Below, piece by piece: positions 1 to 64,000 of a stretch of DNA of 64,000 bases. This DNA comes from Ascoidea asiatica JCM 7603 (lineage: Eukaryota; Fungi; Ascomycota): NCBI GenBank assembly GCA_001600695.1, contig BCKQ01000004.1, positions 541,583 through 605,582 on the forward strand, in the 5' to 3' direction. The notes beneath the pieces were generated by a model that saw only the letters and a list, made by a program, of their open reading frames with translations, did not search any database and was not told where the DNA came from. How positions within the stretch are numbered: position 1 is the stretch's first letter; the number at the start of each line of letters is the position of its first letter. A program made the translations under genes and the position numbers.

Positions 1-1018
1 TTTGCTTAAATTCAACGAATTTGAGATTGGTAACGTTTCTTTTGAAAATATTCATTTAATTAATCAATAATTAATTAAGTAGTTAAATTAGTGAATAATA
101 AAGTATTAATTAGGCATAATAGGGAGTTGATATATATTCCAGTAAAGTGAATCCCACGAAACAAACAAACAAACAAACAATTTTTTGATATTTCAGATAA
201 TCTTTTAACTGATTTCCCAAAATGATTGATCAATTCCTGAGTTACAAAGTGTGAAATTCAAACACATCGCATACATTTTTTCTAATTTTATTCATTGAAT
301 TTTGTAAATTGTGATTTATATTTTATATTTTTGATTTATGATTTATGATTTATAATTTATGATTTATAATTTAAAATTTAAAATTAATTATATAAGAAAT
401 TATGAGTAAGAATTTGCAGTATAAATATGATTGTTTGCAGATATTTACTCTTAAAACTGCTAGATAAAAGAATTGATTTTTGATTTTTGTATTTTTCCCT
501 AAATTTTCAAAACTTCAGCTTTATTAGAATTTTCTGAATAATTGAATTACTGAATATTTTGAATTATTCCTTTATAACCTACCAAATATTTATTATTATA
601 CATAATATTATTCTCGGTGTTTTGTTATTTTAGGGATCCTACATTTCATCTATCAATTCAAGTTCTCATAAATTTACAATTACTCTCACTCTTTAACATT
701 TTTCCCTTTTTAATATCAATTTATATATATTTCTATTTCGCTCAATTTTTTTTGTCCTCATCTGTTTTCACTCCTCGATATTTTATCTTTAATTGTTTTT
801 TTCTAAATTTTTTTCACTCAAAATCATTAAAACTTTTTATACTACTAATATTATCATTACTTATATTCTTTTTATTATTATTACTTTTTAGTTTGTAGAA
901 TTTGTTTAGTAATATCATAATTTAATATAGTATAATATAATAATACAATAGTACAATATCATCCATTCAATATCCAAAATAATTTAATCATCAATAAAAT
1001 AATTACTTAAAAGTCACA

Positions 1019-2899
1019 ATGACAATAATATCAACTCAAGAAATACCTTCATTTGCTTTTGAAGATTTTAACTCTTCTTTAAATTCTTCTGAAAATTTCA
1101 ATAATACCCCTTTAACTTTTCTTGATCTTAATGATGATGATCTAAATATACGAAACTTCAATAATCAAATTAATCAAGATCAACTTAATGATTTAAATAA
1201 CTTTAATAATATTCAAAACATTGATAATATGAGTAATATGAACAATTTAAACAGTATGAATAATATCAATGATATAAGTAATTTCACCATGAGTAACTTA
1301 AATAATATAAATAACGTAAATAATATAGCAAATATTACAGGAATAAATTCAGATTCATCTCTTCAAAATATTTCAAATTTCAATAACATCAATAATATCA
1401 ATAACTTTGATAACACCAATACTTATTTAAATCAACCTTTCGATTTAGATCCTAATTTTAATAACAATAATAATACAAACAACAATATCAATAACAATAA
1501 TCATAATAATATTCAATCATTTAATACAAACATCAATAACAATGTTAATTCTTTTAATAATTGGGAAATTAATCCTTTAGACAATTCAACTATTCCAAAC
1601 AATAATTTAAATTTTTCTCCACTTTCTGATTCTCGTTCGAATTCTCATTCAATTTCTTTCACAAATCCAAATGCTGATATTATGAATAATAGTTGGAAAG
1701 AAGAAACTAATGGTTCTAAAACTGCAATGATAACTAATTTAAATATTAATACAAATGAATATATTAATCAAAATTCTCTTGAAAGTCTGCCAATGAGTGA
1801 AGTTTCTCCGGTTAGTCTTTTATTTGAAGAGTTTCCAAATAATTATTCAAATTCTCTTTCAACAAAAACTAGTTTGAGTGATTTCAATTATATCAAAAAT
1901 AATAATATTAATAATAATAATAGTAATTCAAACATTAATAATAATAATATCAATAATATCAATAATAATAATATCAATAATATCAATAACAATAATAGCA
2001 ACCAGTCTTTTATTGCAATTTCTTCAATTGAAGAAGGAATTGATTTATCACCAATTTCAATGCCAAATGCTTCAAATTTTAATTCAGTATCTTCTATTCC
2101 TTTAGTTCCAGTTAATAATTCAATTTCTACTATACCTTTATTACCATTAAAAACGAATACAATTAATAATATGAATAATATGAATAATATGAATACTATT
2201 AATACTATTAATACTATTAATACTATTAATCCAAACTCAACAAATTCCTCGATGAATTCTTCGATGAATAGCTCAATGAATTCTTCGAATGCTTTACTTA
2301 TTAATAATCCTTCAATTGTTGACCCAAATTCAACACATAATCAATTAAATTTATATAACCAGAATGAATATAATGTTATACCTTCAAATATTTTTTCAAA
2401 TTCTAACTTGAACTCAAATTTAAATAATAATAATGATATCATCAATATTAATTCATTAAATAAAAATGATAATAATAAAAGATCACAAAAAAATATTAAA
2501 AGAAAATATTCTTCAATTAGAAATAATATTACAAAAGAAAAATTAGGTAAACGTCAATCTGATTCAAGACTTTCATTACCAGCACTTGCTAAAGTTCTTA
2601 ATTTAGAGAATAATCAAGAGGAAGCTGGAAAAAGAGAAAAATTTATTCTTGGAGTATTAAAAAATGATATTGGTTTTCAACTTGGTAATAGAACTTGGGT
2701 TAGGGATACACCAATTATTGAAAGGGAAAGAATTTTAGATCAATTATATTTCAAAACTAAAGATCTTTATGGATATGATAAAGATTTATTAGAAATTATT
2801 GTCAGAAGAGCTAGTTATTATATGATGCAAGGAAGATTAAGAAGAGAAAGAAGAAAAGCTGCAAGAGATAAGAAAACTTCTGTTACTATAATGAAATGA
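1019..2899 (+). CDS. YBL029W-like protein: long Asn-rich low-complexity N-terminus and a conserved basic C-terminal domain (probably nuclear)
   Basis: C-terminal SDSRLSLPALAKVLNL...REKFIL...LGNRTWVRDT...IIVRRASYYMMQGRLRRERR resembles the conserved tail of S. cerevisiae YBL029W as I recall it. Confidence 0.7.
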   Translation: MTIISTQEIPSFAFEDFNSSLNSSENFNNTPLTFLDLNDDDLNIRNFNNQINQDQLNDLNNFNNIQNIDNMSNMNNLNSMNNINDISNFTMSNLNNINNVNNIANITGINSDSSLQNISNFNNINNINNFDNTNTYLNQPFDLDPNFNNNNNTNNNINNNNHNNIQSFNTNINNNVNSFNNWEINPLDNSTIPNNNLNFSPLSDSRSNSHSISFTNPNADIMNNSWKEETNGSKTAMITNLNINTNEYINQNSLESLPMSEVSPVSLLFEEFPNNYSNSLSTKTSLSDFNYIKNNNINNNNSNSNINNNNINNINNNNINNINNNNSNQSFIAISSIEEGIDLSPISMPNASNFNSVSSIPLVPVNNSISTIPLLPLKTNTINNMNNMNNMNTINTINTINTINPNSTNSSMNSSMNSSMNSSNALLINNPSIVDPNSTHNQLNLYNQNEYNVIPSNIFSNSNLNSNLNNNNDIININSLNKNDNNKRSQKNIKRKYSSIRNNITKEKLGKRQSDSRLSLPALAKVLNLENNQEEAGKREKFILGVLKNDIGFQLGNRTWVRDTPIIERERILDQLYFKTKDLYGYDKDLLEIIVRRASYYMMQGRLRRERRKAARDKKTSVTIMK

Positions 2900-4316
2900 A
2901 ATTTATAATTTTTCAATATTTCAATTTCGACTTTTCAACTTTTTAAATATCTAATTTTTTTCTCTTCATTTTCATTTCTCAAATTTATTTCTTCATTTGA
3001 ATTCGACGGTTTTTTTCAAAATTTCATATTTCATATTTCCTATTTTATATATTCTATTTTATATTTCCTATTATTTACCTTTTTTTTTCTTAATTTTTTC
3101 TATATTTTTTCTATATTTTTTCTATATTTTTCTATATTTTTTTATATTTTTCTTAATTCTTTTTCTCAAGAAATTCAATGCATTTTAAAATCACTACTAA
3201 TAGTAATAGTAATATTAATAATTTATTTATTTTTTTTGAAAGGAATTTCTAATTTCAACAAATATTTTGTAATATTTTATAAATTTTATAAATGTTCTTT
3301 TAACTGAAGTTAGACTATTATCATTTGGAAAAAACACTAAACTAAAGACTTATTCCAGATAAAAAAAATTGTTTCATTTTTTTAAAAGTTCATAAAAAAA
3401 ATTGTTATTTGAACTTATTATTTATTCTTTTTGAAAGTGTCATAGATTGAAGTAACAATCCCCCTATCAAAACCATTATAAGCTTTCAAAAATGGATTTT
3501 GCTTGCGAATATTGAATTATAGAAAACAAGTGAAAACGTTTAAATTGTTATTAAAATAAAATGATACAATTTTTGTTCAAAATTTTTAAGATTATTTATA
3601 AGATTACTTGAAATAAGTATTCAATAAAGCATCAATGCTTAATGTCTGAAAAAGTTGCATTCAAATTGTGGCTTGCAACTTATACTAAAATTATAAGGTC
3701 AAACTCTTTGGAGAGTTTTAAGAGTTTTTTTTCTGAAAAGTTGAAATGAGTAGTATCAAAAAACATCAACGTTTTTTTAAGGAGTGTAACTACCTAACCA
3801 AGCTTGATTTTTATTTCTTATATTAGAGAAATCTATGTACATATCTCAGATGCAAAAGTATCTTCTCAAAGCAATTTTTTATCTATCCTTTAGGTTATAA
3901 AATCCTATATTTCCTTAGAAATTAACTTCAATTGGTTTTACGTAATATAAAGACATCTTGCTGGATTTAATACTCCAATTTTAATTAGCCTTTATAAATA
4001 AAGTTGGTTCAACCTGAAAATTTATATTTAAATTAATTGCTGCATTCAGACGTCAGTCATCCCAAAACAATGTTTATGACGTTCCTCAGCGGCAGCACGA
4101 AGCAGCTCCAAAATGTTTGAATTTTTTTGAAAATGAGCGTAGTAATTTATGTGCGTCTATGTACATATGAATAACATCAGCCCTTCCTATTGGCTGAATT
4201 TCGCAAAGATCCTTAGGGATATCTTCCACTGACTCGGACATTTCCAGACGAAAAAGCGAAAAGAACTCGGCCGTGGAAGTCCGGGCTCCAACAGCAATGA
4301 GCTAAGACACACACTG

Positions 4317-4324
4317 TTACCCGG
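4317..4324 (+). promoter_or_regulatory. Reb1-type site TTACCCGG in a GC-rich island
   Basis: Exact match to the Reb1 consensus. Confidence 0.4.
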
Positions 4325-4882
4325 TGCTTGTATGCTAGAAAACAGCAATTCGTCGTATGCGAGAATTCAAGTTGTTGCACATGTTTTTTGAGTCAATAAT
4401 TAAGGGTCCTGTTTCTGAAATTCTTGGCACGCCATCTTTACTTGAATTTTCATCAAGTTTTATTATAGAAAGGATTGCAAAAAAAAACAATCAATAAGGA
4501 TTTTCAACTTGTGCTATATTATCTAGATTTTTTTCAATTTTAGGTTCTTTGGAAATATTGTTATTAACAATTTCTCTATTTTAATTTTGCTTTCCTTTTT
4601 TAGTTTACAATACTTTAATTCAATTCATTAAAATCTATCTTCAAGTTCTTTTCATAATTCCTTGATTCTTTATAACTAATAATAATATAATTGAAAGGTT
4701 TACTTTTTTTCTGTATTCAATACAAATTCTTTATATTTATCTTTCTCTTAAATATTCAAATCTATTTAATTTCTTTCTTATCTTTTTATCATTCTTCATT
4801 ATTATGTTTATTTACGAAATAATAAATTTGACTAACTTATATCCTTCTAAACGGGTCACTTCCTACAAACCACTCATTCACT

Positions 4883-5383
4883 ATGAATCTTCAACCTTCT
4901 CTTCATTCTCTATACTCAGAATCATTTCTAAATCAGTTTGTATTTTTTTAGATATAAACTCTTTAAAAAGTCTTACTAACATAATTACAAAACTTGTATG
5001 TCAATGAAAATGGAAAACTTTTATTTTAACCATTGATGATAGTGATATAACTTCAAATTTGAATTTTAACTCCATAGTAAATAAATCAAATTACTTTATA
5101 AACAAAAGATCTGAAATTGATTGAATTCAAATTCAAAAACAGAAACTTTCAAAAGAAAATTGTTATAAGAAAAGGAATGGGAGTAAAATAAAAATATAAA
5201 TGATGAGCGTGAAGAATTCAATTTCAATAATAGTAATTAAAAATTGAAAGAAAATCAGAAAGCAAGATTTAGATTTCAGAATTTGAAAATGAAGTTAAAA
5301 ATGAGTTTTCAATTCTAAAAAATGTTTATGAAGATAATGATAGTTTCGAAAGTAATAAATATCAAGATTTAGATTCTGATTAA
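4883..5383 (+). pseudogene. Decayed F-box-like gene relic
   Basis: ATG at 4883. One frameshift near 4920 gives MNLQPSLHSLYSE/IISKSVCIFLDINSLKSLTNIITKLVCQ*KWKTFILTIDDSD, an F-box-like pattern. In-frame TGA stops follow, and the relic ends in a coding-like acidic tail EFENEVKNEF...YQDLDSD*. Confidence 0.45.
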
Positions 5384-6608
5384 TTCAAAATTTTTTAATT
5401 TTTAATTATTATTTGAGAATTAACCTAAAACAAACATGTGATACGAATATAAGTCGAGAACACCCATAATTGTGGTCTTAAAGTGTACACTCATAAAAAA
5501 ACAGTAACAGGTAGCTTAGCGCATTAGACCCATTTTAGTGGATTTTATGAATATTTTATCAAATGTCGGAGATGAGCTTCTCACATGACGAGCAAAACAA
5601 ATGGGTTTCACCAGGTCTGCTCTTGAGGTATTTGAGAACTTTTCTTTTATTTTATATAAAATTACTGTGTACAATTAATAGAGTATAATAATATTAATAA
5701 ATAATGTTTGCTTGCTTGTCAAATCAATTAAAGCGTAATCCATATATATGGCCACAAAAGTTGATTGATTCGAACAATGCTTATTTATTAATAAATTATA
5801 GTTGAAGGGCTATTAGAGGAGTAATGTCTAACTCGTATCACGTGCCATACATAATAGTATCTTGTAAGCTTTCAGAGTGGGAAGGAGAAACCGGCCAACG
5901 CTACCAGATGCTCGTATAATTATCGTATTTGTTAATACAGGAGATCACATCTTGATATCTAACATTACATATTTTTTGAATAGAAAACACTTTTCTTTTC
6001 CGAAAAAAGAACATTGCAGTTTTTATGCTTTTTAGTGCATACATAATTTTATCAAGATGTATAGACTTCCTATTAGGAAATATTCTTTTTTTGTGGCTAG
6101 TGAAATATTATTTGGCTCGTGATTTAATCGGATTTAATGTATCTGCTATATTTACCTGATTAGGATATTAGGAAAATACTCAGAAAAATAGAGAGAAATA
6201 TCCAGTGACATGGGACTACAAACAATAGGGTTTGGAGCCAGAGCTGTGGGTTTATTCAAAGAATGATTAATCACAAAACCTATCACATTTAGTTTCTCAG
6301 CTCAGGAAAGTTTAGTGATGGCCCAAACATTTCTGTAACGTTAACAATCAGAAACTAGGTTACGTATTGAAGAGTCTGATCTTAGATTAAAATAAGTTAA
6401 TAGACGAAGTGATCCAATTGATATTACAATCAATATGAATGTATTTTCAAGAAGATAAATATCCTATTATTTCATCTTTTCCAAAATTATGAAGAAGATT
6501 CGTTATCTATTTTCATATTTTTATTTTTGAAATTACCTTATTATTGATCAACATCCTATTTATTTAACACATATTTTATCAATAAGTATTCTAATAATCT
6601 TTTAAAAA

Positions 6609-7493
6609 ATGTCTTGGAATGGTTTGAAGAAAGCGATAAACCGGGCTGGTACCCAAGTAATGATAAAAACTGGTTATGTTGAAAAAACAGTAGATAGAGA
6701 ATATGAATTAGAAGAAAAAAGATTTAAGCTAATGGAATCAGCTTCTTTAAAATTACAAAAAGAAGCTCAAACTTATTTATCTTCTCTTAAATCAATAACA
6801 AAATCTCAAATTTCTATAACTGAAACTTTTGATTCTTTTTATACTGGTTCTACTGATATAAATTCAAAAAAAATTGATTTGTCAAGTTTAAATCCAGATC
6901 ATAAAAATAATACTAGTAATAATAACTACAATAATAATAATATCAATAACAATAATGAAGGTGTGGTGAAGAGTTATCTGAAAGCTGTAAAAGATTTAGA
7001 TAATGAAACTGTTAAGGCTATAGAAGGTCCTTTTAAAGAAACTGTTCTTGAACCTATAAATAAATTCTGTTTTTATTTCAATGATATAAATGAAGCAATG
7101 AAAAAAAGAAATCATAAAAAAATAGATTATGATTCAATAAGAGCAAAAGTTAAAAAATTAAATGAAAAACCAACTGATGAACCAAATAAATTACCAAGAT
7201 TAGAAAAAGAATTATCTTATGCAAAAGAATTATATGATAATATAAATGATGAGCTTAAAGCTGAATTACCACAATTAATATCTTTAAGAGTTCCATATTT
7301 AGATCCAAGTTTTGAAAGTCTTGTAAAAATTCAATTAAGATTTTTCACTGATTCTTATACAAAATTATCTCAAGTTCAAAATCATTTTGATGCTGAAAGT
7401 AGAGATGTTTATGCAAATGGTCAATTAGATCAAAGAGTTGATGAAGTTTTACAAAGAATGAGAGATTTAACTATAACTGCTTTAGCTGATTGA
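6609..7493 (+). CDS. RVS161: N-BAR domain amphiphysin Rvs161
   Basis: MSWNGLKKAINRAG, KRNHKKIDYD and LPQLISLRVPYLDPSFESLVKIQLRF; BAR domain only, no SH3. Confidence 0.96.
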   Translation: MSWNGLKKAINRAGTQVMIKTGYVEKTVDREYELEEKRFKLMESASLKLQKEAQTYLSSLKSITKSQISITETFDSFYTGSTDINSKKIDLSSLNPDHKNNTSNNNYNNNNINNNNEGVVKSYLKAVKDLDNETVKAIEGPFKETVLEPINKFCFYFNDINEAMKKRNHKKIDYDSIRAKVKKLNEKPTDEPNKLPRLEKELSYAKELYDNINDELKAELPQLISLRVPYLDPSFESLVKIQLRFFTDSYTKLSQVQNHFDAESRDVYANGQLDQRVDEVLQRMRDLTITALAD

Positions 7494-8017
7494 AAATGTA
7501 TTGAAAACTAATCTCTTTTATTCTTCTACAATTTTCTATATAAAATTTATCTAATATAGCTTTGCATCTTTAGCTCTTTTTTTTTTGCCTTTTTTTTTTC
7601 TCCCTATACTATACAATTCATTATCGTATAATAATCATTCTCATTAACCAATTCTTAATTTATTCTAAATTTTTATTAGATTGAATACAATATGAAAATT
7701 TTAAATAAAGATTTTTTTACAAACTCGTATAAAATATCAAAACAACTTTTCTGTAAAATAAGAAAAAATAATTTACTTTTTAAAATGAAAATGAAATGAA
7801 GAGTCTAATAAAACTCGAATAAATTCACCAGTAGTAATTGATGGATTCTAAACCTTTGAAGAAAATTTTAATTTAACTTTATTTAAATTCAACCCAAAAT
7901 AGCTAAGTAAGCGAATATAACAATCAAAATACAAAAAAAAAAAGATTTAAGATAATTAAGATTTTAAGATTATTTTCAAGCAATAAAATAATTTATTTTC
8001 TTAATGAAAAAAAAGTG

Positions 8018-10030
8018 TTAACATAATTTACCTAACCCATAAATTTCACTCACAAATCCAAGCCATTCATCAACCCAACAACAAATTATCCAACAGGATC
8101 CAAAACTTGTTGCATTTTCCATTTGTAATTGTTTTAAACATGAGTTATATATTAGACGAAAATATAACAAAAAAACTCGTACTGAAACTTTTGGAAACTT
8201 CAAAGGTAAAGATAATATAAATGAAATACTCATTTTCATTACATTATTTTCATTATTTAAATTTATATTTGTATCTGAATAAGAAACTTGTTGTAATAAT
8301 TTATTTAAAAAATTCGGTATTTCAAATTTTAAAATATTATCAATTTGTTTAATTTCATTTTCACTTGTAATTTCAGAAGTTGCTATTATTTGAGAATTTT
8401 TTAAAACTATATTCCAATTATTTAAAATTGATTCAATTTGTTTTGAATTACTTAAAATTCTAGAAGCTGCAAAAGAAGTTTCCGAACTTCTATAAAGTTT
8501 TTTCAATAAAAGTTCAAAAATTTTTGCAAATTTACTTCTTTGATTATTTTCCGAAGTTAAATTTTTAGAAATTTCATCAAAATAAGTTAAATTGAATAAA
8601 TTGATTTTTTTTTCATTTTTATATGATAGTGAAGATAATGACATTAATATTTTAAAATATAAAGAAATATCATCTTTATAATTTTTATTATTCGATAAAA
8701 CTAAGGAAGAGCATTGTGAATAATTTCCATTTAATAAATATGCTTTAAAAGTTCTAAGAAATTCATCTTTTGAAAAATCTTTTTGAAATTTAGTAATTTG
8801 TTTATCATCTTGAAGAACTAAAGATTGAATATCTTCTAGATTATTTGGATAAAATAAATCAGATTGAATTGTTGAAAGAAGTGGAGATGATGAAATTTGA
8901 AATTTTCTTTCAATATCATTATTATCACCATTTTTCACTAAATTTGAATCTTGATTTTCAAATGATGATGAATTTGATAAACAACCAGTTATAAATTGAT
9001 TTTCAAGATTACAATCTAAAATTTGTTTAATTTCAGCTTTTAATTTTATTCCAATATAATGGTATTTTGAGTTACCTCTTGTACCTAATCTTTTTGTTTG
9101 TAAATCAGGCCAAATTATTCTAACAAGTTTTCCTACAGCAGATTGACCATATGGAATAACATTAGATATAGTACAAATATATTTATAAGCTCTATAAACA
9201 TCAGCTCTTGGGATTGCAGTATTATGAAAATTACTTAAAGCAATTATTTGAGATGTTTGACATTTCTCAACTGTATCCAATAAACAACGAATTGCAAATA
9301 TGGACTTTGATTTTTCTTTTTGAAATACCAAAGTATTACTATAGTTATCATTATCATCATTCTTCTTATTATTATTGTTATTATTATTGTTATTATTATT
9401 GTTATTATTATTGTTATTACTATCATTGACATTAGGTAAGATATTTTTTTTTGCTTTCTTAGTTATATTTAGCTTTTCAGCATACTCTTTTATTGGTAAA
9501 TTTAATGATTTCCTAGCTAAAATCAATAGATCTTCACCATAATGCAGATGTTTCAATGAGGATAAATTTAAAGATGAATCTGATTTTTTTTTTGATAAAG
9601 GAAAATCTTTTTGATCTAAATCATCATCTTCAAGAGGCCTTTTAACAGAGATCAATGAATCTGAATGATCATTCTCATTATTTGTAATTATATTTAAATC
9701 GGATTGATTGGTTTTAATATTTTGTGAAGTTAAATTAGATTGATTGGAATTTAAATTTAAATTAGGATCTGAATTAAGTGATTGAATATTACCTGTATTT
9801 CCTACTGAATTTTGTAGATAAAGATAAGTTGGAAAGGAAGAGTTATTATTGTTATTATCAACCATGGAAACATTAGTTTGGATTTGAGGAATTGACTTTA
9901 AATTGAAAGTATTTGAGGATGAATTCATGTTCTCTTGATTGTTCAATTCCAAAGAATCTTCTTCCAATAAATATGAAGTTTGGTTAAAGTTAGTGAAATC
10001 CACTGCATTTTCTTGGTTATGCAGCAACAT
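8018..10030 (-). CDS. RFX1: RFX winged-helix transcription factor (Rfx1/Crt1-like)
   Basis: RFX DNA-binding motif IPRADVYRAY...VGKLVRIIWPDLQTKRLGTRGNSKYHYIGIKLK, plus C-terminal SFGSCWIICCWVDEW. The family is secure; the RFX1 versus RFX2 assignment is less so. Confidence 0.8.
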   Translation of the reverse strand: MLLHNQENAVDFTNFNQTSYLLEEDSLELNNQENMNSSSNTFNLKSIPQIQTNVSMVDNNNNNSSFPTYLYLQNSVGNTGNIQSLNSDPNLNLNSNQSNLTSQNIKTNQSDLNIITNNENDHSDSLISVKRPLEDDDLDQKDFPLSKKKSDSSLNLSSLKHLHYGEDLLILARKSLNLPIKEYAEKLNITKKAKKNILPNVNDSNNNNNNNNNNNNNNNNNKKNDDNDNYSNTLVFQKEKSKSIFAIRCLLDTVEKCQTSQIIALSNFHNTAIPRADVYRAYKYICTISNVIPYGQSAVGKLVRIIWPDLQTKRLGTRGNSKYHYIGIKLKAEIKQILDCNLENQFITGCLSNSSSFENQDSNLVKNGDNNDIERKFQISSSPLLSTIQSDLFYPNNLEDIQSLVLQDDKQITKFQKDFSKDEFLRTFKAYLLNGNYSQCSSLVLSNNKNYKDDISLYFKILMSLSSLSYKNEKKINLFNLTYFDEISKNLTSENNQRSKFAKIFELLLKKLYRSSETSFAASRILSNSKQIESILNNWNIVLKNSQIIATSEITSENEIKQIDNILKFEIPNFLNKLLQQVSYSDTNINLNNENNVMKMSISFILSLPLKFPKVSVRVFLLYFRLIYNSCLKQLQMENATSFGSCWIICCWVDEWLGFVSEIYGLGKLC

Positions 10031-10735
10031 GCCAAAGATGGATAATTATTTCCTGGTTTCTATTGCCGAGTGAAAAGATGAAGCAGTCAAGTGAAATAAA
10101 AGAGAGAATTCTCAGCTATTTATTTACTTCAGTTCTTTTCTTTTCTTTTCTTTTCTTTCTGTTTGGGAAAACAAATAAGTATAACACCTCCAGCAGTTAC
10201 TTGCCAGAATACTGAAGTACAATTTTGGAAGATTTCTCATGGGTTTTAAAAATTATTGTACAGGGCTATTGAATGAATATTTAGATAAAGAACTGTAGCA
10301 ACGTGGAAAATCATTTTCTGGATTTCGGAACATAACGAAGATTGTGACTATTTTATCAAAAGAAAGAATATAATATAAAGAAGAGTATAATTCAATAATG
10401 AAAAAAAGTCATTAATGGATAACTAGTTATGAAAAATTTCTGATGAATTTCTTCAGCAGTTTGGTTTTTATGATTGTATATTAAAAAAAAAAATCTAGTT
10501 TATAAAATTTAATTCATATTTCTTTAAAAATAGAATATTTAAAAAATTTTCATGCAAAAAAAGGGATGATGAAATCAAAATAAAAAAAAAAAATTTGAAA
10601 AAAATAGTAAAAGCAGAATAGAATTTGAAAAGAGAAGAAAAAAAAAAAAAAAAAAATTTTGTGAAAGTAATTAGTTACAAAATATAAAATTAGCATATTT
10701 AAAAATATTTAGCATATTTGAATTTAATATAATTA

Positions 10736-12616
10736 TTAAAAATGTATATCAGCACCCATTGCAAAAGACACTATTAAATAAATATTTAAAAAACTTATAC
10801 ATAACCAAACCAGGATTGAAATAAATGAGAGTAAATAAGAATTTGAATAATCAATATATTTTTTACCATTAGATATGAAAACATGTTTTAATAAATCTGA
10901 AGATAAATTTGAATCAAAATTTGTAGTAGTTGAATTTGATATTGAATTTGAGGTTGAATTATTAACAGGAACTTGAACATGAGTAGGAATTAAATTATCA
11001 TCAAATTTAGAATCATTAGTATTATTAAAGTTATTAATATTATTTTGATTCATTGAAGAAGTTGAACAATAATTTGTATTAGAACTTAATAAAGGAGAAG
11101 TATCATTAATTTGATTAAATTTATCATTTGAATCAAAAATTTCAACTTTCATAATATTTTTATTACAAGTAAAATAAATTAAAGGAGCAGTACAAAAAGG
11201 TAAAATTAAAGATAAAGCAACTTGAGAAGCATTTAAAATTGAACTTATACCTTTTCTACCCATAATTGAAGTAACAATTAAACATGGTATAATTGCAATA
11301 AATCTTGTAATTAATCTTCTTATCCAAGGTTTAAATTTCCAATTTATAAAACCTTCAGAAACAATTTGTCCAGCCATTGTACAAATTATTCCAGCACTTT
11401 GACCAGAAAATAACATTGCCCAAGCAAAAATTAAACCTGCAGCAGAACCAATATAATCAGAAAGCATTTGAAAAATTGATAATAAATCAGCATCATCAGC
11501 ATCAGGAGTACCAAATAAAGTTGCACCAGCAACAATTAAAATTGCAGAATTAACAAAAGTTGCAACAAACATTAAAGAAATTATTAATTCCCAATAAGAA
11601 TAAGTTAAACAATCTTGAATTGCATCTATTGAAGGTTTATATCTATCATTTATATTTTGATTATATCTATCAGATATATTTTTATTAAAATTATTATTTG
11701 TTTGAATATTATTAGAATTATTTTTAATATCAAATTCCATTAATCTTGGTTGAACTAAGGCAGAACCTAAAAATAAAGAATGAGGCATAACAGTTGCACC
11801 TAAGATACCTAAACTTAGATATAAAGCTTTTTTTTCTTTAAAAATTTTATCATTTGGTAAAAAACCTTTAAATAATTGAAATTTATCAGGTATTGAAATT
11901 TTACTTAATTCTAAAATAAAACAAAAACAAGTTAAAGTAACTAAAATTGAAATTAAAATTTCAAAAAGTCTAACTTGATTCATTGAATTATTTGGTTTAT
12001 AAAAAATTAAAATTATTAAAACATCTAAGATTGTTAATAAAACACCATAAATTAAAGGTATATTAAATAAAATTTCTAAAGCAATTGCAGTACCAACAAC
12101 TTCAGCTAAATCAGTTGCAATTATTGCAAATTCAGTTAATATATAAATTGAAAAATTTAAATATTTTGGTAAATTTTTTTTACAATTTTCAGCTAAATCT
12201 AAACCAGTTATTGAAGATAATTTTATACAAAGACATTGTAAAATTATAGCCATAAAATTTGATATTAAAATTGAAAATAATAAATTATATTTATAATTTG
12301 AACCTGCTGATACAGAAGTTGAATAATTTCCTGGATCCATATAAGCAACAGATACCATTATACCAGGACCAATAAATCTAATATATTTTTTAATAATTTC
12401 AAATACATTATTGAAATTTAAATTTAAATTTAAATTTCTATTATTATTTGAAGTAATATTTACTTGATCATTTTGAGTTTGAGAATGAGTTTGAGAATGA
12501 GATTGGGAATTAGATTGAGAATTAGATTGAGAATTAGATTGAGAATTAGAAATAGAATGAGAATGATTTTGAAGTATAAGATTTGAATGAGAAGAATCAA
12601 AAGATTTAACAGACAT
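10736..12616 (-). CDS. SMF3: NRAMP divalent metal transporter, Smf3 type (vacuolar iron)
   Basis: GPGIMVSVAYMDPGN, GATVMPH, GQIVSEGF, and Smf3-like SIPDKFQLFKGFLP and terminal GADIHF. Confidence 0.9.
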   Translation of the reverse strand: MSVKSFDSSHSNLILQNHSHSISNSQSNSQSNSQSNSQSHSQTHSQTQNDQVNITSNNNRNLNLNLNFNNVFEIIKKYIRFIGPGIMVSVAYMDPGNYSTSVSAGSNYKYNLLFSILISNFMAIILQCLCIKLSSITGLDLAENCKKNLPKYLNFSIYILTEFAIIATDLAEVVGTAIALEILFNIPLIYGVLLTILDVLIILIFYKPNNSMNQVRLFEILISILVTLTCFCFILELSKISIPDKFQLFKGFLPNDKIFKEKKALYLSLGILGATVMPHSLFLGSALVQPRLMEFDIKNNSNNIQTNNNFNKNISDRYNQNINDRYKPSIDAIQDCLTYSYWELIISLMFVATFVNSAILIVAGATLFGTPDADDADLLSIFQMLSDYIGSAAGLIFAWAMLFSGQSAGIICTMAGQIVSEGFINWKFKPWIRRLITRFIAIIPCLIVTSIMGRKGISSILNASQVALSLILPFCTAPLIYFTCNKNIMKVEIFDSNDKFNQINDTSPLLSSNTNYCSTSSMNQNNINNFNNTNDSKFDDNLIPTHVQVPVNNSTSNSISNSTTTNFDSNLSSDLLKHVFISNGKKYIDYSNSYLLSFISILVWLCISFLNIYLIVSFAMGADIHF

Positions 12617-13696
12617 TTTTAAAAAGAATAGAAATGGAAATTCTAATGAAGATTTTATTAAAATATTTTAATAAACAATAAATATAATGGATGAATTAAT
12701 TGAAGATTTGAGGTTTAATTTATATGAAGTAAAAAAATATATGAAAGATATATGATATAATAAAAAGATTATTTATGAAATCAAATTTTATAAGAGAATT
12801 TTAATAATTTTATCATTAGATACAAAAAACAGTAAAAAATTTGATAAGATTGAATAGATTAAATAGATAAAATAGATAAAAATGGGAACTAATGAGAGTT
12901 AATGAATTCAATATGAATACAATATGATATTAATATGATATTAATATGATATGAGAATGATTTCAAAAATTGGTAAAGAGGATTAATTAAGGAATAATGG
13001 TGCATATATTCTATTAAAGATTGAAGAATATGAGCATATTTTACTTTATTTCAGTGTAAATAAAAAAAGTATCAGACAGTAATGAATTGAAGTAATTGAT
13101 AATTTATTTCTTAATATATTTATTGATATATTTATTTATTAACATATTTATTTTATAATATAATAATTGTTTGATAATCAGTTTATGCTTTATTTATTTG
13201 TTTATCTTATCTGATCTCATCTTCAGGGTGTGGAGCAGCGGTGGTGTGAGCAGGCACAAAGACAAAGAAGCAGGCAAGCAGAGAACCAGACCGGTGGGTC
13301 CGCGGGAGTAGAGCTGGAAGAGGAAACACGGAGATAAAAACTAATGCGGAAGGAAAGACAAGGAACCGGTCTCTTAGAAGCACATGACACCTGTGTGTCC
13401 AGATTTGTGGAACTCTTATTGGATCCAGACTGGTGAAACCTAATAATTAGACCCGCTTGACTGGTACTCCCGCCCGGATAGAATATACTTAAATGGAGAA
13501 CAAACAGAAATAACAGAAATAATAACCGCTGATAATAAAAATAAAGGATAACAAAGCAAAAGGCAAGAGGTAAAAGTAAACAATATCTCACTTGATGGAT
13601 GATATATGAATATATGAATCGAATAGAATTGAAATACTTCATATTTATCAGTTTGGAGAGTATTCAATAGTTGAAAGTTTGCCTTAATATATCATA

Positions 13697-15490
13697 ATGT
13701 CGTCTGGTATTGTTCAAAGTGATTACAATGATGTAAGAAATATCGAAGAAAATAAAGATAAAAATGAAATAATAAGTGAATTCCAAAATAAATCAAAGGA
13801 TAAAGGTAAAGGTAAAGGTAAAGGTAAAGAAAAAGAAGAACCAAGTGATACTCAGTATAATAATGAACCTGACAATAAAATTGAAATAAAGAATCAAAAT
13901 AATGAACAATCGAATAATGAATTCATTAATGAATCAAAGGATGAATTAAATGAAGAAGATGAGAAATTATTATCTTTATTATCCAATTCAGTATCTTCAA
14001 TTTCATCAATTTCATCAATTTCATCTGTATCTTCAGTAAATTCAATAAATCAAATAAATAAATCTTTTAAAATTGATAAAAATAAAGATTTTTTAAATGA
14101 ATTATATTTAATTGATGAAAATAATTTAAATTTAATAAAATTAATTAGTTTTAACAATGATTTTTTTAAAATTTTAAAAATTAATTTAAATTTAAAATAT
14201 TTTGAAATTTTAAAATTTTTTTTAAATAAAAAATTTATAATTTCATATAATTTAATTTTTCCAATAATTAAAATTTTAATTAAATTTAATAATTTTTTAA
14301 AAATTAATTTAAATTTAAATAATTTAAATAATTTTAAAAATATCTTAAATAATTTAAATAATGAAAAAAATTTAAAATTTTTAATAATTAATTATTTTAT
14401 TTTATATCTTAATATTATAAATAATTTACTTAATGAATTCTCAATTACAATTACAAAAGAAAATGATGGAACTGAAATGGAAATTAAAATGGAAATTATA
14501 AATAATTTTAAAAATAATAAAATTTTTAATGAAATTGGTTTATATTTTATAAATATTAATTCAATAATTAATGAAACTAATGAAACTAATGAAAATAATG
14601 AAAATAATGAAAATAATGAAAATTTTAAATTAATTAATTTTAAAATTATAAATTTAATATTTTTAATTGATTATAATTATAAAATTAATGAAATAATTAT
14701 AATTAAGAAAAATATTGAAAATTTTTTAAATAATAATAATATTTTAATTATTAATGAAAATAATAAAAAATATTATAATAATAATGAAGAAAATATTGAA
14801 TTAAATAAATTATTTAATTTATATTATTGTAATATATTAATAAAATTAAATTTAATTAAAGAAAGTAAAAAATTAATTATAAATAATAAATTAATTAAAA
14901 ATAATTATTCAAATTGGTATTTAAAAATTGATGAAAATATTAAAAAATTTGAGTTCGAGAAAAGTGAAAAAAGTAATAATAATAATAATTTTTCAAAATT
15001 AAACTCAAGTATTAAGAGTAAATTCAAATCAATTTCAAATTCTGTAAATAATAATGATAAGAAAGATAAGAAAGAAAATGAAATAAAAAATGAAATAAAA
15101 AATGAAATAAAAAATGAAGAAAATGAGAGTGAAGAATTAAGAAAGAGAAAAGAAAAGAAATTTAAAAGATTTCAAAGGAAACATCCTCATATGGATTTAA
15201 ATCATAAATTTGAAGATTCTAATTCCATTAATAACTCCAATAATATATCTAATTCTAATTCTAATTCAATTATAATAAATAATGATAATTTAAAAGAAGT
15301 AATTTTAAATTATTATAAAAAAAACATAAATATAATTAAAACTTTAATTTTAATTATATTTTTTTCAATACCATTATTTAAAATAATTAAAAAATTTAAA
15401 TTATATAAAAAGGATATAGGTTTATTATTGAAAAAGATAATTTATGAAATTTTCAAAACTATTAAAATGGGATTTAATGTTAGATATTAA
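13697..15490 (+). CDS. Tail-anchored protein, probable Pex26/Pex15-type peroxin (Pex1/Pex6 anchor)
   Basis: Single C-terminal hydrophobic segment TLILIIFFSIPLF, followed by a basic tail ending KTIKMGFNVRY, like the fungal Pex26 tail (T.GMGVKVSY). The rest is low complexity. Confidence 0.5.
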   Translation: MSSGIVQSDYNDVRNIEENKDKNEIISEFQNKSKDKGKGKGKGKEKEEPSDTQYNNEPDNKIEIKNQNNEQSNNEFINESKDELNEEDEKLLSLLSNSVSSISSISSISSVSSVNSINQINKSFKIDKNKDFLNELYLIDENNLNLIKLISFNNDFFKILKINLNLKYFEILKFFLNKKFIISYNLIFPIIKILIKFNNFLKINLNLNNLNNFKNILNNLNNEKNLKFLIINYFILYLNIINNLLNEFSITITKENDGTEMEIKMEIINNFKNNKIFNEIGLYFININSIINETNETNENNENNENNENFKLINFKIINLIFLIDYNYKINEIIIIKKNIENFLNNNNILIINENNKKYYNNNEENIELNKLFNLYYCNILIKLNLIKESKKLIINNKLIKNNYSNWYLKIDENIKKFEFEKSEKSNNNNNFSKLNSSIKSKFKSISNSVNNNDKKDKKENEIKNEIKNEIKNEENESEELRKRKEKKFKRFQRKHPHMDLNHKFEDSNSINNSNNISNSNSNSIIINNDNLKEVILNYYKKNINIIKTLILIIFFSIPLFKIIKKFKLYKKDIGLLLKKIIYEIFKTIKMGFNVRY

Positions 15491-15734
15491 TATCTTTATA
15501 ATTCAATGCAATGCAAAAATAATACTGTATATGTATATAGACTCGATGAATATAAAATTCTGACTTGGTTATTGGATCCAGTTTTATGGTAGACAAAAAA
15601 AAAGGATAAAATAATTTAAAATAGGAAAATAATTGCAAAAATGGATTGACTACTGGATCATACTTACTTTTTTATTTATTGCAGGACCAGCGGCAGTTAT
15701 ATATTAGCCTTTGATTTTTAAAAGGAGTGAAAAA

Positions 15735-16576
15735 CTAAAAACTGCTTGTTGGAATATTTTCACAATTGAATATTGAAGCCCAAGTTAATTGAACTGTTGA
15801 GTTATTATGATTTTCTGAAATTGCAATCATACCCAAGTGTGCGGTTTCATGATAATTATAATAATAATATCTCACACCATTATTGTTCTACCTGATTTTT
15901 TTAATTATATTTTCAGCTTCTTCCATTGATTGAATTAAACCTGAAAAATTATCTTTTTTTACAATTTTTAAGCCAATGTTTTCAAGTAATCTCTTGAAAC
16001 TTAAATCAAGGTTTTTAAAATAAGCATATCCAAGCATAATTTCCTCATTTTTTCAAATCGCTATAAATACACCAAGAGTATTCATTAAAATCTTTACTGT
16101 ATTATCTGAATTAGAAGATGCTTTATTTTTACTATAATCAGATCTAGGATTGTAAATTTTCAAAATATCATAATCTGCTTTGAATGAATCCGAAAAAAGA
16201 AAATCAAAAAATTTGTTTTAAATCTTGATCTATATTTGAAATGTCACTTTTGTACTCCATTATTGAAAGAATATATTTCAGTAAACTGTTGTAAAGCCCT
16301 GCTAAATTTTCTTATGTCCTTAGAAAGTTGATAAGAATTTAAAACATTAATTACTAATTTATATGCTACTTCTCCTTTTTCATAATCATAATCATAATCA
16401 TAATCATAATCATATTCATATTCATATTCATTTCGTTTTTTGTTTTTGATTGTATTGGCATTTGAATTTTTATTTTGTTGAGTGTTTTTACATTTTTACT
16501 TTTTTGGAGTTTAAGTATTATCAGTTTTTGTTTCTGAAGGTTTTTTATTTAAAGTTGTGAGTATTGGAAGATACAT
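15735..16576 (-). pseudogene. Degenerate gene of unknown family
   Basis: aaatATG at 16576 opens MYLPILTTLNKKPSETKTDNT*TPKK*KCKNTQQ...EKGEVAYKLVINVLNSYQLSKDIRKF...GVQK*. A shifted frame continues DFLFSDSFKADY...GVFIAI*KNEEIMLGYAYF...SGRTIMV*, and a further shift gives YNYHETAHLGMIAISE...PTSSF*. Confidence 0.55.
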
Positions 16577-17371
16577 ATTTGAGTAATATATTAATGATCT
16601 ATAAATTTCAAAAAAAAAAATCATTAAAACCCTTTTTTAGTGAAAATACTATTTTTATATAAAATTTTATATATTTAAATATTCAAATATTTAAATTGCT
16701 TATAATGAATAAAATTTCCACAAAAAAAGGTTAAAATAAATAAGTTTTTAAATAACAATCAAATATGAAAACCAAAATAAATTCAACATACGAAGAGAAA
16801 TTTAAGGTTTATTAAGGTTATCCTTCATGCATGGTACCAAAAACCTAAACCAAAGAGGGGTTGATTTGGGGTAAAAAATGGGTCTCACAAAACTAGGACT
16901 TACTCGGTGGCTTATGTGGCGTTCTCGTCCTAACTTCGTGAACAACCCGGATTATCTGGAAAAATATGTCCACCTTATTACATAAGCAATTATATAAGCA
17001 CTCTAGTAGTATTCAACATCTAAAATAATAAGCGTGCTCAACCAATGAGCCTGAAAGGGCTTTTTCCACCTGACAACCCCGTTGGTGGTTTAGTCACCTG
17101 ACAGTTGTTTTGCGGTTTTGTTTTTGTTTGTTGTTTGTTGTTTGTTGTGCACTGAAAGCACTTGCCTCGAGTCCCCAGGACTGGTCTGCTGTTTAAAACC
17201 AGTGGTGCAGATATAATAAAATTGTCCACTGTTTACTCTTCCATCTTCTTTATCTTAGATTTTTTATCTTCAACCACCAACAACAATAATTGTATCCAAT
17301 ATCCTATATCCAATATCCAATATTCAATATCCAATATTCAATATCCAAAAGTAAAGAATAATTCATTTATA

Positions 17372-17983
17372 ATGGCAAAATTAACAAAATATCATATAAA
17401 TCCATTTCCAAAATCTGCAATTAAAAAAACTGAAGCAAATTATAAATTATCAATAATTCAACAACCAAAACAAGCTAGAGCTTCTGGAACTACAAAACAA
17501 TTCTTTGGTAGAAGATCAATTGATCCATTTCCAATATTATCTGTATCTCTTGATAAAAATGGTGAAGATATTATTGATCATTCATATAATTTTTTAGTTT
17601 GTGTTGCTACAATTGAATCAACTACTTTTCAATCCAATATTAATGATAATCATAATGACAATATACATAATATACATAATATAAACAATATAAATAATAT
17701 AAATAATATAAGTAATATAAGTAATATGAATATGATAAATAACATAGACAATATAAACAATATAAACAATATAAACAATATAAATAATATAAATAATATA
17801 AATGATATTGATAAATCAAGAAAACAAAAAAGAAGAAGAATTTCAAATAAAGATAGAAAACCAGATAATATTCTATTTGGTACTTCTTTTGTATCTGCCA
17901 ATATCATCACTCCAAGTCATATTTCAAATTCAAATTCAAATGACACCAAATCTTTCTTAAATATATATAACAACAACAACAAC

Positions 17984-18016
<33 letters not shown>

Positions 18017-18753
18017 GATTCAAATAAATTAAAAGCTTTTTTTGTATTCAATGATTTATCAATTAGATTAGAAGGTAAATATAAATTAATTTTTAATTTA
18101 TATGAATTTCCATTATCAATTTCAAATAATTTTAAAAATTTAAATTTATCAAAATTATATTTTAGAGATTCTATAAAAAGTAATGAAATTATTGTTTATA
18201 ATGCAAAAGATTTTCCTGGTTTACAACCTTCACCGGCTTTAACTCAAAAATTAAAAAATTTAGGTTCAAGAATTCGTGTTAGAAAAATTTCTTCAAAAAA
18301 AAAATTATATTCATCATCTATTGAAAATGATAATACCAATGATAATATTAATGATAATATTAATGATAATATCAATGAGAATGAGATTGAGAACGAGAAT
18401 GAGATTAATAATAATAATGAAATTGTGAATGAAAAGAATACAGATAATAACAAAAAAAGAAAAAATAGTGATGATAATGATAATGATAATGATAATGATA
18501 ATGATAATGATAATAGTAATAATAGTAATAAGGAAGATGAAAATAATCAAGATTCTTCAAAATTAAAATTTTTATCAGATATTTCATCAAATTTAAAACC
18601 AATTCAATTAAATCAATTAGTTTCAAATGATTTAAATAATTCAATTCCTTTAAATTTACAAAATTCAAATTTACAAAATTCAAATTTACAAAATCAAAAT
18701 TTCATACAAAATTTTAATAATCATCAAATTTTATTAAATTCATATAATTTACC

Positions 18754-18784
<31 letters not shown>

Positions 18785-19639
18785 TCTAATAATAATTCTA
18801 ATAGTAATCCTAATAGTAATTCAAATAATAATTCAAATAATAATGGAGATAATATTAATCAATTACAAAGATTTTATAATTCATATCCAATTTCAGGAAA
18901 TTATATACCAACAAATTTAATTCAAAATCAAATTAATAATCATTTAAATTTAAATCATTTACAAAATCAATTTAATTCAAATAATCAATTTAATAATCAA
19001 ATTCCATTAAATTCATTACCAATTAATTCAATTCCATTAAATAATAATTTAAATAATAATTTAAATAATAATTTAAATAATAATTTAAATAATAATTTAA
19101 ATAATAATTTAAATTCAACAAGTGATGATCAAAGATTTGCAGAAAAAGCAATTGAAATTGAAAATGATTTAGATTTAAATAGTCAAATTGATCGTCAAAT
19201 TGAAGAACATGTTGAGAAAGTTAAAGCAGCAGCAGCCGCCGCAGCAGCAATTGCAGCGTCTGATAATAATAATTACAATAATGACAATAATGATAATAAT
19301 GATAATAATGATAATAATACCACTACTATTGCAGATACAAATACAAATACGAATATTAATGAATCTATAAATATTGATGATATTGATTTGAAAGAAGTTA
19401 ATGATGTTTTAAATGAAGAAAATATTAAAGATTCAAATTTAGATCCATCACTTAAAAAACAATCAATTAATGAATCTAATGAATTGAATGAATCAAATAA
19501 TGATGAATTAAAAGAATCAAATGAGAATAAATCAGAAACTCGATTAGAAACTGAATTAGGATCTCAAGTGGAATCTCAATTGGAATCTCAAGAAGATAAT
19601 AATATCAATTCTGAGAATTTGAATTCAAATATTAACTAA
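17372..19639 (+). CDS. Velvet-domain transcription factor, VeA-like; likely start ATG 17372 rather than TTG 17162
   Basis: YKLSIIQQPKQARASG..RRSIDPFPI, FVFNDLSIRLEGKYKLIFNLYE and VYNAKDFPGLQPSPALTQKLKNLGSRIRVRK are velvet-domain blocks. Confidence 0.9.
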
Positions 19640-20216
19640 CAAACTGAATAATTCAATTCACTTTCATATATTTGTAATTATAACTTTTCATTTTTTTCAT
19701 CTTAGCTTTATCTTCCTATCTATCTTCTCATTCATGTTTTATCTTTTATATTATTCTTTTGTTCCATATTATTACTTATTTTATCTTCTCTTATATTCTC
19801 TTATATTCTTACAAATTACTCTTCAAAACCATCGTAGTCAATCAACGCTAAAGCAAACAACAACACAAAAGCACAAAAAGCGCGAATGAACAGGGGTTTT
19901 GCGTGCATCGTCTGTTTCAGTACCACTCCGGCGGTACTGCCATACTTCAGTGCTTCAGAGCTTCAGAGCTTTGCTTCGCTCATTCCACCGGTTCACTCCA
20001 CTGAACAAAGAATAAGAAAATAGCAGTAAACTTCGTTGGTTTTCTTTGTTTATTCACTTTCTATTTTACTGATTAAGACTTTATAAATCTATTTTAGAAC
20101 TTATCTAATTCAAATTTCTAATTCAATCTCTTCAGAGAATCATTTCTAATAATAAAAATCATATATCAATATATTTTATTTACTCCACTAGATCTTTCAA
20201 ATAAAACTAATCAAAT

Positions 20217-20928
20217 ATGGTTGATGATTTAATTGTATGTATTATTATTATTATTATATTATTTATATTATTTATATTATACTTCATATGATATATTATT
20301 ATATTAAAAAAGACTAAATTACTAATAATTCATTCAAATTTTTAATAAAGAGCTTTACAACTCCTCAACAATTAACTGGTAGAAGAAGAAAACCACCAAT
20401 AAATCAAAATAATTTTCAACAACAACAACAACAACAAAGAATTAATCAACCAATAACTCCTTCAAATAATATTCAAAATAGGCCACTTCAAAAATTATCT
20501 CCAAATCGATTTAATAATCAAAATCAAATTCCAAATCAAATTCCTAATCAAATAACTAATCAAAATTATCAAAATGATTATCGAAATGATTATCAATATG
20601 ATCAACCAAAACAACAATCTCCTTATCAACCTCAACAAAATTATCAACAACAAAGACCACCTCAGCAACAACAACAACAACAACAACAACCACCTCCACA
20701 ACAACTGAATTATCCAATTCCTCCACAACAGCAACAGCAACCACAACAACAATCTTTTCCAATTAATAATAATAACAATAATAATAGACATCAATCAAAT
20801 CCTCAAAATTATATACCTGTACAACATACATATAATCCAAATTTAAATAATCAAAGACCTCATCAAATTCCAATTCAAGCTCAAAGAACTTATCCAAATC
20901 AATCAATACGCCAAAATCAACCACCTAT

Positions 20929-20964
<36 letters not shown>

Positions 20965-21925
20965 GCAACCTATTCAACCAATTCAACCAATTCAACCTAT
21001 ACAACCTATACAACCTGTACAACCTGTACAACAACAGCCACCAAATAATATACCTCCTCAACAAACTTATAATAATAATATAAATGATATACAACCAAGA
21101 TCAAATGGTGGACCTCCTCCTTTTCAACAACAACAACAACAACAACAAAACTATTCAAATCAACCGCCTCAACAACAACCACAACCACACCCACAACCAC
21201 CTCAACCACTTCAACCACTTCAACAACAACAACCACCACAACAATCTTATATAGATAATCAACAAAATTATAATAATACTACTAGTTCACCTCCTTTGAA
21301 TAGAAATTCTAATCCAATTCCAATTCATCAAGAAGATGCTCCAAATGAAATTCAACAACCAAAACCTTTATTAAAACAAAAAACTTCAGATGCTGAAAAA
21401 CTTGAATATAATCTTAAAAAATTATTTAATACTGTTAATATTGAAAAAAATGGTAAATTATCTGAAAATCAATTATCTCAAGCTTTAATTAATACTGATA
21501 ATAGTAAATTTAGACCTTCAACAATACGTTTAATGATAAAATTATTTGATAAAGATGATTCTGGTGATATAGATTTTAGAGAATTTTATCATCTTTGGAA
21601 TTATTTATCTCATTGGAGAAAAGTTTTTAATATTTATGATAATGATAAAAATAATACAATTACATTTGGTGAATATCAAAAAACTTTAGAAAGTTTTGGT
21701 TATAGATTACCAACTGATACTGCTTTATTTATTTTTCAAAAATTTGCTTTATTAAATAAATCAAATTTAAATGGTATACTTCAAATGAAATTTGATTTAT
21801 ATGTTGAAAGTTTAATTTGGTTATTACGTTGTACAAATTCTTTTAAAAAATTTGATAATGATGGTAATGGTATTGGAATATTTCCATTTGATAAATATGT
21901 TCAAGAAGTTCTTTCTTTTAGATAG
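20217..21925 (+). CDS. PEF1: Penta-EF-hand protein Pef1/peflin with a long Gln/Pro-rich N-terminus; join(20217..20234,20351..21925), about 530 aa
   Basis: Exon 1 MVDDLI, donor GTATGT at 20235, branch TACTAAT at 20320, acceptor AAG at 20348-20350. Exon 2 is open and in frame with EF-hands DKDDSGDIDFREF, DNDKNNTITFGEY and DNDGNG. Confidence 0.88.
20235..20350 (+). other. Spliceosomal intron of PEF1 (116 nt, phase 0)
   Basis: GTATGT...TACTAAT...AAG; removal joins ATG 20217 to the long open frame. Confidence 0.85.
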
Positions 21926-22267
21926 ATAATCTAAATTGATTTATAAATATACAGTATAAATTTACTTCCGGTAACGTTAATAATAATTGCACTTTATTCT
22001 TATTCTTTGTATGTAAAACCAGCCAGTTCCGACGCTTTTGAGTCAAGTTCGGATCCGGTTCTGTGGCTCTGAGTTTTGTTATTTTTGCCGCTGGAAAGGT
22101 TCTTAAGAATTCTTCTTCCTTTGACACAGAAAAAAAGGTCATTGAATAAGAAATCTACAAAAACAATCAATTGGCACTAAGGAAATAATAAACTATATTT
22201 ATATATATATATACAATTGATTGTTAAATGTGATTGAGTTATTAATTATCTTTAGAGTATTTCAAAA

Positions 22268-23359
22268 ATGAATCCAATAATTCATACTTCAATTCCAGAA
22301 ATTCAAAGAGCAATTGATAGATCATTACCTGAATTTCCTGGAGCAAAAGAACTTGATGAAAATAATTATTTTTTAAAAAATTTAGAACCTGAATATTTAA
22401 ATCAATTAGAAATTCAAATTAATGATTTTATAAAATTTCATGAATTAAATACTGGTAAAAAAATTGCTTTAATTACAAGTGGTGGTACAACTGTACCTTT
22501 AGAAAATAATACTGTTAGATTTATTGATAATTTTAGTGCAGGTACAAGAGGTTCAACATCTGCAGAAATTTTTTTAGAAAATAATTATGCAGTAATTTTT
22601 CTTTATAGAGAATTTTCACTTTTACCATATTCAAGACATTATTCACATAAATTAAATTTTTTAGATTATATGAAAATTAATGAAAATGAAAAAAAAATTG
22701 AAATTAATGAAAATTATTCAAATGAAATGTATAAAATTTTATTAAATTATTCAAAAATTAAAAATTCAAATTCTTTATTAATTATACCTTTTACAACTGT
22801 AAATCAATATATTTTTTCATTAAGATTAATTTGTAAAAAATTAAATTCATATAAAATTGGAAATTATAAAATTTTAATTTATTTAACAGCTGCAGTTTCT
22901 GATTTTTTTATACCTTTTACAAAATTACCAACACATAAAATTCAATCTTCAATTAATAATAAATTAAAAATTAATTTAGATCCAGTACCAAAATTTTTAA
23001 AAAGAATTATTGATGATTGGTCACCAAATTCTTTTATAATTAGTTTTAAATTAGAAACTGATGAAAATATTTTAATTTCAAAATGTAAAGGTGCAATTGA
23101 AAGATATGGTCATCAATTAGTTATAGGAAATTTATTACAAACTAGAAAAAAAGAAGTTGTTTTTGTTTCAAAAGATAATAAAATTAATTTAAGATGGTTT
23201 AAATTAAATGATTATAATAAAAATAAAATTGAAATTGAAATTGAAATTGAAACTAAAGATGAAGATGAAAAGATTATTGAAATTGAATCAATTTTTGTTC
23301 CTGAGATTATTAAATTGCATGACAAATGGATTGAAGAGAAAAGTAAAGTTCTTAGTTGA
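22268..23359 (+). CDS. CAB2: Phosphopantothenate-cysteine ligase (CoA synthesis)
   Basis: ITSGGTTVPLENNTVRFIDNFSAGTRG, AAVSDFF, SFKLETD and GNLLQTRK. Confidence 0.95.
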   Translation: MNPIIHTSIPEIQRAIDRSLPEFPGAKELDENNYFLKNLEPEYLNQLEIQINDFIKFHELNTGKKIALITSGGTTVPLENNTVRFIDNFSAGTRGSTSAEIFLENNYAVIFLYREFSLLPYSRHYSHKLNFLDYMKINENEKKIEINENYSNEMYKILLNYSKIKNSNSLLIIPFTTVNQYIFSLRLICKKLNSYKIGNYKILIYLTAAVSDFFIPFTKLPTHKIQSSINNKLKINLDPVPKFLKRIIDDWSPNSFIISFKLETDENILISKCKGAIERYGHQLVIGNLLQTRKKEVVFVSKDNKINLRWFKLNDYNKNKIEIEIEIETKDEDEKIIEIESIFVPEIIKLHDKWIEEKSKVLS

Positions 23360-23989
23360 TAATAATAATTTGATTCTGAGAAATGAATTAATAAATTAGA
23401 TGATTATTCAATACAAATTAAATAAACATAAACATATTAAATAAATAACGTAAAACCTCAAAAACCCTCAAGTGCAAAAAAAAAGGGTCCATTTGAGATA
23501 AGACAAAATAATCAAATTCAGGGCTATATGCTTATTTAAAAAATCTATCAATACAGCCCTAGCTACAAACGCATGCACACTACTTTTGTGGTACTGTTTT
23601 TTCAAGATCTTTTTCTCTGTCCAGAAGTACACCTGCCAAGTCAGCTGACAGGCGTGCCCCGTGACCGGACTCTCAGCTGCTCTCCCCGTGGCCAAGTTCG
23701 AAGTCTCCAGCAGGTGCAGTTCAGATCTTTCTTCCACGCCTGCACCTGACTTTGTGGGTTTTGCAGTGGGCAACGAACTCACTCACCGCAGTGGACTGAA
23801 CTGTCTGGGCTCTCTGAGAAGGTCCCAAGGAAATGAATGATTGAATGATTGAATGAATGAATGAAGGAATATATTGAAATTTATTAAAATTAATCAGTGA
23901 TTTCAATACAGTGTGTTAATGATAAAATAAACATATTTTTGATATTTGTGTAAAAAGGACTGATTAATTTCTGATTAAAGTATAGCAAA

Positions 23990-24882
23990 ATGTTGATTCC
24001 AAAAGAAGATAGAAAAAAGATTTACACTTATCTTTATAGTGGTACGTCCAATTTTAATTCCAATGAAGAAATTTATATTTAATAAATAATTCAATAATTA
24101 TAATGGGATCCATTCAATTTAAAATAAAAACAATTAATAAAATTGTAATCTAGAATGAGAATTTAAAGGTTCTAATAATTAATAAATGGAGATAAATAGA
24201 GAATAAAACAACTTACAAGAGAAAATATGATATAATTGGGATACATTTGAATTTTCAAAAAAAAATTGGGAATTATTGTAGATTCCAGTATTGAAATTAT
24301 GACATTCTAAACTAGGTTTATAATTATATAAGAAAAGAAAATATTAAAATTTAAAATGATAATCATTTCACTGAGGGAATGAGTATTATTTTCCTATAAT
24401 TTAATAGAGAATCATAGAATTAAAAGAAATAGAAATAAATAAAATGAATTTCAATATATTATTTATTAGTTTTAAAATTTCAATCAATTTAATATTTAAA
24501 TATTCAAATAAAGAAGTAAATAAAAAATACTAACAATTTTAATTATTTTTTTTTTTTTTTTTAAATAATTTGTTTAGAAGGTGTTTGTGTAGCTAAAAAA
24601 GATTATAATGCTGCCAAACATGATGAAATTGATACAAAAAATTTATTTGTTATTAAAGCTTTACAATCATTAACATCAAAAGGTTTTGTTAAAACTCAAT
24701 TTTCTTGGTCATATTATTATTATACATTAACTGATGAAGGTGTTGAATATTTACGTGAATGGTTACATTTACCAGAAAGTATTTTACCTTTAACTCATAT
24801 TAAACCTGCAGTTCCTGAAAGACAACAACAAAGAAGAAGACCAATGGGTGCAAGAAGATTTGAAGGTCGTGGTAGAGAATAA
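23990..24882 (+). CDS. RPS10: 40S ribosomal protein eS10; join(23990..24041,24578..24882)
   Basis: MLIPKEDRKKIYTYLYSE|GVCVAKKDYNAAKHDEIDTKNLFVIKALQSLTSKGFVKTQFSWSYYYYTLTDEGVEYLRE. Intron GTACGT (24042)...TACTAAC (24528)...TAG (24577). Confidence 0.97.
24042..24577 (+). other. Spliceosomal intron of RPS10 (536 nt, after nt 52 of the CDS)
   Basis: GTACGT donor, perfect TACTAAC, poly-T tract and TAG acceptor; a long intron typical of yeast ribosomal protein genes. Confidence 0.95.
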
Positions 24883-25228
24883 ATTAAATTAATTTAAAAA
24901 TTTTTAAATTCAAATTTTAAATTTCAAATTCCATTTCATTTAAATAAATAAATAAATAGTCAAATAAATTATTTAACTTCATTTATATGTAAAAAAAATT
25001 TAGAAATTGTAATTATTTAGAAAGTACCTCATTTTATTATCATATTAAAAAAAAATAGCATGAAGTAATGGTAATAAATAGTTATTTTTCCCTTACGTAA
25101 TCGATTACATAATCTGAAATTTATATTTAAATATTTAAATATTTAAATATTTAAATAAGAATGAGAATGAGAATAGATATAAATTAGATTGATAAGAATT
25201 AAAATAAGAATTAAAATAAGGTGAGATA

Positions 25229-26206
25229 ATGTTTGAATTATATGTTTGGGGAAATGAGAAGAAATATTTTATGAATTCATCAGATTGTTTAGCAAGTATA
25301 ATTTATATTAAATTATCAATAAAGGATAAAAATAAATTTAAAATTATAAAAAATTTCAATGGATGTAATTTACAAAAAAAAATTAAATTAATTGGATATG
25401 AATTACCAATATTAATTGATACAACAAATAATGAAAAAATTATAAATGGATATTTAAATATAATAAATTATATTAAAAGAATAAATAAAGATTATGATTT
25501 AGATTCATGGTTAGAATATGAAAAAGATGATGATATTAATAGTGATTATAGTGATTATATTAATAATTCAATTTTAAATTTTGGTATTAATTATATTATT
25601 AAAGATAAATTAAATTTAATTATTTTAAATTATTATTATAATAATTTTAAAAATTTTGATAAATATAGTAATTTAATATTTCAATATAATTTTAATTTTA
25701 TTTTAAGTTATTATTTATCAAATTGGTATAAAACAAATAGTTTAGAACTTACATCAAAAATTGAATTAAATTATTCAACAGAAGAAAATAATAATAAAAA
25801 TTTTTATAATAATGAAAAAATTAAAGAAATAAATAAAAAAATATATGAAGAAAATTTTTTAAAAAATTCTAAAAATGTTAATGAAAGTATTTTAAAGAAA
25901 AAAGAAGAAGATATAAAAATTTTTAAAAAAAGTTTTGAAAATATGAGAAGTTTATTATTATTAGAAAGCTATTTAAATGAAATTGATATGAATTTTAATT
26001 TTCATAAAGAAAGTGATGAAGAATTAAATGAAAATTTATTATTATTTGGTAAAAAAATAACAAGTTCAGATATTTATTTAATTGGTAGTGTTATTTGTTT
26101 AATTAATAAAGAATTACCAGATAATTATATTTATAATTATATGAAATGTGAATATAGTAAATTAACTACATTAGCAGAAAGATTTTTAGAAACATTAGAA
26201 AGTTAA
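25229..26206 (+). CDS. SAM37: SAM complex metaxin-like subunit Sam37
   Basis: N-terminal LYVWG...SSDCLASIIY...ELPILID...INGYLNIINYI and GST-like C-terminal LFGKKITSSDIYL. Confidence 0.8.
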   Translation: MFELYVWGNEKKYFMNSSDCLASIIYIKLSIKDKNKFKIIKNFNGCNLQKKIKLIGYELPILIDTTNNEKIINGYLNIINYIKRINKDYDLDSWLEYEKDDDINSDYSDYINNSILNFGINYIIKDKLNLIILNYYYNNFKNFDKYSNLIFQYNFNFILSYYLSNWYKTNSLELTSKIELNYSTEENNNKNFYNNEKIKEINKKIYEENFLKNSKNVNESILKKKEEDIKIFKKSFENMRSLLLLESYLNEIDMNFNFHKESDEELNENLLLFGKKITSSDIYLIGSVICLINKELPDNYIYNYMKCEYSKLTTLAERFLETLES

Positions 26207-27146
26207 AAACTTCAATTAGAATTTAGAACTGTGAATATGAAATGTAAATAGGTGATGATAATATAATCTTTTATTGAAATACTGTATAAAAGGGTCCATT
26301 TATATTCCAAATTCTGCTTTTAGTAACTCGGAAGTACTCATTATCCGACCATAATTCATCACATCCGAGAACATTTCACGTGCTATTATTTTTTTAATTA
26401 ATTTACACGTGCTCAGTTCGGAAACAAAAATATCTTGCCGTGGACTTGCACATGATCGAGTGCTTTGCCCTTGAGCCGAGGAAGACCCACCGCTGCTCGC
26501 TCACCTGCCATTTTCTCAGCTTCCTCTGAGCTTCCTTTCAGTTTCCTGTGAGCTTGAAGAAGCTCGCCCCGCAGCATTTTTCTTGGGTGGTCAGGTTCAG
26601 TCCGGGGAAAAGCACCAACTGCCACTGAAACCAGACCCAGAGCAAAGAAAAGAGCAAAGAAAAGAGCAAAGAGGCGGTGAAAAGAGGAGCTGCTGCTGGT
26701 TCTGCTTCCTTTGCTGCTGCTGCTGGTTCCAAGTGAGCGCGAGTGGCAAAAGTGTCGGCGCTTAACACAATTCTTCTGGCGCTGGATTTGTATTTAAACT
26801 CTTTCAATTCCCTTTTTTTTTTCAATCTTTTTCTCTTTTTTAATCTTCTTTTATCTTTATTTATCTTCGTTTTTATCAATTATCACATTCATCATCTTAT
26901 AATCATCTGAAATTTTCAATTCACAAGCTAAATTATTAAAAAACAATCATTTAATTTCAAATTTCAGTTGATTTCAAGTTGATTTATTTTTTAATTTTAA
27001 ATTCATATTGTTTGCTAATAACCGAAAAAGCCTTATCAAATATTATTTACTGATTTCAATTGTTAATTCCGACTCTTGAAAGAAAAATCGAAATTTAAAA
27101 AACATTGGGACATTACCACATTAACTTACATTCATATAAAAGTAGA

Positions 27147-29312
27147 ATGATTTCTTCTAAATTTAATCGATCTCTTTTTAAAAATAATATTGAAAATATT
27201 AGTAAAAATATTAATAATAACTTACTGAAAATGACAATATCTTCAAATAATATAAATTCAAATTTTAATACGAACTTTAAAAAACAATTTTCAAATTCTA
27301 CAATTAAAAATAATAAGAATATTGAAAAACCAATTGAAAAAAATGGTGAAATGTTAAAATATTTTAATGAAATGCCAAATTTACCTGTACCTGATTTAAA
27401 TCATACAGCAAAATTATATTTAAATTCAATTAAACCTTTAATTACTTCAAATGATCAATTTAATTCAATTAAATTAAAATTAAATGATTTTATTAAAAAA
27501 AATGGTCAAGGAGAAATTTTACAAAATAGATTAATTAAAAAATTTAATAATTCAAATAATTTAAATTGGTTATCAAATTGGTGGGATAATGATGCTTATT
27601 TAAATTATAGAGATCCAATTATACCTTATGTTTCTTATTTTTTTAGTCATTCAACAAATATTTTACCAAAATTTATTGAAAAAAATCAATTATTAAAATC
27701 AAGTTTATTAATAAAAATTATTTTAAATTTTAAAAAAAAAATTGATAATGAATCTTTAAATCCAGAATTAATTATTAAAAAAATTAAATCAAAAGAAAAT
27801 AATCAAAATTTTGATATTAAAAAAATTCCATATTGTATGAAAAGTTTTAAATATATGTTTAATAATTCAAGATTACCAAAAAAACCAAGTGATACAAATA
27901 TTTTTTATGATTCAAATCTTTTACAAAATCAATTTTTAATTGTTATTATAAATAATCAATTTTATAAATTATATCATAATGATAAATTTAATAATATTTT
28001 AAATATTAATGATATTAAAAATCAATTAAATTTAATTTATTTTGATTCAATTTCAAATAATTTTTCAAATTTTGATTCAATTGGTATTTTAACATCTGAA
28101 AATAGAGATAATTGGTCTGAATCATATAATGAATTAATAAATTATTCTCCAATTAATAAAGCTTCAATTGATGATATTCATAAATCTTCTTTTATAATTT
28201 GTTTAGATAATTCAAATCCTCAAAGTCTTGAAGAAAGAGCAAGATATTCTTGGCATGGTAATGGTGAAAATAGATTTTTTGATAAACCTTTACAATTCTT
28301 TGTTGCTTCTAATGGTCAATCTGGTTTTCTTGGTGAACATTCAAAAATGGATGGTACTCCAACTTTATTATTAAATAATTATATTGGTGAAGAATTTAAT
28401 AAAATTAATATAAATAAAATTAATCCTTTTAAATCTTCTGAAAATTCTTCTGAAAATTCTTTAGAAAATTCTTCTGAAAATTCTTCTGAAATTCCTTTAA
28501 CACCAAATGAAAATTTAATTCAATTACCAAAAAAATTAAATTTTGATATTTCTTATTCAATTAAAAATCAAATTTTATTAGCAAAAAAAAATTTTAATAA
28601 TTTAGTTATTAATGGTCATGATTTAAAAGTTTGGAGATATTCTGGATATGGTAAAAATTTTATTAAAAAATTAAATTCTTCTCCAGATGCTTTTATTCAA
28701 ATTTTAATTCAATTAGCTTATCATAAATATACAAATTCAATTAAACCAACTTATGAATCTGCTTCAACAAGAAAATTTAAATTAGGTAGAACTGAAACAA
28801 ATAGATCTGTTTCTGAAGCTTCAAAGAATTTTGTTGAAATTTGGAATAATTATGATAATATTCAAAATTTTATACCAATTAAAGATAAAATAGATTCATT
28901 TTATAAAGCAATAAATTCTCAAAATAATTATATTAAATTAGCTTCAGAAGGTTTAGCAGTTGATCGTCATATTTATGGTTTAAAAAAATCAATTTTACCA
29001 AATGAAGAAATGCATGAATTTTTAAAAGATCCAATGACAAATTATTCTTCAACATGGTTTATTTCAACATCTCAATTATCTTCAGAATTTTTTAATGGTT
29101 ATGGTTGGAGTCAAGTTCATGATCTTGGTTTCGGTTTAGCTTATATCATTAATAATGATTGGATTAATATTAATATTGTTTGTAAAAAAGATAATCCTGC
29201 AGGTTTAAATGTAAATAGCTTTTATTATTACTTAACTATGGCTGCAGATGAATTAAAACAAGTTTTAACTGATCCTGCCAATGAACATATTAAACCAAAA
29301 CCAAAATTATAA
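27147..29312 (+). CDS. CAT2: Mitochondrial/peroxisomal carnitine acetyltransferase; first ATG 27147
   Basis: PNLPVPDL, NWLSNWW, NRFFDKPLQF, catalytic GEHSKMDG and YESASTRKFKLGRTET; N-terminal presequence-like region and C-terminal PKL. Confidence 0.95.
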   Translation: MISSKFNRSLFKNNIENISKNINNNLLKMTISSNNINSNFNTNFKKQFSNSTIKNNKNIEKPIEKNGEMLKYFNEMPNLPVPDLNHTAKLYLNSIKPLITSNDQFNSIKLKLNDFIKKNGQGEILQNRLIKKFNNSNNLNWLSNWWDNDAYLNYRDPIIPYVSYFFSHSTNILPKFIEKNQLLKSSLLIKIILNFKKKIDNESLNPELIIKKIKSKENNQNFDIKKIPYCMKSFKYMFNNSRLPKKPSDTNIFYDSNLLQNQFLIVIINNQFYKLYHNDKFNNILNINDIKNQLNLIYFDSISNNFSNFDSIGILTSENRDNWSESYNELINYSPINKASIDDIHKSSFIICLDNSNPQSLEERARYSWHGNGENRFFDKPLQFFVASNGQSGFLGEHSKMDGTPTLLLNNYIGEEFNKININKINPFKSSENSSENSLENSSENSSEIPLTPNENLIQLPKKLNFDISYSIKNQILLAKKNFNNLVINGHDLKVWRYSGYGKNFIKKLNSSPDAFIQILIQLAYHKYTNSIKPTYESASTRKFKLGRTETNRSVSEASKNFVEIWNNYDNIQNFIPIKDKIDSFYKAINSQNNYIKLASEGLAVDRHIYGLKKSILPNEEMHEFLKDPMTNYSSTWFISTSQLSSEFFNGYGWSQVHDLGFGLAYIINNDWININIVCKKDNPAGLNVNSFYYYLTMAADELKQVLTDPANEHIKPKPKL

Positions 29313-29503
29313 TAATGACCCTTTTTATTTACTATAAATATGATAAACTCTACTCTGCTTTTCTTTTATTTAACTTTATATTTTTTTTTTTTTTTTAACT
29401 TTTATTTTCATCACACACATATTCATATTCATATTCATATTCTTATATTTATCTTTATATGTTTATATATTCCTATATACTTTGTATATAAACATCATGC
29501 TAA

Positions 29504-30277
29504 TCAATATGGAGAACATCTTGTTTCATTATGAATGGTGTAACATTTCAATGAACAATATCTCGAAGAACATTTAGTACATTTTGTCATTGCATTATTA
29601 CCACAAATCGAACATAATTTTTTACCTGGAGGTAAAGTATGAGAAGTAATCTTAGCATAAAGTGGAGATTTATCTTGATCGAATAATATTGTTTTAATAC
29701 CCAAATTTTCTTCTTCATCAATATAATTCAATAATGATTTTCTTGAATTTAAAATTCTTCTTGTATTTGATGTTAAACCTTGTTTACCTCTTTTATTTTG
29801 AATTGAAACATTTTGAGATTTGATATGATTTGAATATGAAATTAAATCAAAATTAGGAAATGAATCTTTATTGAAATTTTTAAAATTTATATTCAAATTT
29901 GATTTGGGTAAATCCAATTTAACATTTGATTCATTGAAATTCTCTTTATCCAATTCTTGAAATCTTTTTATTGATTTTTTAATTTCCAATGAAGTTTCAT
30001 ATTTACTCAACTTATCCTCATTACCATTACCATTACCATTACCATTTCCATTACCAGTATTATTATTATTGTTATTATTATCAAGTTCTCCTTCATCATT
30101 TAGATTGTTATTCGATTGCAAGTTTTGTATATTATAAGCGCCAGGTTTAAACCTTTTTCTACTGTTGTTTGTTGATAAAGTCTGAACATTTCTATTTGGA
30201 ATATATTTTAAATTGATCAAAGAGGAAAAATAAACATTTGGATCTGATCCTTTAGCTATTTCTTCTATCACTGGCAT
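29504..30277 (-). CDS. VPS71: SWR1 complex subunit Vps71/Swc6 (zf-HIT)
   Basis: FQELDKENF, TSNTRRILNSRKSL and C-terminal CSICG...CTKCSSRYCSLKCYTIHNETRC. Confidence 0.92.
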   Translation of the reverse strand: MPVIEEIAKGSDPNVYFSSLINLKYIPNRNVQTLSTNNSRKRFKPGAYNIQNLQSNNNLNDEGELDNNNNNNNTGNGNGNGNGNGNEDKLSKYETSLEIKKSIKRFQELDKENFNESNVKLDLPKSNLNINFKNFNKDSFPNFDLISYSNHIKSQNVSIQNKRGKQGLTSNTRRILNSRKSLLNYIDEEENLGIKTILFDQDKSPLYAKITSHTLPPGKKLCSICGNNAMTKCTKCSSRYCSLKCYTIHNETRCSPY

Positions 30278-30689
30278 ATCATTATATTTCTTCTAATCAA
30301 TTAAACCTATTTCTCTTCTGCTTATTTCAAATATTCCTCAATTACTTCTCTTACTTCTCTTACTTCTCTTATTTCTCTTATTTCTCTTACTTCAATCAAA
30401 TAAAAGCAAATAAAAGCAAATAAAATCAAATAAAATTGATTTTTTCCGGTTTTTAAAATACTTGGGAGGCTCTGTCGCACGGCATCCATACAATAAGTTT
30501 ATAGTATATCTCTAATTCATAGTTTTCTAATTTTTTCTGCCTACGATGATAAAATAATGTTGATTAAAGACAAAAATGGCACACTTTTTTTTTCAAGCCA
30601 GAAAGAAAAAGCAATACTAAAATATAAACTTATAATAAAAAAATAAATAAAAGGTAAAAACAAAAAAGAAACCACCATGAAATTTAACC

Positions 30690-33600
30690 TTATGAATTAC
30701 AACTTTGCACCTTTCTTTTCAATGGATCTGCATATTCATCAAATAATTCTTCTTTTATGAAAACTAAGAAAGAAGGCGTTTCAGTAGCATTTCCAGAAAA
30801 ATTTATAATATCATCAATACCTCTTTCTGTAACTTGTTCATCATTATAACATCTGAAAATATTCCTTTTTGCATCTCTTATGAATATAAAATAATGTCCA
30901 TAATTAGCTTGCCCTCTATGAATAACAACTGCAAATATTTTATATCCAATTCGACAATATGAACTGAATTGATTATCAATTAAATTTTCTAATTCATCTA
31001 TTCTATTTCTAGTTTTGATTATTGTATCATCATATTCTTCAATTTCTTTTTTCAATAATTCAATTGTTGAAATATTCACAGAAATATTATAACCTGAATT
31101 TTGAGCCTGACAATTTTCATCTATAAAATAATTATAAGTTGATATTAATGATTCTTTCATATTTAATCCATTATCTTTTTCATTTAACATAAAATCTTCT
31201 TTTGCTTTTAATTCTTTTAATTCTGCTTTCCAACTAAATAATTCTGATTTTAATCTTTTCAATTCTTGATCTTCAGTTTCAATATATCTATCCATATATA
31301 TAGTTTCTTTATATGAAAGAACATCAAAAACTTTATATAAAGTGAATCGAGTTCTATCAAATTGAACTCTAGATAATTGAACATGTAAAATTTCTGGTAA
31401 TTCTGTAATTGAAACACTTTTTTTAACATTTCCATCTTCTGTTGTTAAAATTTCTTCTCCAAAATATGTATCTAATCCATCATAAATATCTCTTGGATGA
31501 TCACTCATATTAATAAAAATACTTAAAAATCTTTCAAAACTATGTCTAATTGTACCTTTACTACCACTAATTGGTTCTAAAAGTTGTTTACTTTTTCCAA
31601 AAAAAAGTTTTTTAATTATATCATATTGTTCATTATTATCTTCAAGTTTTTCTGGAGATAGTGATGATTCTATTTGACACATAACATTATCAATACATTC
31701 TGTAATATCTTGTTGAGATCCAATATCAATTGCATTTTGAAGTTGTTCTGGTTTTATAACATATCTAATAGGTTTTCCACCTTCTTTTTCTCCAGGTTCA
31801 GCAAAATCAACTGCTTTTGTAGTTTCCTTTTCAGTTTTTAAATCTTCATTTTTTTCAATACTATCTTTTTCCTCCTTTTGATTTAAATTTACTTTAGTGT
31901 TATCTTCAACATCATCCTTGACATCTTTTTTTATATCTTTATTTATATGGTCTTTAGCATCATCTTCAACAATATCTTTGATAGTATCTTTGATATTATC
32001 TTGAATATCATTTTCAACATTTTTTTTCAAATTTGGCAGAAATATATTATCTGAATGTGGAGGTGATAAAGATTCTTTCTGAGGTTTAATTTCTACAACA
32101 GAATCACTATCCGAATCACTGGAATCACTTATATCAATAACATCTGGCTCTTTTAAAGGTATTATATTATGATTAAAATCAATAAGTTCAACACTATCAT
32201 CTGTTTCTTCACCTTGATTTTCGTTAGAATTTTCATTTTTAGATACATTCATTTTTTTATCCTTTGAATTAAAACTTACACTAAGTTCATCAGAACTTAA
32301 TAAACTTGGATATTCCGCTAATAAATCATCATTTTCTAATGATAAAATTGGATCTGCTTGATGTTTTTTATTATAATTTCCAATCATATTAGAATCTGTA
32401 CTTACAGAACGACTTGGTTTTTTACTTGATTCTTCATCAACAACAAAATCAACTTCTTGACTAATATTTGTAAATGCTAAATAAACTAATTGTTCTGTTG
32501 GTGCAATATCACGACTTCTTGTATGAATTAAATCATTAAATAAATATTTTAATTGAAAAATTAATTGATATGATCTTTCAACTTCTTTTTTAGAAACTAA
32601 TCTATTACCAACTCTTCTTTTTTCAAGTATTCCATCAATATTTTCTAAATCATAAGATTCTGGAAATTTTTTATTAAATGTTAAAATTGAATCTCTTAAA
32701 GGTTTTATAGCAAAAAGATATTGTAAAAGAGAATTTAAATAACATGTATTTCCAACATTTCTTAAACCAACTGGATTTTTTTCTAATTCAGAATCGTTTG
32801 GTTCAATAATTCCAGTTTTTAAATATAATGAAATTTTTTTATTTTTTAAATAATATGTATTTAAATATTTTAAACAATATCTTAAACGTAAAAATGGTGC
32901 TGGATCTAAAATTACAGCTTGATCATATCTTGTACCACAATATTTTGTTATTTGAGATCTTTCAACTGTAAGTCTTCTATCAATAATTTGCATAATTTTA
33001 AAAGAATTTGTAAATTTTGAAATTCCTAAAATTTTATAACATTGATCTTCATCTAAATTTTTTGGTAATAAAGGTGTAGTTTTTAAATTAACAGAATTAG
33101 TTTCATATAAATCTAAAAGTAAAGAAGAAAATGTATAAAGTGCAATTGTTAAAAGAGCAATATTTAATTTTTGAAAATTGAAAATATCTGAATTTTCATC
33201 CATTAATTTTATTGAATAACCAGTTTCTATAGTTTTTTCATCACAATCTTCATTTAAACCAAGAATTTCATAAGCTTCTTCAATTGATAATAATTCATTA
33301 TCTAAGAAATTTATTAATTGAAAAGATTTTTTAGCTTTTGCTAAATTTCTAACATGATTTCTAAGAATATTTATATAATATTTATCATATTCTAATTCAA
33401 TTTCTTTTTCATAATATTTACTTAAAATTTCTTCATCATTAATATTTTCTAAAAAATAATTATCTTTTAAATTTAAACCAAGATAATGTAAAGCATCAGA
33501 AATTTCTTTAATTGAAACAATATCATTCATTGATAATTCTTCAGCTTGAAAAATTTGTAAATTTGTAATATCATTAATATTTTTAAAATTATTTAAAGAA

Positions 33601-34579
33601 ATAATTTTACCAAGAGAATTTAAATAAATATGAGAATGAATTGAATCATATGAACATAAATTTTTATAAATTGAAATAATTTGATTTTCATTATAAAAAT
33701 TATAACAAGATAAATTAACAAAATTTTCAGAATTATTTAATTTTATTAAATTTAAATTATAATTAAAATTTTTAAATAAATCTTCATATAAAATTGATTG
33801 ATTAAAATCAGGTTCATTTAAAAATTTAAAAAAAAGGAATGATTTTTTAATAAAATTTGAATTTTTAAAACCAAATGAATAATTATTATTATTATTAAGA
33901 ATGGTATTTGAGAGAGAAGTAGTAAATTTATTACCAATAAAATTAATTTCAAAAAATTTTCTAATTAAATTATCTCTAATTATTGAACCATATTTACCAT
34001 ATTGATGATAATTTAAAGGTAAAATTTCAGATTTATCAAAATTATAAGAAAATAAATTTGTTTCATTAATTAAATAATTTATATCAATATTAATTTGTAA
34101 AGGTTTTGAATTTGGTTTTAAAATTTTTGAATCTAAATCATTTTGTAATTTTAATGGACCTTTAAAAATTTTAGATAAAGTTATAAGACAATTAATTAAA
34201 TCTGGTGGAGTTTCAATAGGATTAGAATCTTTATTAGAATCTTGATTAAAATCTTGATTAAAATCTTGATTAAAATCTTGAATTGAATGAAGTGAAGAAT
34301 ATTTTGCAAATCTTGTTTGAATTGATTCAATTTCAAATTGTTTTAAGAATTTATAATTAAATTCATTTGGATAAATTTCTATATGAATTAAATATTGAAA
34401 ATCAGTTGAACAAAAAGTAGCAGAATCTAAGATTTTTGGATATAAACTTTTAATTAAAATAATTTGATTATTAATAAATTGAATTAATTCAGGATTTGAA
34501 AGTATAGATTCTTTATTAAATTTAAAATCAATTTCATTATCATTTTCATTTTCATTATCATCATTATCATTATCATTAA

Positions 34580-34624
<45 letters not shown>

Positions 34625-35257
34625 CATTTTTATCATTTTTATCAATTTCATTAATATCAAATTCAGATTCTTGTTCATTATCAGAAAATGATAATAAATT
34701 TATATCATTTTTTTGTTTAAAAAATTCCAAATTTTTTTTTTTTAAAATTTTAAATTGATTTTGTAAATGAATATCATTTTGAATTGAATTTAAAACATTA
34801 TCAAAATTAAAATCAGAATTTTGATTAAATATAGATAAATCTAATTTATCAATATTAGAAATTTTATTATTATCTAATTTAAAAAAAATTTTTTTACTTT
34901 TTTTATTAATAATTGAAGAAGTTGAATGAAGATTTAAATTTAAATTTTTTATAGAAATTTTAATATGATTAATATTATTTGAATAATCAGAAATTGAATT
35001 TAAATTTTTTAAATTATTTTGATTTATTAAAAGACCTCTAAGAATATTAATATTTGAATTTTTTTTTTCTAAACTTGGAGCGAAATCTAAAGAATTTTCA
35101 AGAAATATTATTTCATAAGGTTCAATTGTATTATTATTATTATTATTAATCTTATTAGGATTATTACTATTGATTAAATGAGATAATTTTCTTGAATAAT
35201 TTATTGTTTGAGAATTTAATAATGAATTTGGATTTATATTATTATTGGCGTTATTAC

Positions 35258-35291
<34 letters not shown>

Positions 35292-35735
35292 ATTAGTGGC
35301 GGTATTATTATTAAAGTCAATTGATTGATTTAAGATATAATTTAGATTAAATTTGATATCATCAAAGATTCTATTTGAAGTTTTCAAATTACTTGAAATT
35401 TTATAATTATTTTTATTATTTATATTATCTTTATTCATTTCATTTTCAAAAAAATTAAATGCTTCATTTTCTTTTGATAAAGAATTTGAATCATTATTTG
35501 AGTTTGAATTATTATTATAGGAATTATTTGATATATCATTAGATACATCATTAGATACATCATTAGAAACATCATTGAATGTATTATTGACTATATTACT
35601 ATTATTATCATTGGTGTTTGCAATTGTATTTGTATTAATATTTGAAATTGAAGATATATCTAATTGATTTAATTGATTTAAAGGAGGAAATATTTTTTCT
35701 GAAGTATCCTCATCTTTAAAAGATTCAAGGAACAT
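30690..35735 (-). CDS. UBP2: Ubiquitin-specific protease Ubp2
   Basis: Cys box PVGLRNVGNTCYLNSLLQY, QQDITECIDNV and His box HRGQANYGHY..YNDE, preceded by Ubp2-type 'AY..LG' repeats. Confidence 0.9.
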
Positions 35736-36332
35736 AATTTAATGATTTCATAAATTATAATAAGTTAATTGATTGATTATATAATGATAAAGGTGAAATT
35801 GAGATTTAATTGGTATAAATCTATTGTATAGTCTACTATCTAGTCTATTGTTTATCTGATATCTATTATTTATCTATTATTTATCTATTATTTATCTATA
35901 ATTTATCTATAATTTCCTGTCTATTTATCTATCATTAATTGTTGTGTATTAATTTCTGTTTTACATCTTCTTTTTATTACTGTCTTTTGGAGCTGAGTTG
36001 AATTGAACAAAATCAGAAATTGGTTTGAGATCCGACACAGTCACGTGGATAGGCCAAACCGGCAAGAAGACCCAAGGAAATGGTCTCAAATTGCAAATAT
36101 ACCCGGAACGCACTCCCGGAATGCAATCAGTCACCTGCTTGGACGGCAGTCTGCTCCGGATCTCGCTGATCTCTTCAAATGACACAGAAGAAACAGAAGA
36201 AGGTGAAAGAGAAGATGAAGATGAAGAAGAAGATGTTTTTGATGGTGCTGGTTCTGCTGGTTCTGCTGCTGGTGTTGCTGGGATTCCTTCTCTTCTTTCC
36301 TCTGTTAACAGTCAACTCCACTTTAAAGCACA

Positions 36333-37532
36333 ATGAGCAGCATATTCTTTTCCAGGTCTTTCAAGCAAACTGCTTTTCCATTATCGAAAATAAGTAATAA
36401 CATAAGATTCAATTCTACTATTTCAACTATTTCAAATATTGAAACAATTTCAAATGATTTATCATCTGAATTTAATATTCCTGAAAATAGTACAATTTTT
36501 TCATTAATTCAACCAACTGGTAATATACATCTTGGTAATTATCTTGGTGCAATAAAAAATTGGATAAAAATTCAAAATAATGTAAAAAATTCAAAAATTT
36601 TATTTGGTCAAGCTGATTTACATGCAATTACAATACCAAAATTTTCAAAAGATTTAAAAAATTATAGATTTGAAAATATGGCAAGTTTAATTGCATCTGG
36701 TATAAATCCAGAAAAATCAATTTTATTTCAACAAAGTCAAATTCCTGAACATTCTGAATTATGTTGGATTTTAACTTGTATTTCTTCAATGGGTACTTTA
36801 AATAGAATGACTCAATGGAAATCAAAATCAAATTTAAAATTAATCTCAGATTCAAATAATAATTTAAATGATTTAAATAATTTACTTTCAATTAATGCTG
36901 GTTTATTAATGTATCCAGTCTTAATGGCTGCTGATATTTTATTATATAATTCAACTCATGTTCCTGTTGGTGAAGATCAATCTCAACATCTTGAATTAAC
37001 TAGAAATTTAGCTAAAAAATTTAATAAATTTTATAAAAAAAATCAATTTAATATTCCAAAAAGTATTTTTTCACAATCAAAAAAAATTTTATCATTAAAA
37101 AATCCAATTAAAAAAATGTCAAAATCTGATATTGATAAAAATTCAATAATTTTCTTAAATGATAATCCTGATATAATTTTAAAAAAAATTTTAAAAGCAA
37201 AAACTGATAATATTAATATTATTTTTAAATTTGATAAAATTAATAGACCTGGAATTTCAAATTTTTTAAATATAATTTCTTCAATTCAAAATAAATCAAT
37301 TAATCAAATTGAAAATGATTTAATTTATTTAAATATTAATTCTCATGAAAAATTAAAATATTATTTATCTGAAATTATTATTAATGAATTAAAAAATCCA
37401 AGAATTTTATTTAATAAATTAATTAATGATAAATCTTATTTACAAGATATTATTAATAAAGGAAATTTAAAAGCAAGAGAAATTGCTTCCAAGAATATTA
37501 TTGACATAAAAAAGACTATAGGTCTCGACTAA
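36333..37532 (+). CDS. MSW1: Mitochondrial tryptophanyl-tRNA synthetase
   Basis: SLIQPTGNIHLGNYLGA, YPVLMAADI, VPVGEDQSQH and KMSKS, with a presequence. Confidence 0.96.
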   Translation: MSSIFFSRSFKQTAFPLSKISNNIRFNSTISTISNIETISNDLSSEFNIPENSTIFSLIQPTGNIHLGNYLGAIKNWIKIQNNVKNSKILFGQADLHAITIPKFSKDLKNYRFENMASLIASGINPEKSILFQQSQIPEHSELCWILTCISSMGTLNRMTQWKSKSNLKLISDSNNNLNDLNNLLSINAGLLMYPVLMAADILLYNSTHVPVGEDQSQHLELTRNLAKKFNKFYKKNQFNIPKSIFSQSKKILSLKNPIKKMSKSDIDKNSIIFLNDNPDIILKKILKAKTDNINIIFKFDKINRPGISNFLNIISSIQNKSINQIENDLIYLNINSHEKLKYYLSEIIINELKNPRILFNKLINDKSYLQDIINKGNLKAREIASKNIIDIKKTIGLD

Positions 37533-37764
37533 TTTCTTCCTTATTTTCTTCTTTCACTCACTCATTACTTCTGTATATAATTAAACACTTCATGGAACAC
37601 TTCATGGAACACTTCTTTAAATACTTCATCGAATACTTCATCGAATACTTCATCGAATATCTCATTACTTCATTTCTTTATTAAATAGTTTCATAAATAA
37701 TTTTTGAATAAATAAAAATAAATAAATTTAAACTTTTCATATATCTGCACCACAAAGCACGCTT

Positions 37765-37787
37765 ACGCGTATTTCTGCCGACGCGAC
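37765..37787. promoter_or_regulatory. MCB-like ACGCGT and GACGCGAC upstream of RRN11
   Basis: Two CGCG cores in otherwise AT-rich sequence, 140-160 bp before the ATG. Confidence 0.4.
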
Positions 37788-37925
37788 TTTGATTTGAAAT
37801 ATTTTTATTTGATTTTTAAAATAAAGCAATAAAAATAAAGAAAAAATTAATGATTTATTGAAAATATTTTATTAAATTACTCTTTTCATTTACAATATTT
37901 AATCCAAAAAATAAAGTAATAAATC

Positions 37926-39659
37926 ATGTTTGAGAATCCATTGATTGAAGAATATAAAACTAGTAAAAAAAATAAAAGAAGAAAATTAGAAAATCTATTA
38001 AATAAGTATATTAAAAATAATATAATAAATAATAATAATAACTTGAGAAATGAAGAAGAATCTAAAAAACATAAAAAATTCATAAAGAAGTTAAATAGAT
38101 CAAATTTAATTAAAAATAATGTTCAAGAAACTTATGAATATTGGAATAATTCTTCATTTAGCTTGAAACTCAATAGCTTTAATAATTCAAATTCAAAAAA
38201 AAGATCAAGAAATGTAACTAATGTTGATGGAATTTATTCTGATGATGAAGATTCCAAAGATACTAATGATTATGATGAAGAAACAATAGAATCTTCTGAT
38301 AATGAAATTAATGAAAATCTTAATGAAAATTCTAATAAAAATTCTTGGGTTTATGCAAGTTTTATCATTAAAACAAGAGGTTTTGAGATTTTACCTTATT
38401 TGAATCCAATATTGAATCAATATAATGAAGATAATTCAAAATATCTTAATCCTATTGATAACAATAATAATAAAAATCTTAAAAACTTAAATTCAAATTC
38501 AGATAATATTTTAAATTCAAATCAAAATTTCACTAAAAAACATATGAATTTAATGATAAATTTACTTTATTTAAATATCTTTAAAAAAAATTGGAAAATT
38601 GCTTATAAAGTCTTTTCAATATTAATCAAATTAAACTCTTCTCATTACTTAAATTTTAATAAAAATAAAATGAAAAAAGATAATAGTAATGTCAATTTGA
38701 ATTCAGATATTAAAAGTAATAATTCAACTAATGATAAAATTGATTTAAGATCTTTATGGCCAATTGGTGTTGAAATTTTAAATAATTTAAAAAAAGAGAA
38801 AATTAATAAACAAATTAATAATTTAGATTTTAATATACAAAAATCTTATCAAAATCAAACTGAAAATTATAAAATTAATTCAAAATTCATTAATAAATTC
38901 AAATTAAATTCTTATAATAATGCAAATTCAATTCAAAAATATCAAATTGAAGATATGATGAATATAAATAATGATAATAAAATCTACAAAAATGAAAAAT
39001 ATATGGATTGGTTAACAATATTTTATGGTACAACTTCTTCAATTAATTTCTTCAGTACTTCAAGAAATTTTAGATTTGCTCCACAATGGAGAATTGGAAG
39101 TAAAACTTATTCACCTTTATATATCTTAGGTTATCTTTGGTCTCTTATTTTGAAAATTAATAATTTATCTTTATCTAATTTCGATACAATAAAGAAACTT
39201 GGAAAATCTAAAGAAACAATAAATTTTATAAAAAATGAAATTGATTATAATGAAATGATAATTTTAAATTCAAATAATCTAATTAAAGATGTAAAAGATA
39301 AATTATCTGAATTATTATTACAACCTCCTTTTACAGATGATTTGAATTTTCTTTATTTGGAATTTATTATTGGAATAATTGAAATAAATATAGAAATTTA
39401 TGAATTAATCAATAATGAATTGAATAAATGTTTTCAAAATTATTTAAATCAAGGAAGTTCTTTAAATGATTTTCAAAATGGTATATCAAAAGAATATTTA
39501 TTAGATCTTGATTCTTATAATCATGTATTGAATTCTATAGAAAAAAATCGAGATCAACTAGATGATTTTATAAGTAATGGTCTTATAATTGATAAAAGTC
39601 TAATTAAAAAAGAAATCAGTTATCTTTTACTGAAAATTGAGGATATTCTAGTGATATAG
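37926..39659 (+). CDS. RRN11: RNA polymerase I core factor subunit Rrn11
   Basis: KHMNLMINLLYLNIFKKNWKIAYKVFSILIK, IDLRSLWPIGVEIL and LSELLLQPPFTDD. Confidence 0.85.
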   Translation: MFENPLIEEYKTSKKNKRRKLENLLNKYIKNNIINNNNNLRNEEESKKHKKFIKKLNRSNLIKNNVQETYEYWNNSSFSLKLNSFNNSNSKKRSRNVTNVDGIYSDDEDSKDTNDYDEETIESSDNEINENLNENSNKNSWVYASFIIKTRGFEILPYLNPILNQYNEDNSKYLNPIDNNNNKNLKNLNSNSDNILNSNQNFTKKHMNLMINLLYLNIFKKNWKIAYKVFSILIKLNSSHYLNFNKNKMKKDNSNVNLNSDIKSNNSTNDKIDLRSLWPIGVEILNNLKKEKINKQINNLDFNIQKSYQNQTENYKINSKFINKFKLNSYNNANSIQKYQIEDMMNINNDNKIYKNEKYMDWLTIFYGTTSSINFFSTSRNFRFAPQWRIGSKTYSPLYILGYLWSLILKINNLSLSNFDTIKKLGKSKETINFIKNEIDYNEMIILNSNNLIKDVKDKLSELLLQPPFTDDLNFLYLEFIIGIIEINIEIYELINNELNKCFQNYLNQGSSLNDFQNGISKEYLLDLDSYNHVLNSIEKNRDQLDDFISNGLIIDKSLIKKEISYLLLKIEDILVI

Positions 39660-39769
39660 TAACCAAAAAAAAAAAAAAAAAAAAAGAAAAAAATAGAAAA
39701 AAACTATTGAAAAAATATTAAAAAAGTAAAAATAGAATATTAAAATATAATTTTATTATGTTTCTTTTT

Positions 39770-42700
39770 TTATAATATTGTAGAATTAATTGGTTCCCAA
39801 GATTTTAATCTTAAAGAAGATGTCACAACACAAACAGATGAAATACTCATGGAAGCTGCTGCAAATAAAGGATTCATTATACCCATTATTGCCATTGGAA
39901 TCATTAACATATTATATACAGTAGCAAGAATAAAATTGAGTCTAATTGTTTTTAAGGTTTTATTTGATAAATTCAAACTATTAATTAATGATAATAAATC
40001 ATCATCTAATAATATGATATCAGCTGCTGAAGTTGCAATATCTGTTGCTGAACTAAAGGATATTCCAATATCTGCTTGACTTATAGCTGCAGCATCATTT
40101 ATACCATCACCAATAAATAAAACTTTTTTAATTTTTTGTAAATTTGAAACTAATTTTGCTTTATCTGAAGGAGTTTGTTCAGCAAATATTGAATTTAATT
40201 CAATTCCAACTTGATTTCCAACTCTTTTTGCAATTTGATAATTATCACCAGTAACCATTGCAACTTCATAACCATGTTTTTTAAGATAATTTATAACTTC
40301 TTTTGCATGAGGTTTTATTGAATCAGTTAAAATCATAAAACCTAAAATTTCTTCATCAATTGAAAGATAAATTTTAGTTCCAATAATATTTTCAGTAATA
40401 TCTTGTTTTAAATTAACTAATTTTGCATTACCAAGTTTAATAGTATGTTCAAAATTATTATCATTATCATTATCATTAATATTTTTAAAATTTGCAACTA
40501 TACCCAGTCCAGGTTGATTTTTAATATTATAAATTTGAAAATTATTTTTAAAAGATTCATTTGAATTTTCTAAATTATTTAAAATAGATCTTGAATAACT
40601 TTCAATTGATTTTGCAATTGGATGATCAGAATTTTTTTCAATTAAATTTATTAAACTCCAAATTTGAAAATGATTTAAATTAAATTTTTCAAATAAATTT
40701 TCAAAAAATTTAAAATTTATAATTTTCATTGAACCTGTTGTTAAAGTATTTGTTTTATCAAATAAAATTATATCAATTTTATTTAAATTTTCTAAAATAT
40801 CACCACCTTTAATTAAAAGACCATTTTTTGCACCAACACCAGTACCAACCATAATTGCAGTTGGAGCAGCTAAACCTAAAGCACATGGACAAGCAACAAC
40901 AATTACAGAAATTCCAATTTTTAAAGAAACAAAAAATTTACCATTTGATTTAATTGAATTATAAAATCTTTTTGGTAAATCTTCAATATTTGTAAAATAA
41001 TAATTAAAAATTAAAAACCAAAATAAGAATGTGAAAAATGATAAACAAATTATTGAAGGTACAAAAATTGAAGCAATATAATCTGCATACCTTTGTAATG
41101 GAGCTTTTTTAGTTTGAGCATTTTTTACAAGAGAAATAATTTGATTTAATTTTGTTGAATCACCAATATATTTAACTTTCATATAAAAAGTATTTGATTT
41201 ATTTACAGAACCTGCAATTACATTTGAATTAATTTTTTTTAAAATTGGTATTGATTCACCAGTTAATAAAGATTCATCAATTTCAGATTCACCAAAAATT
41301 ATAAAACCATCAGCAGGAATTTTTTCACCTTGTTTAATAATTAAAATATCATTTGGTTGAATAAAATCAGATAAAATTTTTTCAATTTCAAATTCTTCTA
41401 AATTTTTTATAGATTTATTAATATTATTATTATTATTATTATTAATAATATTAAATAAATTTGATTCAAATTCTAATTGATTTTTAATTACAAAAGAATT
41501 TGAAGGTGTTAAATTTAATAAATTTGATAAAGATGAAGTTGTTTGACTTTTTGCTTTATTTTCTAACCATTTACCAAAAGATATAAAAATAATTAACATT
41601 GCAGAAGTATCAAATAAAACAATTGGTTTAATTTTAGAATTTTTAAAAATTAAAGAAATTAACATTGAATAAATTGAGAAAAAATAAGTTATAGAAGTTG
41701 AAGTTGAAATTAAAACATCCATATTTGTATTACCATTTTTTAAAGATTTATATGAATTTATATAAAAAATTTTACCTAATTTAAATTGAATAATTGTTGA
41801 AAATATTAAAGAAATTAAATCATTTAAATATAAACCAGAATTAAGAATTTGAAAATAATTATTTTTATAATTAAATTTTTTTAGAATTAATGGTAAAAAA
41901 TTATGTAAAAATAAAATTGGTAAACCTAAGAATAAAGAATTTTTAAAATTTTTAAACCAAAATTTAATTTCATTAATTTTAGATAAATTTTTTAATTGAT
42001 TTAAATTATTAATTGAATTTTTAGGTAAACAAATTATATTAAATTTTTGATTTAAATTATTAATAATTGATCTAATTTTTATTGTAGAATTAAAATTATA
42101 AATTAAATTTAATAAATTTTGATTTTTATTCATTTTTACAAAAATTATATTATTAAAAGAAGATTTTAAATAATTTTCAATTTCATTTGAATTTAAATTT
42201 TTTAAAATATTTTCATTACCTAATATTGATAATTTTAAATTTATTGTATCTTTTTGATTATTAATTTTATTGGCGGTTAAGTTTAAAGATGAATTAAATT
42301 CATTAAATTCATTTAATTTATTTAATTCAATTAATTCAATTGAGGAATTAGATAATTGATAAGAATATGGATATGAAGATATTAAATTACAATCAAAACC
42401 AGAATTATCTATTATATCTAATAAAACATTTGAATTAATTTTAATTGAATGAATAATTTTAGCTTCTTCAGTTAATAAAGATATATTTATATCATTTATT
42501 AAATTATTTTTAATATTATTTTTAATATTTAAATTTAAAATTGATTTTGTAATTGAAGAAGTACATGAAGAACAAGTCATACCTTGTATTGAAATTATAG
42601 ATTCAATTAATTGATTATCATCATTGTCATTGTCATTTGTATTGTCATTGTTATTGTTATTGTTATTGTTGATTAATGGAGATTTAGAAGATATAGTGTA

Positions 42701-42934
42701 TGATGAATTATCTTTAATTAAAGAATCAGAAGAATCCGAAGATGAAGTTAAATTGAAATTTGAATTATCTGAATTACTTTCATTATCTATATCATTATTA
42801 ATTAAATTTTGATTTTCATATTCATCATTATTATTATGATTATTATTATTATTATTATTATTATTAATATTATTTTTAATATTAATATTAAAATTTTTAA
42901 AATTTGAGAATAAATTTGAAAATGAAAATGACAT
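39770..42934 (-). CDS. CCC2: P1B copper-transporting ATPase Ccc2
   Basis: GMTCSSC HMA, TGES, CPCALGLAAP, DKTNTLT (variant), SDHP, TGDN, GDGIND, YN and MSISS motifs. Confidence 0.9.
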   Translation of the reverse strand: MSFSFSNLFSNFKNFNINIKNNINNNNNNNNNHNNNDEYENQNLINNDIDNESNSDNSNFNLTSSSDSSDSLIKDNSSYTISSKSPLINNNNNNNNDNTNDNDNDDNQLIESIISIQGMTCSSCTSSITKSILNLNIKNNIKNNLINDINISLLTEEAKIIHSIKINSNVLLDIIDNSGFDCNLISSYPYSYQLSNSSIELIELNKLNEFNEFNSSLNLTANKINNQKDTINLKLSILGNENILKNLNSNEIENYLKSSFNNIIFVKMNKNQNLLNLIYNFNSTIKIRSIINNLNQKFNIICLPKNSINNLNQLKNLSKINEIKFWFKNFKNSLFLGLPILFLHNFLPLILKKFNYKNNYFQILNSGLYLNDLISLIFSTIIQFKLGKIFYINSYKSLKNGNTNMDVLISTSTSITYFFSIYSMLISLIFKNSKIKPIVLFDTSAMLIIFISFGKWLENKAKSQTTSSLSNLLNLTPSNSFVIKNQLEFESNLFNIINNNNNNNINKSIKNLEEFEIEKILSDFIQPNDILIIKQGEKIPADGFIIFGESEIDESLLTGESIPILKKINSNVIAGSVNKSNTFYMKVKYIGDSTKLNQIISLVKNAQTKKAPLQRYADYIASIFVPSIICLSFFTFLFWFLIFNYYFTNIEDLPKRFYNSIKSNGKFFVSLKIGISVIVVACPCALGLAAPTAIMVGTGVGAKNGLLIKGGDILENLNKIDIILFDKTNTLTTGSMKIINFKFFENLFEKFNLNHFQIWSLINLIEKNSDHPIAKSIESYSRSILNNLENSNESFKNNFQIYNIKNQPGLGIVANFKNINDNDNDNNFEHTIKLGNAKLVNLKQDITENIIGTKIYLSIDEEILGFMILTDSIKPHAKEVINYLKKHGYEVAMVTGDNYQIAKRVGNQVGIELNSIFAEQTPSDKAKLVSNLQKIKKVLFIGDGINDAAAISQADIGISFSSATDIATSAADIILLDDDLLSLINSLNLSNKTLKTIRLNFILATVYNMLMIPMAIMGIMNPLFAAASMSISSVCVVTSSLRLKSWEPINSTIL

Positions 42935-43479
42935 TATTTTAGGATTTGGATATGATAAATATTTTAGAATATATTTAAAAGAATATTCATGAAACTGAGA
43001 TTGTTTAGATTGATTAGATTATAGGGATTTGATATTTCAACGGGGTTTGATTATCTTATATATTTTGTTATTTGATTAATGGATAATTTGAGTGATAAAT
43101 TGATAATAAAGCTAGTATATATATATAAATATGAGTATGAGACAAAGAAAAAGAGAAAGAGGAAAAGAAAGAGAATAAGCAGGAAAGTAAGAATATGAGG
43201 AAGCAAAGAGAAAAGAAAAAGAAATAAAGGATAATATATATGAAGAGAAATGTATTTGATATGTAATATGATAATGTAATATGATAATGTATATAATATA
43301 ATAATGAGTAGTGGTAGTATTTAGTATGAGAATAAAGTGAGAATAAAGTGAGAATAAAGTGAGAATAAAGGTATATTTTGTTAAGTATGGCGTAGAGCAT
43401 AAACGCCGGAGGTTTCTTTGGCGCTTTACCCTTAGATGGAATTGATAGCAGAGAAGAGGGAAGTGAGAAGAGGGAGGGA

Positions 43480-43531
43480 AAGAGAGAGAGAGAGAGAGAG
43501 TGTGTGTGTGTGTGTGTGTGTGTGTGAGAGT
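43480..43531. repeat. Compound (GA)n(GT)n microsatellite in the CCC2/ATP17 divergent promoter
   Basis: Directly visible dinucleotide runs. Confidence 0.9.
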
Positions 43532-43950
43532 GATCGCTTTTCTTCCATGGGGTCTGTTTTATCTGGGCATGAAGAAGTGGCCGGGGGTGGCGGGTATTTA
43601 GATACATCTGTGGATGGCGGTTTTTATCGAGACAGGCACGTGATACAGCTTGGTCAGGTGACCAACTATTGAGTCACATGACCTTTGTTTTTTTCAACCA
43701 GTAATATCTCTGAGATCACTTCCACTATTATTATATTGAATTACTATTGAAGTGTATTGAAGTGTATTGTATTATATTATATTCATTTGGCGCTGGTGAA
43801 CTATCGAAATTTGGTATTTAGATTTAATACTCCAATAATTATATCTCTAATATCAATTATATATTATATATTATATATATATATATACTTCATATCATAT
43901 CATATCATATCATATCATATTTCATATTCTTAATCAATATCAATATCAAT

Positions 43951-44253
43951 ATGTCATTTATTGCAAAACGTTCATTATCAACATTAATTCCACCAAAGAT
44001 TGCATCTGTTAAAAATTTAGGTTCAAATCCAAATGCAAAACGTATGGTTAATGTTGTTTCATTTTATAAATCTTTACCACAAGGTCAAATTGAATTAAAA
44101 AAATCTTGGGGTCCAATATCAAAATATAAATCTGCTTATTTTGATGGTGATAATGCTTCTGGTAAACCAATAATTCATATTGCTTTATTTTTATTAATTT
44201 CTGGTTATTCAATGGAATATTATTTTCATCATGCTGCTCATAAAGATCATTAA
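43951..44253 (+). CDS. ATP17: ATP synthase subunit f
   Basis: LSTLIPPKIASVKNLGSNPNAKRMVNVVSFYKSLPQG...YFDGDNASGKP...GYSMEYYFH. Confidence 0.96.
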   Translation: MSFIAKRSLSTLIPPKIASVKNLGSNPNAKRMVNVVSFYKSLPQGQIELKKSWGPISKYKSAYFDGDNASGKPIIHIALFLLISGYSMEYYFHHAAHKDH

Positions 44254-44357
44254 ATTTATAACCTTTCATTATAATTATTATTAACTATATATAGATATAT
44301 TCATATAAAATTACTTATATATTCATCTAATATATATATATATATATATATATATCA

Positions 44358-44612
44358 TTACACTTCAGAAATATATTGAACTGTATTACCTCGTATAAAT
44401 ACATCACCATAATTTCTACTTTTTTCACCATTTATAATCTCAATTGTTTTTGGTCCTAAAACTATATTCATATATCCATCAATCATTTGTAAAATTCCAT
44501 GATATTCAATTCCTGAATTTAATTTAATTATAACTTCATTATCTTTAATATCATTTAAAAATTTACTTGGATCTGTTTTATTATTATTATCCTCTTTTAT
44601 AACTTTACTCAT
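44358..44612 (-). CDS. LSM6: Sm-like protein Lsm6
   Basis: PSKFLNDI...VIIKLNSGIEYHGILQMIDGYMNIVL...YGDVFIRGNTVQYIS. Confidence 0.92.
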   Translation of the reverse strand: MSKVIKEDNNNKTDPSKFLNDIKDNEVIIKLNSGIEYHGILQMIDGYMNIVLGPKTIEIINGEKSRNYGDVFIRGNTVQYISEV

Positions 44613-44984
44613 ATTTTATTCTATTCTCTTATATTATATTATTATATATTCATTCTTTAATCAGATTATAATAATCCTTAATCAATAAATTCTTATTAAA
44701 TATTCTTATTAAATATTATTATTAAATTATATTATTATTGTTATTGAAAAGTTAAAATATGTAATGACTAATAGATTACATAATACTTCTGCTGACTCAT
44801 CATACTCAATTGCTGACTAACACTCAATTACGTAACTAATTACATAATCTGAAACTTGTCTTTATTATTTTAAATTATTAATATAATAATTAACGTTATA
44901 TAAAAGGAATAATAGAAGTAAATATAATAAATAACAAGTATAAATATAAATATAAATATAAATATAAATATAAAAATAATTAAA

Positions 44985-45650
44985 ATGTCAGAAGATAATT
45001 TAGATCTTGAATTAAATTTAGAACCAACTCTTAATCATATATTTTCTTCAAATTCAACATTAAAATGGATTTTTGTTGGTGGTAAAGGTGGTGTTGGTAA
45101 AACAACTTCATCATGTTCAATTGCTTTACAATTATCAAAAAAAAATCCAAATAAAAATTTTTTATTAATTTCAACAGATCCTGCTCATAATTTATCTGAT
45201 GCTTTTGGTCAAAAATTTGATAAAGATGCAAGAAAAGTTAATAATTTATTAAATTTATCATGTATGGAAATTGATCCAAATGCTTTTATTGAAGATTTAA
45301 AAAATAATAATAATAATAATCAAAATCAAAATCAAAATGGTGATGGAAATAATCAAGATTTAAATAATAATCCATTAGCTGGTATAATGAATGATATGAC
45401 ATCTTCAATTCCTGGAATTGATGAAGCTTTATCATTTATGGAAGTTATGAAACATATTAAAAAAAATGATTCAAATGGTAATAAAATTGATTATGATACA
45501 ATTATTTTTGATACAGCTCCAACTGGTCATACATTAAGATTTTTACAATTACCATCAACTTTAGAAAAATTATTAATTAAATTAAATAATTTATCAGGTA
45601 AATTTGGTCCATTAATTAATAATTTTATTTCTTCAAATAATTCCTCAGGA

Positions 45651-45693
<43 letters not shown>

Positions 45694-46142
45694 GTCAAAT
45701 TGGTAATGAAAATAAAGATATTTTTAAAAAATTAAGTGAAATTCAAAAAACAGTAAGTGAAATTAATAAAGAATTTCAAAATCCAGATTTAACAACATTT
45801 ATTTGTGTTTGTATAAGTGAATTTTTATCATTATATGAAACTGAGAGATTAATTCAAGAATTAATATCATATAATATGGATGTTAATTCAATTATTATTA
45901 ATCAATTATTATTTGAAGATTTAAATAATTGTAAGAGATGTAAATCAAGATGGAAAATGCAAAAAAAATATTTAAATGAAATGTTTGATTTATATGAAGA
46001 TTTTCATTTAATTAAAATGCCATTATTAGGTAATGAAATTAGAGGTTTAAATAATTTAATTAAATTTAGTCAATTTTTATCAAAACCATATGATCCAATT
46101 AATGATAATCATATAATTTTTGAATTAGAAAATCAAGATTAA
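44985..46142 (+). CDS. GET3: ATPase Get3 (tail-anchored protein targeting)
   Basis: [38 protein letters not shown] and CKRC. Confidence 0.97.
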
Positions 46143-46204
46143 TTATTTATATTTATATTTTTATATACAAGTGTTTAAGTTAATTGAGTAATAAATAAGT
46201 TAAA

Positions 46205-47821
46205 TTATGAAAAAAGTTTATAAATCCAATGAGGTTTATATTCCATTGGAATTTTTAAATTATTTAAATCATTTTTATAATTTAAAATTTTTTTTTCATA
46301 AAATGAAATTTTTTCTTTATTTTTTTTATTTTCATTATTATTTTCATTATATAATAAATGAGAATACATTTTAATTAAATTTTTATAATTTAAATTTAAA
46401 ATTAAATAACAATTTTTATTTGAATTTAAATATGGTAAAGATTGAATAATTATTAATTCAGACCATTTTATTGAATTTTTATAATCTTTTTTTAACCATA
46501 AAATTTCAGAAATATATAATTTTAATTTTGGTATATCATCAAAATTTATATCTAATTGACTTTGATGTTGATTATTATTATTATTATTATTTAAATTAAA
46601 GAAAAAAAGATGATTTGGATTAATTTTATTATTAAATTTTATAAAATTTTGATAATTAATTAAATTATTTAAATTATTTAATAAAATTTCTAAAGATTTA
46701 TCTAAATATTTATTAATTTTTGATTTATTATAATATTTAAGATAAAATAAAGCTAAATTTGTAGTTGAATCTAATAAATCTCTTGATAATAAAGTTTTTT
46801 TAAAATCAAATAAATATATATCACTTAAATCTAAGTTATTATTTGATGGTGAAGTGGGTGAAGTGGGAGAATTGGGAGAAATGGAAATTGAATTATTATC
46901 TTTTAAAAGTTTAATTGAATTAATATAATAATTTTGTAAAATTTGAAAATTTAAATCATTTGAATTTAATAAATTTTTATCTTGATTATAAATATTAATT
47001 AAAAGATTTGGATATAAATTATAAGCTTTTGATAATAATTCATAAGATACAAGATTATTTATGTTATCTTTAGTGGTAATTGTATTTGAATCAATTATTT
47101 CAAAAACGTAAGATAATAATTTATTTATAATTTTTAAATCATTTAAATTTGAATAATTTTTAGATTTTATTAATGATAATCTTATAATTATATCATTATA
47201 AAATTTAATAAATTGTAAATCATTTGAATTTAATAAAATATTTATTGGAATTAAATTTATATCATTTGAAAATTTATTAAAATTTAAATTATAATTATTA
47301 TTAAAATTTCTTAAAATAGATAAATAAAATTCTTCAGATTTTTTTAAATCATTTTTAAATTGATCAAAGAATAAAGAAATTAAATAAATTAATTTAATTT
47401 TGAATGTAATATTTGATGAGGTTGTATTTGAAGGATAATAATTTTTTTTAAATAAATAATTTTTTATAATTTTATAAATTATAATTATTAAAATTATTGA
47501 AGATATATAAAAAATTAAAATTCCTTTAAGTATTGAATTTGAGAATTTTAAAAATTTTATACCTATTGGATTTTTAATTATTATTCTTTTGAAGTTTCTT
47601 TTTTGGATTAATGAATTTAAAATTAATTTATTATTGTTGTTTTTGTTGTTTTTGTTGTTGTTATTTAATAGTGAAGATAGTAGTCTCTTGTTATTATTGT
47701 TATTATTGTTATTATTGTTATTAGTTAATGATAATGGATTGAATGAATTGAGAGAGTTTAAGGAATTGAAGGAGGTAAGACTCTTTGATAAGGGTCTTTT
47801 TAAAAGTGAAGTTCTTATCAT
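46205..47821 (-). CDS. Mitochondrial inner-membrane helical-repeat protein, Mgr3-like (i-AAA adaptor)
   Basis: Basic presequence, a single TM segment (GILIFYISSIILIIII), a TPR-like body and C-terminal ISEILWLKKDYKNSIKWSE. Confidence 0.55.
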   Translation of the reverse strand: MIRTSLLKRPLSKSLTSFNSLNSLNSFNPLSLTNNNNNNNNNNNKRLLSSLLNNNNKNNKNNNNKLILNSLIQKRNFKRIIIKNPIGIKFLKFSNSILKGILIFYISSIILIIIIYKIIKNYLFKKNYYPSNTTSSNITFKIKLIYLISLFFDQFKNDLKKSEEFYLSILRNFNNNYNLNFNKFSNDINLIPINILLNSNDLQFIKFYNDIIIRLSLIKSKNYSNLNDLKIINKLLSYVFEIIDSNTITTKDNINNLVSYELLSKAYNLYPNLLINIYNQDKNLLNSNDLNFQILQNYYINSIKLLKDNNSISISPNSPTSPTSPSNNNLDLSDIYLFDFKKTLLSRDLLDSTTNLALFYLKYYNKSKINKYLDKSLEILLNNLNNLINYQNFIKFNNKINPNHLFFFNLNNNNNNNQHQSQLDINFDDIPKLKLYISEILWLKKDYKNSIKWSELIIIQSLPYLNSNKNCYLILNLNYKNLIKMYSHLLYNENNNENKKNKEKISFYEKKILNYKNDLNNLKIPMEYKPHWIYKLFS

Positions 47822-48426
47822 TGTCAGATAATATACTTTATATCAATTGATTATTATATTCTATTAATTATTATCTTCTCATCATATTGTTATTATTGTT
47901 ATTATTATTGTTGTTATTATTATTATTACTGTTGTTATTATTGTTTATTTATTCAGAAGTGAGAAGTGAGAAGTGAGAAGTGAGAAGTGAATATAAGAAT
48001 CTAAAATGTGACGACGATCACGTGGGCATGACCACGTGGTATTGTAAAACAAATAAACAAATAAACAAATAAACAATAAATCAGATCTGAAAAGGAGAGA
48101 AATCAAAAGGAACTTGTACTTGGGAGTAGTATTAGAGATAGTAGTAGTGATAGTAGTAGTGATAGTAGTAGTGAAGTCACATCATCTCTATTTGAAGATA
48201 TTATTTCCTATTTCGAAAATATTTTAGTCACGTTTTTGAAAAATGAACTTTTGAAAAAGCTCAGCGGAAATCACCCAAAATCCGCCAAATAACCGCATTT
48301 GTATCAGACAAAGGATTTAAAATCGGGCCCGAAGGTTTTAAGAGTGACCAGAAAGTATTAACATGGGAAGCCAGGTACCCTCTATAAATGGAATATATAT
48401 AAAAGAAGTACAGTACTAACAGATTG

Positions 48427-49060
48427 TTAATGTATTATCAAACTATTCAATATCGAATACGTCAATATTAAATTCCTAAGATTATTGCTCCAAATCGTTT
48501 CCCAGTGGCGGTAAAGGAAAAGGTTTCTAGAAAGACCAGCAATTGTAGACGTAGGTGGCACAACAATTGGAGAGGGTTTGATATTAAGTTTCTTTTTATC
48601 ATCAAAAAAGGATTGATTAGAAATTCCAAAAGACTCCCCTGGGATATTTGGTTTGACATTTAAATGAGAAAAAGATTTATCTAGATCATCATCCAAAGAA
48701 TCATTACTTTTTGTTAAGAGACTTTAATCCTCAATTGGAAAAACAATTACAATAGACGTTACCACTTTAGAAGGACCCATAACAGAATAACTTACTGCTG
48801 AAAAGATAGGTTTAGATTATTGTAACTATTTCTCTCATTGATCATCTTCTCATTATTAATGCTATTATCGTAAATGTCTTCAAACATTAATTGTTTCTCC
48901 ATTTTCATTTCAAACTGGTCTAACAAAGTTGAGTTAAGATCATGAAAAAAAGAAGTTGGTATTTGAATGGGTTGAACTAAATATTCTAGTATTATTTTTG
49001 GAGTTGTCATTGGTGGCAATACTTGAACTGTTTTTATTTGTAGACTGGTCCTTATAGATA
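48427..49060 (-). pseudogene. Fragmented coding-like relic, or a small spliced orphan gene
   Basis: Consecutive protein-like minus-strand segments in different frames: YKDQSTNK..., FHDLNSTLLDQFEMKMEKQ..., SLLTKSNDSLDDDLDKSF.... Confidence 0.35.
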
Positions 49061-50119
49061 TGATGAGAATATAAATTTAAAACAATAGAATTAGGTTCTT
49101 GAATGATTGAGTTGGAACTTTAATTAACACTTTTCTTATTATTATTGTTTATTGTTTTTTTATATTGGATAATAATATAGATATAATTATAATATTAGAT
49201 ACAACAATAATGAATAAACCATGTAACAAAAGCAAAAACAAACATCAGTTAATAATTCATTTGACTTTTCTTTAATTACAAAAACCAAAGGGGGTTTATC
49301 TATTGAAATGAATAGTTGAAGAAGAAATAGAAGAGGATTTATATAATGTTCAAACATTTTGGGATTCATTTGTTTGAGGTGGGCCTCTTTTATTGTTTAA
49401 AGGCCCACAATTATTTATGGGAAAATGGATTTTGGATAGGATATATTCCATGGTACGGATAAATAGCTAAATGTCAATAAAAATATCTGCAAATAGAGAT
49501 GTTGTATCTTCACTTAGTATTACTCGAGTAGAAGACTGGAGAGTAGAGACTGGAGAGTACTGGTAGAGTGAGTGAGTGAGTGAGTGAGCGAGTGAGCGAG
49601 TGTCGGTTCGCTTGTTGGGCGGTGCTCGTTCACTCGCTCGCTGCTTTACGGCGCTGTGGCGGTGCAGCGAGTGCTCTTCTTTCATTGGACTACCTCCAGA
49701 ACAGGTCCACTCCATCTTCACACTGGCTTCACACTGGCTTCACACTGCTCCAGACTATCTTTAGTATCGACACTTCCTGGTTACTTCCTGAGCCACTATT
49801 CCAGTCTATTCCAGTCTATTCCTGTGGCTGAGCTGCAATGAAAAAAACTAATGAAAGCATAAAAAGGATATAAACAAGAAAGATGAAATATGAAATATGA
49901 AATATATGAAATATATGAAATATCAGTGAATCTGAATTATTATAAAACAAGATATAAAAAGAGAACAAGAGAATACTTACTCTATTCCATTTACTATTCA
50001 TTCATTACTTCATTACTTCCTTACTTCATTACTTCATATTCATATCTCTCACAGTCATACTCATAGTCTAAGTCATATAACATTCATATCATTATCATTA
50101 TCATTATCATTATTTAAAA

Positions 50120-50134
50120 ATGGTAATTGAAAAT

Positions 50135-50165
<31 letters not shown>

Positions 50166-51484
50166 TAAATTTAATTATAAATAAAGATAATAATAACAAA
50201 AATATATTATCTCATAAACTATCAAATTCAACTTCTTCAAATTCTTCAAATTCTTCTGTTTCTTTATCTAATTCAAATCATTCAAATATATCCTCAATTT
50301 CTTCATTAAATGATTACTCAAATTTAAATTCTAAATCAAATATTAATTTAAATAATTCAATACTGTCGAATATTAATAACAATACCAAAAATAACAAAAA
50401 TACCAAAAATAACAAAAATAATAAAAGAAAAAGAAAATTTCAAATAAATTTAGATTTTTTTTCAAAATTTGATTTAATTCAAATTAAATTATATTCTATA
50501 TTCTTATCAATTATTTTATTCTCTTATTATTTAATTCCAATTAATATAAATAATTTATTTTTAAAAAATTTAAAATTATATTCATCTTATTTTTTAATAT
50601 TACAATATAAATCAAAAATAAATCAAGAATATTATGATATTGGTAAAAATGATTTATATTTTATTATATTTTGGTTATTTAATTTATTAATAATTAGATT
50701 AATTTTAATTAATTTAATTTTTAAAAATATTGCTTTAAATTCTTTAATTTTTAAAAATTTAAAATTTATTCAAAGATTCTCTGAACAAGCTTGGTATTTA
50801 TTTTATTATTTATTCTCTTTTATTATTGGATTTCATTTATATTATAATTCAAACTATTTTCACTTATTTAACTTAGATAATATTTATAATAATTGGCCAA
50901 ATAATAATTTATCATATTCTTTTAAATTTTATTATCTTATTCAATTATCAAATTGGTTTCAACAATTATTTGTTTTAAATATTGAAAAAAAAAGAAAAGA
51001 TTATTATCAAATGTTTTCTCATCATATTATTACAATTCTTTTAATGATTGGGTCTTATTATTATTATTTTAATAAAATTGGTCATATAATTTTAGTAATT
51101 ATGGATTTTGTTGATATTTTTTTATCATTTGCAAAAATTTTAAAATATTATAATTTTAAAAAATTTTGTGATTTAATATTCTTAATTTTTTTATTATCTT
51201 GGATTATCTTAAGACATGGTTTTTATAATATTTTATTTTTTTTCACTTTTAAAAATTCTTTAAATTTAATTTATTTTAATGAATTAAATAATATTATTTT
51301 AAATAATAATAATATAAATAATTTATTTATAAAAAATTATGCAAATATTTTAATTAATATTTTCTTAATTTTATTATTTGGTTTACAAATTATTGCTTGT
51401 ATTTGGATGTATTTAATTTTAAAAGTTGCTTATAAAGTAATTTCTGGTAATGGTGCTGAAGATGTCAGAAGTGATACTGATTGA
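50120..51484 (+). CDS. Ceramide synthase (TLC/Lag1 motif), Bar1/CaLac1 glucosylceramide-type clade
   Basis: RFSEQAW, RKDYYQMFSHHIIT, MDFVDIFLSFAKILKY, SWIILRHG and terminal AEDVRSD. Confidence 0.9.
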
Positions 51485-51863
51485 ATCGATTGAATCAATT
51501 GAATCCCTGATTCAAATAACATCAAAGACATCAAAGACATCAAAGACATCAAAGATATTAAAGACATTAAAGATAATATAATTGAAGAAAATAAAATTAA
51601 AGTCACTTGAATAGATAAATATATAGATTACATTACATTTTACATCTCATTTTATATCACATTTTATATCACATTTTACATTACAATGGGGTTAGGTATT
51701 TAAAATTATATAATTAATAAATTGTAAATTATATTCATATATCTTAATTATCATATCTTATTCATTATTCATTATTCATTATTCATTTATAATTATAATT
51801 ATATGTGGAGTACTTTTATATCCTTTTACATTTATAAAAATTAATTTATTCTCTTATTTGAAA

Positions 51864-51893
51864 CTTATCAACTTATCAACTTATCAACTTATC
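51864..51893 (-). promoter_or_regulatory. Four tandem GATAAG sites (8-bp period)
   Basis: The plus strand reads cttatcaa-cttatcaa-cttatcaa-cttatc. Confidence 0.55.
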
Positions 51894-52402
51894 ACCCATT
51901 TTATTAAGAAGTTATGAATTCATGAAATTATGAAATTATGAAATTATGAAATTATGAGGTTAAAATACTTTATTGTTGACAGACAACGTTTACCTTCTTT
52001 TTACCTTCTTTATTACTTTCTTGTTTACTAATTCAACCCTTGTTATTTGTCATTTGTCCATTACCTACTAAAAATATACAGTACTAAAAAATATACTAAA
52101 ATAATTATTATTAAATAACATGAATTAATAAAAGAGAATTGAAATTGGTGGTAGTGGTGACACTCAATTGATTATATTTATATTTATATTTATATTTATT
52201 ATTTAAAATATTAAAGAATTAAAGTATTATTAAAGTATTTATTGGAGTTTGGTGATTACAACAACCTTTGAACTGAATTAAAGTAAATTGAATTGATAAT
52301 AAATATATAAATATATCTTAAGTCTCTTATATTCACTACTTTTATTCACCATTTTCATAATATACAAATCTATTACATTATATAATTATATAATTTATAA
52401 AT

Positions 52403-53920
52403 ATGAGTAAAATTACAATTGATCAATTATCAAAACATAATTCAAAAAATGATTGTTGGTTAGCACTTCATGGTAAAGTTTATAATATGACTTCATTCTT
52501 AAATCAACATCCAGGTGGTTCAAAAATTTTATTAAATTATGCTGGTAAAGATGCAACTAAACCTTTTAATAAAATTCATTCAACAAGTATTATAGATTCT
52601 TTTGCTGATGATGATAATACAATTGGTGATTTTGAACAATTAGAAGAAATTGAAGATTATGAAGAAGAAAATGAAGAAGATGAAGAAGAAGATGAAGATA
52701 ACGAAGAAGAAAACAATAATAATAAAAATAAAAAAGATCCAAATGCTATAATTATGAGAAATAATGAATATAAACCAAATTTATCTCAAATACTTAATTT
52801 AAATGATTTTGAATATGTTGCAAGATTTACAATGCCAATTGATGCTTGGGCTTATTATTCTTCTGGTGGTGATGATGAAATAACTTATAGAGAAAATCAT
52901 TTAGCTTATCAAAGAATTTTTTTTAAACCAAGAATTTTAATTAATGTTTTAAATATAAATTTAAAAACAAAAATGTTAGGTATAAATACTTCATGTCCAT
53001 TTTATGTTTCTGCAACTGCTTTAGCAAAATTAGGTCATCCTGATGGTGAAAAATGTATAACAAGAGCTTGTGGTAAAGAAGATATTATTCAAATGGTTTC
53101 AACAATGTCTTCATATTCTTTTGAAGATATTCAAAATTCTTCAATACCAAATCAAAATTTATGGTTTCAATTATATGTTAATTCAAATAGAAAAATTGCT
53201 GAAAGAATAATAAAAAAAATTGAAAAATTAAATTATAAAGCTTTATTTGTAACTGTTGATAATGCTCATCCTGGTAATAGAGAAAAAGATAAAAGACATA
53301 AATCTTTTGTAATAACTAATCTTTCAACAAAATCTATTTCTCAATCAACTAATACAATGATTGATCCAAGATTATCTTGGAATGATATTAAATGGATTCA
53401 ATCTATTACAAATTTACCTTTAATTATTAAAGGTGTTGGAACTGTTGAAGATGCTTTAAAAGCTATAGATTATAATGTTCAAGGTATTGTTCTTTCTAAT
53501 CATGGTGGTAGAGAATTAGAATTTTCTCGTCCTCCAATTGAAGTTTTAGCTGAATTAAATCCAATTTTAAAACAAAAAAATTTAGGTGATAAATTTCAAG
53601 TATTTATTGATGGTGGTATAAGAAGAGGTACTGATATAATTAAAGCTTTATGTCTTGGTGCTAAAGGTGTTGGTTTAGGTAGAAGTTTTCTTTATGCTCT
53701 TTCAACTTATGGTGATGAAGGTGTTGAAAAAGCAATACAGATATTAAAAGATGAATTATTAATGAATATGAGATTATTAGGTGTTAATGATATTAAAGAA
53801 TTAAGTGAAAAATATGTTGATATTAGAGGTTTAGAATCCAGAAGTTTTGCAGGTTTTGATAATTTCCTTGAAAGAATTTATGAACCAATGGCTTTACCAA
53901 AATACAAATCAAAACTATAG
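52403..53920 (+). CDS. Flavocytochrome b2 (Cyb2)-like FMN 2-hydroxy-acid dehydrogenase with a cytochrome b5 domain and PTS1
   Basis: Heme domain CWLALHGKVY..HPGG..FNKIH; flavin domain AWAYYSSG, SATA, WFQLY, IIKG, SNHGGR and DGGIRRGTD; ends in SKL. Confidence 0.92.
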   Translation: MSKITIDQLSKHNSKNDCWLALHGKVYNMTSFLNQHPGGSKILLNYAGKDATKPFNKIHSTSIIDSFADDDNTIGDFEQLEEIEDYEEENEEDEEEDEDNEEENNNNKNKKDPNAIIMRNNEYKPNLSQILNLNDFEYVARFTMPIDAWAYYSSGGDDEITYRENHLAYQRIFFKPRILINVLNINLKTKMLGINTSCPFYVSATALAKLGHPDGEKCITRACGKEDIIQMVSTMSSYSFEDIQNSSIPNQNLWFQLYVNSNRKIAERIIKKIEKLNYKALFVTVDNAHPGNREKDKRHKSFVITNLSTKSISQSTNTMIDPRLSWNDIKWIQSITNLPLIIKGVGTVEDALKAIDYNVQGIVLSNHGGRELEFSRPPIEVLAELNPILKQKNLGDKFQVFIDGGIRRGTDIIKALCLGAKGVGLGRSFLYALSTYGDEGVEKAIQILKDELLMNMRLLGVNDIKELSEKYVDIRGLESRSFAGFDNFLERIYEPMALPKYKSKL

Positions 53921-54262
53921 TTTTTTAGACTAAAATCTACAGCTTACAGCTTACAGCTTTTCATCTTATATTTTTTATTCATTTCAATTTATAGCATAAT
54001 TTTATCATCCTTGTTACATTTCTCATTATTTTGATTATAAATCAAGAATGCAGTGTAAGTTTTAGTTCTCTGGAATCCTCATTACAAGATTTCCAATAAA
54101 TATTTCTAGGGGAATGAAAAATAATAACTTGAAAAAAAAAAACCCCATTGAATTATTTTAACTTATTCAAAAATAAAAATACTTTAACAGTCATATAACT
54201 ATGAGATGAAGATTTTAAATTAAAATAAAGATTTTTTTTTTTTAAAAATTTAAAATCACAAA

Positions 54263-56852
54263 TTATTTTTTCTTCAATTTGAAAGTTTTAGGTCCAACAA
54301 TTTCTAATTTATCTTCATCAACACACCAATTTAAAAAATTTTCTAATTGAAATTCAGTACAAGAATAACCAATTTCTTTTGGAACAACCATATTTAAAAA
54401 TGAATGAATTCTAGATATATGCATTGATCCTAAATTTGTTAACATACCAGATATAAATGGCCAATATGATTGAACAGCTAATTTATGATCTTCATTTTCA
54501 GTACTTTCATAATTATTATCATTATCATTATTTCCAGTACCTTGATCTCTTAATATTTTTTTTCTATCATTTTCATGTTCTAAAACATTATAATTTCCAG
54601 AATTACTTTCTTCAAGTATACCTTGTTTTATCCAAAAATTTAAACATTTAATAATTAAATTTTCAGAAGCTGTTGGAATCATTGATTTTAATTCTGAAAT
54701 AGAAAGATTGGATTTATTTTGAAAACAATTTATAATTGTAGCTCTTTCAGGTGAAACAGTAAAAGTTTTTGTTCTATCTTCAAGTTCTAATTCAACTTCA
54801 ACATTTCCTAAAGTTGAAAGCCATACTAATTTTCTATCTTTTTTTGTATTTTCAAATTTATGAGAATATAAATCAAATTGATTTTGAATTTCTTTAGGTA
54901 AAATAAAATTTTCTTTTGAATTATTTAATTTAAAAATTGATTGAGGCCAAAATAAATGTGATAAAATTGAAGAATGAAAATTATTTTGAATATCATTAAC
55001 TTTTATTAAAGAATTAACTGAATTATTTTTATGTAATATGGAATCAATTTTTCTTGAATCAATAATATCTTTAACCATAACATCTAAAGAATCAAATTCA
55101 GAATTATCACCAAATCTTAATTTTAATAATTCAATATTAGAATTTATTTCACTTATATCATAATCTGTTATTTTTAAAAGTTGAGAAGAAAATACATTAA
55201 TAAATTCTTTAACAATAATATCTTTTGATTCAAATAAAGAAATCAAAGATTCTATAACATCATTTACTTTACTTCTTTTAAAATCAGGTAATGCATCCAT
55301 TGGATCTGGCATCCAATTTAATTCATCATCCATATCAATAATTGTTGCAATTGCAGTTGCAGTATTTATATCATTTGATTTTTTTTTATTTGTTGTTTTT
55401 TTTAATTCAATTGAAAGATTATTTAATTCAAAATCAGGATCATTACTTAATAAACCATGAACAATATGTTGAATAGTATCATCTCTTTCATGTAAATATC
55501 TTCTTATTGGTCTACAAACTTTATCTAATAAAACACCTCTTGGATCAATAATTAAAAATGATTTAATTGTAGATATATAACATATGATTATAGTTATAGT
55601 ATTTGCACCAGCATGTAATAATTTTTTTTTAAGTAATTTTATAAATGAATTAACTAATTTTGTTCTTTGAGTAGAATTTTTTATACATTGTTTTAATTCT
55701 TCTAAAGAAGATTTTGAATTTGGAAAATTTTTAATTATATTAAAACTTTCATTAATTCTTAAATTAACTAATTCATTTTCTGCTAAAAATTTTAGAAAAT
55801 TATATATATGACTATCGGAATTTGAAGATTGTTTAGATTCAAGAATGAGATTTGAATTTGAATTTGAATTCGAATTAGAATTAGAATTAGTATGATGAGT
55901 TGGAGAACCCATTAAATCAATATCATTTAAATATTTAGAAGTATTATTAATTTCATTTGAGCTTGAATAATCTCCAGAAAGATAAAAAACAGAATCCAAT
56001 AATAAAAATTTAAAATTAGATAATCTTGGAATAATATCATCAGAGATAAAATTATAAATTTTTGGTAAAATCTTTATATTCCAAACTTTTGAAAAATTTT
56101 TATGAATAAAAAATTTTATGTATTCTTTTGTAATTTGTGCAATTAACAAACTTAAAGTATCAGTTAAATCTATATTAATTAAATTATCAGTTAAAATTAA
56201 AAGATCATTAAATTTGATTGGATCATTTGTGAATAAATAATTTCTATAAAGATCTTTTATATTTCTTATAAAAAAATTAGTTTCAAATGCTTTTGATTCA
56301 TCTAATAATAAAGTTTTATGAAATAAAGCATTTAAAGATCTATCAATTAAAGTTAATTGATCAGTTGAAAAATTTAAAAATCTAGTTGGATAATAATAAT
56401 AATCTTTTATAGTTTTAATAGATTGAATAATTTCAATAATATCTTCTTCGTCACAATCCGAATGATCATTTCTATTTTTGGGTAATAATTCATTAAAAGT
56501 ATTTTGAAAAAAATCATTTCTTATAATATCAATATAAATTAATAAAAGTTGATCTTCTAAACCAAGAATATTTCGAATTGCTTTTTCAATAACCACAGGA
56601 GGATTCAAATTCGTCATATTATAATTGGATAACCATTCTACAACTAGGTTAAATTCATTCATTATATCATTATCTGAAACATTATTGATATAAGTTATTA
56701 ATTTATTATTTGCAAAAGCTGTAGAAGATGGAAAGACTTCAACGAAGTCCTTATTTGAAATACCATTTGATCCTTCAAACATCTGAAAAGCGTCTATTAG
56801 TAACTTAACAATGATTCTCTTCTTTAATCGATACAATTGATGCTCTAATCAT
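54263..56852 (-). CDS. APC2: Anaphase-promoting complex subunit Apc2; start either ATG 56782 or a spliced exon 56852..56835
   Basis: LLHAGANT..II..YISTIKSFLIIDPRGVLLDKVCRPIRRYL, WMPDPMDA, a cullin domain, and C-terminal YWPFISGMLTNLG. Confidence 0.94.
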
Positions 56853-57196
56853 TAATTCATTTATTCACTTATTCATTCCTTCATTTATTTTTCTTTATTG
56901 ATCATCAATCTTCTATTTAATTCATCTTTCAATGTTTTTATTATAACTTTTTGATGTTTTCAGATTAAATCACAAAAAAAGTAAACAAAGAAATTAAGTG
57001 CCGTAAAAGAAAGACCCGCACTGCTGGTTCAGTGGAGAAACCTTAAAAAATATTTTTATTTTGTTCAGTTGAAAATGAAAATGAAATATTTTTGAAATGT
57101 TTTTGAAATGTTTTTACAAAGTTTTTGAAGTTGAAGAGAGAAAGTAAGAAAGAAAAAAAAATAATAAGAAGTAGATACAATTTAAATAATATTATA

Positions 57197-57814
57197 ATGA
57201 ATTTAGAAGGAAAAAACATAGATCCAAGCGATTTTATCAAGGCCCTTGAAGGTGAAAAGAGTTTAAAATTTAAAGATGAAAGACAACAAGCAAAATTTGA
57301 ACTTGGTGTTTCAATGTGTATTTATTCATATAAAGAACTTGATTTAGCTGTTGAAAATGGATTAGGAGGACCAGAAAGTGAAGATAAAAGAGATTGGGTT
57401 AGTGCAGTAATGATTGATTTATTTAAAGATAATGATGCAGTTGATAATTATCTTCTTGAAGAAACTTTAATATATATAATGTTTGATGAATTTGAAACAG
57501 TTATTGAAGATGATGGATGTTTAATACTTTCTTCAAATATTTTACATATATATAGACAATGTTTAGAGAAAAATTATACTATAATTGATGAAATGTATAA
57601 AGAATGGGAAGCAAAAAAAGAAGAAAAAAAACAAAGAAAATTATTATTAGGTAAAATAAAAGAAGAAAATGAACAAAAAGAGAAAGAAATTGAAGAATCT
57701 CTTGAAGATATTGAAAAAGAAACTAGTGAACTTAGAATTGAAAAAAAGAAAGAACCAATAATAGATGATGATGGATTTGAATTAATTCAAAAAAAAGGTA
57801 AAAGAAGACATTAA
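57197..57814 (+). CDS. TSR2: Pre-rRNA processing protein / eS26 escortin Tsr2; likely ATG 57197
   Basis: FKDERQQAKFELGVSM, AVENGLGGPESEDKRDW, MFDEFETVIEDD and C-terminal DDDGFELIQKKG. Confidence 0.93.
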   Translation: MNLEGKNIDPSDFIKALEGEKSLKFKDERQQAKFELGVSMCIYSYKELDLAVENGLGGPESEDKRDWVSAVMIDLFKDNDAVDNYLLEETLIYIMFDEFETVIEDDGCLILSSNILHIYRQCLEKNYTIIDEMYKEWEAKKEEKKQRKLLLGKIKEENEQKEKEIEESLEDIEKETSELRIEKKKEPIIDDDGFELIQKKGKRRH

Positions 57815-57978
57815 AATATGTTATTAAGTATGTAGCTAATAATAAGGCAATTAAAGTGTTTTTTTTTTTTTTCTATTTAAAAACAGATTGTAGATATTTT
57901 AGGAAAAAAAAAAAGAAAAAGAAATAAAGAAAGATAAAAATAGTGAGAGTGTACATAGAGTATATATAAAGTAAGATA

Positions 57979-59403
57979 TTAAACATCTTTTATACCTACT
58001 TTTGATTCAACTTTTTTAAGTTCAACATCATTTGATACACTAGTTCCATTATAATAATTTACACTAACACCAGAACCAGAACCAATAATATCATCATAAT
58101 TTTCAGCTAATTCAAATACATCCATACCCATAATTTCACCATCTTCAGTAGCTCTCATTTTTAAGCCAGGAATTTTGTCAATTATAAAACATAAAGCATA
58201 TGTCATAATAAAACACCAAAGACAAATTGCACAAACTGAAGCTAATTGATAACCCATTTGAATCCAATGATGCCAAATCCAACCACCTTTAATTTCAGTT
58301 ACACCATCTAAACCTGCCATTGTAGGAGATGCAAAAACTCCTAATAATATTGCACCAACAATACCACCAATACCATGTAAATTAAATGAATAAGTTGTAT
58401 CATCAATACCTAACCATTCATTTATACCATAAGTTGATCTACAAACTATTGAAGTTACAATACCAAAAATAGCTGCAGCCCAAGTTGTTATATAACCACA
58501 AGAAGGAGTTATAGCTACAAGACCTGCAATTGCACCATCACAAGCAGCAAATAAAGACCATTTACCAGTTAATAAATAATCCATTACAGTAAATGTAAAA
58601 CATGCAAAACATGCACAAATTTGAGTATTTGCCATAATATAACAAGTTCTTAAATTTACAGTTAATAAAGTACCAGAATTAAAACATAACCAAGTCATCC
58701 AAATAAAAGAAACACCAATCATTGTTAAAGTTGGAGAATGACCTCTAATTTCAGGAATTTTATTTGAATCTTTCCATTGTTTTCTTTTACCTAAAAATAA
58801 AGAAAATGATAAAGCACTTACACCACCAGAAATATGAACAGGGCCACCACCAGCAAAATCTAAAGCACCTAATTTATATAACCAACCATTTGAAGCCCAA
58901 ACCCAATAAGCTTGAGGAGAATAAACTAAAGTACACCAAAAAAATGCTAAGACTAAAGATGGTAATAATCTACCTCTTTCTGCAATACTACCAATAAAAA
59001 TTTGTACAGTACAAACAGCAAAAAAACTTGAAAATAAAAAATAAAGAATTGAAGGTATTGTACCACCTTCAGTTAATGGACCCATACCAACATTTGATAA
59101 AGCACCAAAATTGAAATTTCCAAATACAGAAGAATTTGAATTTGAACAAGCAAGTGAATAACCAAATAAATACCATTGAATTGTAATAATTGCAGTAATT
59201 AAATAAGTTTGTAATAATATTGATAAATGAGATTTTTTTTTAATCATACCACCATAAAACATTCCAATACCTGGAGTTATAATAAAAATTGCAACTGAAC
59301 AAAATAATATATAAGCCATATCAACAGATAAAAAAGTTGATTCAATTTCTGGAACATCTCTCTTTTTGAGTAGATTTCCAGATACTGAAGTCATAGCATT
59401 CAT
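57979..59403 (-). CDS. Ammonium transporter of the Amt/MEP family, divergent subtype
   Basis: TPGIGMFYGG, AERGR, ALDFAGGGPVH, GLVAITPSCG and second pore His in LHGIGG. Confidence 0.93.
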   Translation of the reverse strand: MNAMTSVSGNLLKKRDVPEIESTFLSVDMAYILFCSVAIFIITPGIGMFYGGMIKKKSHLSILLQTYLITAIITIQWYLFGYSLACSNSNSSVFGNFNFGALSNVGMGPLTEGGTIPSILYFLFSSFFAVCTVQIFIGSIAERGRLLPSLVLAFFWCTLVYSPQAYWVWASNGWLYKLGALDFAGGGPVHISGGVSALSFSLFLGKRKQWKDSNKIPEIRGHSPTLTMIGVSFIWMTWLCFNSGTLLTVNLRTCYIMANTQICACFACFTFTVMDYLLTGKWSLFAACDGAIAGLVAITPSCGYITTWAAAIFGIVTSIVCRSTYGINEWLGIDDTTYSFNLHGIGGIVGAILLGVFASPTMAGLDGVTEIKGGWIWHHWIQMGYQLASVCAICLWCFIMTYALCFIIDKIPGLKMRATEDGEIMGMDVFELAENYDDIIGSGSGVSVNYYNGTSVSNDVELKKVESKVGIKDV

Positions 59404-59752
59404 TTTTTTTAATTAATTATTATAAGTAATTTAATTAATATAAGTTAGTGAATGAAAAAGTAAAAGATCAATAATAGCAATGCTATGCTATTTATTGCTT
59501 GAGATCTACAATTGAATTGAATTGAATTGAATTAATTCAAAAATAACTGAAAAAAAAAAAAACAAGAAATGAAATCAAAACAAAGAAAATTGAATTATTA
59601 AAAAGAAGAAAGAAATGAAATTATTTATACTGCATTTTCTGGATAGTAGTTGAGATAGAATTGAATTAGAATTAAAGTGAATAAGAAATAAAGAAGAAGT
59701 GAATAAGGTTTGAATACTTTTGATTGTGTAATAATAAATATTTTCCAAGAGA

Positions 59753-60505
59753 GATAAAGAAAGAGAGAGATAAAGATACAGACAGATAAAGAGAAATAGA
59801 GAAATAAAGTACTGAAAACCGATATTTCTTTAATTAAGGTGCTTTAAAGAGAGTGGTTTAAATAGAGTGGTACATGAAATAAAGGTTAAATCCTCAGGAG
59901 CCAATGAAAGCACTGCTCGGCTTGAACCAGACTTTGAACCAGACTTTATTTGCTTTGCTTCCTCTGCTGCTTTGACACCAGTAAATTTGAAATTACAAGA
60001 ATTTCCACCTGCAGGCTCAGCTGCCTGCTTTTTCATTTTCTGCTCGATATCAAAATTCAGGGTCTTTCACCTTGTTCACTGATAGCCCAAGGAAATGCGC
60101 CACTGCACCGTATGCTCTTAGGGCTCTAGTAAACAACGTGGCGCGGTATAGCTAGGAATAGAATTGGAAGTGCTTTGGCCACATGTCCTAGCATGTTTTA
60201 ACATACTCTTAGCTGGCATTGGCTCCTGCAGTGGAAATGCCAAGAGCACACAGCCACACAGCCGTGGCGAGTTCAAGCAATCCTGTGACTGATAAGCAAC
60301 TGGATTTTCTGTCTCCTGCAATCAAAATTCATTTTATTCTCAACGTCTTTTTATTTTCTTGGTCTGAAGAACTCAAAGCTTGGCACTTCGTATACACGCT
60401 CCTTTTTAGGAAAAACTATCCAGATGCTTCTTCTATAGCCAATGATATTAATTAAACATCACATGCTTGGCTTTTTTATCCCTGCTGGGATAGTTAACTG
60501 ATAAG
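59753..60505. promoter_or_regulatory. GATA site cluster upstream of the MEP gene
   Basis: GATAA at 59753, 59769 and 59785; ACTGATAAGCA twice (GATAAG at 60291 and 60500). Confidence 0.55.
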
Positions 60506-60847
60506 CAGTTAAAAAATTAGATGAAAGAAGACCCATAAAAGAGGTCTTCAACCTTAAATCCAAGTGTCTGCATAATCATGTTTTATGGAAGCATAAAGTC
60601 ACCTGACCTTTTTTTTTTTCAGTCACAAAATAGATTAATTTATTTTCAGATCTGACCCGTAGCACTGGTTTTATTTTATTTCAATTTTTTTTTTTTTTTT
60701 CTTGAATTGAAAGTTTTTGAAAAATAAACCAATTTTTCAATGAGAAATAATGATAAATTTTAATTCTTCAGAAGAAGTTTGAATTCATTGAACTATATAT
60801 AAAAGAAAAATCAGTAGTTTTTAGTTTTAATAATAAAATAGAATAAA

Positions 60848-63841
60848 ATGGTAAAATCTTATCCAAGATATGAACAAGAGAATTGTTTTGGCTTAATTAC
60901 TTCAAATAGTAATTCAATTTGGCAATCTTATAAAAATAAAAAATTAAAACCATTTGGAAAATTAATAACTTCAGGTTTAGAATATTTATTAATTTGGGAT
61001 ATTAAAACTGGTGAATTAATAACAAAATTATATGATGGTATAAATTTAGGTTCTTATGATTCTTCAAATTTAAAACCTCCTGCAGAAATAACTTATTTAC
61101 AATTAAATTCAAATAATAATATTATTGCTGTTGGTTATAATAATGGTGATATAAAAATTTGGGATTTAACTTCAAATACTGTTTTAATTAATTTTCAAGG
61201 TCATAAATCTGCAATAACATTATTAATATTCGATAAATCTGGTACAAGATTATGTTCAGGTTCAAAAGATACTAATATCATCATCTGGGATCTTGTAGCT
61301 GAAGAAGGTTTATTCAAATTAAGAAGTCATAAAGATCAAATCACTGGTCTTTCTTTCATCAATACTAATAATCAAAATAATCAAGATAATGATAATCAAG
61401 ATAATGATATTGATGATCAATTAGAAGATTACTTAATATCAACTTCAAAAGATGGTCTCATAAAATTATGGGATTTAAAAATTAAACAATGTATTGAAAC
61501 TCATATAGCTCATATAAATGAATGTACTTCTTTACAATTATTTAATTCATTCGCAATAACTTCTGGTAATGAAAATAATGAAAATACTTTAAAAATTTGG
61601 AATATAAATTTATCAAATGATCATTCAAATACCAATACAAATACTAATAACAATAATAATAATAATAACAAATTATCAATATCTGAAGATTTCAATTTAT
61701 TAAAAAAAAGTAATTCAAAAACTTTAAATATCTCATTTAAAAAAATTTCTGAAAATTTAATATTTTTTTTCATTCAAAATTCTGATAAAACTTTAGAAAT
61801 TTTTAGAATTCGTAATAATGATGAACTTGAAAAATTTATAAATAAAAAATTAAATAAATTAATTAAATTAAATAAAAATTTAACAAATGATGAAATTATT
61901 GAAAAAAAAAAATTAATTAAATTAGAAAATAAATTTATACCTGTAACTATAATTAGATCAATTTCAAAAATTAAATCTGCTTCTTGGTCAAATAATTCTT
62001 CTTCAACAAATCTTCAAATTTCTTTATCTTTAAATAATAATTCTATAGAATATTATCAAATTAATTTACCTGAAAAAATTTCTCAAATTTCTATAACTAA
62101 TATTAAAAATATTTTACCAAATAAAATTCATTATATTCATCTTCAAGGTCATAGAAATGATATAAGATCAATGGATTTAAGTAATGATAATAAATTATTA
62201 GCAACTGCTTCTGATGGTTTATTAAAAATTTGGAATATTAAAACTTTTAATTGTATAAGAACTTTTAATTGTGGTTATGCTTTATGTTGTAAAATTTTAC
62301 CAGGTGGTACTTTAGTTGTTTTAGGTACAAAATCTGGTGAAATTCAATTATTTGATTTAACAACTTCTGAATTAATTCATTCAATTCAAGCTCATAATGA
62401 TTCAATTTGGTCTTTAGATTTAACTTCAAATGGTAAAACTTTAATAACAGGTTCTGCAGATAAATCAATAAAATTTTGGGATTTTATTATTAAAAATGAA
62501 ATTATACCAGGTACTGAAAATTCAATACCAAAATTAAATTTAATTCATAATAAAGAATTACAATTAGATGATGATATTTTATCTTTGAAATTATCTCCTG
62601 ATAATAAATATTTAGCTGTTTCTTTATTAGATAATACAATCAAAGTATTTTTATTCGATACTCTTAAATTTTATTTAAGTTTATATGGTCATAAATTACC
62701 TGTATTATCAATAGATATTTCATTTGATTCAAAATTAATTATAACTTCATCTGCTGATAAAAATATTAAAATTTGGGGTTTAGATTTTGGTGATTGTCAT
62801 AAATCACTTTTTGCTCATCAAGATTCTATAATGTCTGTAAAATTTATTTCACATACTCATAATTTTTTTTCAGCTTCAAAAGATGGGTTTGTTAAATATT
62901 GGGATGGTGATAAATTTTCTTGTATTCAAAAATTTCCTGCTCATCAATCTGAAGTTTGGGCTTTAGCTGTTTCAAATGATGGAAGATTTGTTGTTTCAAC
63001 TTCTCATGATCATAGTATTAGAACTTGGCGTGAAACTGAAGATCAAGTATTTTTAGAAGAAGAAAAAGAAAAAGAAATTGATGAACAATATGAATCAACT
63101 TTATTAAATTCTTTACAAAATGATCAATCTGAAAAAATTCAAAATGATGATAATGATGATGAAAATCAAGATCAAGTTTCAAGAGTTGGAAAACAAACAA
63201 CTGAAACTTTAAAAGCTGGTGAAAAATTAATTGAAGCTTTACAAATTGGAATTAAAGATTTAAATGAACAAGAAGAATATATTAAACAATATAAAATTTG
63301 GAAGAAAAATAAACTTATTCAAAAACCAATAAAACCGGCTAGAAATACTTTATTAGTCGCTCTTGGAGATATTTCTGCTCCTGATTATGTTCTTTCAGTT
63401 ATTCAAAAAATTAAACCTGCTCAACTTGAAGATGCTTTATTGGTTTTACCCTTTTCTTTTTCAACAGATCTTTTGAAATTTATGGAAATATGGACTTCTC
63501 TTAGTCATGAAGGAATTGAGAAAAATGAAAATAAAAATTATTTAATCAATAATGTATCTCTTTTATGTAAAATATTGTTTTTTATTATAAGAAATAATCA
63601 TAATGAATTAGTAAGTCAAAAAAATGAAGGGCTTAAAAATCAATTAATCAATGTCAAAGACCAGCTAAGATTCTATCTTAATAAAAATTGTGATGAATTG
63701 GGTTTTAATATTCAAGGACTAAAATTCATTGTTCGAGAATGGGAGGCAAAACATAATACTGAATTCATAGATGAGTTTGAACAACAAAAATATGAAGAAA
63801 AAACATCAAAGAAAAGAGTTTTCAACACTGTTTCTGGCTAA
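60848..63841 (+). CDS. DIP2: SSU processome WD40 protein Dip2/Utp12
   Basis: MVKSYPRYE, WD repeats (GHKSAIT, LYGHKLPVLSIDISFDSKLIITSSADKNIKIWGLDFGDCHKSLFAH) and the Utp12 domain LEDALLVLPFS. Confidence 0.97.
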   Translation: MVKSYPRYEQENCFGLITSNSNSIWQSYKNKKLKPFGKLITSGLEYLLIWDIKTGELITKLYDGINLGSYDSSNLKPPAEITYLQLNSNNNIIAVGYNNGDIKIWDLTSNTVLINFQGHKSAITLLIFDKSGTRLCSGSKDTNIIIWDLVAEEGLFKLRSHKDQITGLSFINTNNQNNQDNDNQDNDIDDQLEDYLISTSKDGLIKLWDLKIKQCIETHIAHINECTSLQLFNSFAITSGNENNENTLKIWNINLSNDHSNTNTNTNNNNNNNNKLSISEDFNLLKKSNSKTLNISFKKISENLIFFFIQNSDKTLEIFRIRNNDELEKFINKKLNKLIKLNKNLTNDEIIEKKKLIKLENKFIPVTIIRSISKIKSASWSNNSSSTNLQISLSLNNNSIEYYQINLPEKISQISITNIKNILPNKIHYIHLQGHRNDIRSMDLSNDNKLLATASDGLLKIWNIKTFNCIRTFNCGYALCCKILPGGTLVVLGTKSGEIQLFDLTTSELIHSIQAHNDSIWSLDLTSNGKTLITGSADKSIKFWDFIIKNEIIPGTENSIPKLNLIHNKELQLDDDILSLKLSPDNKYLAVSLLDNTIKVFLFDTLKFYLSLYGHKLPVLSIDISFDSKLIITSSADKNIKIWGLDFGDCHKSLFAHQDSIMSVKFISHTHNFFSASKDGFVKYWDGDKFSCIQKFPAHQSEVWALAVSNDGRFVVSTSHDHSIRTWRETEDQVFLEEEKEKEIDEQYESTLLNSLQNDQSEKIQNDDNDDENQDQVSRVGKQTTETLKAGEKLIEALQIGIKDLNEQEEYIKQYKIWKKNKLIQKPIKPARNTLLVALGDISAPDYVLSVIQKIKPAQLEDALLVLPFSFSTDLLKFMEIWTSLSHEGIEKNENKNYLINNVSLLCKILFFIIRNNHNELVSQKNEGLKNQLINVKDQLRFYLNKNCDELGFNIQGLKFIVREWEAKHNTEFIDEFEQQKYEEKTSKKRVFNTVSG

Positions 63842-64000
63842 TTTGTAAAAAAATCATAATTATTGTGAAAAGTCACCACACTTTTATAGAAATGCATATA
63901 TTTTTTTTTTCAAAAATTCATTTATCTAGGCTTTATTTGTACATTTATTTTCAATTGAGTATATGTAGTGTATGTATGTATAAGAATAGAGAAATAATGG

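What the first reader, a model, noticed from the sequence alone, without database searches (positions are those of the whole stretch)
17372..19639. VeA-type velvet regulator in a budding-yeast genome
Seen: all velvet blocks are present (QQPKQARASG, RRSIDPFP, FNDLSIRLEGKYKLIFNLYE, NAKDFPGL, GSRIRVRK) at about 17441-18286, embedded among ordinary Saccharomycotina genes. Known: velvet proteins (VeA/VelB/VosA, with LaeA) control development and secondary metabolism in filamentous fungi and are absent from S. cerevisiae and C. albicans, although some early-branching yeasts retain them. Inference: the EGKY.L.F.LYE and NAK.FPGL signatures are closest to VeA. This could be a retained or reduced velvet circuit controlling hyphal growth or sporulation in a yeast, possibly without its usual partners.
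Basis: partly seen in the sequence, partly recalled or inferred. Interest (0 to 1): 0.8.

Follow-up and report, generated by a model that had tools for sequence, protein, structure and literature searches.

The report
VeA-like velvet regulator in Ascoidea yeast
This is a real, intact gene for a velvet-family (NF-kB-like) transcription factor of the VeA type in a filamentous budding yeast, but it is one of at least 13 velvet genes in that genome and such genes were already catalogued in this yeast order, so it is a sound annotation rather than a discovery.

Summary
The ORF at 17372-19639 (+) encodes 755 aa. Residues 24-305 match Pfam Velvet end to end (123.9 bits, E 1.4e-35). An AlphaFold model matches only the solved VosA, VelB and VeA velvet domains. 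The arginines needed for DNA binding (R36, R47, R48) and the two dimerisation residues (G170, L290) are kept.

The VeA-type call is moderately supported:
- The best PDB hit is VeA.
- Maximum-likelihood trees place the protein with other yeast velvets on the VeA side of a 92/95 branch.
- Loop A is VeA-length, and the FPGL and EGxY..(Y/F)E signatures are VeA-like.
- Against this, an AU test does not reject a VosA grouping (p 0.069), and clade-profile scores are ambiguous.

The idea of a reduced circuit without partners is wrong. The genome is 20.3 Mb in 71 contigs, most likely Ascoidea asiatica. It has at least 13 velvet loci, six of them VelB-type.

Novelty is low. A 2024 survey already defines a Saccharomycotina VeA clade. 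A 2016 paper reports 12 velvet genes in Saccharomycopsis fibuligera, and the closest relatives are already annotated as velvet proteins. Expression and a LaeA partner could not be settled.

The parts
17372..19639 (+). Complete ORF of the velvet gene: 755 codons plus a TAA stop, with no CTG codon and 28% Asn
   Evidence: the start is confirmed by alignment to relatives' N-termini
17441..18286 (+). Velvet domain (aa 24-305), split by low-complexity inserts
   Evidence: Pfam PF11754, 123.9 bits, E 1.4e-35, profile 1-235/237. The AlphaFold core has pLDDT above 90, and Foldseek hits only VosA, VelB and VeA velvet structures.
17459..17533 (+). N-terminal DNA-binding region with loop A (aa 30-54, QQPKQARASGTTKQFFGRRSIDPFP). 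R36, R47 and R48 correspond to VelB R71, R80 and R81. The loop is 14 residues long, as in VeA-type proteins.
   Evidence: alignments; loop lengths per clade; residue roles from PMC13389560 and PMC3876986
17630..17812 (+). First Asn-rich insert in the variable region (aa 87-147). It is predicted disordered and is absent from Saccharomycopsis, Babjeviella and Pezizomycotina relatives.
17813..17860 (+). Basic patch KSRKQKRRRISNKDRK (aa 148-163), NLS-like. It is shared with L009, L008 and with Saccharomycopsis and Babjeviella relatives, and is absent from Pezizomycotina VeA.
   Evidence: alignment A1; the NLS function is inferred only
17918..18016 (+). Second Ser/Asn-rich insert ending in a poly-Asn run (about aa 183-215), with low model confidence
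18032..18286 (+). C-terminal dimerisation region (aa 221-305) with FFVFNDLSIRLEGKYKLIFNLYE, NAKDFPGL, L290 and GSRIRVRK. Its partner strand ILFGTSF with G170 lies at nt 17870-17890.
   Evidence: invariant or nearly invariant columns G170, G235, F281, G283, L290 and G298. G170 and L290 correspond to VelB G240 and L331 (PMC12077163; alignment).
18287..19636 (+). C-terminal tail of 450 aa, rich in Asn, Asp and Gln, with no recognisable domain
   Evidence: Pfam finds nothing besides Velvet; composition

Best explanation
The gene encodes a VeA-type member of the fungal velvet family of NF-kB-like transcription factors. It lies in a filamentous budding yeast of the order Ascoideales, most likely Ascoidea asiatica NRRL Y-17576.

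Shown here:
- The velvet domain is full length and is predicted to fold like the solved VosA, VelB and VeA domains.
- The arginine cluster required for DNA binding (R36, R47, R48) is kept.
- The glycine and leucine required for velvet dimerisation (G170, L290) are kept.
- The same genome carries at least 12 further velvet loci, six of them VelB-type.

Inferred:
- The protein enters the nucleus, using loop A and/or the clade-specific basic patch at aa 148-163.
- It binds DNA through loop A as a homodimer or as a heterodimer with one of the VelB-type paralogues.
- It regulates developmental programmes such as hyphal growth, conidiation or ascus and spore formation.
- The Asn-rich inserts sit in the naturally variable connector of the domain. 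They are low-complexity expansions typical of this 22% GC genome, not new functional modules.

The gene arose by duplication within a Saccharomycotina VeA-type lineage. Its closest paralogue is L009, at 50% identity. L012 is a degenerate copy.
For: - Domain: Pfam Velvet scores 123.9 bits over the whole profile.
- Fold: the only significant Foldseek PDB hits are 4n6q, 4n6r and 9i2s, with TM by target 0.67-0.76. The model core has pLDDT above 90.
- PDB sequence search: VeA 50.7 bits, VosA 39.6, VelB 26.7.
- Careful ML tree under LG+C20: ours, L009 and L012 group at 100/97. They are sister to Saccharomycopsis proteins, inside an 18-row yeast clade (97/88). That clade joins Lipomyces and Trichomonascus velvets (97/91). 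All of these plus Pezizomycotina VeA are separated from VosA, VelC and VelB by a 92/95 branch.
- A second tree without long rows, on 207 columns, has the same topology, and the key branch has SH-aLRT 93.
- Clade anchors: P0022 scores 229 bits to VeA, P0137 scores 173 bits to VosA, and P0163 is named Ryp3/VelB.
- Loop A length is 14 in ours, against 15 in VeA, 12-13 in VosA and 12 in VelB and VelC.
- FPGL and EGxY..(Y/F)E are shared with VeA.
- Partners: L001-L006 score 175-227 bits on a VelB profile and below 150 on the others. The genome-wide scan finds 13 velvet loci.
- Organism: the nearest proteins are from S. crataegensis, A. rubescens and Babjeviella. The genome's 71 contigs equal the 71 records of the A. 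asiatica assembly named in PMC6041473.
Against: - The AU test does not reject a tree joining the yeast clade with VosA (delta lnL 8.9, p 0.069).
- Clade-profile scores for this protein are ambiguous: VeA 105, broad VosA set 127, VelC 116.
- The trees are unrooted. The yeast group plus VeA is a clade only if the root lies on the VosA/VelB/VelC side.
- No RNA run holds the locus, so expression is unproven.
- No LaeA-like partner was identified.
- Two of the four basic loop-A residues mutated in VosA (K37, K39) are not basic at the aligned positions, although a lysine lies next to them.
- No velvet protein of any budding yeast was found to have been functionally studied in the held literature. 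The proposed biological role is extrapolated from filamentous fungi.
Confidence: 0.75

Rival explanations
1. It is a functional velvet regulator but not a VeA orthologue. It would belong either to the VosA lineage or to a yeast-specific velvet clade that split off before the VeA/VosA/VelB/VelC divergence. Under this reading the VeA-like signatures are retained ancestral states or convergent.
For: The AU test does not reject grouping with VosA (p 0.069). The clade-profile score is highest for the broad VosA set, 127 against 105 for VeA. FastTree placed the yeast clade at the centre of the tree rather than next to VeA. Foldseek ranks VosA first by a small margin. The trees are unrooted.
Against: Both IQ-TREE analyses put a well-supported branch (92/95, then SH-aLRT 93) between VosA/VelC/VelB and the group of VeA plus yeast clades. 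The arrangement of Pezizomycotina VeA against Saccharomycotina matches the species tree. The loop-A indel and the FPGL signature are shared with VeA and not with VosA. The best pairwise PDB hit is VeA. The published survey names a Sac-VeA clade (PMC10845976).
Confidence: 0.2
2. It is a decaying or functionless paralogue in an expanded family. It would be kept open by chance or only recently released from selection, with the Asn-rich inserts disrupting the fold.
For: The domain carries about 95 extra low-complexity residues. Sister paralogues show decay: L012 lacks the arginine cluster and the FPGL and RIRVRK blocks, and L009 has lost one arginine and shortened loop A. There is no expression evidence.
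Against: A 755-codon open frame has a chance of about 1e-32 in this composition. All five functionally tested residues are conserved. The inserts lie in the connector that naturally varies from 0 to more than 400 aa (PMC12077163). The model core is confident. It is the best-conserved member of its three-gene subgroup.
Confidence: 0.04
3. The window is not from a yeast, or the gene is a recent horizontal import from a filamentous fungus.
For: Only that the base composition (22% GC) and the Asn runs also resemble other AT-rich eukaryotes.
Against: The gene has the same composition as its surroundings (19% against 22% GC). The neighbours are intron-poor yeast-type genes. Its closest relatives are Saccharomycopsis and Babjeviella proteins, not Pezizomycotina. 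Paralogues are spread over several contigs.
Confidence: 0.01

Closest known systems
VeA of Aspergillus nidulans (velvet complex VelB-VeA-LaeA; velvet domain structure PDB 9i2s)
   Same: Both have an N-terminal velvet domain followed by a long disordered C-terminal tail. VeA is the best PDB sequence hit. Loop A is long (14 against 15 residues) with K...RR at the same positions. The FPGL and EGxY..(Y/F)E signatures are shared, and the dimerisation Gly and Leu are conserved. VelB-type partners are present in the genome.
   Different: Identity is only about 29-32% over the domain. Two Asn-rich inserts and a basic patch lie in the connector. The tail has no recognisable similarity to the VeA C-terminus that binds LaeA. 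No LaeA was identified. The gene is one of about four VeA-type paralogues rather than a single gene. Light control and secondary-metabolism roles are untested.
Velvet-domain proteins of Saccharomycopsis crataegensis (GMM33504.1, GMM33872.1, GMM33873.1) and Babjeviella inositovora (ODQ78863.1)
   Same: These are the closest relatives in 1.84 billion representatives (49-55% and 41% identity over matched stretches). They share loop A (STKSFAGRR-type), the basic patch and the FPGL, GSRIRVRK and N-terminal MAK.. motifs. They belong to the same yeast clade in the trees.
   Different: They lack the Asn-rich inserts and are shorter (407-568 aa). They are annotated only as hypothetical or velvet domain-containing, and none was found to be characterised.
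'Sac-VeA' clade of the 2024 velvet phylogenomics survey (PMC10845976) and the 12-gene velvet family of Saccharomycopsis fibuligera (PMC5106798)
   Same: The same kind of gene in the same subphylum or order. The survey reports that VeA and VelB types dominate in Saccharomycotina, as seen here. The family size is comparable (12 against at least 13).
   Different: Whether this exact gene or species was included in those surveys could not be checked. Ascoidea is not mentioned in the text or the held supplements.
VosA and VelB of A. nidulans (PDB 4n6q, 4n6r)
   Same: The same fold and the same DNA-binding arginine cluster. Like VelB, this protein has a disordered insert inside the velvet domain.
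   Different: Their loop A is shorter, and they carry FPGM or FPGV instead of FPGL. The VelB profile scores only 56 bits. The insert here is a lineage-specific Asn run, not the conserved VelB IDD.

Membership tests
Velvet family (Pfam PF11754) | Sequence match to the family profile above the curated threshold, over the whole domain | tested here: met
   123.9 bits against a cut-off of 25, E 1.4e-35, profile 1-235/237. There are 1111 relatives at E<=1e-3 in the representative library.
Velvet family (Pfam PF11754) | Twisted beta-sandwich fold like VosA, VelB and VeA (NF-kB Rel-N-like) | tested here: met
   The AlphaFold2 model has mean pLDDT 73.8, with 115 residues at 90 or above. Foldseek PDB gives seven hits at E<=1e-3, all of them velvet domains, with TM by target 0.67-0.76. 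This rests on a prediction, not a solved structure.
Velvet family (Pfam PF11754) | Conserved arginine cluster of the DNA-binding region (VelB R71, R80, R81) | tested here: met
   R36, R47 and R48 align to these positions. Their role is taken from PMC13389560.
Velvet family (Pfam PF11754) | Dimerisation-critical glycine and leucine (VelB G240, L331) | tested here: met
   G170 is invariant in 63 sequences and L290 is at least 90% conserved. The positions were mapped through the VelB alignment. Their role is taken from PMC12077163.
Velvet family (Pfam PF11754) | Actual DNA binding and homo- or heterodimer formation | not testable with these tools
   Needs EMSA or ChIP, and two-hybrid or pull-down assays.
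VeA subfamily | Phylogenetic placement with experimentally anchored VeA rather than VosA, VelB or VelC | tested here: inconclusive
   ML trees put it on the VeA side of a 92/95 (SH-aLRT 93) branch. However, the AU test for the VosA alternative gives p 0.069, profile scores are ambiguous and the trees are unrooted.
VeA subfamily | Long loop A between the QxPxxAR and DPxP motifs | tested here: met
   Ours has 14 residues. VeA has 15 in 68 of 71 sequences and basal Saccharomycotina have 14 in 8 of 8. VosA has 12-13, and VelC and VelB have 12. I derived this character from the data here; it is not a published definition.
VeA subfamily | Signature residues EGxY..(Y/F)E and FPGL | tested here: met
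   VeA has FPGL in 65 of 66 and Y in 66 of 66 sequences. Ours and its kin have FPGL in 8 of 8. VosA has FPGM in 13 of 15, and VelB has FPGV.
VeA subfamily | N-terminal velvet domain with a long C-terminal extension | tested here: met
   The domain spans aa 24-305 of 755. VosA shares this architecture, so it excludes only VelC.
VeA subfamily | C-terminal region that binds the methyltransferase LaeA, and a LaeA gene in the genome | tested here: inconclusive
   The tail has no recognisable domain. The PF13489 scan gave 17 methyltransferase hits. By my reading the eight best are housekeeping enzymes or generic small methyltransferases. No LaeA reference sequence was available for a reciprocal test.
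VeA subfamily | A VelB-type partner present | tested here: met
   Six VelB-type genes, L001-L006. L002 is 55% identical to an A. rubescens velvet protein. Physical interaction was not tested.

The most novel reading that the evidence does not exclude
Ascoideales yeasts may run an expanded velvet network of about 12-13 genes, with several VeA-type and six VelB-type paralogues, that works without LaeA and has been rewired to control yeast-hypha growth or ascus development. Within the trio L007, L009 and L012, this gene would be the DNA-binding member. The degenerate copies, which have lost the arginine cluster and/or the C-terminal dimerisation block, would act as non-DNA-binding modulators. The clade-specific basic patch in the connector would be a new nuclear-import or DNA-contact element.
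Probability: 0.2. Interest if true: 0.5.

Novelty: new member of a known kind. Interest (0 to 1): 0.3.

Why it matters
The gene confirms that at least one order of budding yeasts keeps, and has multiplied, the velvet regulators that govern development in filamentous fungi. A 2026 review (PMC13006574) still states that these regulators are absent from Saccharomycotina. In the held literature I found no functional study of a velvet protein from a budding yeast. Ascoidea and Saccharomycopsis could therefore show what velvet dimers do in an organism that may lack LaeA and, according to that review, secondary-metabolite clusters. The presence, the VeA-like clade and the family expansion in this order are already published, so this locus adds a well-annotated member rather than a new idea.

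Tried and rejected
- The word-index protein search with aa 1-320 was swamped by low-complexity words and returned no hit. With aa 216-310 it found 99 candidates and none was significant. The genome's own proteins appear to be withheld from that collection, so these blanks mean nothing.
- The exact-sequence contig look-up of the neighbouring Get3 gene was blank for the same reason.
- Cluster names gave organisms but no VeA, VelB, VosA or VelC labels. I anchored the clades through the PDB chains instead. VelC has no solved structure, so its label rests on the C-terminal domain position and is tentative.
- Clade-specific HMM scoring separated VelB-type paralogues cleanly but could not assign this protein.
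- The fold comparison does not discriminate subfamilies.
- The sequencing-run search found only DNA holders, three runs in two studies and no RNA, so I laid no reads and expression stays untested.
- LaeA: a Methyltransf_23 scan and inspection of the best eight loci found no convincing candidate. Without a reference LaeA sequence this is not evidence of absence.
- The count of about 30 velvet genes in an earlier scan note was not reproduced. The Pfam scan finds 13 loci and my own profile finds 12 of the same ones. Both counts are lower bounds.
- I considered and rejected a non-yeast origin such as Dictyostelium or Neocallimastigomycota, which the 22% GC and Asn runs first suggested. The neighbours and nearest relatives rule it out.

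Full report
**Observation.** The window is very AT-rich, with 14.5-33% GC per 2-kb window and a mean near 22%. It is packed with long intron-free ORFs. The ORF at 17372-19639 on the plus strand runs from ATG to TAA and encodes 755 aa. The score is 123.9 bits against a curated cut-off of 25, E 1.4e-35, covering profile positions 1-235 of 237. In this base composition an open frame of 755 codons has a chance of about 1e-32. The start codon is confirmed because the N-terminus (MAKLTKY..P..SIKK) aligns with the N-termini of the closest relatives.

**Host.** Neighbouring ORFs carry Rrn11, Tom37, cytochrome b5 plus FMN-dehydrogenase (cytochrome b2 type), ArsA/Get3, a TLC/Lag1 domain, Apc2, an ammonium transporter, carnitine acetyltransferase and WDR3/Dip2 domains. 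This is an ordinary intron-poor yeast gene set.
- The window is contig 4, positions 541583-605582, of a 20.3-Mb assembly in 71 contigs.
- The nearest named proteins to this gene come from Saccharomycopsis crataegensis and Babjeviella inositovora.
- The nearest to a paralogue is Ascoidea rubescens, at 55% identity.
- The A. asiatica NRRL Y-17576 assembly is listed as 71 records, BCKQ01000001-71, in PMC6041473.

The contig count and the nearest relatives support that, but I could not prove the species. "Budding-yeast genome" is correct in the taxonomic sense. By general knowledge, not tested here, Ascoidea grows as a filamentous yeast.

- The DNA-binding region is aa 30-54.
- The connector holds an Asn-rich insert (aa 87-147), a basic patch KSRKQKRRRISNKDRK (aa 148-163), the conserved strand ILFGTSF with G170, and a second Ser/Asn-rich insert ending in a poly-Asn run (about aa 183-215).
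- The dimerisation blocks are aa 221-246 and 262-305.
- Alignment with relatives shows that the two Asn-rich inserts are confined to this genome (ours and paralogue L009). The basic patch is shared with Saccharomycopsis and Babjeviella proteins and is absent from Pezizomycotina proteins.
- The survey of 4,999 velvet domains says the connector varies from 0 to more than 400 aa, so the inserts are within the known range.
- An AlphaFold2 model built on a 63-sequence alignment has a confident core (115 residues at pLDDT 90 or above) and disordered inserts.
- Foldseek against the PDB gives seven significant hits, all velvet domains: VosA 4n6q, VelB and VosA 4n6r, and VeA 9i2s. TM by target is 0.67-0.76. 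The next hits are at E 0.05 and weaker, several of them Rel-family (NFAT) domains.

**Functional residues.** Three arginines of VelB (R71, R80, R81) are indispensable for function (PMC13389560). Mapping through the printed VelB alignment and the alignments, they correspond to R36, R47 and R48 here, and all three are conserved. VelB G240 and L331 are required for dimerisation and are also needed in VeA and VosA (PMC12077163). They correspond to G170 (invariant in 63 sequences) and L290 (at least 90% conserved). Of the four loop-A basic residues mutated in VosA (K37, K39, R41, K42; PMC3876986), the R41 and K42 positions are RR here. K37 and K39 align to T and Q, with a lysine between them. This is the same K...RR pattern as in VeA.

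**Which subfamily.** A full HMMER search of 1.84 billion representatives found 1111 relatives at E<=1e-3. The top hits are yeast proteins, followed by about 570-aa Pezizomycotina proteins. I anchored clades with solved structures:
- P0022 (Thielaviopsis) scores 229 bits to VeA against 81 and 74 to VelB and VosA.
- P0137 scores 173 bits to VosA.
- P0163 is named Ryp3, which is VelB.
- P0134 has a C-terminal domain and is probably VelC.

This protein itself scores VeA 50.7, VosA 39.6 and VelB 26.7 bits.

A careful IQ-TREE analysis (LG+C20, 64 rows, 334 columns) gives the following:
- Ours, L009 and L012 group at 100/97 and are sister to S. crataegensis-type proteins.
- They lie inside an 18-row yeast clade (97/88).
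- That clade joins the Lipomyces and Trichomonascus group (97/91).
- A 92/95 branch separates VosA, VelC and VelB from Pezizomycotina VeA plus all these yeast proteins.

Removing four long rows and keeping 207 well-filled columns gave the same topology, with SH-aLRT 93 on that branch (quick search only). The arrangement of Pezizomycotina VeA against Saccharomycotina mirrors the species tree.

Two further characters agree with the VeA type. Loop A has 14 residues here and in basal Saccharomycotina and 15 in 68 of 71 VeA, against 12-13 in VosA and 12 in VelC and VelB. FPGL and EGxY..(Y/F)E are near-universal in VeA and in the yeast clade, while VosA has FPGM and VelB has FPGV.

Three results weaken the call. 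The AU test does not reject joining the yeast proteins with VosA (delta lnL 8.9, p 0.069). Profile scores for this protein are ambiguous. The trees are unrooted. I put the VeA-type call at about 0.75-0.8.

**Not a lone or reduced circuit.** Scanning the whole genome with the Pfam model gives 13 loci, 10 of them strong. My own yeast-VeA profile recovers 12 of the same loci and nothing new.
- L001-L006 are clearly VelB-type: 175-227 bits on the VelB profile, nested in the VelB clade.
- L008 heads a second yeast VeA-type subclade.
- L009 is the closest paralogue, at 50% identity.
- L012 is a 313-aa degenerate copy without the arginine cluster or the FPGL and RIRVRK blocks.
- L010, L011 and L013 are divergent.

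Candidate dimer partners are therefore abundant. LaeA remains open. A Methyltransf_23 scan found 17 methyltransferase loci. By my reading, the eight best are Coq3-, Erg6-, Oms1-, CFA-synthase-, NDUFAF5- and METTL2-like enzymes or generic small methyltransferases. Without a reference LaeA sequence this does not show absence.

**What is already known.**
- PMC10845976 (2024) reports velvet genes in part of the Saccharomycotina genomes. [quoted passage not shown]
- PMC5106798 (2016) reports a velvet family of 12 genes in Saccharomycopsis fibuligera and remarks on the expansion.
- NCBI and UniProt already label the relatives in A. rubescens, S. crataegensis, Babjeviella, Wickerhamomyces, Cyberlindnera, Lipomyces and Trichomonascus as velvet proteins.
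- A 2026 review (PMC13006574) still says velvet proteins and LaeA are absent from Saccharomycotina. The point is therefore not universally absorbed.
- I found no functional study of a budding-yeast velvet protein in the held library.

**Mechanism.**
- Shown: an intact velvet fold with the DNA-binding and dimerisation residues, and co-occurring VelB-type paralogues.
- Inferred: nuclear import, DNA binding through loop A as a homo- or heterodimer, and control of developmental genes.
- Untested: expression (no RNA runs hold the locus), partners, targets and any LaeA link.

**Verdict.** This is a correct and careful annotation of a VeA-type velvet gene. It is ordinary for its order, so it is a new member of a known kind with low to moderate interest.

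Noticed in passing
G000 contig 4: L005 (C4:419639-420424), L001 (C4:457814-458587), L002 (C4:487383-488147) and this gene (C4:559023-559868, window 17441-18286): Four of the 13 velvet loci lie within 140 kb of one contig: three VelB-type genes and this VeA-type gene. My rough scan-statistic estimate gives p of about 1e-3 for such clustering. The VelB-type copies are not each other's closest relatives in the tree, so the linkage is old rather than a recent tandem duplication.
   Followed up: partly
L012:1102-2043 (-), which is G000:C3 about 574.3-574.8 kb: A 313-aa degenerate paralogue of this gene, with the identical ANYKLSIIQQP start of the domain. It has lost the loop-A arginines and the FPGL and RIRVRK blocks but keeps an open frame. 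It could be a decaying copy or a non-DNA-binding modulator.
   Followed up: partly
L009:1423-3645 (+), which is G000:C8:407267-408622: The closest paralogue (50% identity, 741 aa) has an even longer Asn-rich connector of about 250 aa. Its loop A is shortened to 9 residues, with one of the two adjacent arginines lost.
   Followed up: partly
P0002 and P0043 (Saccharomycopsis crataegensis DASC09_011970 and DASC09_011980): Two VeA-type velvet genes carry consecutive locus tags on one contig, so they are probably tandem neighbours in Saccharomycopsis.
   Followed up: no
L005:1411-2316 (+): The open frame of this VelB-type gene covers the start of the velvet domain, but the first in-frame ATG falls inside the conserved RMCG motif. 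A short upstream exon or a non-ATG start is likely.
   Followed up: no
window 17372-19639: There is no CTG codon among the 755 codons of the gene. This is compatible with the strong CUG avoidance expected in a species with ambiguous CUG decoding (PMC6041473), but it is also expected from 19% GC.
   Followed up: no
Literature: PMC13006574 against PMC10845976 and PMC5106798: A 2026 review states that velvet proteins and LaeA are absent from Saccharomycotina. This contradicts the 2024 survey, the 2016 S. fibuligera genome paper and the data here.
   Followed up: yes
L021:1084-2107 (-), G000:C11 about 303.5 kb: A small class-I methyltransferase appears to be split by a short intron between an N-terminal exon (75-aa ORF) and the SAM-binding body (244-aa ORF). 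It is not obviously a housekeeping enzyme, and its N-terminus does not look LaeA-like to me.
   Followed up: partly
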